Positions 1 through 64,000 of a DNA stretch of 64,000 nucleotides are shown here, one piece after another. The notes beneath the pieces are model-generated. The model was not told where the DNA came from. It saw nothing but the letters and a program-made list of their open reading frames with translations, and made no database searches. Numbering within the stretch: position 1 is the stretch's first letter; each line of letters starts with the position of its first letter. The position numbers were made by a program, and so were the translations under genes. This DNA comes from Octopus vulgaris (Eukaryota), in assembly GCA_951406725.2 (NCBI GenBank), contig OX597815.1:12834001-12898000 (forward strand), read 5' to 3'.

Positions 1-468
1 GACGAAGATCGGCTTTGATTTGTACTGTACTTTATTGACGAAGATCGGCTTTGATTTGTACTGTACTTTATTGACGAAGATCGGCTTTGATTTGTACTGT
101 ACTTTATTGACGAAGATCGGCTTTGATTTGTACTGTACTTTATTGACGAAGATCGGCTTTGATTTGTACTGTACTTTATTGACGAAGATCGGCTTTGATT
201 TGTACTGTACTTTATTGACGAAGATCGGCTTTGATTTGTACTGTAATTTATTGACGAAGATCGGCTTTGATTTGTACTGTACTTTATTGACGAAGATCGG
301 CTTTGATTTGTACTGTACTTTATTGACGGAGATCGGCTTTGATTTGTACTGTACTTTATTGACGAAGATCGGTTTTGATTTGTACTGTACTTTATTGACG
401 AAGATCGGCTTTGATTTGTACTGTTCTTTATCGACGAAATTCGGCTTTGATTTGCACTGTATTTTATA
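1..468. repeat. 36-bp minisatellite, 13 near-identical tandem units (runs off the window start)
   Basis: Unit GACGAAGATCGGCTTTGATTTGTACTGTACTTTATT repeated head-to-tail with no spacers; the last units are the most diverged. Explains the periodic ORF 20..469 (YCTLLTKIGFDL)n. Confidence 0.97.
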
Positions 469-572
469 AAAACCCACGGTCGGACGGGATTTGAACTCAA
501 AACGTAAAGAGCCAGAAGAAATATTCCAAGGTTTTTTAAACGACGCTTTAATAATTCCGCCAAGCCACCGCT
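455..572 (-). mobile_element. degenerate copy of the Nin-domain-like SINE (group N)
   Basis: GGATTTGAACTCAAAACGTAAAG...CCGCCAAGCCACCGC aligns by eye to GGAATTTGAACTCAGAACGTAAC...CCAGCTCGCCGCC of the intact copies at 17194 and 54105. Confidence 0.6.
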
Positions 573-3500
573 ATTAAACAAATAGCTGTTTCATAGATCG
601 AAGCTAGGTGAATACACCAGATGATTAGATTGACTATAGCACGTGCTTTAATCATAAAAAATGAAAACGAATTTGCATTAAGTGTGATTTGAACTCATCC
701 ACAACATACATTGTCTAATCATTAATAACAAAATGTCTTTTCGCCGACGTTCTTCATATTCTAACAGTATTTTATTTCCTAATAATGATATATACATAGT
801 TATTACATAATAGCTTTTCTTGAAGAATTGAAAGTTGTCACATCTAAGCGAGATTCTTAGTAACCTGACAAATGAAATATACCAACTCTGTTTTTAACAT
901 TCAGTTTTCTCCTCCAGAAATGTATCATGGCATATGCACACTCACACTCATTTAACTACATATAATAATATATATATATATATACATTCTCATACATGTG
1001 CACACATTCTAACACACATACACATACTTTCACCTGTTGAACTAAGTGCAATTTTATTGGCGAGAATTTTTCTATCTGTTCATCTGTATGCTTGCTTTGA
1101 TTGGTGTCAAATAAACACCCTTTCGGATATTCAATCATCTCACTTTAAATACAACGCAGTTTTCGACCCGTGCCAATTTAAGCATTACATATTCACGGTC
1201 CGACCGAGCATAGTGTGTACATTATTACCAAGAGAAGTCTTGATGAAACGCTTACAGCTGCTATTATCTTTGTTTACACGTTTCCGCTAGATATCTTATT
1301 ACACTCTGTTGATGTTACTTTCATTATTCGTGCACATATTGTTTTACTCTAGAAAAATACAATCACTTAAATGTATGTACAATACTCAGGCATCCATTAA
1401 CTTTGCAATAACAGAAGGTACAAAACGCATGAATGTTCTAAATCATGAATAACATTTAATTACACACATTTGATAGGAGAGTTGACTGAACAATCACCGT
1501 AGTTACAAATATATACATTTCTTTAACCTTATTGAACACAGCAGGAACCATTGCTACATATGTAGTTCAATAAATGGCTAGCTGATGTTTCATGCAGAAT
1601 ACTCAGATTACCGCTATATCTCAAAATATTTTTCTACCAAGTATGTATAACAGTGAAGAACTCCACTTACAATACATGTCAGTAGAGGAGCATTTATAAG
1701 GAAGCCTGAAATACAATATATACGAACCACACAACAAATCATGCAACGGAGAACAAGAAGAACACACTAAAGCATGGAGCCTCCCATAGGCTAGTTATTC
1801 GAATAAAATAACAGCACTTCGGAAAGTAACACATAAAACAAAATTGTGGGAACTCAGGTCATTTGTGGCTCAGATACGATTTATTTGCAGCTACAAAAGG
1901 AATAACAACAAAGGAATTGTGAACAAACAAAACATATATTTCTATAATAGCTAATAACACTTTGTTACAATGCTCAATAAATAGAAAGGCTCCACATAGT
2001 TTATCTGTGTGCTAGAAATAACACCTAGATTTCCTTCAATTTGTGCACATCCAACTTGAAAAGTGAAACACTAATTCGGGTAGTGGAGCTATAAATTTTA
2101 TGTTTGCATAAAGAAGAAAACCATGGTTTAAATAACTTTAATCATAAGACGCCTCATTAGACGTGACCAAGGGTTGAACAATAAAGATAACAATCAATTC
2201 AAATCGACATCTAGGTAACCCCAAGCAATAAAGTGACAATTTTAAAGATTGTTATGTTTTAATTTGATGAACTTTCGTCATAGCATGCAAGAGTGTGTAT
2301 AGATCGATTATAGGTTTGGCTAGATGGCCATTGCCTTGCAATTATAGAGGACAGCCCGTGATATACACTCCAGATGAATACTGAAAACAAACACACAAAA
2401 AAGATTTGTTGTGCCGGTAGCTAATTTCATCCAAGAATATATACTGATATACGTAAGTTTAGAGCATCAGTAATAACTCTGCTTTGAGCTGGGTATAATT
2501 TGTGCTCATCCCTATATATTTCTAATAGATTCTAAGCTCATACAGGAATAAACGAAGGCCAGAGCCCAGTCTCTGACAAACTACCAACATTTTAAAGATT
2601 TGTTACTCGATCGAGGAGGAACATTAAACTCTCCATAAACATATCTACCCTGAAATATATTCTAAAGTACTTTACAACAACTTACGCAGCATAGCATACT
2701 TAATATATCTCAGATTTTGCATAATAGAAGAAACTTAGGAACAGACTTACTCAAATAACCGCAATGTACAACATTCTCAGAATATGCGTATTTTCACTCC
2801 CAGAAATCGAACGTGCAACACATTAAAAACCTGCCATTTTCTGTAGGTTTTGATGCGCAATCTGTCAAATATCCGCAATAATTCACCCCGCTTATGTATT
2901 GATCACTACATAGAATATGATATATGGTTATATCGCTTCCTCCACAAAAATACCTCTCCATTGTACATAGCATTGCATTTGCAATAACTACAAAGCAAAA
3001 TATTGCCAAAAGAACATATTAAGATATATAATATTACAAGCGGAACTACAAAAACACGGTTAATATGCACGTACATAAATACGTGATACATATATTCACA
3101 TACATAGGAGAGCTGATATAACAGAACAAAAACACGCAGTAGATATAAAGCATACACATGATTCAGCACAATCCGTGAAACCATTGCTGGGACGCAATAC
3201 GCAGAATGCAACTATTATTATATTTTGGACGGCATACACATCTACGAAAATACAATATTCACGCGGCTTTTAATATATTTCGAATAGAAATCACACATGC
3301 TGCAATACAAACACATACATACGCACACGAGCGCAAACATGAGCTACAATATCAGACATATATTTAGCGATACACTTCACGTCATTCACGTTGTGAAATA
3401 CAAGACACTCAACGGGCATATCGAACATATCGACATTTGCAACAAGAACCCATACAATAAGTAAAGCAACCACTAAATATAATGCGATGCATTATAGAAT

Positions 3501-5799
3501 CATCGTCGCGCACAAACCATGATTATTATAACCGGACATAAATGTCTGTTCCATAAAGCATAGTTTAAGAATTTTAATAATCATCTCTTCAACCATTCGC
3601 TCCTGGAGAACTCTAAATAGACGAGAAAGTCTTAGTTGAATGTATTTGATTGAAGTTTGCTTGAATCTACGTAGACAATAAAATGCTTGCACCGCTAGAG
3701 AATGAGTGATGCTTAATTTACTTGAACAATATACTAGAAATAGGAGCCGGGAAGTCATCAGATTATACGTTCCCACTTTACAAAAGGAAGCTCAATCTAA
3801 CCAAAAGGTCAATATGCTGATTGACGGTGTGAATACGTGCACATGTTTGTGCATAAGAGAAAGGAAGAAATGAAATGGGTGGAGAAGTGGAAAAAATTAA
3901 TGCATTATATTTAACCGATTAAACTTATAAAACAATTCATTTTCCTTCTATGTGAATTATGCATAGACATTAGAATTCAAAGTGTGTGCATCCAAATTGC
4001 CAAAAAGGATATGTATATATTAAAATAATTTTCGATATTAATGCAAATCCTTAAATGTTAATAATTACGATACCAAATGCATATAAAATCAAATATTGTT
4101 GCGATGGATATTATTTCGAATAGAAATAGCATGGCTATAAAGTATTTAAGCAACGGCATTCGAATACGAAACACTGAAATGAAGAGTGTATTAAATATAA
4201 CACAATATACACACGCTCACACAACTGCTAAAACAATTCAGCCAAGACTGAAGGTATATAACAAAGGGAAGTGAACAATCATCGTTCAATAAACATATAT
4301 TACAGATATTGTGTTAGTTGTACACGCATCAGAAAAATACATATTACTGACAATAATACTAAACGGCAAAACGCATCTAATGATTTACTGGTCAACAATC
4401 TTAATATGAATGATATTAGTCATTTTGAATAACAATTTGGGATACAAGGGGGCAACACATATCTTTGGAGATAAAAACTGGGGTTGAGAAATAAACAGAA
4501 ATATTGTGCATTAAAAAATAAAAATAAATAATACACTATGAAACATGAACCGAAAGATGCTATGCTCTTTAATTTTTATTATTCGCCAATAAAACAAATG
4601 CATATCAGTGTCTATTCGAAGACGCAAATTCCACGTTTGGATCCCACTTTTGAATCACTGCTATTTTCCAACCTTCCGGCCCTGAGAGAGTATGATACAA
4701 TTCGATGGAGCTGAATAATTATGAGAGCTCCGAGAATCTTATGACATGTGGTGCAAGTCTCCCTTTCTAACCAATCAAATGATGTGGTGTAAAAATAAAA
4801 CAACCAAACCACTATGAAGCAACGGACGACTAAGTTTGTAATCTTGACATGCACAAGATACTTTCTCAGGAAGTTATTAACCAGGTGTCGCTGGTCTCCC
4901 TGCTGGCATTAGAAAGGATGTAATAATATCCTTAACGCAATTACGTATCAATTAATAAAATAATTGTGATCTCGCAAAGGTCTTGCTTCATTTATTCTGC
5001 CGAATTTAGTGTGTAAATTAGCGAACAAACCAAATTTATACATCATTAAACCGCTATTAACCTAAAATCACTCAACGAAAAATTAACATGGTTAGAATGT
5101 TTAATGCGTTCTAAATATTTTTCTCTGGGTTCGATCGAGCAGCAGATCACAGAAAAATTGAAAGACATCTTTTGAATTGACTAGAAATTTATGTTCATGA
5201 AACGGCTGAAGGGGAATGAGGGCTTGCGTCTTTTGTAGTTTATCGTTATATATATAGATAGATAATTGAGTAGTTGAATGAATTATCTTAGTATGGATAA
5301 TTCGGTTAACCGATACCTGGGTAGCAAATTCATGTCAGAAAAACACGGTTGAAGCTACATGCCTAGGGCAGAGATCATGTGCTATCGTATGGAAATTTGT
5401 GTGTTTTTTTAAAAATACAAATAAATGAAAGAATGGTGTAGAAAATAAAGGAATTTTGTTAATTCGTCGTTCAACTCCATTCTTTCATTTATTTATATAT
5501 ATATATTAAAGTATGAATGAATGAGTTTGCCTGTTAAAAGTGTTTAATAAAATGTGCGTGTAAAATAAATGGTAGGTAGGCGTGATATTATAAGCGTACA
5601 TATCTACCACATAAGTAAGCTTTTTTAAATAATATATACAAATCGGCAACAGAACTCGAAAAATAAGCAAAATCCAATGCAACATGTACAATCTCACAAT
5701 ATTTTTCAATCAATAAATATAACAGAAGTTCAATAAATATACAACCCACGCATGCAAACAGCTATGCTTAGACGATGGTAAATGTTTAGCTGCATCTTA

Positions 5800-6210
5800 G
5801 GCGCAGGAGCGGCTGTGTAGTAAGTAGCTTGCCTACCAACCACATGGTTCCGCGTTCAGTCCCACTGCGTGGCATCTTTGGCAAGTGTCTTCTGCTATAG
5901 TCCCGGGCCGACCAATGCCTTGTGAGTGGATTTGGTAGACGGAAACTGAAAGAAGCCTGTCGTATATATATATATGTATATATGTATGTGTGTGTATATG
6001 TTTGTGTATCTGTGTTTGTCCCTCTAGCATTGCTTGACAACCGATGCTGGTGTGTTTACGTCCCTGTCACATGGCGGTTCGGCAAAAGAGACCGATAGAA
6101 TAAGTACTGGGCTTGCAAAGATTAAGTCCCGGGGTCGATTTGCTCGACTAAAGGTGGTGCTACAGCACGGCAGCAGTCAAATGACTTAAACAAGTAAAAG
6201 AGTAAAACAG
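5800..6210 (+). mobile_element. tRNA-derived SINE, group A (CORE-like segment, internal TA/TG microsatellite, GTAAAAGA tail)
   Basis: Head GGCGCAGGAG(C/T)GGCTGTG...GTTCAGTCCC, CORE-like GGCA(T/C)CTTGGCAAGTG, tail CAAGTAAAAGAGTAAAA; ATCTTA on both flanks (possible TSD); several close copies in the window. Confidence 0.92.
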
Positions 6211-7473
6211 TATCTTATAATATGCAAAATGCTAAACTCAAAATATATTTAGAAATTTAATGTCACTCGAATGCTCAGGTTCATGGGACTGATCCAACAA
6301 GACTATGTTCACAGTTAGGCAGGCACAGGTATATGCAAACCCGTGAGAAAGTATAGATGGCTGTTTGCATGCGTGTGTTGTATTTTTATTGAACTCGAGC
6401 CTAATATTGTACAGTTATAAAACATAGTAATATAGATTAACTTCTTTCTACATAAAAGTGATTGCATATATGTTCCAAGTTATAGTCAACAGTTTTACAA
6501 TTCACTGAAAGAAAGTTTGTTTTGGAGAAGATATTTCAAAGTAGATGGTCAGCTGTTACCAAAAAAATTTATAATGTTTAATAAAAAAATTGCATACCAA
6601 TTTATTCTCTATCGCTATTCTTGGTCAATTCTTTCTATGTGTTCATGGATGCAAATATAAAAGCTTGATTCTCTCTTTTCTCTCTCTCTCTCTCTCTCGC
6701 TGAATATATATATATATATATGTATTAATGACAGGTTTTCTTGGAATGAATATTCTATCGAAGAAAATATATTTTCTAAATATAAACGTATAAATAAGTT
6801 CCGAGTCACAATAGTCTTTCTTTAAATGCAGCAGATGGAAAAGAAACAAAAACTTGCTTTTAAGAATATTATGAATTTTAATGTCGAACTCTTGCACTTA
6901 TTCCTCTATGTCACTCATTCTGATGGAATGTTGCTTTTCTATGAGTATATCTCTCTTTTTTTTCTTTTTATTACTTCATAGGAGCAATTACTTTTGTAAA
7001 GCATTCTTATTGAATGTTACATTAGTGTATCAACTATTAAAATTAAAGATGACGCTAGGCAATACTAATATTTTTTTCATTTACTTGTAAATTCACATTT
7101 AGGCTTAGTTAACACAACCCGTTAACTTTGAAGAGTTTGTGATGATTTTATTACAAAATTACCGTATCAATTTTCTGTTGGTTAGCGTAATTTAGAAAGT
7201 AGCCATGACGTACGTATGTCGATGACTTTGCACCGAAAACGTAATGATGGACGAAACGCCGCTAAGCATTTTTCCCGGAATGCTAAAGGTTTTGTTAGAT
7301 CGCCACCTTCAATACTATAAATAACACGACTTCTTTTCTAATGCCAGTGGATGTAACTCTTTTTAAAAACTTTTCCGAAAGAATTCATTCTGGTACAATT
7401 CATTTAACAAACTGTATAAAATTTAAGCATTCATTGATTAAAGTTTTTTAAATGAATTGGGAGGGACAGAATG

Positions 7474-7872
7474 GGCGCAGGAGTGACTGTGTGGTAAGTA
7501 GCTTGCTTACCAACCACATGGTTCCGGGTCCGTTCCCACTGCGTGGAACCTTGGGCAAGTGTCTTCTACAATAGCCTCGGGCCGACCAACGCCTAGTGAG
7601 TGGATTTGGTAGACGGAAACTGAAAGAAGCCCGTCGTATATATGTATATACATATGTATGTGTGTGTATATGTTTGTGTGTCTGTGTTTGTCCCCCCAAC
7701 ATCGCTTGACAACCGCTGGTTGTCCCCGTAACGGTTCGGCAGAAAAGACTGATAGAAATAAGAACTAGGCTTCCAGAGAATAAGTCCTGGGGGCGATTTG
7801 CTCGACTATAGGCAGTGCTCCAGCATGGCCGCAGTCAAATGACTGAAACAAGTAAAAAAGTAAAGTAAAAAA
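7474..7872 (+). mobile_element. SINE group A copy
   Basis: Colinear with 5800-6210; AGAATG on both flanks (7468-7473, 7873-7878). Confidence 0.92.
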
Positions 7873-8199
7873 AGAATGAAATCTTTCGAAAAAAAATTAT
7901 AAATTACATCCACTAGTCTTAGAAAAGCGTCGTATTGTTTATAATATTGAAGGCAGAGATCTAACAAAACATTTGGCACGCCGGGCAAAATGCTTAGCGG
8001 CGTTTCAGCCATCATTACGTTTTCGGTTCAATGTCATAGACATACGCACGCCATGGCTGCATTTCAAAATGCTTATCAGCGTTTCGTCTACCATTCGTCC
8101 AAATTTAAGCATTGACTGATTAAATTTGGTATAAAGTAACAAATTTATTCTGACAGTGATACTCCGTCCGCTTTCGGAAGCTGATCGCATAAACATTCA

Positions 8200-9620
8200 A
8201 GCATACTTCATAGGTGACAATCGATGACAGAAAAGGCAACCTGCTAAGAACATTCTAAGTTTTTCAGTGGAAACATTGCTTGATATTCAGGAAGCGTTTG
8301 CTCAACATAATGAATATTTAAAGAGCTTTGAAACTACTCAGGAGAATTATGCATGAGATTGTCACTAAAATTAACAATCCACGCAGAAAATGTGTTGCTA
8401 GAAAATATGAACGTAGTTTTAATGTCATTATTTGTAATGATGTGACCTCTATGATATGGCGTACATATTGAAGAGCGGTTCTATACAAAATATATAATTT
8501 TGCAGAAACTTGACCAATCTCTAACATTTATATGAGTCACTTCAATACTGTATCTGGTAGGTGAATTTGAAATCCACCAAAATCCACTTTATTTTCATCT
8601 ATTTGTAGTGAGATAAAATATGTTATCAGTCAATTACGAACTGTCTCTTCCCCAAATTGCTAGTTTTGTACCTCTGTTCAAATGTATCGTTTCCATCAAC
8701 AGTTCATTAAGTACACAGAGAATAAGTCCATGAAAATGAAGTCATTAAACTTGAACTATAAGAGGATTTTATCAACAGCTGATATCACACGAATGCTGCT
8801 AAATTTCCCAAACTAGTCCCAATCATTCATAGGAAGCGTTGTATAAATGCCAGCGTGAATAAATTGAAGAGGTTATTTAAGTATGTCGGAATATTTGGCC
8901 ACCTTGATCTGTTCATTTATTTCTCATAAAATCCAAAATGTCATGGAATATTAACTGAATTGTTTCTATGCCACAAGGTTAAATATTTGCATATTATTGC
9001 CTTTGGAGATTTCAACGATCTAGTTTAAAGAGCCATTAAAAAATATATCTATTTGAGGATAGTTTTGTTGTTTTCGCTGCATCATAGAATGCCAGAAGAC
9101 CATTATTTTATACGGTTAGTGGAAATGTTCTCTGAAACTACACACTTTTCTCACCTGCTTTCCTTCCTGAATGGCATTGTGAAAAAATCATATATTTCAT
9201 GAATTCTTAAATGTTAATTCGCAAAACATAACTTGGACACAAAGAAGAATCCATAAATTTGGTTGAAATTCCAACCGATCTCTTTGGATATTCATATGCA
9301 CTCACCAATCAAATTTCACAACTGAAATAGACAATCGGAAGAGAGTTACGTATATACAGCTATTTTCAATGATCTTTAAAATCGTATATAAGAACGAAAC
9401 TTTGACGTTCAGCTATTATATCGCATGTAAGTATGTGGACAAAATTTCATTCAGGGAAGCATGCGAGCACTTCTAATCGAAGATAATAACAACAGGGCAC
9501 AGGAGGATTTCGTATTTGCTATTCTGCATAAACATTTTAACAGTTGGTCAAAAATGTCATTACGTCGTATTATCCGTCGTATCCAATTCACCTGTAGGCT
9601 AAAGCACACGAAATCACTTT
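8200..9620 (+). mobile_element. decayed autonomous Helitron (Rep/Pif1-helicase) coding relic
   Basis: Hand translation across stops and frameshifts: LLDIQEAFAQHNEYLKSF, RKYERSFNVIICNDV (cf. EHERRFNAPTCNEV), QSFIGS (cf. PSSFTGSPRY), KYVGIFGHLDLFIYFS*NPKCHGI (cf. YVRKYGRPDLFITFTCNPKWPEI), IIECQK (cf. IEWQKRG), RRIQFTCRL (cf. RRLQFPVRL). Confidence 0.65.
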
Positions 9621-10967
9621 TCAGTCATGTGTGACAACGTCCACATCTCTCCAGTCCTCGGAGAGAGAGTATTCAGTATTTCCCTTTAAATACTGAAGGA
9701 TGTGACAAAGGAAATATGCATGAAATATTTATCTTAACTTTACAGACAGTCACCTGAAAATAAATATCAAATTATAAGGAATAATGGCCGGTTCATAGAA
9801 ACAATTGTTAAAATCGAGGATCATTTAACTAAAGTGGGTGATAAATGATGCGAGATGATTTTATGCCGATAAACTCTTGCAAGCAAACAAAGAAACAGGG
9901 ACTTCTTTCAGATTTACTCCCCAAAGACGGGCGCCACCAGACATTTTCCTCATTAGTATAGTGGCGACAGAATTCATGAATGGAATTTTTAATCATTACA
10001 CTTTTAAATTTCTTTCAAACCTGAAATGCTTAGATTCATCTTTATTCATTATTGGTTGACTTTGAAACTTGATAGCTCTTTCCTTTGGCATGATTTCGAA
10101 AACGAACATCGTATTTTCAGGACGAAAAGGTATAAACATAAAAGAAAACAAAAAAATTCTATATATTACACTTAAACAATGCACCGCAAGATGACGTTAA
10201 TGACTGACTCAAAGCTTCATCTACGAATTTTAAACATTTCAGTTTCCTGGAAGCACTTTTGTTATTACGAGCATCAAATGGGAGACTGATAAATCTGAAA
10301 GTGGATGAAATCAACCAGTATTAATATTGGCGCAACATGATCGATTCTATCTCGCTTTTTTCATAGATGGAGATCTAGGTAACATTTTGTTGTAGCTAAC
10401 TAAAGCGAAAATAAATCTAATATTTATACCTACAAGCATTGCAGCATACCTTCGGAACACGTTACCCATTGAGAAAATAATTCACCAATTATCATTTCCT
10501 CAGAGAAAAGAAACAGCAAATATATAAGTGAAATTTTACTTCTGTTTTCATGTTCCTTTGATTAATTATTTATTTACTAATAGTTAGTTTCGTTTTCTCT
10601 TAGTACAGGTGGATGATACTCAAATTGTTGATTGGCTGTAATAATTCGCATTCTCCCAACTAAGAGAGTGTGTTGGTATCGTTTTATCCAATTTATGCAA
10701 AATCTAGTTAATTAAGGTAACCACATTTTTATGTTTAGTAGCCGAGTACCGCAGTAAGTAAACAAAATAATACAATTCTTAATAGGGGACTTGACCACAA
10801 ATATCATAGTCCAACCAGTAGCTGAGACTGAAGGATGTAAATTATATGCATTTAACCAAATTGAGTAAATACGCTTATATACACTATCTAAATCACACAG
10901 AAAGTATAATTATCATTATATCAACTTTTGATAAGATTGGTGTTTAACAAACGCCGAATCCGTCTGA

Positions 10968-11039
<72 letters not shown>

Positions 11040-11066
11040 CTGTATGTATGTATATATGTATATAAG

Positions 11067-11323
11067 AGGGAAGTACGAAGAAAAATAAATGAAAATGCAC
11101 ATTGGAAATAAAAAATAAGGGCTTTTTTATGAAAGGTAACGAGAGACATATACAATTAGATGAACTGAGGTAGGAATAAAAGCAATAAAAGTCATGACTT
11201 TTATTACTTTATTCCTAACTGAATTTTTCTAATTATATATATCTATCATTACCTTTCATAAAAAAGCCTTTATTTTTTATTTCCAATGTGCATTTTCATT
11301 TATTTTTCTTCTTACTTTCCCCT
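11067..11323. repeat. ~257-bp loop-less imperfect palindrome
   Basis: Arms GAAGAAAAATAAATGAAAATGCACATTGGAAATAAAAAATAA... and ...TTATTTTTTATTTCCAATGTGCATTTTCATTTATTTTTCTTC are reverse complements centred on AAAAGTCA|TGACTTTT (11194/11195). Confidence 0.93.
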
Positions 11324-11405
11324 AACATTTCCACGAATAGTTTCTACATTCTTTTTATAACACACACACACACGCACAGACACACACACAAACACACACA
11401 CACAC

Positions 11406-11447
<42 letters not shown>

Positions 11448-11449
<2 letters not shown>

Positions 11450-11862
11450 TCTTTTACTCTTTTACTTGTTTCAGTCATTTGACTGCGGCCATGCTGGAGG
11501 ACCGCCTTTAGTCGCGCAAATCGACCCCGGGACTTATTCTTTGTAAGCCCAGTACTTATTCTATCGGTCTGTTTTGCCGAACCGCTAAGTGACAGGGACG
11601 TAAACACTCCAGCATCGGTTGTCAATCAATGCTAGGGGGACAAACACAGACACACAAACACACACACACAATACATAAATATATATATATACATATATAC
11701 GACAGGCTTCTTTCAGTTTCCGTCTACCAAATCCACTCACAAGGCATTGGTCGGTCTGGGGCTATAGCAGAAGGCACTTGCCCAAGATGCCACGCAGTGG
11801 GACTGAACCCGGAACCATGTGGTTGGTTAGCAAGCTACTTACCACACAGCCACTCCTGCGCC
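11448..11862 (-). mobile_element. SINE group A copy
   Basis: Reverse complement of the 5800 element, embedded in (TA)n. Confidence 0.92.
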
Positions 11863-12519
11863 TATATATATATATATCACCAAATTTGTTCCAAAGGAGA
11901 TCAGTTCGTTTTTTCCATAGAAACAGAAGATCACAGTAAAATATAGATCATTCATATTATCATGATGGCTAAGTGCGTTCAGAGAGATAGATTGCATCTT
12001 AGCAGGCTGGGTGGCCACATTCAAGCTTCTTTCCTGATTCTCCATGAGCCCCTTTAAAATTGTACACGCTAACATTGCAGCGTATAACAAAGCGTATGAC
12101 CAGAATATATATATACACATTTACGTGTATGTATGAAACGCCTTAAAGTCTCCTCGAAACGAATTCTTTATCCATGTATGAGTCTGTTTCCATCTTTCTT
12201 TGTTGCTCCCTCTCTTCCTCTTTCAATTATCTCGCCATATCTGTCATTTCCTGCTCTCCCTTTTGTACAGACATACCTGTGAGTACGTGTGTATAAATAT
12301 GAGTATATGTCTATATAAATATATAAGTGAGTGCTTGTGTATGTCAGTGTGTGTATGTGTGTCTATGCGTGTATGTGCGCGAACGTGCGTGTGCTTGTGT
12401 TTGTGTTTGAACGAGTGTGTTCATAAGTGAAGTAAGAATATATTCTTATACATATAATCTAATACTTGGAAACGTACAAGCACATAACCACACATATATA
12501 TACACACATATATATATAT

Positions 12520-12600
<81 letters not shown>

Positions 12601-13199
12601 ACAATTTCTTTATTTCTTATATACTTTGATACGTTGTGGGAATTGTTAGCTAAAAGATAAAAGAGACATTCTACTGCTTCATGGCGTCAGTCTGCAGAGC
12701 ACACCTGCTCCTAAAATGCGACAGGCATGCAAACTATGAATCGCAGAATTATTATGGTGTATATAATTCCTACATTGTGATGGACTTCGACACGCCAAAA
12801 TGCAATATTACAATCAAAAGACTGGAACATTCATTTCCTGAATCCTTCGCTTGAAATTTTGCCAGGTGCAACGATATCATTATTATTTGTCTTTTTTTTA
12901 TTTCTTCTTTTCAGCTGCTTTATTTTTATTAACTGCCTTCGCTCTGATAATGAATGCGGTTCTTTACGCCTTCGATGCGAGCAAGTGTTTTGCTTTGTTG
13001 TTTGCATTTTCAATACTCTGGAAAGTACTTTATATAGTATGTATGTAACGATTATTAATGCTATTTTATTTTCCTTTATACACATGTTTATGCTGTTCTT
13101 TGTGTTATATATTTCTGTGATATTTTTATGAAATTTTTTTTATCCTCACCAACTTACATTTTTAGGGTCTGATTTCTTTTTCTGTTTCTACAGATTTGT

Positions 13200-16100
13200 C
13201 TTCTCTATCTCTGCCTAGATTTAGAGTATCCTGCTTGTCTCTGACAACAGGCTCTTAGATTATACTTGATATATCACAGAGAACGGCTGTCAGTCAGTGT
13301 ATGATTCATTTTTAGGTTAAACATTATATGATCCATTCTATGTTGGTATTTCACAAGACTGAATTAATTCCGCATCATATAAACCCTCAACACTATAATG
13401 CATGTACATTTTTTTTTAATGGAGACAATTTGAATAATTTTTATTCTCACCACCAATATATTCTCCTGTTATTTATTGTATTCGGTTTCACTATATATAT
13501 TGTTTACCCTTGTTGAGAAAGTTTTTTTAATCCTCTGTCATACACAAGTGACTTTGAATGTCAACTCTACGACCTGATCTCAGAGACGTGCGATCATATC
13601 CTTTCTTTTTTTTTTTGTCGTTCCAATATTTTTCTTCTTTTTTCCAGTATTTGCAATTATAGCCTTTTCTTACAACCATTTTAGCTTAGTAGATTTATAG
13701 CCAAATTTTCAGTTTAGTACTTTTAGCTTTTATAAGTATTTCTATTGCTGTTTCCCCTTTGCCCTCCAAAGCTGATTCTCACTTTAGATATTATTTTACA
13801 TTTGATTTTTTTTCCCTTAAAGCGGAAAACAGTTTGTCATTTTGTTCATGTCTTGTATCTATAAGAACTTGTTTTCTCTTATTTTTACTACATATATTTG
13901 TAGCTGTGCAAAATGTTTCATAAGAGTTTTCTTGTGACACAAGGCTCTCTGCTCTACTATATTATAAATATAATCTTTTCTATGTCACTTGTTTGGAGAT
14001 GTAATCTAAATAAAGTCATTTCTCTTGGTTTTTTTCTGTTTATTTAGTATGGTGAATTCTTTTAGCATACATATGTGAATATAATAAAAGATACATATAT
14101 ATATATATATATATATAACTGGGATAGCTAGAATATTGATGTATTTCACCTTATTTTGTAAATAGTTTTTGCATTAGTTCACTGCTTAATATTAATCTAA
14201 TGTGTCAATAATACTTTTCACACAACTATATAGACATATTTAGTTTTAAAGCATTCGTAGTTCTAAGTTTCTTGTAATTAATTTATTTCCACATTGTTAT
14301 ACATATATACTTAGTCTTAAAAAAGAATAAATAAATCAGTGTACTGCCTGCACAGAGATTTGTTTGTGTTTAGCGTGCAACCATCTGTAGTCTATATAAA
14401 ATAATAGTTAACTGTCCTCCCATAGCATTAATATAAACTTTAACTCCAGTTATGCAAGGTAGTGGCCTGCAGAGAAGTATGTAGCTGTCCCATGGAAATA
14501 TTCGCCTTCTGCTGCAAGTAAGGTAATATTTCATAACACTTTTATTTTTCACTTCAGACTTGTTTGCTTCATTCTCGTCACATGTTTGTATATATTAGTG
14601 ATACTACTTCATTCTGTACTCAGGACTAATATTTCTGTATCATATGACATGATCATGCAAAACACACACACACACCCATATCGTTCTAACTTCGGAAGAG
14701 GTTTTGGTGCTCAATCATTACCATTTATGACTAGATTACAAGTGTCTATTTGTAAATGCCATCATGTCCAGGAACATCATGACTTAATTTCGATGTATTT
14801 GTACTGTTTGTCTCTACAATTCCACAAACTTCGCCACCTCAAAGCAAAATTTATCTTATATATCCATGCTTACGACTATATACATATTGTACTAGCTTAC
14901 GGCGTACTCTTTCATTATTCAGAGACTTCCTAATTCAATTGTCTTTTCCCGATTTTATCCTTGCGCTGAACCACTGAGTTCTTATTTATTTTCAGCTATC
15001 TGATGATATAATCTGTGGTAGTTTCATCCAATAATTTTTTGACATTATATCTCACTTCACAATTAAGGCTGCATATATATTCAGCTTAAACTCCTTACCA
15101 ATATATATTTTACATTGATTTACTGTTTTAGAAAGTGAATCCAGGTCATTTCCATTTTCGTATATAATTGAAGATTATAGATATGATAGTTTTTTATGTT
15201 CCCCTTGTTCTTAGCAAGCTCGTTAGCAGAACCATTAAGCTTACTCTTGAAAAAATAATGGACAGATCGAGCTACCCTTAAATATAACCCTCCGGATTTT
15301 ATCATTTTCTAATTAGTCACTTTTACACGTTTGTGCTGCTTGCGATATTTTATCATGGACTCCGAGGGCCCTTAGGCACATCAGACTATAGTACTATCAT
15401 ATAAGTTCTTGTAATCCATTTCCTCACCATGTTCTGCTTTCTTATCCACACTTCACTTAATACCAGGTAATATATATACAATAAGCGAGCATTTCCCTTT
15501 GATGTTTATCTGCATACTTTTTGCTCTACTGGTACCAGTTTCGCATTTTCAATAGCGCAATACAATTAAATTGCTTTGCGACAAGCTAGTAAATTCCTGG
15601 ATGAATGGTAAACACACAATAAGCCTATGATTACCGATTTCTTACTTTCTTTTTTTCTGTGGTTACAATGACCTCTCTTTTGTCATTCACATTGGTGTTC
15701 CATTTCTTTACATTCCGTTGGAAAATGCATCGGTATGCTAGAAGGATTCACAGTATTTCAAATATCTGATTCCTGCATTCACGCTAATGCTAAACTAATA
15801 ACTCTGAACACCGTCAAGAGGAAGAGCTTTGCACTATGACATTTCAAAGCACAATTTCCATTTTCGTTCTCATATTCGTTGCATTAGTTTATGTTAATTT
15901 AATTTTTAAGCCACGTTTAAAATCCTGTTGCAAATCTGCTTTGTTATAGCCCTTTTTTAAAAAAGTTATTTTGATATATCGCTTTTCTGGTTTTCATTCT
16001 CAATGTCCAGTTAATGATAAAATGTCCTTCAGTCGTTTCAGAAGAGCTGTCTCTGCTGATGTTGATTCATTAGTCGTCGATTAGTGCCATTTTTAATTGG

Positions 16101-16348
16101 CTTTCATTGAATTTTAACTTTATTCTTTAACATTCTTTAATTTGTTTCAGTCATTTGACAGCAGCCGTGCTGGAGCACCGCCTTTAGTCGAACAATTCGA
16201 CCCAGGACTTATTCTTTGTAAACCTAGTACTTGTTCTATCGTTCTCTTTTGCCAAACCGCTATTTTACAGGGACGTAAACACTCCAACATCCGCTGTCCA
16301 GTGATGTTGGGGGAACAAACTCAGACACACAAACATATACACATGCAT

Positions 16349-16416
<68 letters not shown>

Positions 16417-17095
16417 ATATATATATGATGGCCTTCTTTCAGTTTCCAACTACTAAATCCACTCAGAAGGCTTTGGTCGGCCCGCGGCTATGGTAGAAGA
16501 CACTTGCCTAACGTGCCACGCAGTAGGACTGAACCCCTGAATCATGTAATTGGTAAGCAAGCTACTTACCACACAATCATGATCCTGCGCCTATTGTTTT
16601 TCGTAATTCATTTTTATATTTTGGCAGATTATAAACTTCCATATCTGAGGTAATAATACCTTCGACGCTCATCATTATGCTTTTCCTCTCCAGTATTACC
16701 TTTTGCTATAATATATATCCCAACACTATAAGTGTTAAGCTGCTCAACCTCATTTTGAAATCTCTTGGATTAAATTTTAATTTCAGAAATTTCTGTAGTA
16801 AATGAGGTTTAGCAGTTTATGATGTCATTTCCATCTCTTAATTCTTCAAAACGTTGATCTTCACTAATAGTTTATCGAATCACTTGAGTGACTTTCATAG
16901 CTTATTTTTACATTGAAATGCTCTCAGATCTGTTAATTCCATTACTTGTTCATTTAGATATTAAAGTAAGCTCATATCCGCATTTTTTAAAGATTATCTC
17001 TTGGCGAAATAATGTTTATTTTCACTATCACAACGGATTTTCTTCTGACGATTCTTTAATCTTTCTGTTATTTGCTGCATAATTTCCTCTCTTAT
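13200..17095 (-). mobile_element. decayed R4/Dong-type non-LTR retrotransposon (RT and downstream region), interrupted
   Basis: Minus-strand motifs in the expected order: DGVQSY*F (~15800; cf. DGIQNYWW), NHRLIVCLP (~15620; cf. NYRPITCLP), PVEQKVCR (~15520), DYKN.YDS (~15400; cf. DYKKAYDS), IRRVIFKGSSICPLFF (~15270; cf. IKRGIFQGDSLSPLLF), KYY*HIRLILSSEL (~14200), LHLQTSDIE (~14000). Boundaries approximate. Confidence 0.75.
16122..16591 (-). mobile_element. SINE group A copy inserted in the R4/Dong relic
   Basis: Colinear reverse complement of group A, more diverged than the other copies. Confidence 0.9.
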
Positions 17096-17193
17096 GCACA
17101 CATACTTATAATTGTCCATTGTTCACCACTTTTGTTATTCTGAAAACAAAAAGGTTGCTTTATTCCAGTCGTCTGCCCTCTCACTGTAATATC

Positions 17194-17427
17194 TATTTCT
17201 TTACTACCCACAAGGAGCTAAAACACAGAGAGGACAAACAAGGACATACAAGCTGATTATGTCGATTACATCGACCCCAGGGCGTAACAGGTACTTAATT
17301 TATCGACCCCGAAAGGATGAAAGGCAGAGTCGACCTCTGCGGAATTTGAACTCAGAACGTAACGGCAGACGAAATACCGATAAGCATTTCTTCTGGTGCG
17401 CTAACGATTCTACCAGCTCGCCGCCTT
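17194..17427 (-). mobile_element. SINE group N (Nin/Deu-like GCCTTTCATCCTTTCGGGGTCGATAAA domain)
   Basis: Full copy; GTAATAT direct repeat at 17186-17192 and 17429-17435 (TSD). Confidence 0.92.
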
Positions 17428-17571
17428 CGTAATATTATCGAGAGGAGTGTTAATAGTCTGTAGTGTTGTGGTTTTGTAGGCCCCTTTAAATTTTGGCATT
17501 AAGACGGTTTAGCTCCCGTAAGCAATTCATGCGTTATCTCTGTATCTATCACCATCTCATTGATTATGCCA

Positions 17572-17620
17572 GCACCACATGTGCACTACATGTGGACCAC
17601 ATGTGCACCACATGTGCACC
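17572..17620. repeat. 11-bp tandem repeat GCACCACATGT x4.5
   Basis: gcaccacatgt gcactacatgt ggaccacatgt gcaccacatgt gcacc. Confidence 0.9.
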
Positions 17621-20329
17621 TGTTAGGAATTTTACCCGACAGTTAAGGATCTTGTGTTCTGATGCCTTTCAGTTGTTTGTTTTTTGTAGTATTTGCGTTA
17701 CTTCTGTTATGGATACACATTGTGGCTCAGGTGCCGTGACTGTCGCTGATTTTTGCAATAGTTTCCCGTGTGATTCATTCACATGCCATAATCCTCCCCA
17801 TGATGTTATACTTCTGGGTAGATTCTGTGTATGTTGGACTCAAATATTCTGCTCTATTCAAAGGATCGTTTGGCGTTTTTCATACCTGTTGGTTCTTTGT
17901 AATTTAGAAAAGATCCCGTATCTTATTTTGAGGAACATCTAGTTTGGTATTTCATATTTCTATTGTATTTGTCTCTGTTTACCGTTGCTTAGTGATGTTG
18001 TTCCTTACTGATTTGACTAAGGATTGACAAATCCTCTTTCTTATTTCCTATTTTTTCTGAATATGTGTTTTCCATGATTTTCCCTAAAAATTTGATACTC
18101 TTTTTTGAATGAATCTGAAGTAGTTTCCGTTGTGACTACAGAGGCTGCGGTATATATTATATAATTTATCCGTATTATGTTGATGTATAATTGCATGCTT
18201 GGCTCTTCGTGAATTCCCCTCCTCGTGTTTTATATACGTATCAGATCATGATTAATAGCTGGGTTAGGGAGAAATGCTAAGGGACACCTCATTTCAATTG
18301 AAATATCCGAGGAGTGAGAGCAGCGGCTGTGTAAGCGAATTACTTCAGCGCAATTGTGTTGACACCGCGGAGCAAAATGTGCTAGACAACATCTTAGATG
18401 AGACGATGGCAGGAGCAAAAATATATATGGACACATGCAGATGACTGTTGGACAAGAAGCCGGTTGGTCAGCTTCACCCAACAACGGAAAGAGAGGAAGT
18501 TAACCATGATTTGTCGAGCCATGATAGCTTAGATCACTAGCAAAATTATCTCAAGTCTTGCCGTCGTGCATTCCCTCACTACACATCTAATCAGATTAGA
18601 GCTGGTGTCCTTCAGTTTCTCGTGCAATGGGTGCATTCCTCTGGTCAGACATTCCATTTCTGAATGGCTGCTTGTGTATGTCGAAGCTGCTAATGATCAC
18701 ACTCGTTGTATCTGCATTACTTGCGGCATTTCCTGGGCACTTAGCGACCTGGGAAATCTTCGTAATACAAGCTTTATCATAGCTCGTCTCATCTCCGAAA
18801 TTGAAGTTCTGAGTTAGAAAATTAAAGAAAGAGATGTGTGCAACTTTAAAGTGCAATACATTGATTACCATCCTGTTCTATATTTTAGAATATGCCGCTA
18901 AGACGTCCACCTTCTCACACATAGTGCTTAGAGTCGATTCTCGTTTTGTAGATTTATGGCCTGTACTTCGATGAACGAAGTTCGGAGCAATAACCAAATG
19001 AATTTTTATTCATATAATCAACTTAATATATTTTCACTATGGAGATATATTATGGATATATATTTCAGATTTCTTCACATAGTTATAACACAAGTAGTAC
19101 AGAGGTATCATTTTAAATTATTTTCTAAACATCTGTATAGATGCAGTTTTTAATATTTTATAATATCTATGTATACACCAGTTTCTATAATTTAATTCTA
19201 CTCTGTTTCTTAGCAGTGCCTCTTATAAGAGATCATGATTTTTGTGAAGCTTGATATTTGATCTCATTGCGATTCTTTATAATATGTTGATATACCGCGG
19301 CTTTTAGCTCCCGCAGAAATGCGATTGTTTTTTTAGAGAATTAGGATAAAATGTAATTGGTTCAAATGTCCTTCTTGGGGTTGCCAAATCTTAACTCTTG
19401 ACATTTTATAAATACCTACATTCTTTTCAGACAAATATCATTCATTACGTCATATCATTCATACTCCTTGAACACGTCGTAGAATTAAACTGCTAGGTAC
19501 TCACTCTTTGCTAGATTACTACTTGGGTCATATTAGCTCAGGCGAAAATTTGTCGATAGTCTTCGGAAAACCAAGAAAGACGCTATCAATGCTAATGCAG
19601 ATATATCACGTTATAATGATGCCATTTTCTCATATTTACGTACATAAAATAAATAAATGAAAAAATGAATAAAAAGTAAAGAAATAAACCAAACATAAAA
19701 TCTTAGTAATATTTTACTACCAGGATATTTCAGAAAGCCATCCAATTTATAGCCATTAGGGTTTTCCATAGCTACTCAGTAATAATAGATGTTAATTTCC
19801 ATATCTCACTTAAGAGACGATAAGAGTATGTTGAATCTCAATTTTCAACAACATTTATATTTGGTAATGGTAATAATAGCTCTTTCTCTTCAAAAAAGAT
19901 CTGTTTTAGATAAAGATGAGAGAATAACAGAAGATCGTTTAACACAGTCTCGACTGTATCCAGTGGAATGTAATTGCTATTAGAAATTATATGAGGTGTA
20001 TTGTAAAGTTTTGTTCCAACGTATAGTTTTGCGTTATATGCCTAATTTTCTCTCTTATTCTTAACACCCTCCTTATTACCGTTATTATTTTATTCGACTT
20101 TGTTTTTTCGCATGTTATATAGCGTCTTTGAATGATTGTTGATTATATTTAATTCTAAGGTTTGTAAGATGTGTGTCAGTGTGTGTATAATTGCTTTTCA
20201 GTGCTTAGGCATTCGGGTGTGTGTGTGTGTGTGCCTGATTTAAGTCCAATTGCCATAAGAACGTCTATTATATTTATCTATTTATCTTTGTATGTATCTG
20301 TCTGACGATCAATTTACTCATCCACCTGT

Positions 20330-20360
20330 TTATGTGTGTGTGTGTGACTAGGTATATGTG

Positions 20361-20421
<61 letters not shown>

Positions 20422-20721
20422 GAGAGAGAGGGAGAGATAGAGAGGTAGATATATGCATATTTATATATATGCTTGTATATGTTTGTATACATGTATATAT
20501 ATATTCTGTATAGTGAATGAAGGTATACAGACACACACATAGATACACGCACATCATATACATACACACATACACATGTATATATATATATATATTTATA
20601 TAGATAGATAGACAGATACATAGACAGATAGACAGACAGATAGACAGACAGATAGACAGATATATAGATAGATAAATAGACAGACAATCAAGCAGACAGA
20701 CAGACATACAGATAGACAGAC

Positions 20722-20796
<75 letters not shown>

Positions 20797-20866
20797 CAAA
20801 CAGGCAGACAGACAGACAGACAGATAGATATATTGATAGACTGATTGATTGATTGATCGATAGATA

Positions 20867-20903
<37 letters not shown>
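20330..20903. repeat. compound microsatellite (TG/TA/GA/GATA/GACA/GATT)
   Basis: Direct reading of successive simple-repeat tracts. Confidence 0.95.
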
Positions 20904-20904
<1 letters not shown>

Positions 20905-21114
20905 CGCTGTCGCTATATTTCTATATTTAGTACATTCGATATTAATATTTACATAACTGAAACAATTTCGCGACCAAAGTATAAAAAGTTACTAAAGAAA
21001 GTTGAGTATTTTTTCTTTTACAATATGGCTGACAAAACAGCTTTTTAACAAAAACATAATGTGAATTATAACGAAAGATTTCAGAAACTCGGTGAACTGA
21101 ATCCACAGATTGCA

Positions 21115-21161
<47 letters not shown>

Positions 21162-22591
21162 CCTGTGTTCGTATGTGTTTTTGTGTATAAGTGTGCGTGT
21201 ATGTGTGTTGTATGTGTGTGTGTGTTTCCTGTGTTTGGAATGCAGAAAATATTTGTTAATTTTTTTGCGTTGCTCTTTCTCTGATTCTACTAGTGATCTG
21301 ATGGTTTTTACCATATGTTAATTTTGGGTTAATATTTCAGGTTAATTTTAAATGCTCACTTTCCCCAAAGATCTCAATGAGTTTGGGAGTGCGGTGTATG
21401 CTTACAAGTTGAAAGTTTATTATAGGCACATGCGATTTGTGACGTTTTCATCACTGCGTAAAGTGCAGGGAAAATGTAACTAATGAAATATGTGCCCTGA
21501 TTAATCTCGAATAGGATCAGAATAACTCTACATCCCAAGGTTGCACTTTCAAATTCCGGGTATCAATCCATGAGGCAGAGTTCAGCAACTCTATTTCCGC
21601 CACAATGTATACTTTGTTTGACTCGAGGTTATATAGAAAGACACTTATCTAAAATCTTTACCGTAAGATCGCTCTGGACCTTTTACAATTTGTGTATAAC
21701 ACAGAATATCTTGAAGTGTTTTGTGCCAGAATAATTGTTTTGTACTTCTAACAAATATATACGTATCCAAATTATTTTAAACTTCACATTCAAATAGGTT
21801 TCATCATACTTTTGTCCTAAAACATAATAGTATCAGACCGGTTATTCTTCTAGCCATTTTCTGTAGATTCAGTGCTTTTCATAAGAAACCAAAGATCATG
21901 AGACGTGTTCAGTATTATGAAGCTTGTATTTTAATTGTGATGAATTGCTAGTCATCGTTTGATAACGTGGTGGCAGTTGAAATTGCATTCATCTTTGCAT
22001 GTTGTCATTGATATAGTTGTTGTTACATGGCGAGTTAGCTCTGAGTGAGTAGATACAATATCAAAGGCATTTCATCCAGAACAACCTCATTACAATTTCA
22101 GACATTCCATTTACAACCGCGTCACCCTGTGTGTTCTACATGTTAAAGATGATAGGTCAAGCCATGATTTCTTGGATATTTATTTAGCCGACATTTGTAG
22201 ATGCAGTAAACCACGTAGATGATCAATCTTTCGCAAGTGCAAGAGATTAGTGTTGATAATTCTACCGAAGTTCCTGAATCAGCTGACGAATGGAGAACAA
22301 GCAAGTCAAACAATAAACACTAATTCATCTTTCATTGAAACAGTCACATTCAGAACAATAGCTAATCATACTATAAAAGCTAATCCTACCTCATAGAGAG
22401 AAGAGACACTGGCGCTCAACGAATTACCTTTAAGCAAACTTAGCTCACTACAAACTATTTATATTATAGATGCCTATTTAAAACTTGCCGTTTTGTTTAC
22501 ATTGTATAAAGCAACTCGTACTCAGGTTGTTTTTTTCTTTATTTGAAGTCGGAGCCAATAAGGAAATGAATAAGTAAATAAATAAATAGAT

Positions 22592-22732
22592 GTAAGTAGC
22601 TTGTTTACTGACCACATGGTTCCGGGTTCAGTCCCACTGCGTGGCACCTTGGGCAAGTGTCCTTTACTATAGCCTCGAGCCGACCAAAGCCTTGTGAGTG
22701 GATTTGGTAGACGGAAACTGATAGAAGCCTGT

Positions 22733-22787
<55 letters not shown>

Positions 22788-23001
22788 GTGTGTGTGTGTT
22801 TGTGTGTCTGTGTTTGTCCCCCTAGCATTGCTTGACAACCGATGCTGGTGTGTTTATGTTCCCGTTACTTAGCGGTTCGGCAAAAGAGACCGATAGAATA
22901 AGTACTGGGCTTACAAAAGAATAAGTCGAGTTGCTCGACTAAAAACGGTGCTCCAGCATGGCCGCAGTCAAATGGCTGAAACAAGTAAAAGAGTAAAGAG
23001 T
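22592..23001 (+). mobile_element. SINE group A copy, 5'-truncated
   Basis: Starts at GTAAGTAGCTTG; otherwise colinear with group A. Confidence 0.9.
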
Positions 23002-23224
23002 AATAGCAAATAGAGTATGTTGAAACTGGAGAGAAGAGATCGGGAAAAACCTACACATTTGTTACAAATATTGACTCGAATTAATTTCAGTTTTAATTTA
23101 ATCCGTACAGTTTTCTGGAATTTCTTTCAAATTGAGAGAGAGAAATGTGGACGCTACATTGGTAACACATGCGGTACCGTTTGATGGAGCACTGCAGCAT
23201 GAGAGCTGAATATGGTAGCAGATA

Positions 23225-23617
23225 GTGGAGGCGCAATGGTCCAGTGGTTAGGGCAGCGGACTCGCGGTCATAGGATCGTGGTTTCGATTCCCAGACCGGG
23301 CGTTGTGAGTGTTTATTGAGCGAATACACCTAAAAGCTCAAACGAGGCTCCGGCAGGGGATGGTGGTGATCCCTGCTGTACTCTTTCACCACAACTTTCT
23401 CTCACTCTTACTTCCTGTTTCTGTTGTACCTGTATTTCAAAGGGCCGGCCTTGTCACTTTCTGTGTCACGCTGAATATCCTCGAGAACTACGTTAAGGGT
23501 GCACGTGTCTGTGGAGTGCATGTCACTTACACGTTAATTTCACGAGCAGGCTGTTCCGTTGATTCGGATCAACCGGAACCCTCATCGTCGTAACCGACGG
23601 AGTGCTTTCTAAAAAGA
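23225..23617 (+). mobile_element. tRNA-derived SINE group B (A box TGGTCCAGTGG, B-box-like GTTTCGATTCC)
   Basis: 11-bp TSD GGTAGCAGATA at 23214-23224 and 23618-23628; near-identical copy at 62174. Confidence 0.93.
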
Positions 23618-24526
23618 GGTAGCAGATACCGATTCAAACACTACGAACTTACGCGTGCATGGGAAAGCCACCCATAATACTGAAAGAATTATTGCCACCA
23701 TAAAGGAATTCGAAACTGAGCAGTTAAATACTAACATCATAAATGAAATATATACAGATATAGTAGGGAAACGTTTGCATATAATTTGACACCATGACAA
23801 AGAGAAAATGTTATCTGTAATATGAATTTATAACACATTCTACTATAGAGGGCAAATGTTAATGGGGTAACAACCCTGAGGTGACAGACAGTTATTGTCG
23901 ATATATACATGATCACACTGAAAACACATACGGTGATTATACTAAGATTGAGAAATATGCAAAAATGACAAAATCAAAAGCAAATATGTGACGAATGATT
24001 CATTCGATGTTCATTCCTGAACATTACAAGTAAATATCAGTAAAACCGAGAACCTGTATTTATATGACATAGAGCGTATCGCGTGGCAAAGTGCATATCT
24101 TAAGGATATTACATTGTGATGAAATGAGATTTCGCTTCCCATTTTAGCCAACCAGTCACGATTTATTGCCGGGCAAAATGTTAATAACTGAATAAAGTAA
24201 CTCTCACAATATTAGCAACAACAGCCATTATCAATATCAATCATAGGCACATGGACAACAAGAGCAACGTCAATAATCATGACGATTTCTTTTATTGCCT
24301 GGAGGTTACATTCAGACCTGCTGGAAACGCTGCTTTATGACTGAGTTAACTTAGTGGTATACAGACAAATATATAAGAAAGTTATATATGGGAGAAATAT
24401 AATGAGAAATGTAGTTTTTAATTATACACGTTAAATAAACAAATATAAATCATATACATACTTGCATATATACATCCCCACATATTCCAACATATATCTA
24501 TACATACCTGCATACACACAAACATA

Positions 24527-24568
<42 letters not shown>

Positions 24569-24570
<2 letters not shown>

Positions 24571-24821
24571 CGTAGGAATGGCTGTGAGGTAAGTAGCTTG
24601 CTTACCAACCACATGGTTCCGAGTTCAGTCCCACTGTGTGGCACCTTGTGCAAGTGTCTTCTACTATAGAGCCTCGAGCCGAGTTGTTACTCAAGTGTCT
24701 TCTACTATAGAGTAACAGATTTTGTGGAATTTTCTGCTGCTTAAAATAAAGCACATTACTCTACCACTGGTATTTGAGTACTCTTTTTTCCACCTTGTTT
24801 CACATTTATGTGTTTACTCCG

Positions 24822-24852
<31 letters not shown>

Positions 24853-25078
24853 TGTAATTGTTTGTGTGTTGGCGTTTGTCGACCCAACATCGCTTGACAA
24901 CCGATGCTGGTGTGTTTAGGTCCCCATAACTTAGCTGTTCGGAAAAAGAACCAATAGAATAAGTACTAGGCTTACAAAGATTACGTACTGGGTATCGATT
25001 TGCTCGACTTGAGGCGGTGCTCCAGCATGGCCACAGTCAAATGACTGAAGCAAGTAAAAGATTAAAAGAGTAAAAGAT
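24569..25078 (+). mobile_element. SINE group A copy interrupted by a fragment of a hammerhead-family short element (~24684-24822)
   Basis: SINE head 24569-24682 and tail 24860-25078; the intervening GAGTAACAG...TTCTGCTGCTT(T)AAATAAAG matches the element at 37008-37050. Confidence 0.85.
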
Positions 25079-25123
25079 ATATATATATGTGTATGTATGT
25101 ATGTATGTATATGCATATATATA

Positions 25124-25277
25124 GCGGAGTAAGCGCATAAATGTGAAACAAGATGGAAAAAAGATTATCAAATACCAGAGGTAGTTTAATATACTTTATT
25201 TAAAAGCAACAGAAATATAACGAAAGCTGTTAATCAGTTTCACGAGAAACTCTGAGTAACGGCGTTTGTTATATTTA
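25124..25277. mobile_element. short Penelope-type terminal-repeat fragment with internal fold-back, hammerhead core deleted
   Basis: Reverse complement of 24710-24822; ends in a hairpin AAATATAACGAAAGCTGTTAATCAGTTTC acga GAAACTCTGAGTAACGGCGTTTGTTATATTT. Confidence 0.65.
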
Positions 25278-25299
25278 TGCATATATATGCATATTTATT

Positions 25300-25686
25300 T
25301 TCTTTTATTTTTTGTATCACTCATTTGAGTGCGACCATACTGGAGCACCACATTTAGTTGGGCAAATCGTTCTTTGTAAGCCTGGTACTTTTTTATGTCT
25401 CTTTTGCCGAACCACTATGTTACGGGGACTTGAACACTCCAGCATCGGTTGTCAAGTAATGTTGTTATTTTGTGAGGTGGCCAAACACAGACATACAAAC
25501 GCATACACACACACGTATATATACGACAGGCTACTTTCAGTTTCTTCCTACCAAATCCACTCACAAGGCCTTGGTTGTCCCGCGGCTAGAGTAGAAGACA
25601 CTAGCCCAAGATGCCACGCAGTCGAACTGAACCCAGAACCTTGTGGTTGGCAAGCAAGCTAATTACCTCACAGCCACTCCTGCGCC
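25300..25686 (-). mobile_element. SINE group A copy (inverted relative to 24569-25078)
   Basis: Colinear reverse complement of group A. Confidence 0.88.
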
Positions 25687-25763
25687 TACAAATACATAAA
25701 TACATACATATATGTATATATATAATATGTACGTATGTATGTACATATGTATGTATGTATATA

Positions 25764-25826
<63 letters not shown>

Positions 25827-25899
25827 GCAAGTATGCATGTATTTATATATCAACATCTGAAATTCCTTTTACAACATTATCACACAAGTAGTTATACAC

Positions 25900-26930
25900 T
25901 ATCGCTCTCAACATTTTTCTTTCTTCTTCCCCGTTGTCGTGATCAAGGACATCTGTATTTTGCAGTGGGTATTTACACTATGCGTGTTCATGGAGACCCT
26001 ACGTTTACCTTACGCCGCCCAACACATGTCTGTTCTATCACACAAATGGTAATAGAAATCTTCGCGGTGAAGCTTTTTGTTAGTCCTCTTGCAAACCGTG
26101 TCACTTGAATATGGGCGGGTTATACAACGCTTTTGAGGTCAACTTTTGAAGAAACACCAGCAGGATCATCAATTATCATTTAGATTATATTGGTTTTTAT
26201 TATATTAATTTTGAATATTTTTCTGCATTGATGGTCCGGCTTCCAAAGGAGCAGACAACAATGTGAGAGGTTTAAATGGACTTTTGTGCACCACTATGAT
26301 GTGGATTACAAAACATTCGTTGGGGGGAACACACTCTTTCTTGTCATTGTCCTTCACGCCGAATCCTCCGGACCTCCATCCATAATACGTACCTTTTTAC
26401 ATCTCTGTATCTCCTGTATAATAGTTATTACTACGTGTGCAACTGATAACTTTTAAAATACTAAGGATACTGTTTCTTCTGAAATGATGAAGCGCTTTTG
26501 TAAGGTCAATGAAGACCGTGTACAGACAATTTATCGACAGCCAATTCGCACACAGACAATTCCCACAAAGCCTCGGACTCCACACGGGGGCCTTCATCAA
26601 GCGCCTGGAGGAGGTTGTGCTGTCCTGGTTCAAGAGAGTGTCTGCTTGAGTAACCTATGTCTGGTAACAGGACTCTGCACCCATTACCACACAATTTTCC
26701 TGTCTGTAAGTTGTCTGTCGGCCAACTGTCTGTCGACGAAGTGCCCGTCTACCAATGAAATCCATTCGCAGCTGGTATAATGTACTTCTTTGGGGGCTTC
26801 TACATTCGTTGTAAGCACGCCATTTATTTGTTAAGGTGGCGTATGATATGTATTAGTTTAGTCCACATAGCGAAACGAGTTTTATAGCCCGTAGATTATA
26901 CTGGAAGAAAGATTTGTTTCTGATCCAAGT
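25900..26930 (-). mobile_element. decayed RTE-clade LINE RT fragment
   Basis: VFIDLTKALHHFRRNSILSILKVISC (cf. FIDLTKAFDTVNR..LW.IL...GC) and FGVKDNDKKECVPPNECFVI (cf. F.VKNGVKQGCVLAPTLF.I). Confidence 0.65.
26517..26752. mobile_element. MITE with imperfect TIRs built of ~15-bp subrepeats (Mutator-like), nested in the RTE
   Basis: Left end GACAATTTATCGACAGCCAATTCGCACACAGACAATTC versus right end GTTGTCTGTCGGCCAACTGTCTGTCGACGAAGTG; flanked by AATGAAGAC / AATGAAATC (candidate 9-bp TSD). Confidence 0.6.
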
Positions 26931-27629
26931 ATTTCTCTATCCACTTATACATCATTTCATTTTGTTTTTGTCATTATTGTTCCATCTTTGAACTTTGAAG
27001 TTGTAATTTTCCAAATCTATGATCTGATACCACTTGATACCACTGTTCATTTTCTTTATTTCACTCTTGAACTTAGTTGCTACTGCTGAGCTAGTATCTG
27101 TAATTCAAGGAAGGCTAGTTTTTAATAAATTCTATCATTTTTTGTATCTGATCTTAGTTCACACATTGGCCACTCTTTCATGTATTAAAGATTATTGAAT
27201 GGGGCAGAAACCGTAGAATTTCAATACAAATCTGTGTAGGATGAGTATCAATTATATTCCTATACGATTTTCTAGAAGCTACTGCTGCAGTATTACTCTG
27301 TTGAGTTGTTGAAAAGGTGTGTTATACTGGATATTCTCTGTTTGTACTGGAGGCCGGATGAGAGAAATATTTTGAAATAGGCAGATGATAGAAGGCTTGT
27401 GATCTTTGATTCATGTGTTAGGAACTTGTATCGATAAAACCTCCAGACGTTCATTTAGCCAAAGTATTAGTTTGTATCATAAGTCGCTCTGGGGTATGTA
27501 TTGGTCACTCAAAACATCTTGGAAGGGAATCATCTCACATTGATAAAGTCCAACTCCTTCTTTTATTTAATGGGTATTTTAAATTATGTTTCCTAGCTAA
27601 ATTCCGTAACAGTGAAACATTATATGATA

Positions 27630-28534
27630 CTAGCAGTATCGCCCGGCTTTGCTCGGGTTTGTAAGGGAAATAACTATAAAGCATTTTTAGAGAGTTATAG
27701 CCAAAAATAGCCAAAAAATGCATTAAAAATGGAAAAACAAATTATAGTAATTTTTTTTTAAATCGTTGACTCATCGTAGACATTTTTAGAGAGTTACTTC
27801 CATTATATAATAGCAAAAAAATGCATTAAAATGGAAGAAAAATTATGGTAAATTATTTTTGAAATCGTAGACTCATCGTAGACGCGCGCTAATACCCAGA
27901 AGGGCTCGATATAAATCACGACTATAAGATACCCGGTTTTGGTTAAACTGCACCGCAAAATGTGGGAGTAGTTAGGAATCTAAATCGTAGGAGACAGACA
28001 TACAACTTCACTTTTATATATAAAGATTTGTGCAACAACTAAAACATTCGGTTGTGCAAATTGTTTGCACCGGAAACCTGCCCTGTGTGGCGGTTTTTGC
28101 CGTTTTTGTGGATCTCTTTCAGCTTTTTTAGCGATTTTTGTTTTGGCGACTTCATGCCATGAAGTCGTTGTTCTAAAAGAACGCTGGTCTCCTTGAAAAC
28201 GCTTTACGACATTGATTTCCTTACACTCCCTTCCCCACAGCTTCACGAGGGAGGGAAGAAGGGGGAGAAGCAACACAGGTGCAGGTGTGAGCATGGACGC
28301 CAACTCCGCCGCCATCGACACACGAAAAAATATGCGTGGTAAAAAATGATGGTAAATTATTTTTAAAATCGTAGACTCATCGTAGACGCGCGCTAATACC
28401 CAGACGGGCTCGATATGAATCACAACTATAAGATACCCGAATTTGGTTAAACTGCACCGCAAAATGTGGGAGTAGTTAGAAATCTAAATCGTAGGACACA
28501 GACACTCACACAACTTCACTTTTATATATATAGA
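27630..28534 (-). mobile_element. non-autonomous Helitron, composite with a duplicated 5' module
   Basis: Minus strand begins A|TCTATATATATAAAAG and ends with hairpin CCCGAGCAAAGCCGGG + CTAG|T; ~27845-28026 is duplicated at ~28346-28534. Confidence 0.85.
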
Positions 28535-29364
28535 TAACTAGTTTTCATTATTTTTCATGGCCTCATAATACATAATATTGTCCCATGTAAATGAGGCAAG
28601 AATTATTATTGCTTTGAAGTTGCATAATATTCTTAAAGACACAAGAACTGTTTTATGCAATTGTTTAGTTACCTGTAGACGTTGTCTTTAATATCATCTG
28701 TAGGAGTGAATGGGTATGAGGGAATTCATGGAAAGAAGCTTGGTATGTCCAGCATTCTAATCAAAGCGTGCGGCTAGCATGGACGCTGACCTTGATGTAT
28801 GAGTATTAACCGCATCAGATGCGTACTCCAGCCAAAACCTAAAACCGTGTGAACAACTAAACCGTTACCACAATGTTGGCGAAAACAACGAGAATCCGGT
28901 CATTCTGATGCTTCCGTAACTGCCGAATAAGTAATATTACTTGATGAATTGCCTGTTTATGATCTCGATTGCACATGCTTCTCCTACGATGGCCGTTTTG
29001 CCAATGACATGGACGGCTATTTGATAAACAAGCCAGTTGTCCTCGGACGATTGTTCCCGGATTTGATTGTTCATTCAACTCTTGTTTTGCTTGTCATCTT
29101 ATCTGTCGGTATCCACTTTACAGAAATGAATTATACACCACGCATTCTGTGAAATACGTGAATACTGGTGAGAAAGAACCTTACTTATAGACAGCTGTCG
29201 AGTCTGAAGCATGCCGTAGCTTTCAAATGAAGCAAAGTATTTTCCCTACAAATTGGACCTAGCTTTAGCCTCTTGTAATTCGTCTCTCTAGCTGTTGATG
29301 CAGTGCACTCATAATTAGAGCTATAGTTTTTTTGCTAGTGACAAAGCGTGCACAAATGTAAGAG

Positions 29365-29991
29365 AGGAAGTCCAAAATTTTCTCCACCTAAGCCATAACC
29401 TACCTTTATTATTGTCATGCTGTCTTCTGCGGATGCGTGCTTACAGTTTGACCCTGGTTGTGCCATTTTACTTTCTGGCTTTACAGTTTAAGCATGGCCA
29501 CTCCACTAGCAATGTGCACCAAAGAAAAACAAAGAACAGTAATCCGAGAGATGGCAACCGGTTAACCATTACCATCTCTCGTGCTTGCTAAATCTTCTCA
29601 TCAGTGGTAGAGTTTGAAGGGCGCCTGCTCCCTTTTCGTGCGTCACGCTTTTCCACCCACTTATAAACTCCTCGATCCACTCATTCACACATCTACACGG
29701 TAGTGTACTGTCCACGTATTGTGCTAAAAACCGCCGATGAATTTTCAGCTCCTGACACATCTTCCGACCAGAGAAATTAGATCACTGCTTTTTGTTTTTA
29801 TTTGGTGCACATTGCTAGTAGAGGACCCATGCTTGCAGTGTAAAATCAGTCGGGAAAATGGTACGATCAGGCTCAAAATTAATCACGTGACCACAATAGT
29901 ATCAAGAATAAGCACGCATACTCAGAAGGCAGTGTAGTAATAATAAAGATATGTTATGGCGAAAGTGCGGGAAATTTTTACTGACCCGAGT
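29365..29991. mobile_element. mariner-derived fold-back element made of two inverted 5' ends
   Basis: Plus arm encodes MATPLAMCTKEKQRTVIR; minus arm encodes MGPLLAMCTK*KQKAVI...IHRRFLAQYVDSTLPCRCVNEWIEEFISGWKSVTHEKGAG (mariner N-terminal HTH). Confidence 0.75.
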
Positions 29992-30559
29992 ATATGTGGA
30001 ATATGGTCTTATCACCCACTTGTTACAAATGACGGTATGCAAAGAAGTACTGCATTTTGTACCAGCATGACAAGGAAAGCTACAAGACTTATGTGGCGTA
30101 CACATAAGGTCTGTTAAGTAGATTCTCCACATGAAAGCCAATACTTAGTAGTGGTACATTCGAACACATGAACTGGGATTTACTGAGCGTAGTATTTTCT
30201 ATTCATTTATCATTGAGTCTAAATGCTTTACATAGGATTTCTTTATACCGCATTTTACCAAGGAGACAAAGTCTCAGTTCGCAAGTAAGCGACTTACCAA
30301 GTGTCACGAAGTGGAAATTAAGTGGGGCTAGAGAAAAATAGATACATGTGCTCAGTACCCATTTGTATAACTGAAAAGAAGTGATGATAGCTGAAGGTAG
30401 GTGGGTGGTAAGAACACTAGAACATAGGTCACATATGGAAAACGGACACAAGTGCACGAAAATACATACATACACACACAAACACAATACATATATATAT
30501 ATATATATATCTTTCTATATATATATATATATATTAATATATATATATTTATATATACG

Positions 30560-30600
<41 letters not shown>

Positions 30601-30666
30601 TATATGTATGTATATATGTGTGTATGTGTGTATGCTTGAGTTTATGCATGTATGTATGTATGCAAC

Positions 30667-30900
30667 GGCGCTTGGTCAAGTGATTACGACGCTGCACTCA
30701 CGAGTGTCAGATCGTGGGTTCGATCCCCGGAGGGCACGTCACGTGGTGTTCTCGTGCAAAACACTTTACTTCACGTTACTCCACTCTACTCAACTGTAAA
30801 TAGTTTTCCGATCGGGGTTGGGGGAATGTTTGCCCGCTCGCCCAGGCACCGCTCTGATATCATTCGCAAAACTGAAGACGATGTGAATCGCATTCTTACT
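30667..30900 (+). mobile_element. old tRNA-derived SINE
   Basis: A-box-like TGGTCAAGTG, B box GGTTCGATCCC, then GTGTTCTCGTGCAAAACACTTTACTTCACGTTACTCC. Confidence 0.6.
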
Positions 30901-31480
30901 ACCGATGCATTGCAACATGCACGCACGCACACACAAACACATATGCACGCGCATACACGCTAACACACACAAGCACACATTACATATGCGTGTTAGCCTG
31001 TGTTTACGCGCGCGTGTGTGTATGTATGTGTGCGTATCTCTAGAAAGATAGATAAAAAATATACAGATAAATATACACACGCACACACAATGAAACAATG
31101 AATATGACTAAGATAAAATAGATATGAAAGTAGATATTGAGAGAGAAATAAGTGTTTTAGAGCAAGACAAATCAATATAAATGCATTTCCTTTAATGCAG
31201 TATAAAGTACAAGATATAGCAAGACTGCAATACTATGTATGAATGCAAATCTTACTAATTAGTTTGCACTAGTCTGCCTTCATATGCAGGGTATGCATAG
31301 AGTTAAATATAGATATAAACTGGATTTCAATAGAATAGTACTAAACGGAAAATAGTGACTGATTTTCAGTATGAATTTGTTTGTCTATATATAAATCCGT
31401 ATCAGCATGTAACTTGTATACTTGTATCTATCTCCTCCCTCTCTCACATCTCTCTCCCTCTCTCACTATATTTATACATA

Positions 31481-31711
31481 GGCGGCGAGCTGGCAGAACC
31501 GTTAGCACGCCGGGCGAAATTCGTAGCCGTATTCCGTCTGCCGTTATGTTCTGGGTTCAAATCTCGCCGAGGTCGATTTTGCCTTTCATACTTTCGGGGT
31601 CGATAAATTAACTAGCAGTCACGCACTGGGGTCGATGTAATCGACTTTATCCGTTTGTCTGTCCTTGTTTGCCCCCTCTGTGTTTAGCCCCTTGTGGGTA
31701 GTAAAGAAATA
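31481..31711 (+). mobile_element. SINE group N copy
   Basis: GGCGGCGAGCTGGCAGAA...GCCTTTCATACTTTCGGGGTCGATAAA...GTAAAGAAATA. Confidence 0.92.
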
Positions 31712-31718
31712 CATATTT

Positions 31719-31775
<57 letters not shown>

Positions 31776-33506
31776 TACATACATACACGAGCATATCTAC
31801 ATGCACGGGCATACATACCAAAATACATATACTCACCTATGGACGGATATACATACGCCCGTGTACATTCTTAGAATCAGTTTTTGAGCACAACAAATAT
31901 CTGTGTGTATTTGTGTGAGGTGCATAAGCGTGATATTGCTGAGCTGACACATGACAAAATACAACCCGTTTCATGATTTGGCTGGTTGGTGATTAAATTC
32001 GCAACCCGACCGATTTTCTTGCTGATAAGAATGGATTTGAGCATCAGGCAAAATGGAAAATGAAGCTTTATCAATAAGCAGGTGATCTCAGATTAATCAA
32101 TAGCCATCTAATAATGTATAACGCCATTCATTAATTCATTCATATATAGGTAGGTAGGTAGGTAGGTAGGTAGGTATGTATGTATGTATGTATGTATGCA
32201 TGTAGGTAGGTAGGTAGGTAGGTAGGTTGGTAGGTTTGTAGGTATGTAGGTATGTAGTACGTACGTAGGTAAGATAGGTAGGTGACAAGTTTTCCTTTCA
32301 TTTACACGAGGCATAGCAGATTCGAAAAACCATCATCACCACAGCTTAAAAGTAAGTGGACGTAACTACTGCAGCTGACGAAATACTGTAATGGTGGGAT
32401 AGAATTTTTGATGAAGCCTAAAAGTTTGGAATGATGCTTTATATTTTCATGTGTATATCACACCAAAGTTTCGAAGATGGATTATGTCATTGGAAGTTTC
32501 CTCCAATAAGTTCATGAAATGTTGGTCAATTTCAACAAGAAATATCAAAAAGTAATGCATATGTTAACAAGATATCATCTCACCCTTAAATATGTGTAAC
32601 TGGTAATTATAATGAGACTGATTGTTCTAAATTGTGGATCTCATCTTAACCTGAAGATATCTCCTGAATAAAGATCCTCAACGACTTTCTCTGGTCTACG
32701 AGCCAGAATCTACTTCCAACCGATATTTTCTATTAAAATGATACTCAGGCAAGATATGATTGACGATAGTGTAGTACTTAAAAGTTTGGTCCATCTACTG
32801 CGACAGCTGCATCTTCTTGCATCAGGTTGTCTTAAACTACCTCTACTCATATACACTCCATTCACTCCATTCATAAGACAGGCATTTGTCTTATGAAGAA
32901 AGGCTGTACATAACTCGATGTCCCCCTACATGGCCTTGCTTTCTGTTTTTTGAGCCAAAAAATTAACTTAACTTAACTCATCTATCATCACGCTCCAGGC
33001 TAATGACTAAACACAGGCATTTCCTACCAAGAACGCCGAACCACTTTCTGCAAATCTTTTATTGCAGTCGCTGATTTGCCACTCTTTAAATAGAATGTAA
33101 CTATTAAACCGAATGGAAGAGGGCACTGGTGCTTTCCATAGACTTGAATAATTAAAATGATTGAAAGGGGACTGGATTTTTTTCAAAGTGACTCTGGTAA
33201 TTAGTAACATTTATTAATGATATATTTATATATAAATATATATAAATTTCCGTCTACCAGATCGACTCACAGTACTTATTATATATTACTTATTACTTAT
33301 TATATATTGTTTATTCCTTTTCGTAGTTTTTGTGATCTAGTTATATGTTTTAAAATCTATTTTGTTTTTTAATTATGATTTGGTTTATGTCCATCATTGT
33401 TTGAATTGCATAATAGTGTTTTTTTCTCTAATTTATGTATATTATATTGTGAAATTTGATTTAATACTACATTGAATTTTTCCCTGTAAATTTGGAGTTA
33501 TATTCC

Positions 33507-33529
33507 CTATTATTATTATTATTATTATA

Positions 33530-33571
<42 letters not shown>

Positions 33572-33620
33572 ATTATTATTATTATTATTATTATTATCAT
33601 TATTAGTATTATTATTATTA

Positions 33621-33704
<84 letters not shown>

Positions 33705-33712
33705 TTAATATT
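33507..33712. repeat. (ATT)n tract abutting its reverse complement (AAT)n
   Basis: Strand switch at about 33663. Confidence 0.92.
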
Positions 33713-34939
33713 GTACATATATATATTTGAGGTGTTTACAGCTTAGTGGTACATATGGGTTTTAAAAGCTACGTTATTTTTGAACACATCCCAGCTTAAC
33801 TTTTGTAAAGATTGTAAAGGTATTTGCAGACTCCATGTATTGTTTGTTTTGAGGGTTGTTATTGTCACATACAATCCAATCAAATATACAAAACTTCCTG
33901 TAATTCCGTTTTTCTAATAATGAAATGTATTCTGGCTCAATATTACGAAGGATGATCTAACATTGACAAACGGAGCTTTGTTGCAAAAACGGTTGGTGTG
34001 TAGGAATGCAAATTTGACTTGTAATATCTACAAAATCTCCTTTAATTTTCTTCGAAATTTTATATTATTTATTTTATCCCTCGTTTTATTTTTGTTTGTA
34101 ATAAAATTGTGGAAAATATTTTTCATATTCAATTTTTTCTTTATTTCTCTTAGTGATTCATCTGACAATCGTAATTCCTTCCCAAGTTTCTCAACACAAT
34201 GTATAAGGTATAAATATCTCAGATTTTGTTAAGATATCATTGATTCATGCTTTGTTGAAATGTTAAAGTTTAACATTTTTCTGATGAAGAGATATAGGGA
34301 AAAGGAAAATATACTTATATAGGGAGGCAGGCAGTCATGGCTCTGTGGTAAAATGTTTGTTTCACAGCCGAATGATTTCGGGTTCACTCCCACTGTTCGG
34401 CATTTTAGTTATAGATATATTAATTGCTGACAACGATATATTATTTCGTTTTGCATCCATAACGTACTACCAAATATATTACAAGTTTAAACGTCAATAC
34501 CGTGTCTTACCTTCTGTTAGCAATGTGATGCTTTAAGCTTATTTCACAAGCTTTTCTATGCAATTCAGACTCAGAGTTGCAAGTTGCGTTTCGTTAGCGA
34601 ATATGTCTTTGTAAGCAATGCGATGGAGCATAGAAAAATAAATACTGGGTACATAAGCATATTGCAAGCGTTACTGATATTTCATGAATGCTAATTCAAA
34701 CCGTCGAATACCCAGGAAGACATCGCATAAACACCCACTAGTTTTAGCGGTGTAAGCAACTAGATAAACCAATCTATATACTAAACACATGACTGGCAAG
34801 CAGTTCTGAATTCTATTTAAAATATATGGAGAAAAACATAAAATATGTACATATGTACTCTTCCGTTTTTACTTACTTCGTCTAAGGAAGGAGGTGGTTT
34901 CTAACAAACATGCAAAACTTCATCACTGGAATGCAGAAA

Positions 34940-36320
34940 ACAAACACAAATTTACATACTAAATATGATAAAACTCTCGTATATTTTTAACATCCCAATT
35001 AATATAATATGCAAATTTAATAGTTGGTTTGCGTTTCTGAGAACTCCAGCGTATCCATGTAAGCATTTACTCACAAAATGGAGTACACTAATTGTTATTG
35101 GTACAAATGTAGATTTATTGTTTGGATACAGAAGCTGGAGGTTTGGGACCATCTGTCCACAGTTTTCGTCCTTCTCACTTTCATAGATACTGTCAATCAT
35201 TAGTATAGCCTACATTTATGAGGATACACATTTTTCTTGTTTATCTCGAACACAAATATCCAACCTGTTATGTTTATTCTTAACAGACATTTTGATATGG
35301 TATGGTCTCCCAACATTCCTTGTATTGATGTTCGTGTATGTATATAATCACACGTGTTCTCTGAGGACAGTCATTTGTTCGAGGAGCATTGTATATAGTT
35401 TGCGATAATGTTGTGTCGCATAGGGTGATAGTACCACAATGACATATTTGGGCAGCTGCTAACCACATTTCTGGTTGCATATTGACGCTCCTATGAGTTC
35501 GCTTTATCTTTCTTATGAGGTACGTAGCAATCACTTGTTATTGGATTACAAATTCATACCCCAAACATGTGATATGATGTAGTGGTCACCAGTCTAAGAG
35601 AAGCTGCAGGAAAACTTCTCTCTCTGGTTGTTTACATAACAGTCCTTCTTGAGGAGATCCATGTCGACACAAGAATATTGACCTTGACCCGTCCGCTTTC
35701 CAGCACTATGTGTATGTATTTGATTTTGCTGCTGTTGTTTAGCAAGTGCTTTTTAAGAAAGACTATACGACATTCGAAAGTTATCTACACTAATCTCAGA
35801 CTTCAACCCCGTTCAACCCGTCGTACATAGAGACAGTCTACATCATTATTTCTGTGGAAACTTCCATCTGATGTCAGGATATAGCAGGTTTTAACCTTAA
35901 TGGAGAAGGATTTCGTCAACAGACCAGTTACATATCTCAAATATGTAATGAAAATGCATTGTAGGACGTTGTCACCTAAAAGGAGAGTTCCAACTGACAT
36001 ATATTTCTATGTGTTGTGTAATATTACTAGGTCTCTGTCTTTATTCACAACAACATCGTATAATATGTTTTCATCAATGTCTAGATATTTGTATGGAAGA
36101 TGAGAGATAGTGAGACCGTCGATGTACAGGTTTTGTGCCTCGAGGATTGATTTTCCATGTAAAACAATCAAATACGAATATTTGTTTTGGCCAATTTTCA
36201 TTCTTATATCTGCTGAAAATGAGGTTATTAACACCAGTTGTATTTTTGGCATCGTTAACATTTTTTAACATATATCTTCTGGTCATATGTCCTTAGGTCA
36301 TGCACCTTCAGTTCATGCAC
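34940..36320 (-). mobile_element. decayed R4/Dong-type LINE, RT end to restriction-like endonuclease
   Basis: TSFSADIRMKIGQNKYSYL, YKYLDIDENI, LTSDGSFHRNNDVDCLYVRRVERG (cf. GSFHRNSDVDRLY.KR.EGGRG), NLQLLYPNNKSTFVPITISVL (cf. FVPIIIGALG). Confidence 0.8.
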
Positions 36321-36975
36321 GTTGAGGTCGTGTATGTATGTATGTATGTATGTATGTATGTATGTATGTATGTATGTATGTATGTATGTATGTATGTATG
36401 TATGTTTGTATGCATGTATGTACGTACGTATGTGGGTGTTTAGGTTTTTTATTAAATCATCTTTGAAATCAATTTTAGTTTTATTTCCGTCCAAGGAATT
36501 TACAAGTTCAGCAGCAGGGACTCATAAAGTACCGGGTTTAAATAATACAACTAGCGTCGATTTCACCGACTACAGCTTTTAATCGGTTCCAGCATGTCCG
36601 CAGTCCAATGACTGAAACACGTTAACGGTAAAATTCATATACATATATATCCGGAAATTTCCGAATACTCTTCTTAATTTTTTTTTCAGTTTGAACACAG
36701 GTATGTCAATATGAAATTGAGATACACAGTGTATATATATATAAAATTGGATGTCATCTCAACTTTTATGTTTATGTCGGCGTTATTAAAGTTCCAGTAT
36801 ATGTTAATGGCTTAATTCCTGGAGGACATGATGATAAGGATGTTATCAACATACCTGGAGAAGAAGATGCATGAGCATTTTTGCGTGCTGTGCATTCAAG
36901 CTTATCCATGTACGTGATGGTTAGCAGGCCTGAAAGGGTAGTTATTATTCCATATATATAAAGATAGTTTAACAG

Positions 36976-37020
36976 AAACTGTCCGACGAACGGGAACGTG
37001 AAACTCCGAGTAACAGGTTT
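36976..37020 (+). ncRNA. minimal type I hammerhead ribozyme motif (core CCGACGA, U4C)
   Basis: AAACTGT-CCGACGA-ACG ggaa CGT-GAAA-CTCCGAG-TA^ACAGGTTT: stem I CTGT/ACAG, stem II ACG/CGT, near-palindromic stem III, GUA site. Manual folding. Confidence 0.7.
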
Positions 37021-37048
37021 TATTGAATTTCTGCTGCTTTTAAATAAA

Positions 37049-37107
<59 letters not shown>

Positions 37108-37228
37108 AACGTAAGCACATAAATGCAAGACACGTTGAGTAAAAATACTACTTGAGTGAACGTGAACGGGATCTTGATACTCTGAGTTGCAGTGTTTTAT
37201 GATATTTTTGTGATGTTTTTGTAGCCTT

Positions 37229-37280
<52 letters not shown>

Positions 37281-37633
37281 CACAATGTAAGTTAGGGGTT
37301 ATGAGTGGAGTTTCAATAATTTATATTATGATTTTATAATTTTATTGTTATCTTATATGTATACATTAATTATAATGTATATATGTATGCTATTGACGTT
37401 CTCATTTTGTTAAATGAATAAATAATTCAACATTCTGATATCCGAAATTTCATGAACAAATGGGATAAGTTAGAATATAATATATTTATATGTAAGTAAA
37501 CATATTTATAATATATGTATTTACAAAAATTCAGAAAACGAGACTGTGTCAAAATGTAAAAGAACCGTGTGTTGAATGGTGGTGATTGGAAAATAAGCGA
37601 AACGTGTGTGTATACATACATGCATACATACAT

Positions 37634-37680
<47 letters not shown>

Positions 37681-37839
37681 AACTATACATTAGGGTATTT
37701 CCGAGATAACACCATGCTGGTATCTCACATATACCCTGAGGTATAGTTTAAATAATTATTACCTTTGTATGGTATTTATTCCTATGCTGGCCACTAGATA
37801 AGATCGATATTGAAATATCGATATTAACCTTATTTATAA

Positions 37840-37930
<91 letters not shown>

Positions 37931-38159
37931 CATATGTATGTGTCTGTGTGTGTGTGTAATTGGTTCTGAATAATATACAATTAACATCCCAATCCTTTTC
38001 TTCATTTATATGAATAACAGCTATATGTTTATACATATACATATATATATACCTATTATTTTAAGGAAATGAATTTCCCAAATATATTTTGAACCAGTAC
38101 TTCCTAGGATGTAACTATCCCTTCATGTGGTTAATTCAATTTCTAATTGAATTTAAGTA

Positions 38160-38960
38160 TATCTATATATCCCTTGCTCTCCTGCACTTGCCCCTACCTC
38201 TCCAATACCACCATCCTCACAGACACCAATCATCGTCCCTATCATATCACTGACACCTTTACATGCACATCAAACAACATCATTTACTGCATCTCCTGAT
38301 CTTTATGAGCTTCTCTGTACATCTCTGAAACGGGACGCCGATTGTCTGACCGGTTCGCAGAGCACTTCTGAGACATTAGACATTCAATTCCCACTCCACT
38401 GCATCTGGCTCCCTTCCCCTCTCCTCTTTTCACCCATACCCACTTCTCTCCTCTCTTCACCCCTACCCACTTATCTCATCCCTGGCCTTGACACCTACTT
38501 TCTCTGTTCACTCCAATCCACCTTCTCTCTTCATCATTACCCCCTTCATCCACACTCCACCCCTACAAATCCCTACCCCCCATCACATTCCCAGACCCCA
38601 TCCTCGCATCACCACACCCCAACACCATCATACCCCAACACCATCACATCCCAACACCGCCATACCACACACCACCACACCAACCCGCATCCACTTGCAC
38701 TGACCACTTCACAGCACCCACACCGTCATCCACACACCCACATATTACAGACGCAAACACAGTCGTACACATCCACATATCAAGGTCTCCATCCCCTATC
38801 CACAGGCGGAAACTTAAGCACTCTCACATACATACGAACGCGCACCTTCTTTTTCGGATAACCAATACTTTATTATCTCCCCTTCTTCCTAGCTCTCCTG
38901 TCTAACTACACCCGAAGAGCCATAGGAAGAGAAATGCTAGACATAAAACTAGCACACTGT
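38160..38960 (+). mobile_element. Penelope-like element 3' fragment: GIY-YIG endonuclease plus C-rich pseudo-LTR region
   Basis: FTCTSNNIIYCIS*SL*ASLYISETGRRLSDRFAEHF*DIR at ~38257-38381 (cf. FTCTS.NIIYCISC..C..LYIGETGRRL.DRF.EH). Confidence 0.85.
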
Positions 38961-38989
38961 GGTCCTTCGCTGAGAAGACACCTCTCAAA

Positions 38990-39590
38990 GAACCAAAAAA
39001 TGGGACAGCAATCAATTCACACTAAGAAACTGTCCCATCCGTGACACAGATTTATACCAACAGGTAAATGTTGTGTATAGAACACAATGCAACAAATGCA
39101 ACGAGTTCTATGTGGGCAGCCCAACAAGACCGTTACATGTCCGCAACAAAGAACATCTGAACACGAGAGCCTTCTCCTTCAGAAAACATCTAGAAGCCGG
39201 AACACCGACAAAAGCATAACAGTTACAATTGAGGCTAATGAAATAAATTTGGATAAATTAATAATTAAGGAAGCTATTGTCATACACAGACTAGGGCCCC
39301 AAATTAGCCACGGGCTGGAGATTGGTAATCAATATATTATTTAGCTACATCTGGTTGCGTGTAGGTTCATTTTTGATAACTCTCTCAGATGCAGCACGAA
39401 CGTTTGTCAGCGAACAGGTCGCGGTCTCAAAGCGACGAAAATATTTTGACAACTTAAATTTGTTGAAGTGAACGGAACGGTTTTTGTGTATTTCTTAAAT
39501 GGCTTATAAACACATTCCACGCTGCAATTGTTTTCGTTCCAGCACACGGTCTCAGATCAGGTCACTTGCTCTGCAAGTACATCTCCGTAA
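38990..39590 (+). mobile_element. second Penelope-like element: GIY-YIG end plus pseudo-LTR containing a hammerhead
   Basis: NVVYRTQCNKCNEFYVGSPTRPLHVRNKEH and LIIKEAIVIHRLGPQI, followed about 60 bp after the stop by the hammerhead at 39404. Confidence 0.85.
39404..39452 (+). ncRNA. minimal type I hammerhead motif with swapped G3:C8 core (GCGAACA)
   Basis: TTGTCA-GCGAACA-g-GTCGC ggtctcaaa GCGAC-GAA-AATATT-T^TGACAA: perfect 6-bp stem I, 5-bp stem II, palindromic stem III. Manual folding. Confidence 0.65.
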
Positions 39591-40066
39591 TTCTCATATA
39601 TTATTTATAACAAAAAACAAACGGAAAAAAGGAGAAGGTAAAAAGAAGGGAAGCTGCATGTATTACACATAACTTAGAAGCAGCGCTAAGGATGTGCCAG
39701 CAGACGGGAGGTTGCGACATGGGCGACCTTACACACTTCTCTTGAGGAATTTCGGAACGAGCTTGGTGAAACCACTGCTGAGACGCTTCCGAAAAAACAA
39801 AAAAAAAATATTGGAAAACAGATTATAGCAGCGACACCATCCATCAATGCCTAGGGATACCTGAAGGAGGAATTTTATTCCAAAATATCATATCAGACTA
39901 TGGATGACTAAATTACGACAGTTCTTATTGTCCATTGTTTGTATAATAGTACATTGCTGTGTCATTCAAAATATTTTATTCTTTACAGACAATACACAAT
40001 GCTTCAAGCGAACTACAATACTCTCCTATATACATATGTCTGTGTGTATGTGTATGTATGTATGTA

Positions 40067-40120
<54 letters not shown>

Positions 40121-40285
40121 CAAACATATATCTAGGTATGTGTATATATATACATTCATGTATATATATATAAATATAGATAAGAAAGTTGGTTTGTGAA
40201 AGCAATTCTTCAGACATATTGACACAAATATATATATTTTTTAACATTTAAGCCTTCTGTCGTTTTTTCACGCTTTACTATTTTT

Positions 40286-40389
<104 letters not shown>

Positions 40390-41897
40390 TATAAATGCAT
40401 TATACATGTGCGTGAGTGAGTGTGTGACACGACGTTTGTATATGATTACCCTGATATATTTACATTTATTTGTAAATTTCCATATACGTAAACATATATA
40501 CATTTGTCTGACCATAATACCGAGAGCCATAAAGGTAACATATTCACCGACGTAGAAATTTTGGTGCTCGGTGGATGTTAATATCTTTCGAAATTGCCAG
40601 AGAATTACAATATATGTAAGATGAACCACATCGCAATTTACATATATGAGATAGTCTGATTATGCATCCAACAATGGATGCATTAACGGCGAATAAATCT
40701 TAGAAATATTGAAGATGATAGAAAGAACCAATGTAGTATTAACTTTTTTTGTATACAAACCTTTCTGCATTTAGCATATTTCAGCAACACGTTGCCAATA
40801 TTTTCCTTTGTACTGTCGTACATACACATACTTATATGCAATGCAGGCACAGTCTTAGGTACGTACGAACAGCCCTATGTGCGAATAAGCATAAGTATAT
40901 ACATAAGCACGCATGTATATGTAAATACCTGATAATATATATACATATGTACATAGACACATCAATCTCTTTAGTTTTTAGACATTCCGTCGACATTGCC
41001 TATTTCATTTGTTTGAAACCATTCTCTTGCTTACAAGAATATTTCAAACGATTAAAAATGAAACAAATATCATATATATATATATACTTATAAGCATGTA
41101 TACCTCTGATAGTTACGTAGAAGGATTCGGTGTCCGTATACCTCCGCTACGAGAATATTATCCCTAGAAACAGATGCTAGCCTTAAGGTGAAGCGGTTGG
41201 AGTACTACAGCCGGCATTATTCGCTCTTAATTTCTTAGCTATGGAGATGGTGCCTACCGACACACGTACACTCATTAAGATATCACACAAAGATCTGAGA
41301 CTAAAACTATATATAAACTGCAGAGAAACAATTGTTCGCTTACGATTGTGCTCCGATCTTTCACATTGTGGAGGAGATGCACAATTTGTTGGATGATTTT
41401 TTTGGTTGTCTTGAGAAGTGATATGCACAATATAATTATTTATGTGCAAAATACTTAAAAAATACTGGTGACGCAAAATTACCACATGCTTATTTTGTAC
41501 CAGGACCCGGTCGAGATAAAGCCCTGACCCTATCTGGTAAGTAGAAACAGTGATGATAATAGTCTCAATGGAAATTTAAGAACAGTAAACAAGCCAAGTT
41601 TAAGATGTCTGATGAAGCACGAAATAATGAGAACGTAGGATGCGTGAGGCAGCTCAATATTTGAAATGTTGATATACCGACTGCATAAAAACTTACGTGT
41701 GACACTGAATGCAATATAAATGTGTATGTGAATAAAATATTACCTACTCTATTTTACAACTGGACCCATATATAATATACAGCAACAATATTAAACTAAA
41801 ATGTGCATGCAGTTCTATATTTAAGAGATAAGGAATTATGTAGAGAATTTACATTATTTACGTTTGAAGATATTTGTCTTCATCTTGTTTGTTGTTA

Positions 41898-41942
41898 CCA
41901 CAACGTTTCGGCTGATGTGCCCTCCAGCCTTCATCAGGTGTC
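41898..41942 (-). ncRNA. minimal type I hammerhead motif, canonical CUGAUGA core
   Basis: Minus strand: CAC-CTGATGA-a-GGCTG gagggcacat CAGCC-GAA-ACGT-T^GTG. Confidence 0.75.
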
Positions 41943-42029
41943 TTCGGGAAATTTCCTTAGGTATTTTTTGATGTCATTATCGTTGTTGTTGTTGTTCTTC
42001 TTCTTCTTCTTCTTCTTCTTCTTCTTCTT

Positions 42030-42063
<34 letters not shown>

Positions 42064-42108
42064 TTATTATTATTATTATTATTAATATCATTATTATTAT
42101 TATTAATA

Positions 42109-42170
<62 letters not shown>

Positions 42171-42258
42171 ATCACTACCTGGAATCGAACTCGGAATCTT
42201 TGGGTTAGTAGCCCACGCTCTTAATCCCAAGATTCCGAGTTCGATTCCAGGCAGTGAA

Positions 42259-42323
<65 letters not shown>

Positions 42324-42424
42324 TGATAATAATAATAACAATAATAATAACAGCAATAACAACAACAACAATAACATCGAAAAATACCTTATGAATGAGA
42401 GCCCAGGTTCCAAAATTTCCAAAG

Positions 42425-42468
42425 ACACCTGACGAAAGCTGGAAGGCATATCAGCCGAAACGTTGTGT
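42425..42468 (+). ncRNA. minimal type I hammerhead motif, CUGACGA core
   Basis: ACAC-CTGACGA-a-AGCTG gaaggcatat CAGCC-GAA-ACGT-T^GTGT; the stem II closing pair is mutated (A-C) in this copy. Confidence 0.7.
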
Positions 42469-42849
42469 TAACAACAAACAAGATGAGAACAAATATCCGA
42501 CAAATATAAATAATGTAAGTAATGTAAAATGCCCACGCATTTGTGATGAGGTATTCCAGATAAATGTTGGTCATCACATTATAAGACACAGAAACACACT
42601 CATTCGAGAGAAAATTTATTTTTCTGTCGTGCAAGAAATGATGGTGCAAAAAAAGTACAATTGGCTAAAGAATATCCAATAAATAGAAGACAATTGGCTA
42701 TGGAGGGCCTTGCAGTGATTTCATTGAGTCGCATAAGGACAAGCTGTTGAGTGTGGATGGCTGGAGTGTAAGAAGTAAAACTGCGGAATTCTTTAAATTG
42801 TTTAAGAGGTGATCTCTAAAATCAATCTGGAATACGAAAATCATAGTTA

Positions 42850-43560
42850 TGACCACCTCTAGTAAGAAAAATTCTGAGCAGAGTGGGGCAGCAGAGCGGT
42901 AAAAGCATTGCGTCTTTGACAGCCTAAGTGATCACAGAGTTAGACCATCATTTTGCGTACACCGTCTCAAAGAAATCCCTACGTTTCGAGCCTCCTAAAT
43001 CAGATAAAGATAAACATCTCTTGTCTGTCATCAATGATGAACAACGGGAAAACGTAGTTAATGTCTGAATGTAGCAAAGTCAATATTCTCTGAAATGTCA
43101 CCATCCTCACTTTTGTCCCACATTGAAAAGTGTTTATGTCCGGAGAGAGATTTTGATACTAATGGTGTGTTGCTAACGGAAAGCATGGAGGTTGTACAGT
43201 GAAGATTTGGGCAGCCATAATACGGAAAACTCTCTGCTCCTTATTTGTTTTGCATAGCATTGTTAATAGTAAGGATTACTTGAGTAATTTGGCTGACCGT
43301 GTCAATCCTTTGATGCATATCTCATTCCTTAATGAGAGTGCACTCTTTAGTGATGATAACACACTGATTTACACGATTAATACTATTCTAAATTGGTACA
43401 AAGGGAACACAAGAGAAGTAAACCAGTGATCCACACAAACTGAACATTTATAGTGCATATTAAAGTAGCAACTGATGATGAGCAATTTGTTACGCATTCC
43501 TTGTTGGAAGGTGTAAAATAAATTTTACTTAAAAAGTGGCTTTACATCCACCTAACACCA
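42850..43560 (+). mobile_element. decayed Tc1-family transposase fragment
   Basis: GKHGGCTVKIWAAI (cf. KHGGGSVMVWGAI), NSKDYLSNLADRVNP, ALFSDDNTLIYT (cf. FQDDNAPIHT). Confidence 0.8.
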
Positions 43561-43764
43561 GGTTACAGGCAGTACGAGACAATTACAGGGCCTATTAAAT
43601 CTACGATTGATAGTAAAAGTAGATAAACTCTGAGTTAAACAATACAACTTCCTCTGAAGATGTTATTTCCAATATTATTTCCATCCCTAGTCTCTTTATC
43701 GATTTCCCTCTTTCTCTCTCTGTCTGTGTGTGTGTTTGCGTGCGCGTATATATGTATTTGTGTG

Positions 43765-44400
43765 TATTAAATATATTGGCCAAACCAGAATATCACTCTG
43801 TCGAAGAACCACTTTTCACAAAGAGCAAATCCGCCACCCACACTACAAAAAGATACAGATCACTGAACACATAGATAGGTGTGCTAGGAAACTTAATCCT
43901 AATTTCCTAATTTTTGCCTTCTATCAATGTTCATATAACGCTTCACTACAGCAAAGAATGAATAAAGAAGTAACTTTCATCAATAAATATCATCCACAAT
44001 TTAACATGAACACAACATTATACAGAACACTACTAACCTTTCCAAAAATGCCACTAACACACTTTCATTCCTTCTACTAATTATATTAGGGTATTATATC
44101 GACCCTAAGTGCACCACGTCCAGAAATACTTACCTCCGTTACAGAATACTTTTACTCAGTGACTAGTAGACGCGACAGCGTTTGCTAGTCGGTACACATT
44201 CAAAGCCAGTGAACAGCAATGAAGACACCGGTTTGACTTTGAATCTCTTTAACAATTCAAAATAATGAATTTAATTCCTCTTAGTTCTACCAAAGTTCAT
44301 CTAATTCTATTTATTTAGCGCTACTTTTCATAGAAAAATCCTTTATTTTTTAAGCTCAATGAACATTTTCGCTTTTTTCTTCTTACTTTACCCATACCAT
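43765..44400 (+). mobile_element. Penelope-like 3' fragment (GIY-YIG second half plus decayed pseudo-LTR)
   Basis: KYIGQTRISLCRRTTFHKEQIRH...EHIDRCA...RMNKEVTFINKYHPQFN in ORF 43730..44080. Confidence 0.8.
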
Positions 44401-44409
44401 AGCTGGCCC

Positions 44410-45600
44410 ATTCTGTGAGACACACATATTAAGTTACTTCATGGACATTCTCATACTATGTTTCATACTATGGAATATCAATTTAAACACACTCCTAGAA
44501 ATAAAAGCACTTCTGAATAGCATCCACAAGCATTTAATTCCCAATGGAATACAACCAAGGGGCACTTCTATTCCTGGTCATTATAATTAAAAAACAAACG
44601 ACAAAATCGAAACAGATATATTTTATAAAACAACAGATGCAAGGCAATGACTTCTTCTATTTAGCTCTTGCCATCCTAGACACACAAAAACGACCATCAC
44701 CTTCAACCTTGCAAGAATAATCTGCACTATTGTCTCAAAGAAAAATACTAGAGATTTAAGACTACAAGAAATGAAAAAACGTTCTCCTCGATAGACACTA
44801 CACAATCCAACTTATTAATGAAGGAATAAAACGGGTCAAATCTATCAACACCGACACATTAAGAAAAACAAACCTCTACTTAAGACACTACCCTACATTT
44901 CCACATACAACCCCAAGAGCAAAGAATCATTCAGCACAATCATACAAAACCTACAAATAATACACAAGAACCCAAAGTGAAAAGGAATTTTACGTGACAT
45001 TAAAATTGTCAAAAGCAACACACAGCCTAAGTCATTAAAGATACTCCTAAATAATGCAAAAATATTCCCCTCAACAACAAGCCCCAAAGTAAAAAAAAAT
45101 ATTAATCACCTTGACTGTGGTAGGGGCCGCAACCTTTTAAACAAGGGCAACAATTTATAATTAAGTCAAATTTCACTTGTGCATCCGAAAATCTGATCTA
45201 CGTAATCAGATGCTCTGACTGCCAGAAAGACAATATCAGTGGCACGGGGAATCCTATATGTCAACGTTGTATGGTGCATCGCCAACAGATAGCTTCACCA
45301 CAATAGCGCCAAATTGATCTCAGTGAACATATCGACGTATGTACGAAACAAATACAACCTAAATTCAACATTTTCCCTCTATATTAATTTGCTGAATGGA
45401 CATCTACACAAGCCCGCCTCTATAAAGAGACATATTTCATCCCAAAATACAAGCCTGAACTTAACACCAATTCATTTTAATTGTATTACAAATTGTCATT
45501 TAATTACCTGACTCCTGGACACCCATTCATATTCAAACTTGAATCATGAGAGGTCCGACATGACTCTTATGAAGAAAGTATTCATATCTTGGCAATTGCT
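44410..45600 (+). mobile_element. Penelope-like element: RT C-terminus, linker and GIY-YIG, decayed
   Basis: IETDIFYKTTDARQ*LLLFSSCHPRHTK, FNLARIICTIVS, FIIKSNFTCASENLIYVIRCSDC, LSEHIDVC, RLYKETYFIPKYKPELN. Confidence 0.85.
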
Positions 45601-45717
45601 TTATTGTACATTTTCTATTGGACTGATTTATTTTATTCAATTATGGAATTTCAATGCGTACAAGTTATATCTGTATGCCAAACACAATTTATAGGTATAA
45701 ATTACAGTTCGTACTTA

Positions 45718-45768
<51 letters not shown>

Positions 45769-45884
45769 GGCATTATTACACATAAATGCCTCACGCTAGG
45801 AGGGACATCAGTCATTTCTACCAAAAATTTTACTAATCATACCCAATGCAATTTTTCAAAGCAAGATATTTAAAAAATGAATTT

Positions 45885-45952
45885 AGTCTTATATCACCTG
45901 TGATTTCGCACTTTCCGCAGAAGAATTTGCGACCATGCTCATCAGTAAGACT
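45885..45952 (-). ncRNA. type I hammerhead ribozyme motif, canonical core, extended stem II
   Basis: Minus strand: AGTCTTA-CTGATGA-GCA tggtCGCAaattcttcTGCGgaaag TGC-GAAA-TCAC ag GTGA-TA^TAAGACT; perfect 7-bp stem I, AUA site. Confidence 0.8.
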
Positions 45953-46116
45953 GATTCTGAACATATCATAAATAAACGACCAGTACCGTCAAAGTCGAAC
46001 AGCCATCTGCTCTATACCAACGAAGCACATGGAGAAGTTTACAAATCATATATCGGGTAAATGGCGGGCTTCTTCGAATTGCATTTCGGTTAGGAAAAGT
46101 TTTTTCGGAATAAATT

Positions 46117-46170
<54 letters not shown>

Positions 46171-46623
46171 TATATATATGTATATATATATTACAAAAGA
46201 GAAAATGGAATGTTAGAGCATAAAATACGTGCATAAACACTCATTCACACATCACTGCTTAATGTTTAAAACCTAGTAGGGTAATATAATTAACTGTGTA
46301 TAAAATGAAATGACCCCTGTAACTGTGGGCTTGCCAAAAACACTGAAGTGCTTCATGAAAAATTAGAGTTGCTCCCTTTGAAGTGTTGCTTCATCTCTGT
46401 TCACTTTTATTCAAATATGGCATCCTATTGACAGCAAAATGTTTTCTCTATATAATTTGAAAATCACTTGATCGTGAAACCGATACTTATTTAATTTGTA
46501 ATGATGTAATGATGTAATATGATCCTAATATCAACATAGACTTTAACATACGAATTTTCTGTGACTTTACATTTCTTTCTTATATACCTATCCCACGTGT
46601 ATACAGAAGTTTGCATTCTTCAA

Positions 46624-46678
<55 letters not shown>

Positions 46679-46884
46679 TAAATTTAGGGTAAAAATTGAT
46701 ATTTCTCAATTAGAACCAGTGGTCTACCATATTAAAGAAAGAATCCGAAGATTAAAATATTTATATATACCAATTAAGGACTGCACACGAAAAGTGGACA
46801 GTGAACATGCTAGATATAGACGTCAAATCGCCATTCTCCACAAAAAGTTTATGTTCTCAGATCAAACTCAACAAAACCAAAGCA

Positions 46885-46938
<54 letters not shown>

Positions 46939-46953
46939 GTATGTACGTATATC

Positions 46954-47038
<85 letters not shown>

Positions 47039-47651
47039 ATATATATATATATGGAGTTCGACGTAGTAAAATGGAGTGAAATCTTTATACTTCCGACATA
47101 TGTCTCTAAGAAAGCATTGGATGATATTGCAGAGAGAATAAAATATATATATTCCCAAGCTTTTAATATTTGTTCATATTTACCCCTCGCACTATATTTC
47201 TAGTTTTCTTCTCATTTCTGTCTTCTTTCTTTTTCTCTCTCTAAAAATTGCATTTGACGTCATATTATCAGTTCTTTTCCTTAAAGAATCTACTTTCATC
47301 ATATATGCAGTAATCCCATTCGGTTAAAATATATTATTGATGCGTTATGCTTCACTTTTTGTTCCTGGTGAGAAGATTGCACTGTTTTACTTCAATTTAT
47401 TCCTTCTGGAATAATACTAATGCTTTCTTCGAAATATATGTGAGAAGTATAAAATTTGAATAATACCTGTGTTTTACTCCATATATATATATATATATAA
47501 GTCTGTGTGTGTGTGTGTGTGTGTGTTATCCAAAAACATTTCACTAAAACCCAGCGTTTCTTACTTTCCAGGATCCTTGGTCGTATGTGAATTTTTGCTA
47601 CCCTGGTAACAATCTCTTTACTTTTCCGTGTTATTTTAAACATTGAAAAAG

Positions 47652-47713
<62 letters not shown>

Positions 47714-47726
47714 CAATTATATATAT

Positions 47727-47937
47727 ATCGCCGTGATCACCGTGACTGACCAGGCTAACAGAAGAAACGTTGTGGCGAAAGAGTATAGCAGGGATTGCCA
47801 CCACCCCCTGCCAGAGCGTCGTGGAGCATTAGGTATTTTTCGCTCAATAAATACTCAGAACGCCCGGTCTGGGAATCGAAACCGCAATTCTACAACTGCG
47901 AGACCACTGCCCTAACCACCGGGCCATTGCGCGTCCA
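47727..47937 (-). mobile_element. SINE with group B head and a short alternative tail
   Basis: Minus head GGACGCGCAATGGCCCGGTGGTTAGGGCAG...GTTTCGATTCCCAGACCGGG matches group B; tail TCTGTTAGCCTGGTCAGTCACGGTGATCACGGCGA differs. Confidence 0.8.
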
Positions 47938-47969
47938 CACACATATATATATGTACGTATGTATGTATG

Positions 47970-48025
<56 letters not shown>

Positions 48026-48156
48026 CATTTATATATTCACACACAGAGACACTCATTCACACACATACATATACATATATACTTATATAGAGTGTGGGAA
48101 GGAAAAATCTATTTAAGAAAGACATAATAGGTGAAACGTGGTTTGGGATGTATTCC

Positions 48157-48194
<38 letters not shown>

Positions 48195-48252
48195 TTAATT
48201 ATAGGTGCATATACACACACACACACACACACAATCACACACACACACAATT

Positions 48253-48316
<64 letters not shown>

Positions 48317-50639
48317 GCAATACTTTCCCTACCACGTTTCCCCTATTATGTGTTTCCTATATAGATTTTCTCCACACTCTACCACATACTTTAGCCATCA
48401 GGAGACATGCTTTTAACAGTCCCCCGCACATCCCAATTAACACCATACAACCCAATTAATCACTGTCATTAGGCTTGCAGATTTGTGCACATTTTTGCAC
48501 ATGCACCTCAGTGTTACACATACCACTACACCTTCTAGTTTCCTTCAAGATGTACACTTAGATATATGCAACTACACAACCATTCGTTCGGCACTTCTTA
48601 ATGTCTCCTATAGAACAGAATTCCGCTGCTAGTTTCAAACACTTCAGTTTCTCCTTTTGTCTTCCCTCACTTTTTATTTTCCTTTTAAAATTTGACTACT
48701 CTTCTTTGTCACTAAACATATGTTTGCCTCTCAATTACCTTCTGATGGGTAGCCAGCAAGTCGTACGTCTTGGGACTGTTTGTCTCCTCTGATGGTTTTA
48801 AAAATATCATTTCTTAAAACATTTCATTCCTATGATGTCACTTTTTATTTTTATAGGGTCAACGCCTCGATATATGTGTGTGTATGAGGGAGAGAGAGTA
48901 AGAGAGAGAGAGTGAGAGAAAGAGAGCGAGAGAAAGAGAGCGAGAGAGCGTATCTAAATTTGGCGTAGAATAATTGAACGTTTAAAATCGTTTTAGTTCA
49001 GGATGCCGCACTACTATTATGAAATGGTTCTCTATAGTCCTGCTGCGAATTTTATAATTAGTGTTCATAAATTTTATATTTACAGCAATTCCCCTTTCCG
49101 TATTTGTAAGCTGTTATTAGGTGCATTTTATTAATAGTAAAATAATAAAAATAAACCCGTATAATTATGCGGAAATATATATATCGGCGCAAAATCCCAA
49201 ACACCCAATGGGATAGTAATTCTGATCTTTGACTTGGATAAGATGGTAAATTCTGTTGGTGAATTCAGCTCAGGTGCGAGTTCTTAGGAATTCCAATGCG
49301 TCGATGGAAGTGCTTTTCAATGGAATTGACCTTGTCATCTTATGAAAACATTATCTCCTTTTAAGTTTTATTATTTGCTGGGTTGGTTCAATATTTCCTC
49401 TAGCTATTGACTATATTTCGTTGCTGGTAAAATGTCTCTGGTGCTGGCAGTGTTTATGGTTATATTAGCGATTATCTTCTGTTTACTCATTTCTTTCATG
49501 TGTCTGGAGGAATTATAATATTGCCTGTTAGAAAGACAAAGTCTCCTATTCATTTGAGGAAATCTAATTATAGCTTTCAGTAAGAAGTTAGTTCTGTGCA
49601 TCGGAGGTGATGGTATGAAGTCGTGACTATTATTTTGAAGAGAATATCTTCACAATACTGGCTGTCCTTCACTCGTCAACATGATTTCTCAAATGGTTTA
49701 AGAATGTGCATTAAGCGAACGAAAGGCAATTTATGTTAATTATGTTTATTTAATTTTGTTGAAATACGTCATTGTGTTTCAGCTTAACATTGTTGCAACA
49801 AGACTGATAGGACACACCTGCACACACGTACACCCCTACACAGAGGTTGTACATATGCAAGCACATATAGACACACGTAGCTATCTACACGAACAGTGTG
49901 CTAGCACAAGTTGTTCGTGTGTATTTGTGGTGATATTTTACTACTTTCTGTTTTCTGTCAAAGGTTTACTACCATGATACAGCGGTAAGAGACCAATAAG
50001 ATGGCAAATATTTTAATAGGATTAAATTCAAACGTTCTGTATATGTTCAGTATAATATCATTGTCCGAGTGCTGTTTAGAAGAAACATAGTTATGGATTA
50101 TATAGCATTTTGTAAGCTTACAGACTTAATACAAAATGTAATAATATTACTAATATAATTTTACACTTGAATCTATTTATACTTTTCACTTGACTAAAAG
50201 TTTCTCTTCTCGCAAGGGGGTTTTGATTGTAATGATTAATTAGCTATAAACACACGTAATGTAAATCACACTGGTAATAAATAGTAAAACGCCCGTGAAA
50301 AGTTTTAATACGTATATTCACATATATAAAACTACACTGACGCATACAGAGTATGGTATTATATCATCGTATTTTCAGAATATACAGATACAAGAAACGT
50401 TTACGCTGGTATATGATGATACAAAGTTTTACATCGGCGTATTGCATAATGTAAACTGAGGTGTATGGACAAATTTCACAAAGTTACACCGAAATCGAAC
50501 ATACTACGTTTATGTATGGAGGACTAGCTATTTCAGAGTAGCATCATATTACTACACATAGGATGTTCTATGTGAATTGTCTCCTATGAAAATAATTTTT
50601 ACGCTCTTTAATGAATCACGGTTTCAAATTTTGACACAA

Positions 50640-50833
50640 GACCTGCTATGTCGGTGGAAAGGATTATGTCAATTAAATATGTTGCTGTGTTCCAATGACA
50701 CTTATTTTATCGATCTCAATAGGATTAAAGGCAAAGTTAACCTCGGTAGAATTGAATTCATAATGAAAAACCAGACGAAATGTCACTAAGTAATTTAGCC
50801 CGGCGTGCTAACGGTTGTATAAGCTCGCCGCCT
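50640..50833 (-). mobile_element. degenerate SINE group N copy
   Basis: TTTTATCGATCTCAATAGGATTAAAGGCAAAGTTAACCTCGG...GCTCGCCGCC. Confidence 0.75.
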
Positions 50834-51037
50834 TATATTCTGCAATGAATATTGCTGTTTTACTGTCGCTTGATTCCAAGATGAAAGAATCTAGTAAAGA
50901 TGACTTTCTGAGCTTAGGTATATTTCTATATTCTTTGCGACTATGAAAGCAGCTAGATGGGTACGAGCGAAATAGAGTGGTAGACGAGAATCAACAATAC
51001 AATGATTGTCTTAATCGAATAATTTTTTGAAATACTA

Positions 51038-52253
51038 TTAGGTTGTTCCGAAAATAATGGCCGCTCTAAGTATTGTGTTTTAAAACGCGATTTTCTCTTA
51101 GTGTTTTACTTACGTTAGGTGAACTTTACATACTTAATAATCGGTGTATGATTTTTCATAATTTTCTACTTATTTCAGACAGAAAACATTCTTGAAGCAT
51201 AGGCGTCCTTAATTATGAGCATGACATAAAAGGACCATCGCTTATTTTTCTTGCATGAGTTCAAGCTTTGCCACAATGCCTTCCAAACTGCTGCCAATAT
51301 CAACAGAGCATAGGCAGACGGGTCTAAAAGTGATCGCAGTGTATGAAGGTGGCTTCAGAAATTCCGTAATCGTGATGGGAGCCTTGAAGATGAAGAATGT
51401 AGAGGACGGTCATTGCAGTTTTGACAATGAACAATCGAAAGCAAATTCTAAACACAACTCACATCAAAGTATCAGAGAAATGTGTCTGGCACTTGCTGTT
51501 GGTATTGCAACGGCCTCATGCAATCTGCAGAAGATTGGTAAGGTGAACAATCTCGATAAGTGGGTACTACATGAGGTCAATGAAATTTCGGCGTCTTGAA
51601 GTGTGCTCAATGCTCTTTCTGCAAAACACCAATGATAATTTTCTTGACCGAATAGTCACCTGCGACGAAAAGTGGATCCTTTATGTTAACCGTAAACAAT
51701 CAGATCAATGGCTTGATTGTGATGTGTCTCCCAAACATTTCCCAAAGCCAAAGTTGCATCAGCAAAAGATTATGATGACTGTCTGATGGTCTGCAATTGG
51801 TGTTGTCCGTTACTGCTTTCTGGAATCTAATCAGAGCATGAAATGCATGTTCACTTGCAAAAAGTGGGACCTGCATTGGTGAATCTGCGTGGCCCACGAG
51901 AATGCAAAGCCATAAGTTGCAAGAATGACGCTGCAGAAACTCACAGATTTGGGATACGAGACTTTACCACATCCTCCATATTCTCCTGATCTTTCACCCA
52001 CTGACATTTCAACACGTTTTTAAGTGATAAAACTTTCCGGTCCAAACCAGAGGTTGAATTAGCTTGCAAAGATTTCTTAGCATCAAAGCCAATAAGTTTT
52101 TATCAACGAGACATAAATAATCTCGTTGATTGATGGCAGAAATTCATAGATGTTCACGGCTCAAACTTTGACTAATCAAAACATTTCTATTGTTAATGTT
52201 TCCAGAATAAATTTATGTTTCTGAAATCGGCCATTATTTTCGGAACCACTTAA
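51038..52253 (+). mobile_element. full-length inactive mariner (DD34D-type) element
   Basis: TIRs TTAGGTTGTTCCGAAAATAATGGCCG / CGGCCATTATTTTCGGAACCACTTAA, TA TSD; frameshifted transposase with LDRIVTCDEKWILY, HENAKP, YETLPHPPYSPDLSPTD. Confidence 0.95.
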
Positions 52254-54104
52254 TAGTATTTAACGTAGCTGGGGATGTGTGATTTGTCAATATTTGTATT
52301 ACAAAGACTTTGACATTTATAAATTTTCTAAAAAAAAATGTAGGTTCAACAGGAGCACTACGGTGAATAATATTGTTCACGGTGGAAATAAATTTAATAT
52401 GGAGGGTAGGGATAGTGCAATTGTGAGTCGGGTGACTATAACAATTACACAGATATTAAGTTTAGGGTTAGTCCAATACTGAAACATATTCGAGGCAGTT
52501 AGCACTTATATGAAGAGTAATGGGTTTTGTATGGTGAATAGCAAGAATTATAGTAGCCGTGGCATCAGTAAGGAAGGCAGAGAGCTTTCGTCTTCAATAG
52601 AAGGAACACCACTGCAAACAAGGAAGCTAGCACCAAACAAAAAAGGCTGAAACCGAGCTTAAAATTTCTGCTAGCAATATCAAATAAATTCACCCAAATG
52701 ATACGTTATGGTTTCAATTAATAAAGCTCCGCTAACCAGCGATAATTACGACAAGGCTGTGTATATTTTTATTTAACACGTTCGTGTTCACTGAGGTGTA
52801 GAAATACCTTCTCTGCGGTAATTGTTTCGGGAAAGAAACATACCTTATTGACAATGTATGTGAGACCGCACCGACACGTATTTCTCTGAGGTAACGCTCT
52901 ATCGGCTAGTCATGCCGAATCTCTCGTTCCTAGCGTACTGATAAATTCCCTTCTTATATATAAATATGAAATAATATATTTGCTGGCGTGTGCAAACCAT
53001 AGTGACTCTGTCATTTTTCAGTAGAATGATATATCAAGTAATGTAATCTAGAGTACATGATGTCTGGCCAAAAATCAAAAATGATCTGGATAATCATGAC
53101 TGGAATGCCTTCGATTATGTGGAGGGTCTTTTTCAACGACAGTAATAACAATAACAAACAATTAGAATATGATAAATGTAGCTGATAATAAAAATAAAAA
53201 AAGGTACCATAATAACAATAAATTTGATAAGAAACTGAAAAACGGAATCGTAAACATCAGCTAAAATAATATTTCACTGTAATAACAAGAGTAACAATAC
53301 ATACAAAAATTGCTTTTTGACATGTCCACCAAGTCATGTACTCAAAATTGTTCTGTAAATTCGTGGAAGAGAGTTATCAAAAATAGCGACTGCCATAGTG
53401 CAGCTAGTTATCATAGATCTTGTTGTAGGCAAGATAAATTATCTACCGAAAATGTCGCTTTCACAATATGAGATAAAGGGAAAATATACTTGGTAAGTAT
53501 AAGAAGAATGTTGTTTGTGTATGGTGAGTTATGTTTCCAAGTAAAAAATAAAAATAAAATTAAAACTTTTCTTTAGAAGTGTGGAGGTAGGTGAGGAATC
53601 TGTACTTATGTGTCCGAAGAATTGAGATCGATTTATTCTTACATGAGTCATAGTATTTTTGACAGTGTGACACATATCTTTGCGTAGCACGCTATCTATC
53701 AATCAGGCGCAACAGAAAAATTAGCTGCAGGTAATAGATGCCGTGTATTCAATATTTGAGTAATGGTTAGATTTGAAATTATTGTCTCAGGTTTTCCGGA
53801 ATCGAGGAACCCTGGGAAAAAAATCATTCAAACCATTCTATTAGCATCTCATTCTTACACGATTTCAAGCTGATTCTCCCGGGATATATTTCCGCGATGT
53901 TCAGGTCTTCAACTAACACTACTAAAAACAAGACGAATTATTCAACCATTCACGGTGCATTTTCTAGACATAATTTTCTTTACTACTACTTTCACTATTA
54001 GTAACTGATAACATTGTTGCACACATCACTCACCTGTCACCTATCACTCACTCTCTCCTAATTCTCTCTCATTTCCTTTGTCTTCCTTTCTCTTTCATTT
54101 TATA

Positions 54105-54335
54105 TATTTCTTTATTGCCCACAAGGGGCTAAACATAGAGGGGACAAACAAAGACAGACAAAGGTATTAAGTCGATTATATCGACCTCAGTGCGTAACTG
54201 CTACTTAATTTATCGACCCCAAAAGGATGAAAGGCAAATTCGACCTCGGCGGAATTTGAACTCAGAACGTAACAGCAAACGAAATACCGCTAAGCATTTC
54301 GCCCGGCACGCTAACGCTTCTGCCAGCTCGCCGCC
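54105..54335 (-). mobile_element. SINE group N copy
   Basis: Full colinear copy of 17194-17427. Confidence 0.92.
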
Positions 54336-56041
54336 TTTCTCTTTATGCAGATGAAAACAACCTATGCATAATGTAGAGATTCATTAAAATACCTATTTGA
54401 AGGCAATTAAATTTGCTTTCGCTTCTAGATAAATATAAAAAATATGTCAATTTTGTCCATACTTTTACCTACGACACCTCGTGATATATACATTCATTCA
54501 TCAGCATACAGAAAAGTGTTCCATTCCTACTTATAATAACTCCAGTAACTTACTTTCGTTTCTAAGAAACAGCCAAATTGATGGCTTTTTTTTGTTTTGT
54601 ATTTGAGATTTTTGTTGCCGCAGTTTCTCTTTATGGCGATATTGCTGCTTTTGGTATTGATCAAGTCGTTTTCGTATTTTACTAAACTGACCTAAAGTTC
54701 ATTTTAAACTATGCAATCAATGCATTTGCATAATTGAAAAAAAATCATTTCTGGCTGTCTAATCATTGCAAAATCTGAATATATTTAAAAATAATAGTTA
54801 CCTACACAACACATTCAATTGGATGCTACACACGCCTAGGAATGTGCTGACATTTTCATACTGTGTAGCAAGTCGTAGGACAATATCATAGCGACAGTTA
54901 CTTTGCTCGTGCTTGCTTCTACGGTTAAGAAACCCAAGAACGTCGGGAACCAGAGGCAAACGCTTGGAATATGATAGAGAGTTTGATACCTTCTGGCCCA
55001 AACACCAACCGTAAATCGTTAAACTACATTAGTAGTGAAATTGAAATTATGCATAACATGGGGTACATACATGAAGCAAAGCATCAAGATTTATCGTGAA
55101 TATAGATACAATAAATATTAATAAGCCGAAAACAGTTTGAACATAAGAAAACATACTAGGTGTCATAACCTTACCCACAGTTCAATTCACTATATCCTAC
55201 GCGAAACATTTCAAGTGAAGAGAATAATGTGGAAAATATATTGATCTCCACAGCACACATGACAAAACCGTTATAAATTATCATCTAGTAAAGCAACACA
55301 TATTCTATTATCACTAACCAAAAATATAACTCATCCCACACAGCCAGCGTATCGACTCAATCAACACCCAATAAAATAATACGTTCTGGCATAATTGTCA
55401 CGTGCTATCACATCAACGATTCAAGTAATTCATATTCTACAAATTTGCCTTGCAACACATCACAACGAAAACATTAACACAACACATGTTACATCCGAAG
55501 ATAACCATCGAGAATTATAAATACTGAACACATATAACACCCTATCACACCTTAGCAAAAAAACAAGTAATATAAATCACATAATTCATCTACTAAACAA
55601 CGGGAAATACCACGAAGGCAATGAACGGTGCGAAGAACAAAACAACAGAAGGAAACAAACACGCATTAAACGTTATATTGGCAAATATATGTGAAGCAGA
55701 AGTTAAAAATTGATCTGGTGGAGATTACACGACAATATCAATATTCACAAATAATGAGGTATACACCTTGTTATATACACCGGAGTCTCAGATGTAAATA
55801 GACACATTTATTATTTTTTTTATATAAATATTTCTAGGAACAAAAATAACCTGATTTGAATAATTTAAAGACTGTATCTAGAATTTATTAGACATACCTT
55901 GTACGATTTCTAATGGTTCAACATATTTGGACATCGTACTAACGAGTAGTATCTGCAGATATGTGTAACTATTTACTTTCCTGATGTCTATATTATATTT
56001 TCACGCACTTTCTCACCAAACATATTTCCTAACCTAATATA

Positions 56042-56596
56042 CAGGGTGAACTAAAATGATATGACACATTTGGATGCTTAATAAAAACACAAAATACGAA
56101 ATAATGAAAAGAAAAAATTAATTTTCTGAATGTACATATAATGCCATTTTATTTCATTAAGTTTTAAAAATTAAATCGGCTAAATGCTTCCCATCCTTGT
56201 CAACACACTGTTGGAGACGTTTATGAAAGTTATCGATAAATCTATGGATCATTTCTTCTGGAATGGTGAAATGTGATTTCTTCTTGTGAGGATATTTAAA
56301 ATCAAAAGTATTCAGTCATCGCCCTCGAGCTATTGATGAAGTAAAACGTGCAATCTGTGTAGAAATAGCAACCATTCCAGAAGAAATGATCCAAAGAGTT
56401 ATCGATAACTTTCATGAACATCTCCAAGAGTGTGTTGACAGTGATGGGAAGCATTTAGCCGATTTAATTTTAAAAACTTAATGAAATAAAATGGCTTTAT
56501 ATGTACATTCAGAAAATAAAATTTTTCTTTTCATTATTTCTTATTTTGTGCTTTTATTAAGCCTCCAAATATGTCGGATCATGTTGGTTAACCCTG
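56042..56596. mobile_element. Tc1/mariner-superfamily fold-back MITE made of two inverted 3' ends (~225-bp arms)
   Basis: TA|CAGGGTGAAC ... GTTAACCCTG ends; arms reverse-complementary; centre and right arm encode CDFFL*GYLKSKVF..PRAIDEVKRAICVEIATIPEEMIQRVIDNF (C-terminus of DD37D/DD41D-like transposases). Confidence 0.9.
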
Positions 56597-57272
56597 TGCA
56601 TTTAGAAAAATATATTTTATGGTATATGATCCAGAACGTTGCACTCTGTGTTCGAATGCAGACACGATCGACTGGATCGTTTGTCCATATTCATAAATAA
56701 AGATAATTGCTGGAATGTTTACTGGAAGGAACGCAATGCCTTGCTATATATGCTCCGGCTGTTTGCGTTCTTAGAAGAAAACTCGTGCGTCGTACGTAAT
56801 CTGCAATCGGTGAAAGGACGAAACCTGGCCCTAAATAACTTTTGGAGGAACCATCTCTACTATAATCGCCAAGATAGATCACAGAATTAAGGGCACATTT
56901 GTCTCCATGTCATTAGTTTCCATGCCTCTGATCCTGAACTCAGCACTTCCCTCCTAAATAAGAAACAAATAAAACTAACATATACGTATAATCTTTTGTA
57001 AACCCTAATTTGTAATCTCTAATTTCTAGACTTTGATGATCTCGTGAATTATATAACGATATATGTTTGAATGTTAACATTGGAATTATATATTTCATAT
57101 ATATAAATTACATATGAAATTTAACATACGAATAATATAAAATTTGACGCAGCGTGCAGTAATTATCTCCGCCAGCGTGTATAATTAAGAAGTAAGGTAG
57201 ACTTAGGAATGTATTAATCTTTGCGATGCAAAAAATATTCGCTATATAAGGGGCTTCTTGATTATCATAATA

Positions 57273-57655
57273 CTAGCAGTATCGCCCGGCGTTGCTCAGG
57301 TTTGTAAGGGAAATAACTATAAAGCATTTTTAGAGAGTTATAGCCAAAAAATAGCAAAAAAATGGAAAAAAAATGATGGTAAATTTCTTTTGAGAGTTAA
57401 AAAGGTGGAGTCGCGTCCCCTAGACGGTCTGTGGTTTGGGTTTCTGATTCTCGACCCCATGTCGAATTTATCGATTTTTTTCAGAACTGGAGGAACTTTT
57501 CAAAATTTTCGGTGCGTTAGTTTTGAACTATGACATTGGGCTATGTGTGTGTCAAGTTTCATCAGAATCGGTTGAAAGCCGTGGTCAGAGTGAGGGTACG
57601 AGAAAACAGACACACAGAAAACGCACAGACAAACTGCCGTTTATATATAGAGAGA
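57273..57655 (-). mobile_element. non-autonomous Helitron
   Basis: Same 3' hairpin + CTAG end and adjacent ~110 bp as 27630; minus strand starts A|TCTCTCTATATATAAA. Confidence 0.85.
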
Positions 57656-57667
57656 TATATTAAGTGA

Positions 57668-57870
57668 GGCGGCAAACTGGCAAAATCGTTTGCACACGGA
57701 ACAAAATCCGTTTTAATGATCTGGGTTCAAATTCTGCCGAAGTCTACTTTGTTTTCCATCTCTTCAGATTCGACAAGATAACTACAAGTTGAACTCTAGG
57801 GTCGACATAAACACATAGCCGCTGTCACTATGCATTTCATTCCTGGAGATAATATGAAAAAGAATTATTA
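57668..57870 (+). mobile_element. degenerate SINE group N copy
   Basis: GGCGGCAAACTGGCAAAATCG...GGGTTCAAATTCTGCCGAAG. Confidence 0.65.
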
Positions 57871-58714
57871 AGTATCTCGGTAATTTACATTACTTTGGGC
57901 AGCGGTTGTTGATGTAAAAAAACGATCTGCTACCACAATCCTAACTGCCGGAAGAAAATATGATGGACGTGATAAAATATTGTACAAACTACAGGAAAAT
58001 AGAAACAAAAAAAAAATTTCAAAATCATATAAAACAGTAAAATTCGCATGTAAGAAATGTTTTGGTGTACTGAATTGTAATCCAAGAAAAATTAAGTCGA
58101 ATAGTTTTTGTATGGAAGCAATTCATACCATTTGTATTCTATACCTCAGATTCAAGAAGAAACCTCACATATACAAATGTTGATACATGAACAAAAGAGA
58201 AATTATAAATATGTGTGTGTGTGTGTGTGTTTGTAAATATATATGTATATATATATATATGTAGTTGACCAGCAGAAACTATTTAATCACTATTCAATAA
58301 AATCCACACTGAAAAATAAATAACTAAGAACAGACATTCTATATTTAATTTTCTGTGTTTAACTATTTGCGACAGTTCTTCATACATTGATGTATATAGT
58401 GCTTTCACTGTTGAAGTAATTGCATTGTAATATCTGCCATCTTGCAATCAGGTTTGCACTTAACAAAAAACGAGATTTGCAAAAATTGCAGATAAATAAA
58501 TTAAATTTCCATTATTAGATGCAATTAAAGCAAACACTTGTAGTAAAATGCTACAGATTTTAGTGTAACTTTTCCGATACAATCACTTAATGGATTATGG
58601 AGAATTAAAGTTTACCAAACTATTGAACAATATGAGAGAATCATATAGAAATACTTTTGATATTGTCTATCCTATTAATTTTCAAATGGAAAAAACATTA
58701 ATTTTATTTCCATA

Positions 58715-58824
58715 TATATGTGTGCGCCTGTGTGTGTCCGCATGTGTGTGCGTGTGTGTATGCATGTGTGCATGTATACATACATATATTCCATGTATGT
58801 ATGTCTATTATATATATATGTGTG

Positions 58825-58865
<41 letters not shown>

Positions 58866-59014
58866 GTATATCTATATATGCATGTGTGTATATACATATA
58901 TATTTATACGTATATAAATATATATACATATATATATATATATGCTTACATATATATACTTATATATACATATGTATGTATATATATATGTATATATATG
59001 TATATATATATATG

Positions 59015-59104
<90 letters not shown>
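58715..59104. repeat. long compound (TG)/(TA) microsatellite
   Basis: Direct reading; source of the many YIYI ORFs. Confidence 0.95.
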
Positions 59105-59107
<3 letters not shown>

Positions 59108-59399
59108 CTGTCCGTGTGATAAGGGGATTGCTTCCCAGAAACATGTTCCCAGGATCAGTCCCACTGCGTGGCACCTAGGCTACTTGCCCTCTATATTCTC
59201 AGGCCGGACAAGGCTATGTGATTGAATTGCTCTTTGCTCCGTAATTCATCAGCAAGAAGTGTTGTATATTGATGGGAATTTGAAAATGTATGCATATAAT
59301 ATTTCGTTTGCGAGCTTCAGAATCACGTGTAATATTTCAGTAAGCAGTGTATGTAAAACAAATATCTTGTGTTAATATTTGTGCGTACTGTTACATCCT

Positions 59400-60080
59400 T
59401 TGATTTACAAAGGTGATTGGTATATCATCGCTTTATTTATTATTTTTATTCTAGATTCTAATGACAATGATTTTTTTTGAAGAAGAAGAAGAAGGCATTA
59501 AATCCCTTTTCATTAGCCCGTGCTTATACGCTGAAGCTTTGCCAAACTACACGTCGCCAGGGAACGTTATATCTCATACGAGTAATCTTACTATTATCGT
59601 GAAGGCTTATATTCTGTTGTGTTTCCACGTCTCCTCTTCATGTTGCTCTTGCTGTAGAATACTTGTATTGCGATTATTTATGATCCTGGATATCTCTTAC
59701 AGTTTCAGCTATTCTATTTTGGTTGCAAATGAAAGTCTGAATGTATGTGAGGTTTCTTCAAAATCCTTTACGACAGTGATTCAGAAACAGTGTTTTCTCT
59801 AGTGAATATGTCACTTACTTTAAAAGATAACTGTCTTACAGCTCCTCGTTTTAGTACTTAGAAGACACGTTGAAAGCCGTTTTGTATGTAGACAAAGGCG
59901 TTGTTCTCTTGCTGAAGATGGTGTGTATGGAGATTAGGATAGTCCCACAATCGTATGATCCTACCCGGTATCCATAGTTTAAATATATAACGCCTTATAT
60001 GAAACGTTTTCTTCTTTTAATTTCTATTTTTATTCAGCCTCATCCAACGTATCTGTCATCTCCAAATATATCCCCCTCTC
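59400..60080 (-). mobile_element. possible highly decayed non-LTR retrotransposon fragment
   Basis: YLEMTDTLDEAE*K*KLKEE near 60040 resembles YLGILEADTIK..EMKEKIKKE of R4/Dong elements; single weak motif. Confidence 0.35.
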
Positions 60081-60549
60081 AGTTTGACAACGTAATAGAA
60101 ACAGCGCAATGATTGTAAGAAGAAAAGAAAACGTGAGAATATAAATTCGAAGAAATACACATCAATAAATAAAAAATCTATTGATATGCATTATGAACAC
60201 AAGCAACAAAGATTAGAAGTGCATGAAAGGATTCAAATTCTTGGTAACAAAACGGGAGCTTTTAGTTGCTCCTTGGTCTGGCAGAAAGCATGCAGTTAAA
60301 TTTGAAGCAAATTAAACCTTAAACGTATATTTATAGACAGATTGTTTTGTGAACTCTTAAAAACCCCATATACGCCATGTCTCATGTGATAAAACCTACA
60401 CACCAGCTGACTGACAACCAAATTAACTGATAAAAGAATTAAGCGTCCTAGGAATTTAAATAAATATTTACCACATACACACGCACTCACACATATATAC
60501 ACACATATATACACATATGTATATAGATATATATATATACATATATATG

Positions 60550-60584
<35 letters not shown>

Positions 60585-60654
60585 GTGACCTCGTGAGCAC
60601 CGCCATCAATTTTTTTCCTCTGTCTTCCCTTCTCGGGATCTTTCCTTCTCCTTT

Positions 60655-60689
60655 GTTTCCGACGAAGAGCTCCGCTCGAAACGTTAAAC
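60655..60689 (+). ncRNA. minimal hammerhead motif (CCGACGA) in a ~200-bp element (60585-60787) embedded in (TA)n
   Basis: GTTT-CCGACGA-a-GAGC tcc GCTC-GAA-ACGT-T^AAAC. Confidence 0.72.
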
Positions 60690-60782
60690 CCTTCTTCTTC
60701 CCTTCTTTCCTGAGCGTCCAATAATACTTTATTTGTTCCACGTCCTCGCGTTGCTGCGTTTTTTGTGTTTTCTTGTTTGGAT

Positions 60783-60843
<61 letters not shown>

Positions 60844-61108
60844 GAAATATGTTCCGAACAGAAAATATAAAATACCCCTGGAAATGTAAGGCTAAAATAT
60901 GAAAAATCAACGAAAATGTATTTTTCAAATAGAAAAAGGCTATTTATGACAGGCAGTGACAAATATATACATATAGATTGACTGAGGTAGCAATACGAGT
61001 CATAAAGTTGATTATTATGAGATGATTATAAGATGATAATAAAGTAAGAGAACAAAACGAACCAATGGTTTACGCAAAGGCTATTCATCGTTTGAACAAC
61101 ACCTGTTT

Positions 61109-61227
<119 letters not shown>

Positions 61228-61235
61228 TATATATA

Positions 61236-61285
<50 letters not shown>

Positions 61286-61391
61286 AATACATATATGTAT
61301 ATATATATATATATATATGTATATGTATAGATCGGTAGCCACTACACACATTTTTCTCTCCTTCTTTCTTTCCTTGATGTTTTCTGTGTCC

Positions 61392-61427
61392 GTTTCTGTA
61401 GAAGAGCGTAGGCTCGAAACGTAAAAT
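61392..61427 (+). ncRNA. minimal hammerhead-like motif (CUGUAGA, A6U) in a ~190-bp element (61330-61521)
   Basis: GTTT-CTGTAGA-a-GAGC gtag GCTC-GAA-ACGT-A^AAAT; shares the downstream TTCCTGAGCGT...TAATAC with the 60.6-kb element. Confidence 0.6.
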
Positions 61428-62173
61428 ACTATTTTGTATTCCTGAGCGTTATACTAATACATCTGTTTGTTTTCTACACAACCTATCTTCGTCTTTTGTA
61501 TTTTTGTTTTGTGAACTCTCTTATATATACCACTATGACAGTGCGTCTTCCCTGCATCATAGAGCAATATTCAAACCATCGTGTTTACAATAGGTAGCTG
61601 TTTATATTGGAACGCCCCCCCTCTCTCGTTATATTTAAAGGAGTGGATACGTTCTACATTTGATGCAGCTTCAGTTTGTTCATCAAAATTGTCCTTCTCT
61701 TCATATGGTATTGCAGACGTTTTAAGCGATAATTCTATATCTCTTCCGAATGTAATATTCAACGGATATTCAGAACAGCTGGTGATGATACGACTGATTT
61801 TCTCTATACTGTTTTCGCACCATCCACATTTTCTATTACAGATTGGAGATGTAGAAGTATGCATATTTCTCGCAAGGATGAGGTATTTAGCAGGTATATC
61901 CTATTCTCATATATAAAAGACAGCACCCTAAATAAAATGTTCTGTACCTATAGTAAGCGCAGGAGAAGTTACCGTTCCGTAGCCAGAATATATTCCCTTG
62001 CATATTTTTCTGCTGGTGTGAAGAGTATTTTTACTCTTTGCTTCTGTATTAGTGGGAGATTCCATCCACACATGACCAATATGAAACAACAGTACACTCA
62101 GAGTACCTTCAGGAGCACTTCATTTAATCTTATTTCCCTTTCACTGTTGAGTATACAAGTGATGCATTGAGTT

Positions 62174-62558
62174 GTGGAGGCGCAATGGCCCAGTGGTTAG
62201 GGCAGCGGACTCGCGGTCGTAGGATCGCGGTTTCGATTCCCAGCCCGGACGTTGTGAGTGTGTATTGAGCGAAAACACCTAAAACCTCCACGACGCTCCG
62301 GCAGGGATGGTGGTGATCCCTGCTGTACTCTTTCACCACAACTTTCTCTCACCCTTACTTCCTGTTTCTGTTGTACCTGTATTTCAAAGGGCCGGCCGTG
62401 TCACTCTCTGTGTCACGCTGAATATCCCCGAGAACTACGTTAAGGGTGCACGTGTCTGTGGAGTGCTCAGCCACTTACACGTTAATTTCACGAGCAGGCT
62501 GTTCCATTGATCGGATCAACCGGAACTCTATTCGTCGTAACCGACGGAGTGCTTCCAT
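62174..62558 (+). mobile_element. SINE group B copy
   Basis: 9-bp TSD ATGCATTGA at 62162-62170 and 62559-62567; colinear with 23225-23617. Confidence 0.93.
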
Positions 62559-63265
62559 ATGCATTGATTCCTCTCTTTTCTTTTCAATATGTGATTTCTA
62601 ATGGCCCGATACAACACTGATTCACCGTCGGAACTTTTCTTATGATTCTAACCTTATTCCTCGGTTTAATATAGATCCTCGATGTGTCACTACTGACATG
62701 AAAGTTACCAGATTTTGTCAACATTTTCGAGTCCCGATGCTCACGTTGTACTTGAAATACTGGTCGTTGGCTCTGTAGTGGAAAAGCATTGTGGAATATG
62801 ATTATATTCAATGTATACGGCTCTTGGACACAAATGTTGAGAGCAACTATTGAAGTATACTTTTGTTAGTTATGAGATCGTCTCGTCAAGTCTGAATATT
62901 TATAACTTTCTTTATTTGCGACAGGGGAGAAACGTAGATGATTGGCATCCATATAACTTGCTTTATCAACCATCTTTCTTCGTTTGGCCACCTAACATAA
63001 ATACTTTTCCAAACCAAATTACATCTCTACATTGCAGAGGAACATTTTGTCTCCTTCTAACAGTTTCTTGCTGTTGTTGCTCCTACACGAGATGTGGATG
63101 ACATTAATCTTCATTTCGGATACTACGATGTAACCTCCTTTGTATTTCCTTAAAGAACTGGCAAAGAAGCCAATTCCTGAGATGTACAACAGTACAGATA
63201 AACTATCATTCTGAATTATGTCTACTAATGACTTGATTGTGTTAGTGACTACAGTACAAGTTTTG

Positions 63266-63565
63266 TTTCTCTTCTCGAGCCACGCCTGGCTCATAAGGGC
63301 CGGTTTTCCCTGTTTCCTTGGCATATAGAGACCCCACCTGGACGGGACGCCGGTCCGACGCAGGTGAGCTGCAAAATGCAGGAGTAAAGAGTGAGAGAAA
63401 GTTGTGGCGAAAGAGTCAGCAGAGGTTTGCCATTACCTTCTGCCGGAGCCGTGTGGAGCTTAGGTGTTTCGCTTATAAACACACACATTGCCCGGTCTGA
63501 GATTCGAACCCACGACCCCTCGACAGCGAGTGCACTACTGTAACCACTAGGCCATGTGCCTTCAC
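63266..63565 (-). mobile_element. SINE with group B-like head, RTE/Bov-A-like middle and a third tail type
   Basis: 15-bp TSD with one mismatch ACAGTACAAGTTTTG / ACAGTACTAGTTTTG; B box GGTTCGAATC; GGCAGAAGGTAATGGCAAACCTCTGCTG; tail GGACCGGCGTCCCGTCCAGG...GGCTCGAGAAG. Confidence 0.9.
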
Positions 63566-63927
63566 ACAGTACTAGTTTTGGTACTTATAGATAGCTATGT
63601 GGGTCATTTTGTTTACATTTTCTTAATGGCACTGACTATAGTAATTGGTGGTATAGTGACCCCAATTATCCAGCGCAGGAAAAGATCAAAAGTAGGAAAA
63701 TAAGGAATTCAGATGCACCTTTCCATGGAGGGAAAAATGGTCATATGAAGGAAAGTATCCTTCTCCTTTTTACGTCACCACATATTTTTTTCTTTTATGA
63801 AGCCTTTCTTCCTTGCCAACCCCATCTCCACTACAAGTGTACATATTTCCCCCACATATACATGTTTGTACACGTGTAATAATACGAATACGTTTTATGC
63901 ATATAATTGTGAGCGTTTGAATGGATA

Positions 63928-64000
63928 TATGAGGCTGAGTAAAAAGTAAGCAACGTTTTGAAACATGGAATTCCTCACAATATATTTCAATAATGCGGAA
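63928..64000 (+). mobile_element. possible mariner terminal inverted repeat at the window edge
   Basis: TATGAGGCTGAGTAAAAAGTAA resembles TACGAGGG...AAAAGT mariner ends; only one end is visible. Confidence 0.3.

What the first reader, a model, noticed from the sequence alone, without database searches (positions are those of the whole stretch)
39404..39452. Hammerhead with a reciprocal G3:C8 swap in the catalytic core
Seen: perfect stem I (TTGTCA/TGACAA), stem II (GTCGC/GCGAC), GAAA and a palindromic stem III (AATATT) frame the core GCGAACA instead of CUGAUGA. Known: positions 3 and 8 form a Watson-Crick pair in the active hammerhead (Martick and Scott 2006), and the double swap restores activity in engineered ribozymes. 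Inference: a natural compensatory variant, plus U4C and a UUU cleavage triplet, that CUGANGA pattern searches would miss. It lies just 3' of a Penelope GIY-YIG coding end, where a pseudo-LTR hammerhead is expected.
Basis: partly seen in the sequence, partly recalled or inferred. Interest (0 to 1): 0.75.

Follow-up and report, generated by a model that had tools for sequence, protein, structure and literature searches.

The report
Swapped-core hammerhead in Penelope retroelement
This is a worn copy of the end-piece of a jumping gene with thousands of copies in an octopus-like genome; the family's "hammerhead" RNA motif has two paired core letters swapped (G-C for C-G), while sister families use C-G or U-A, so the motif likely still cuts itself slowly, though cutting is untested.

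Summary
The motif is as described and is not chance. G3:C8 is the family state: 5,534 exact genomic matches to stem I–core–stem II, against 324 with only C8 changed, 152 with only G3 changed, and 0 canonical C3:G8 among 17 double changes. The parent is a full-length Penelope-like element (Neptune/Nematis-type linker) with the motif in both pLTRs; its young subfamily is 97–99% identical. Two sister families carry U3:A8 and C3:G8 at the same place, and stem II covaries. Corrections: U4C is a minority change (family U4); U17 is ordinary for these hammerheads; an extra G precedes stem II; and the motif does not belong to the upstream GIY-YIG gene but sits in a ~210-bp insertion into an older element that has its own canonical hammerhead. 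Against efficient cutting: 0 of 80 copies start at the cut site, G3·G8 mismatch copies are in excess, and one sister family mostly carries A9C. My paper searches found G3:C8 only as a lab mutant; three key papers were unavailable. This scan noted the same swap before on other DNA of this genome. New variant; cleavage untested.

The parts
39404..39452 (+). Type I minimal hammerhead with G3:C8 core (this copy also U4C); predicted cut between 39446 and 39447
39410..39416 (+). Core GCGAACA; family majority GTGAACA (G3 = 39410, C8 = 39415)
39417..39417 (+). Extra G between A9 and G10.1, shared with sister families C and D; an unpaired base here is usual in PLE hammerheads
39381..39590 (+). Short insertion of family B: end of the pLTR of an autonomous Penelope-like element (AG at +1 = 39387, hammerhead, 5' UTR, first 31 codons, fixed 3' end CCGTAA)
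39499..39591 (+). First 31 codons of the parent ORF (the PLE 'tail'); the frame continues into the RT-endonuclease ORF in full-length copies
38974..39345 (+). Broken GIY-YIG coding end of the older host element (family A); unrelated to the G3:C8 motif
39856..39894 (+). Host element's own hammerhead, canonical C3:G8 type (CTGAAGA in relatives), decayed in this copy (A9 and G12 changed)

Best explanation
The motif is the pLTR hammerhead of an abundant Penelope-like retroelement family whose 3:8 core pair is fixed as G3:C8; it likely still forms the active site and is predicted to cut slowly after U17, likely as a dimer between the two pLTR copies of one transcript. Shown: homology, position in both pLTRs about 90 nt before the ORF start, family-wide G3:C8, covariation with sister families, and nested insertion of this window copy. 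Inferred: that a Watson-Crick 3:8 pair of any type is kept because it positions nucleotide 8 for catalysis; that AAUAUU from two copies forms the 6-bp stem III; that protein help may be needed, as for PAc. Cutting appears not to be required for making the short copies, which span the cut site. The window copy (U4C, shortened stem I) is probably weaker than the family form.
For: 5,534 exact G3:C8 matches, 0 in the reversed control; non-C8 324, non-G3 152, double changes 17 with no C3:G8. Full-length L128 has the motif in both pLTRs, 4.26 kb apart, and the young subfamily keeps it unchanged in nearly all copies shown. The swap is shared by two subfamilies 77-85% identical in RT protein and by contigs of four other organism labels (no variant at 5% or more at positions 3, 4 or 8). 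Sister family C has U3:A8 (2,142 matches; 92 of the first 100 U3:A8). Sister family D has C3:G8 (3,480 matches; 98 of the first 100 C3, 100 G8). B, C and D form one clade (FastTree support 0.996). In a 7-row alignment the 3:8 pair is Watson-Crick in 7 of 7 rows with three pair types, and two stem II pairs change on both sides (few, related rows). Lab data: C3G/G8C partly restores cleavage in a PLE hammerhead (PMC11167929) and is the only rescuing double in that motif in a full pairwise scan (PMC9901934). G3-C8 does worse with C17 than G17 (PMC3884650, data not shown there); this family has U17.
Against: No cleavage data. Of 80 copies chosen by their 3' tail, 34 start at 0 to +7 and none at 54-64 (cut product would start at +61), so templates were uncut. 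C8-to-G is in excess: 42 of the first 100 non-C8 copies (about 136) against 10 of the first 100 non-G3 copies with C3 (about 15), so predicted-dead G3·G8 cores are common. Family D, which has dozens of open ~1,312-aa frames, carries A9C in 96 of 100 listed copies, which suggests relaxed selection on catalysis in this clade. The hammerhead dimer (-28.8 kcal/mol) is not favoured over two monomers (-30.8) or the best dimer fold (-32.7), and G3 pairs with U17 in the minimum-energy fold (secondary structure only). Only three well-sampled families underlie the covariation.
Confidence: 0.62

Rival explanations
1. The motif is a hammerhead by descent, but catalysis is vestigial or dispensable here. 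The fold is kept for another job (binding the element's protein, or helping translation of the ORF 90 nt downstream), or the G3:C8 state drifted in through hitch-hiking in a successful source element.
For: Uncut templates; G3·G8 excess; A9C dominant in young family D; hammerhead mutants do not affect PAc insertion in vitro, and no RNA-seq reads end at its cut site (PMC11167929). Hammerheads in viral 5' UTRs promote translation (PMC13725137 passages), although there cleavage itself was needed.
Against: Three different Watson-Crick 3:8 pairs with U4, G5, A6, G12, A13, A14 and A15.1 kept; this pair forms in the active conformation (PMC3884650). Single, more diverged relatives (L371, L360, L364) keep G3 and C8 while N7, loop 2 and stems change.
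Confidence: 0.3
2. G3 was fixed by an overlapping DNA-level signal (the stem I/core junction reads TCAGT, an initiator-like word recalled from memory, 22 nt after the +1 AG), and C8 is incidental.
For: Short copies stop sharply at +1 to +7, and 15 of 24 non-intron-side starts have a G before AGATG, so transcription or splicing signals lie in this stretch.
Against: The 5' ends cluster at +1, not at the TCAGT (+21 to +25); the idea does not explain C8, nor U3:A8 in family C.
Confidence: 0.05
3. It is a copy-specific decay product or chance look-alike of the hammerhead expected behind the upstream GIY-YIG gene.
For: Position just 3' of a GIY-YIG end; no Rfam match.
Against: Thousands of identical G3:C8 copies; empty site in 24 of 24 host relatives, and the host has its own canonical hammerhead; 0 of 200 shuffles; Rfam also misses canonical controls.
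Confidence: 0.01

Closest known systems
Minimal/dimeric type I hammerheads of metazoan Penelope-like elements (Cervera & de la Peña 2014, PMC4209133; read: main text parts 1-2 of 4, supplement file 2 parts 1-2 of 3)
   Same: Position in both pLTRs; unpaired base before stem II; G10.1-C11.1; short palindromic stem III; U17 common; thousands of solo copies.
   Different: The cores of the Fig. S3 alignment (56 representatives by its legend) begin with C or U as read, none with G; the reported covariant is U3-A8. The extra base is usually not G there (consensus H).
Natural U3-A8 core covariants (Perreault 2011, PMC3088659 section 8; Schistosoma Cercyon, PMC4209133)
   Same: Compensatory change at the same tertiary pair; family C here is such a case.
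   Different: G3:C8 needs two transversions and puts a purine at 3 and a pyrimidine at 8.
Engineered C3G/G8C hammerheads (PAc, PMC11167929 passages and main text part 1 of 2; pairwise scan, PMC9901934 passages; Martick & Scott 2006 seen only as cited)
   Same: Identical swap; singles dead, double partly rescued.
   Different: Here it is natural, fixed in a multi-thousand-copy, recently mobile family, and combined with U17 and an extra G; activity unmeasured.
Neptune/Nematis-type EN+ PLEs (Craig et al. 2021, PMC8557442 passages)
   Same: RT followed by a CX3CX2C linker and C-terminal GIY-YIG; tandem pLTRs, inverted partial copies, tail, (TA)n targets.
   Different: Core variant; Neptune versus Nematis not resolved here.
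Non-LTR retrozymes (PMC7229834 search listing only; bioRxiv 10.64898/2026.07.22.740005 part 1 of 5)
   Same: Tandem arrays of the unit exist (29.7 x 166 bp).
   Different: The window copy is a dispersed solo pLTR end, not an array.

Membership tests
Type I hammerhead ribozyme | Stems I and II around the core in type I order | tested here: met
   stem II covaries across families
Type I hammerhead ribozyme | Literal CUGANGA core | tested here: not met
   family GUGAACA; window GCGAACA
Type I hammerhead ribozyme | Watson-Crick pair between positions 3 and 8 | tested here: met
   G3:C8 in sequence; G-C, C-G, U-A across sister families; 3D pairing itself inferred
Type I hammerhead ribozyme | U4, G5, A6, A9, G12, A13, A14, A15.1-U16.1, H17 | tested here: met
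   family columns 97-100% except G12 at 95%; the window copy fails at U4
Type I hammerhead ribozyme | Self-cleavage after H17 | not testable with these tools
   only contigs available; genomic 5' ends show no pile-up at the site
Type I hammerhead ribozyme | Match to an Rfam hammerhead model | tested here: inconclusive
   no match for window or intact copy, but none for two canonical controls either
PLE minimal hammerhead | Located in both pLTRs of an RT + GIY-YIG element | tested here: met
   L128 positions 1242 and 5503; pLTRs 98% identical
PLE minimal hammerhead | Palindromic short stem III allowing a dimer; unpaired base between 9 and 10.1 | tested here: met
   AATATT and extra G; dimer possible but not energetically favoured
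Penelope-like element, Neptune/Nematis type | Telomerase-like RT, Cys-rich linker, C-terminal GIY-YIG | tested here: met
   frames in L093 and L128; GIY-YIG Pfam E 0.002, below cut-off; no Pfam match for the RT frame itself; a 54%-identical protein is named RT-domain
Penelope-like element, Neptune/Nematis type | Clade placement against named reference elements | not tested
   no named reference PLE proteins in the tree
   0 of 24 relatives

The most novel reading that the evidence does not exclude
A naturally evolved, catalytically active G3:C8 hammerhead. One clade of octopus Penelope elements has sampled C-G, U-A and G-C at the active-site pair. It crossed the dead mismatch valley because, in the pLTR dimer, a copy with a broken core is still cut by its intact partner, and the G3·G8 copies seen in excess are traces of such tolerated states. 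A hidden class of hammerheads would then be missing from all CUGANGA-based censuses.
Probability: 0.35. Interest if true: 0.7.

Novelty: new variant of a known kind. Interest (0 to 1): 0.5.

Why it matters
The function of PLE hammerheads is open: they cut poorly in vitro and are dispensable for insertion in the one reconstituted system. Three sister families with three different Watson-Crick 3:8 pairs are the kind of evolutionary evidence that the active-site geometry is under selection, and they give a ready natural series to test. If G3:C8 is active, hammerhead descriptors should allow any Watson-Crick 3:8 pair; more than 5,500 motifs in this genome alone are invisible to CUGANGA searches. 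The chemistry is not surprising, since lab double mutants predicted it.

Tried and rejected
Rfam scans gave no hammerhead match for the region, the window motif, an intact copy or two canonical controls: uninformative. Sequencing runs: no RNA holder listed; only contigs were available, so no ends, strand or splice joints could be read. Looking for the parent among 20 regions picked mostly for long open frames after the tail found only microsatellite read-through; it was found through copies that keep upstream sequence. The idea that G3·G8 copies form one sub-lineage or an ancestral intermediate got no support: 11 changes for 11 tips on a low-resolution 119-copy tree (29 of 148 copies with other or unread states left out). 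A pattern for further G3:C8 families with other stem II ends gave 70 matches against 41 control matches; of the 30 fetched, 16 matched family B by BLAST and L371 weakly, and three (L350, L355, L365) were an unrelated repeat without stems. An IQ-TREE run timed out and was replaced by FastTree. Not held, so unread: Lünse 2017 (PMC5785218), Przybilski & Hammann 2007 (PMC1986816), Nelson & Uhlenbeck 2008 (PMC2151028); supplement file 1 of PMC4209133 was not searchable; bioRxiv supplements are closed.

Full report
Observation. The described motif is present at 39404-39452. Stem I (6 bp), core GCGAACA, one extra G, stem II (5 bp), GAA, the palindrome AATATT and U17 follow in type I hammerhead order. 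Stems I and II form in the predicted fold, which is not more stable than shuffles (z 0.10). A strict descriptor that accepts any Watson-Crick 3:8 pair finds only this site in the window and nothing in 200 shuffles. Rfam finds no hammerhead here or in an intact copy, but also none in two canonical motifs from the same genome.

The family. The window lies in a 2.8-Gb genome; the closest named protein to the parent ORF is labelled Octopus vulgaris. The stretch 39387-39590 is a repeat with thousands of candidates. Among the 29 best other copies the core is mostly GTGAACA; two share U4C and three have G8. Exact whole-genome counts for the 22-mer spanning stem I, core and stem II: G3:C8 5,534, reversed control 0; C8 alone changed 324; G3 alone changed 152; both changed 17 (20-mer), none C3:G8. 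In 80 loci chosen by the 3' tail alone, 43 of 56 cores are GTGAACA and 3 have U4C (two further regex matches were not cores and were dropped). Contigs from four other organism labels show no variant at 5% or more at positions 3, 4 or 8. G3:C8 is therefore the family state and U4C is decay or a minor variant.

Context corrected. The upstream GIY-YIG end belongs to an older element (family A). All 24 relatives fetched run on past the site without the unit; the window copy has about 210 bp inserted at 39381-39590 and resumes the host sequence afterwards. Family A has its own canonical hammerhead (CTGAAGA, extra A, GAAA TAT C), decayed in the window at 39856-39894.

The parent. Copies that keep upstream sequence led to RT and endonuclease frames and to full-length elements. 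L128 has pLTRs at 304-1421 and 4581-5682 (98% identical), the hammerhead in both, and a frameshifted ORF that starts about 90 nt after the core and runs through RT, a CX3CX2C linker and GIY-YIG. Its subfamily is young (97-99% identity over 3-4 kb) and keeps the motif with a different loop 2; the window's subfamily is older (77-85% RT identity to it). The 205-bp unit is the hammerhead plus the first 31 codons, the 'tail' that internal RT initiation produces in PAc (PMC11167929). Most copies end in (TA)n or AT-rich DNA and many carry inverted partial copies, as described for PLEs (PMC8557442 passages).

Sister families. A protein search found relatives at 57-62% RT identity. At the same place before the start codon, family C reads CTA TTGAAAA G GTTGC...GCAAC GAA AATT T TAG (U3:A8; 2,142 matches, 92 of the first 100 U3:A8 and 8 C3·A8). 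Family D reads GGACCA CTGATG(A/C) G GTCAC...GTGAC GAA AGAACT (C/T) TGGCC (C3:G8; 3,480 matches). B is sister to C+D (supports 0.996 and 0.986; FastTree on 61 rows, midpoint root). The three align without gaps from stem I to stem II; the 3:8 pair is Watson-Crick in 7 of 7 rows with three types, and two stem II pairs change on both sides. The rows are few and related, so the shuffle counts there are not probabilities. Single, more diverged relatives keep G3 and C8 with other N7, loops and stems (L371, L360, L364); one copy each, so tentative.

Mechanism. Established: positions 3 and 8 pair in the active fold (PMC3884650); C3G and G8C each abolish cleavage and the double partly restores it, also in a PLE hammerhead that needs protein to cut (PMC11167929); this swap is the only rescuing double in the CUGA region in a pairwise scan (PMC9901934); PLE minimal hammerheads cut weakly and as dimers (PMC4209133). 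Inferred: family B forms a dimer between the two pLTR copies through AAUAUU and cuts slowly after U17. U17 avoids a G3-C17 pair that would extend stem I, but U17 also occurs in C and young D, so it need not be an adaptation, and a G3·U17 wobble is still predicted.

Evidence against. Of 80 tail-selected copies, 34 start at 0 to +7, one extends upstream, and none starts at 54-64, where a cut product (+61) would begin: the short copies were made from uncut RNA, as in PAc. C8-to-G is about nine times more frequent than G3-to-C (about 136 against about 15, extrapolated from the first 100 listed), and these copies do not cluster. Family D, with dozens of open ~1,312-aa frames, has A9C in 96 of 100 listed copies while three show the canonical A9; an A9 change has been seen in a functional natural ribozyme (PMC10085705 passage), but it weakens the case for strict selection. 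The dimer is 2 kcal/mol less stable than two monomers. I put catalytic competence of the family form at about 0.6.

Novelty. Natural covariation reported so far is U3-A8 (PMC3088659 section 8; PMC4209133), and the representative PLE hammerheads in Fig. S3 show no G3. Searches for G3-C8, G3C8, C3G/G8C and GUGANCA returned only engineered mutants; the search for octopus with Penelope and hammerhead listed two papers, of which I read passages of one and searched its supplement without finding this element. Three relevant papers and some supplements could not be seen and may hold an earlier natural case. This scan has notes on the same swap elsewhere in this genome and in other genomes; I confirmed that one of them, the 166-bp satellite, is family B. 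These notes are not independent support.

Verdict. Real, family-wide and compensated across sister families; a new variant of a known kind with an untested but well-defined prediction. Interest 0.5.

Noticed in passing
L296, L297, L306 (G000:C15:42991500-43000500 and others); Very young sister PLE family D with dozens of open ~1,312-aa frames; its hammerhead has C3:G8 but A9 changed to C in 96 of 100 listed copies, while a minority keep A9.
   Followed up: partly
L288, L301, L317, L321, L323, L327-L332; Sister family C carries a U3:A8 hammerhead with a 3-bp stem I; 2,142 matches.
   Followed up: partly
L128:1200-1222 and window 39381-39390: The +1 AG is preceded by a branchpoint-like ACTAAC and a pyrimidine tract (YAG kept in both subfamilies), yet it is also where most short copies begin; 15 of 24 such starts have a G in front, as a copied cap would give. 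Splice acceptor, start site or both.
   Followed up: partly
genome-wide; Excess of G3·G8 mismatch copies (about 136), scattered over sub-lineages.
   Followed up: partly
L339:3094-8029 (G000:C2:17905000-17914999): 29.7 x 166-bp tandem array of the family-B unit with intact G3:C8 motif (retrozyme-like).
   Followed up: partly
L079:6972-9733 (G000:C27:32590000-32599999): 426-bp tandem array with seven full units; G3:C8 kept but stems I and II broken in the two units read.
   Followed up: partly
L093:5908-7195: A mariner-like transposase element inserted between the endonuclease end and the 3' pLTR of an old family-B copy.
   Followed up: no
window 60655-60689: Minimal hammerhead of another family (GTTT CCGACGA A GAGC TCC GCTC GAAA CG TT AAAC; relatives read CTGACGA), followed by (TA)n.
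   Followed up: no
L115 (minus strand) and L320: Another U3:A8-type motif (TTGACAA or TTGATAA, stem II GAGG/CCTC, palindrome CCGG) in an unrelated repeat.
   Followed up: no
L340:1570-1755: Old, diverged relative of the unit with stem I GTGTCA/TGACAC (compensatory to family B) and C8.
   Followed up: no
window 43691-44080: Another decayed GIY-YIG-like PLE end by eye (YIGQT...); no Pfam match.
   Followed up: no
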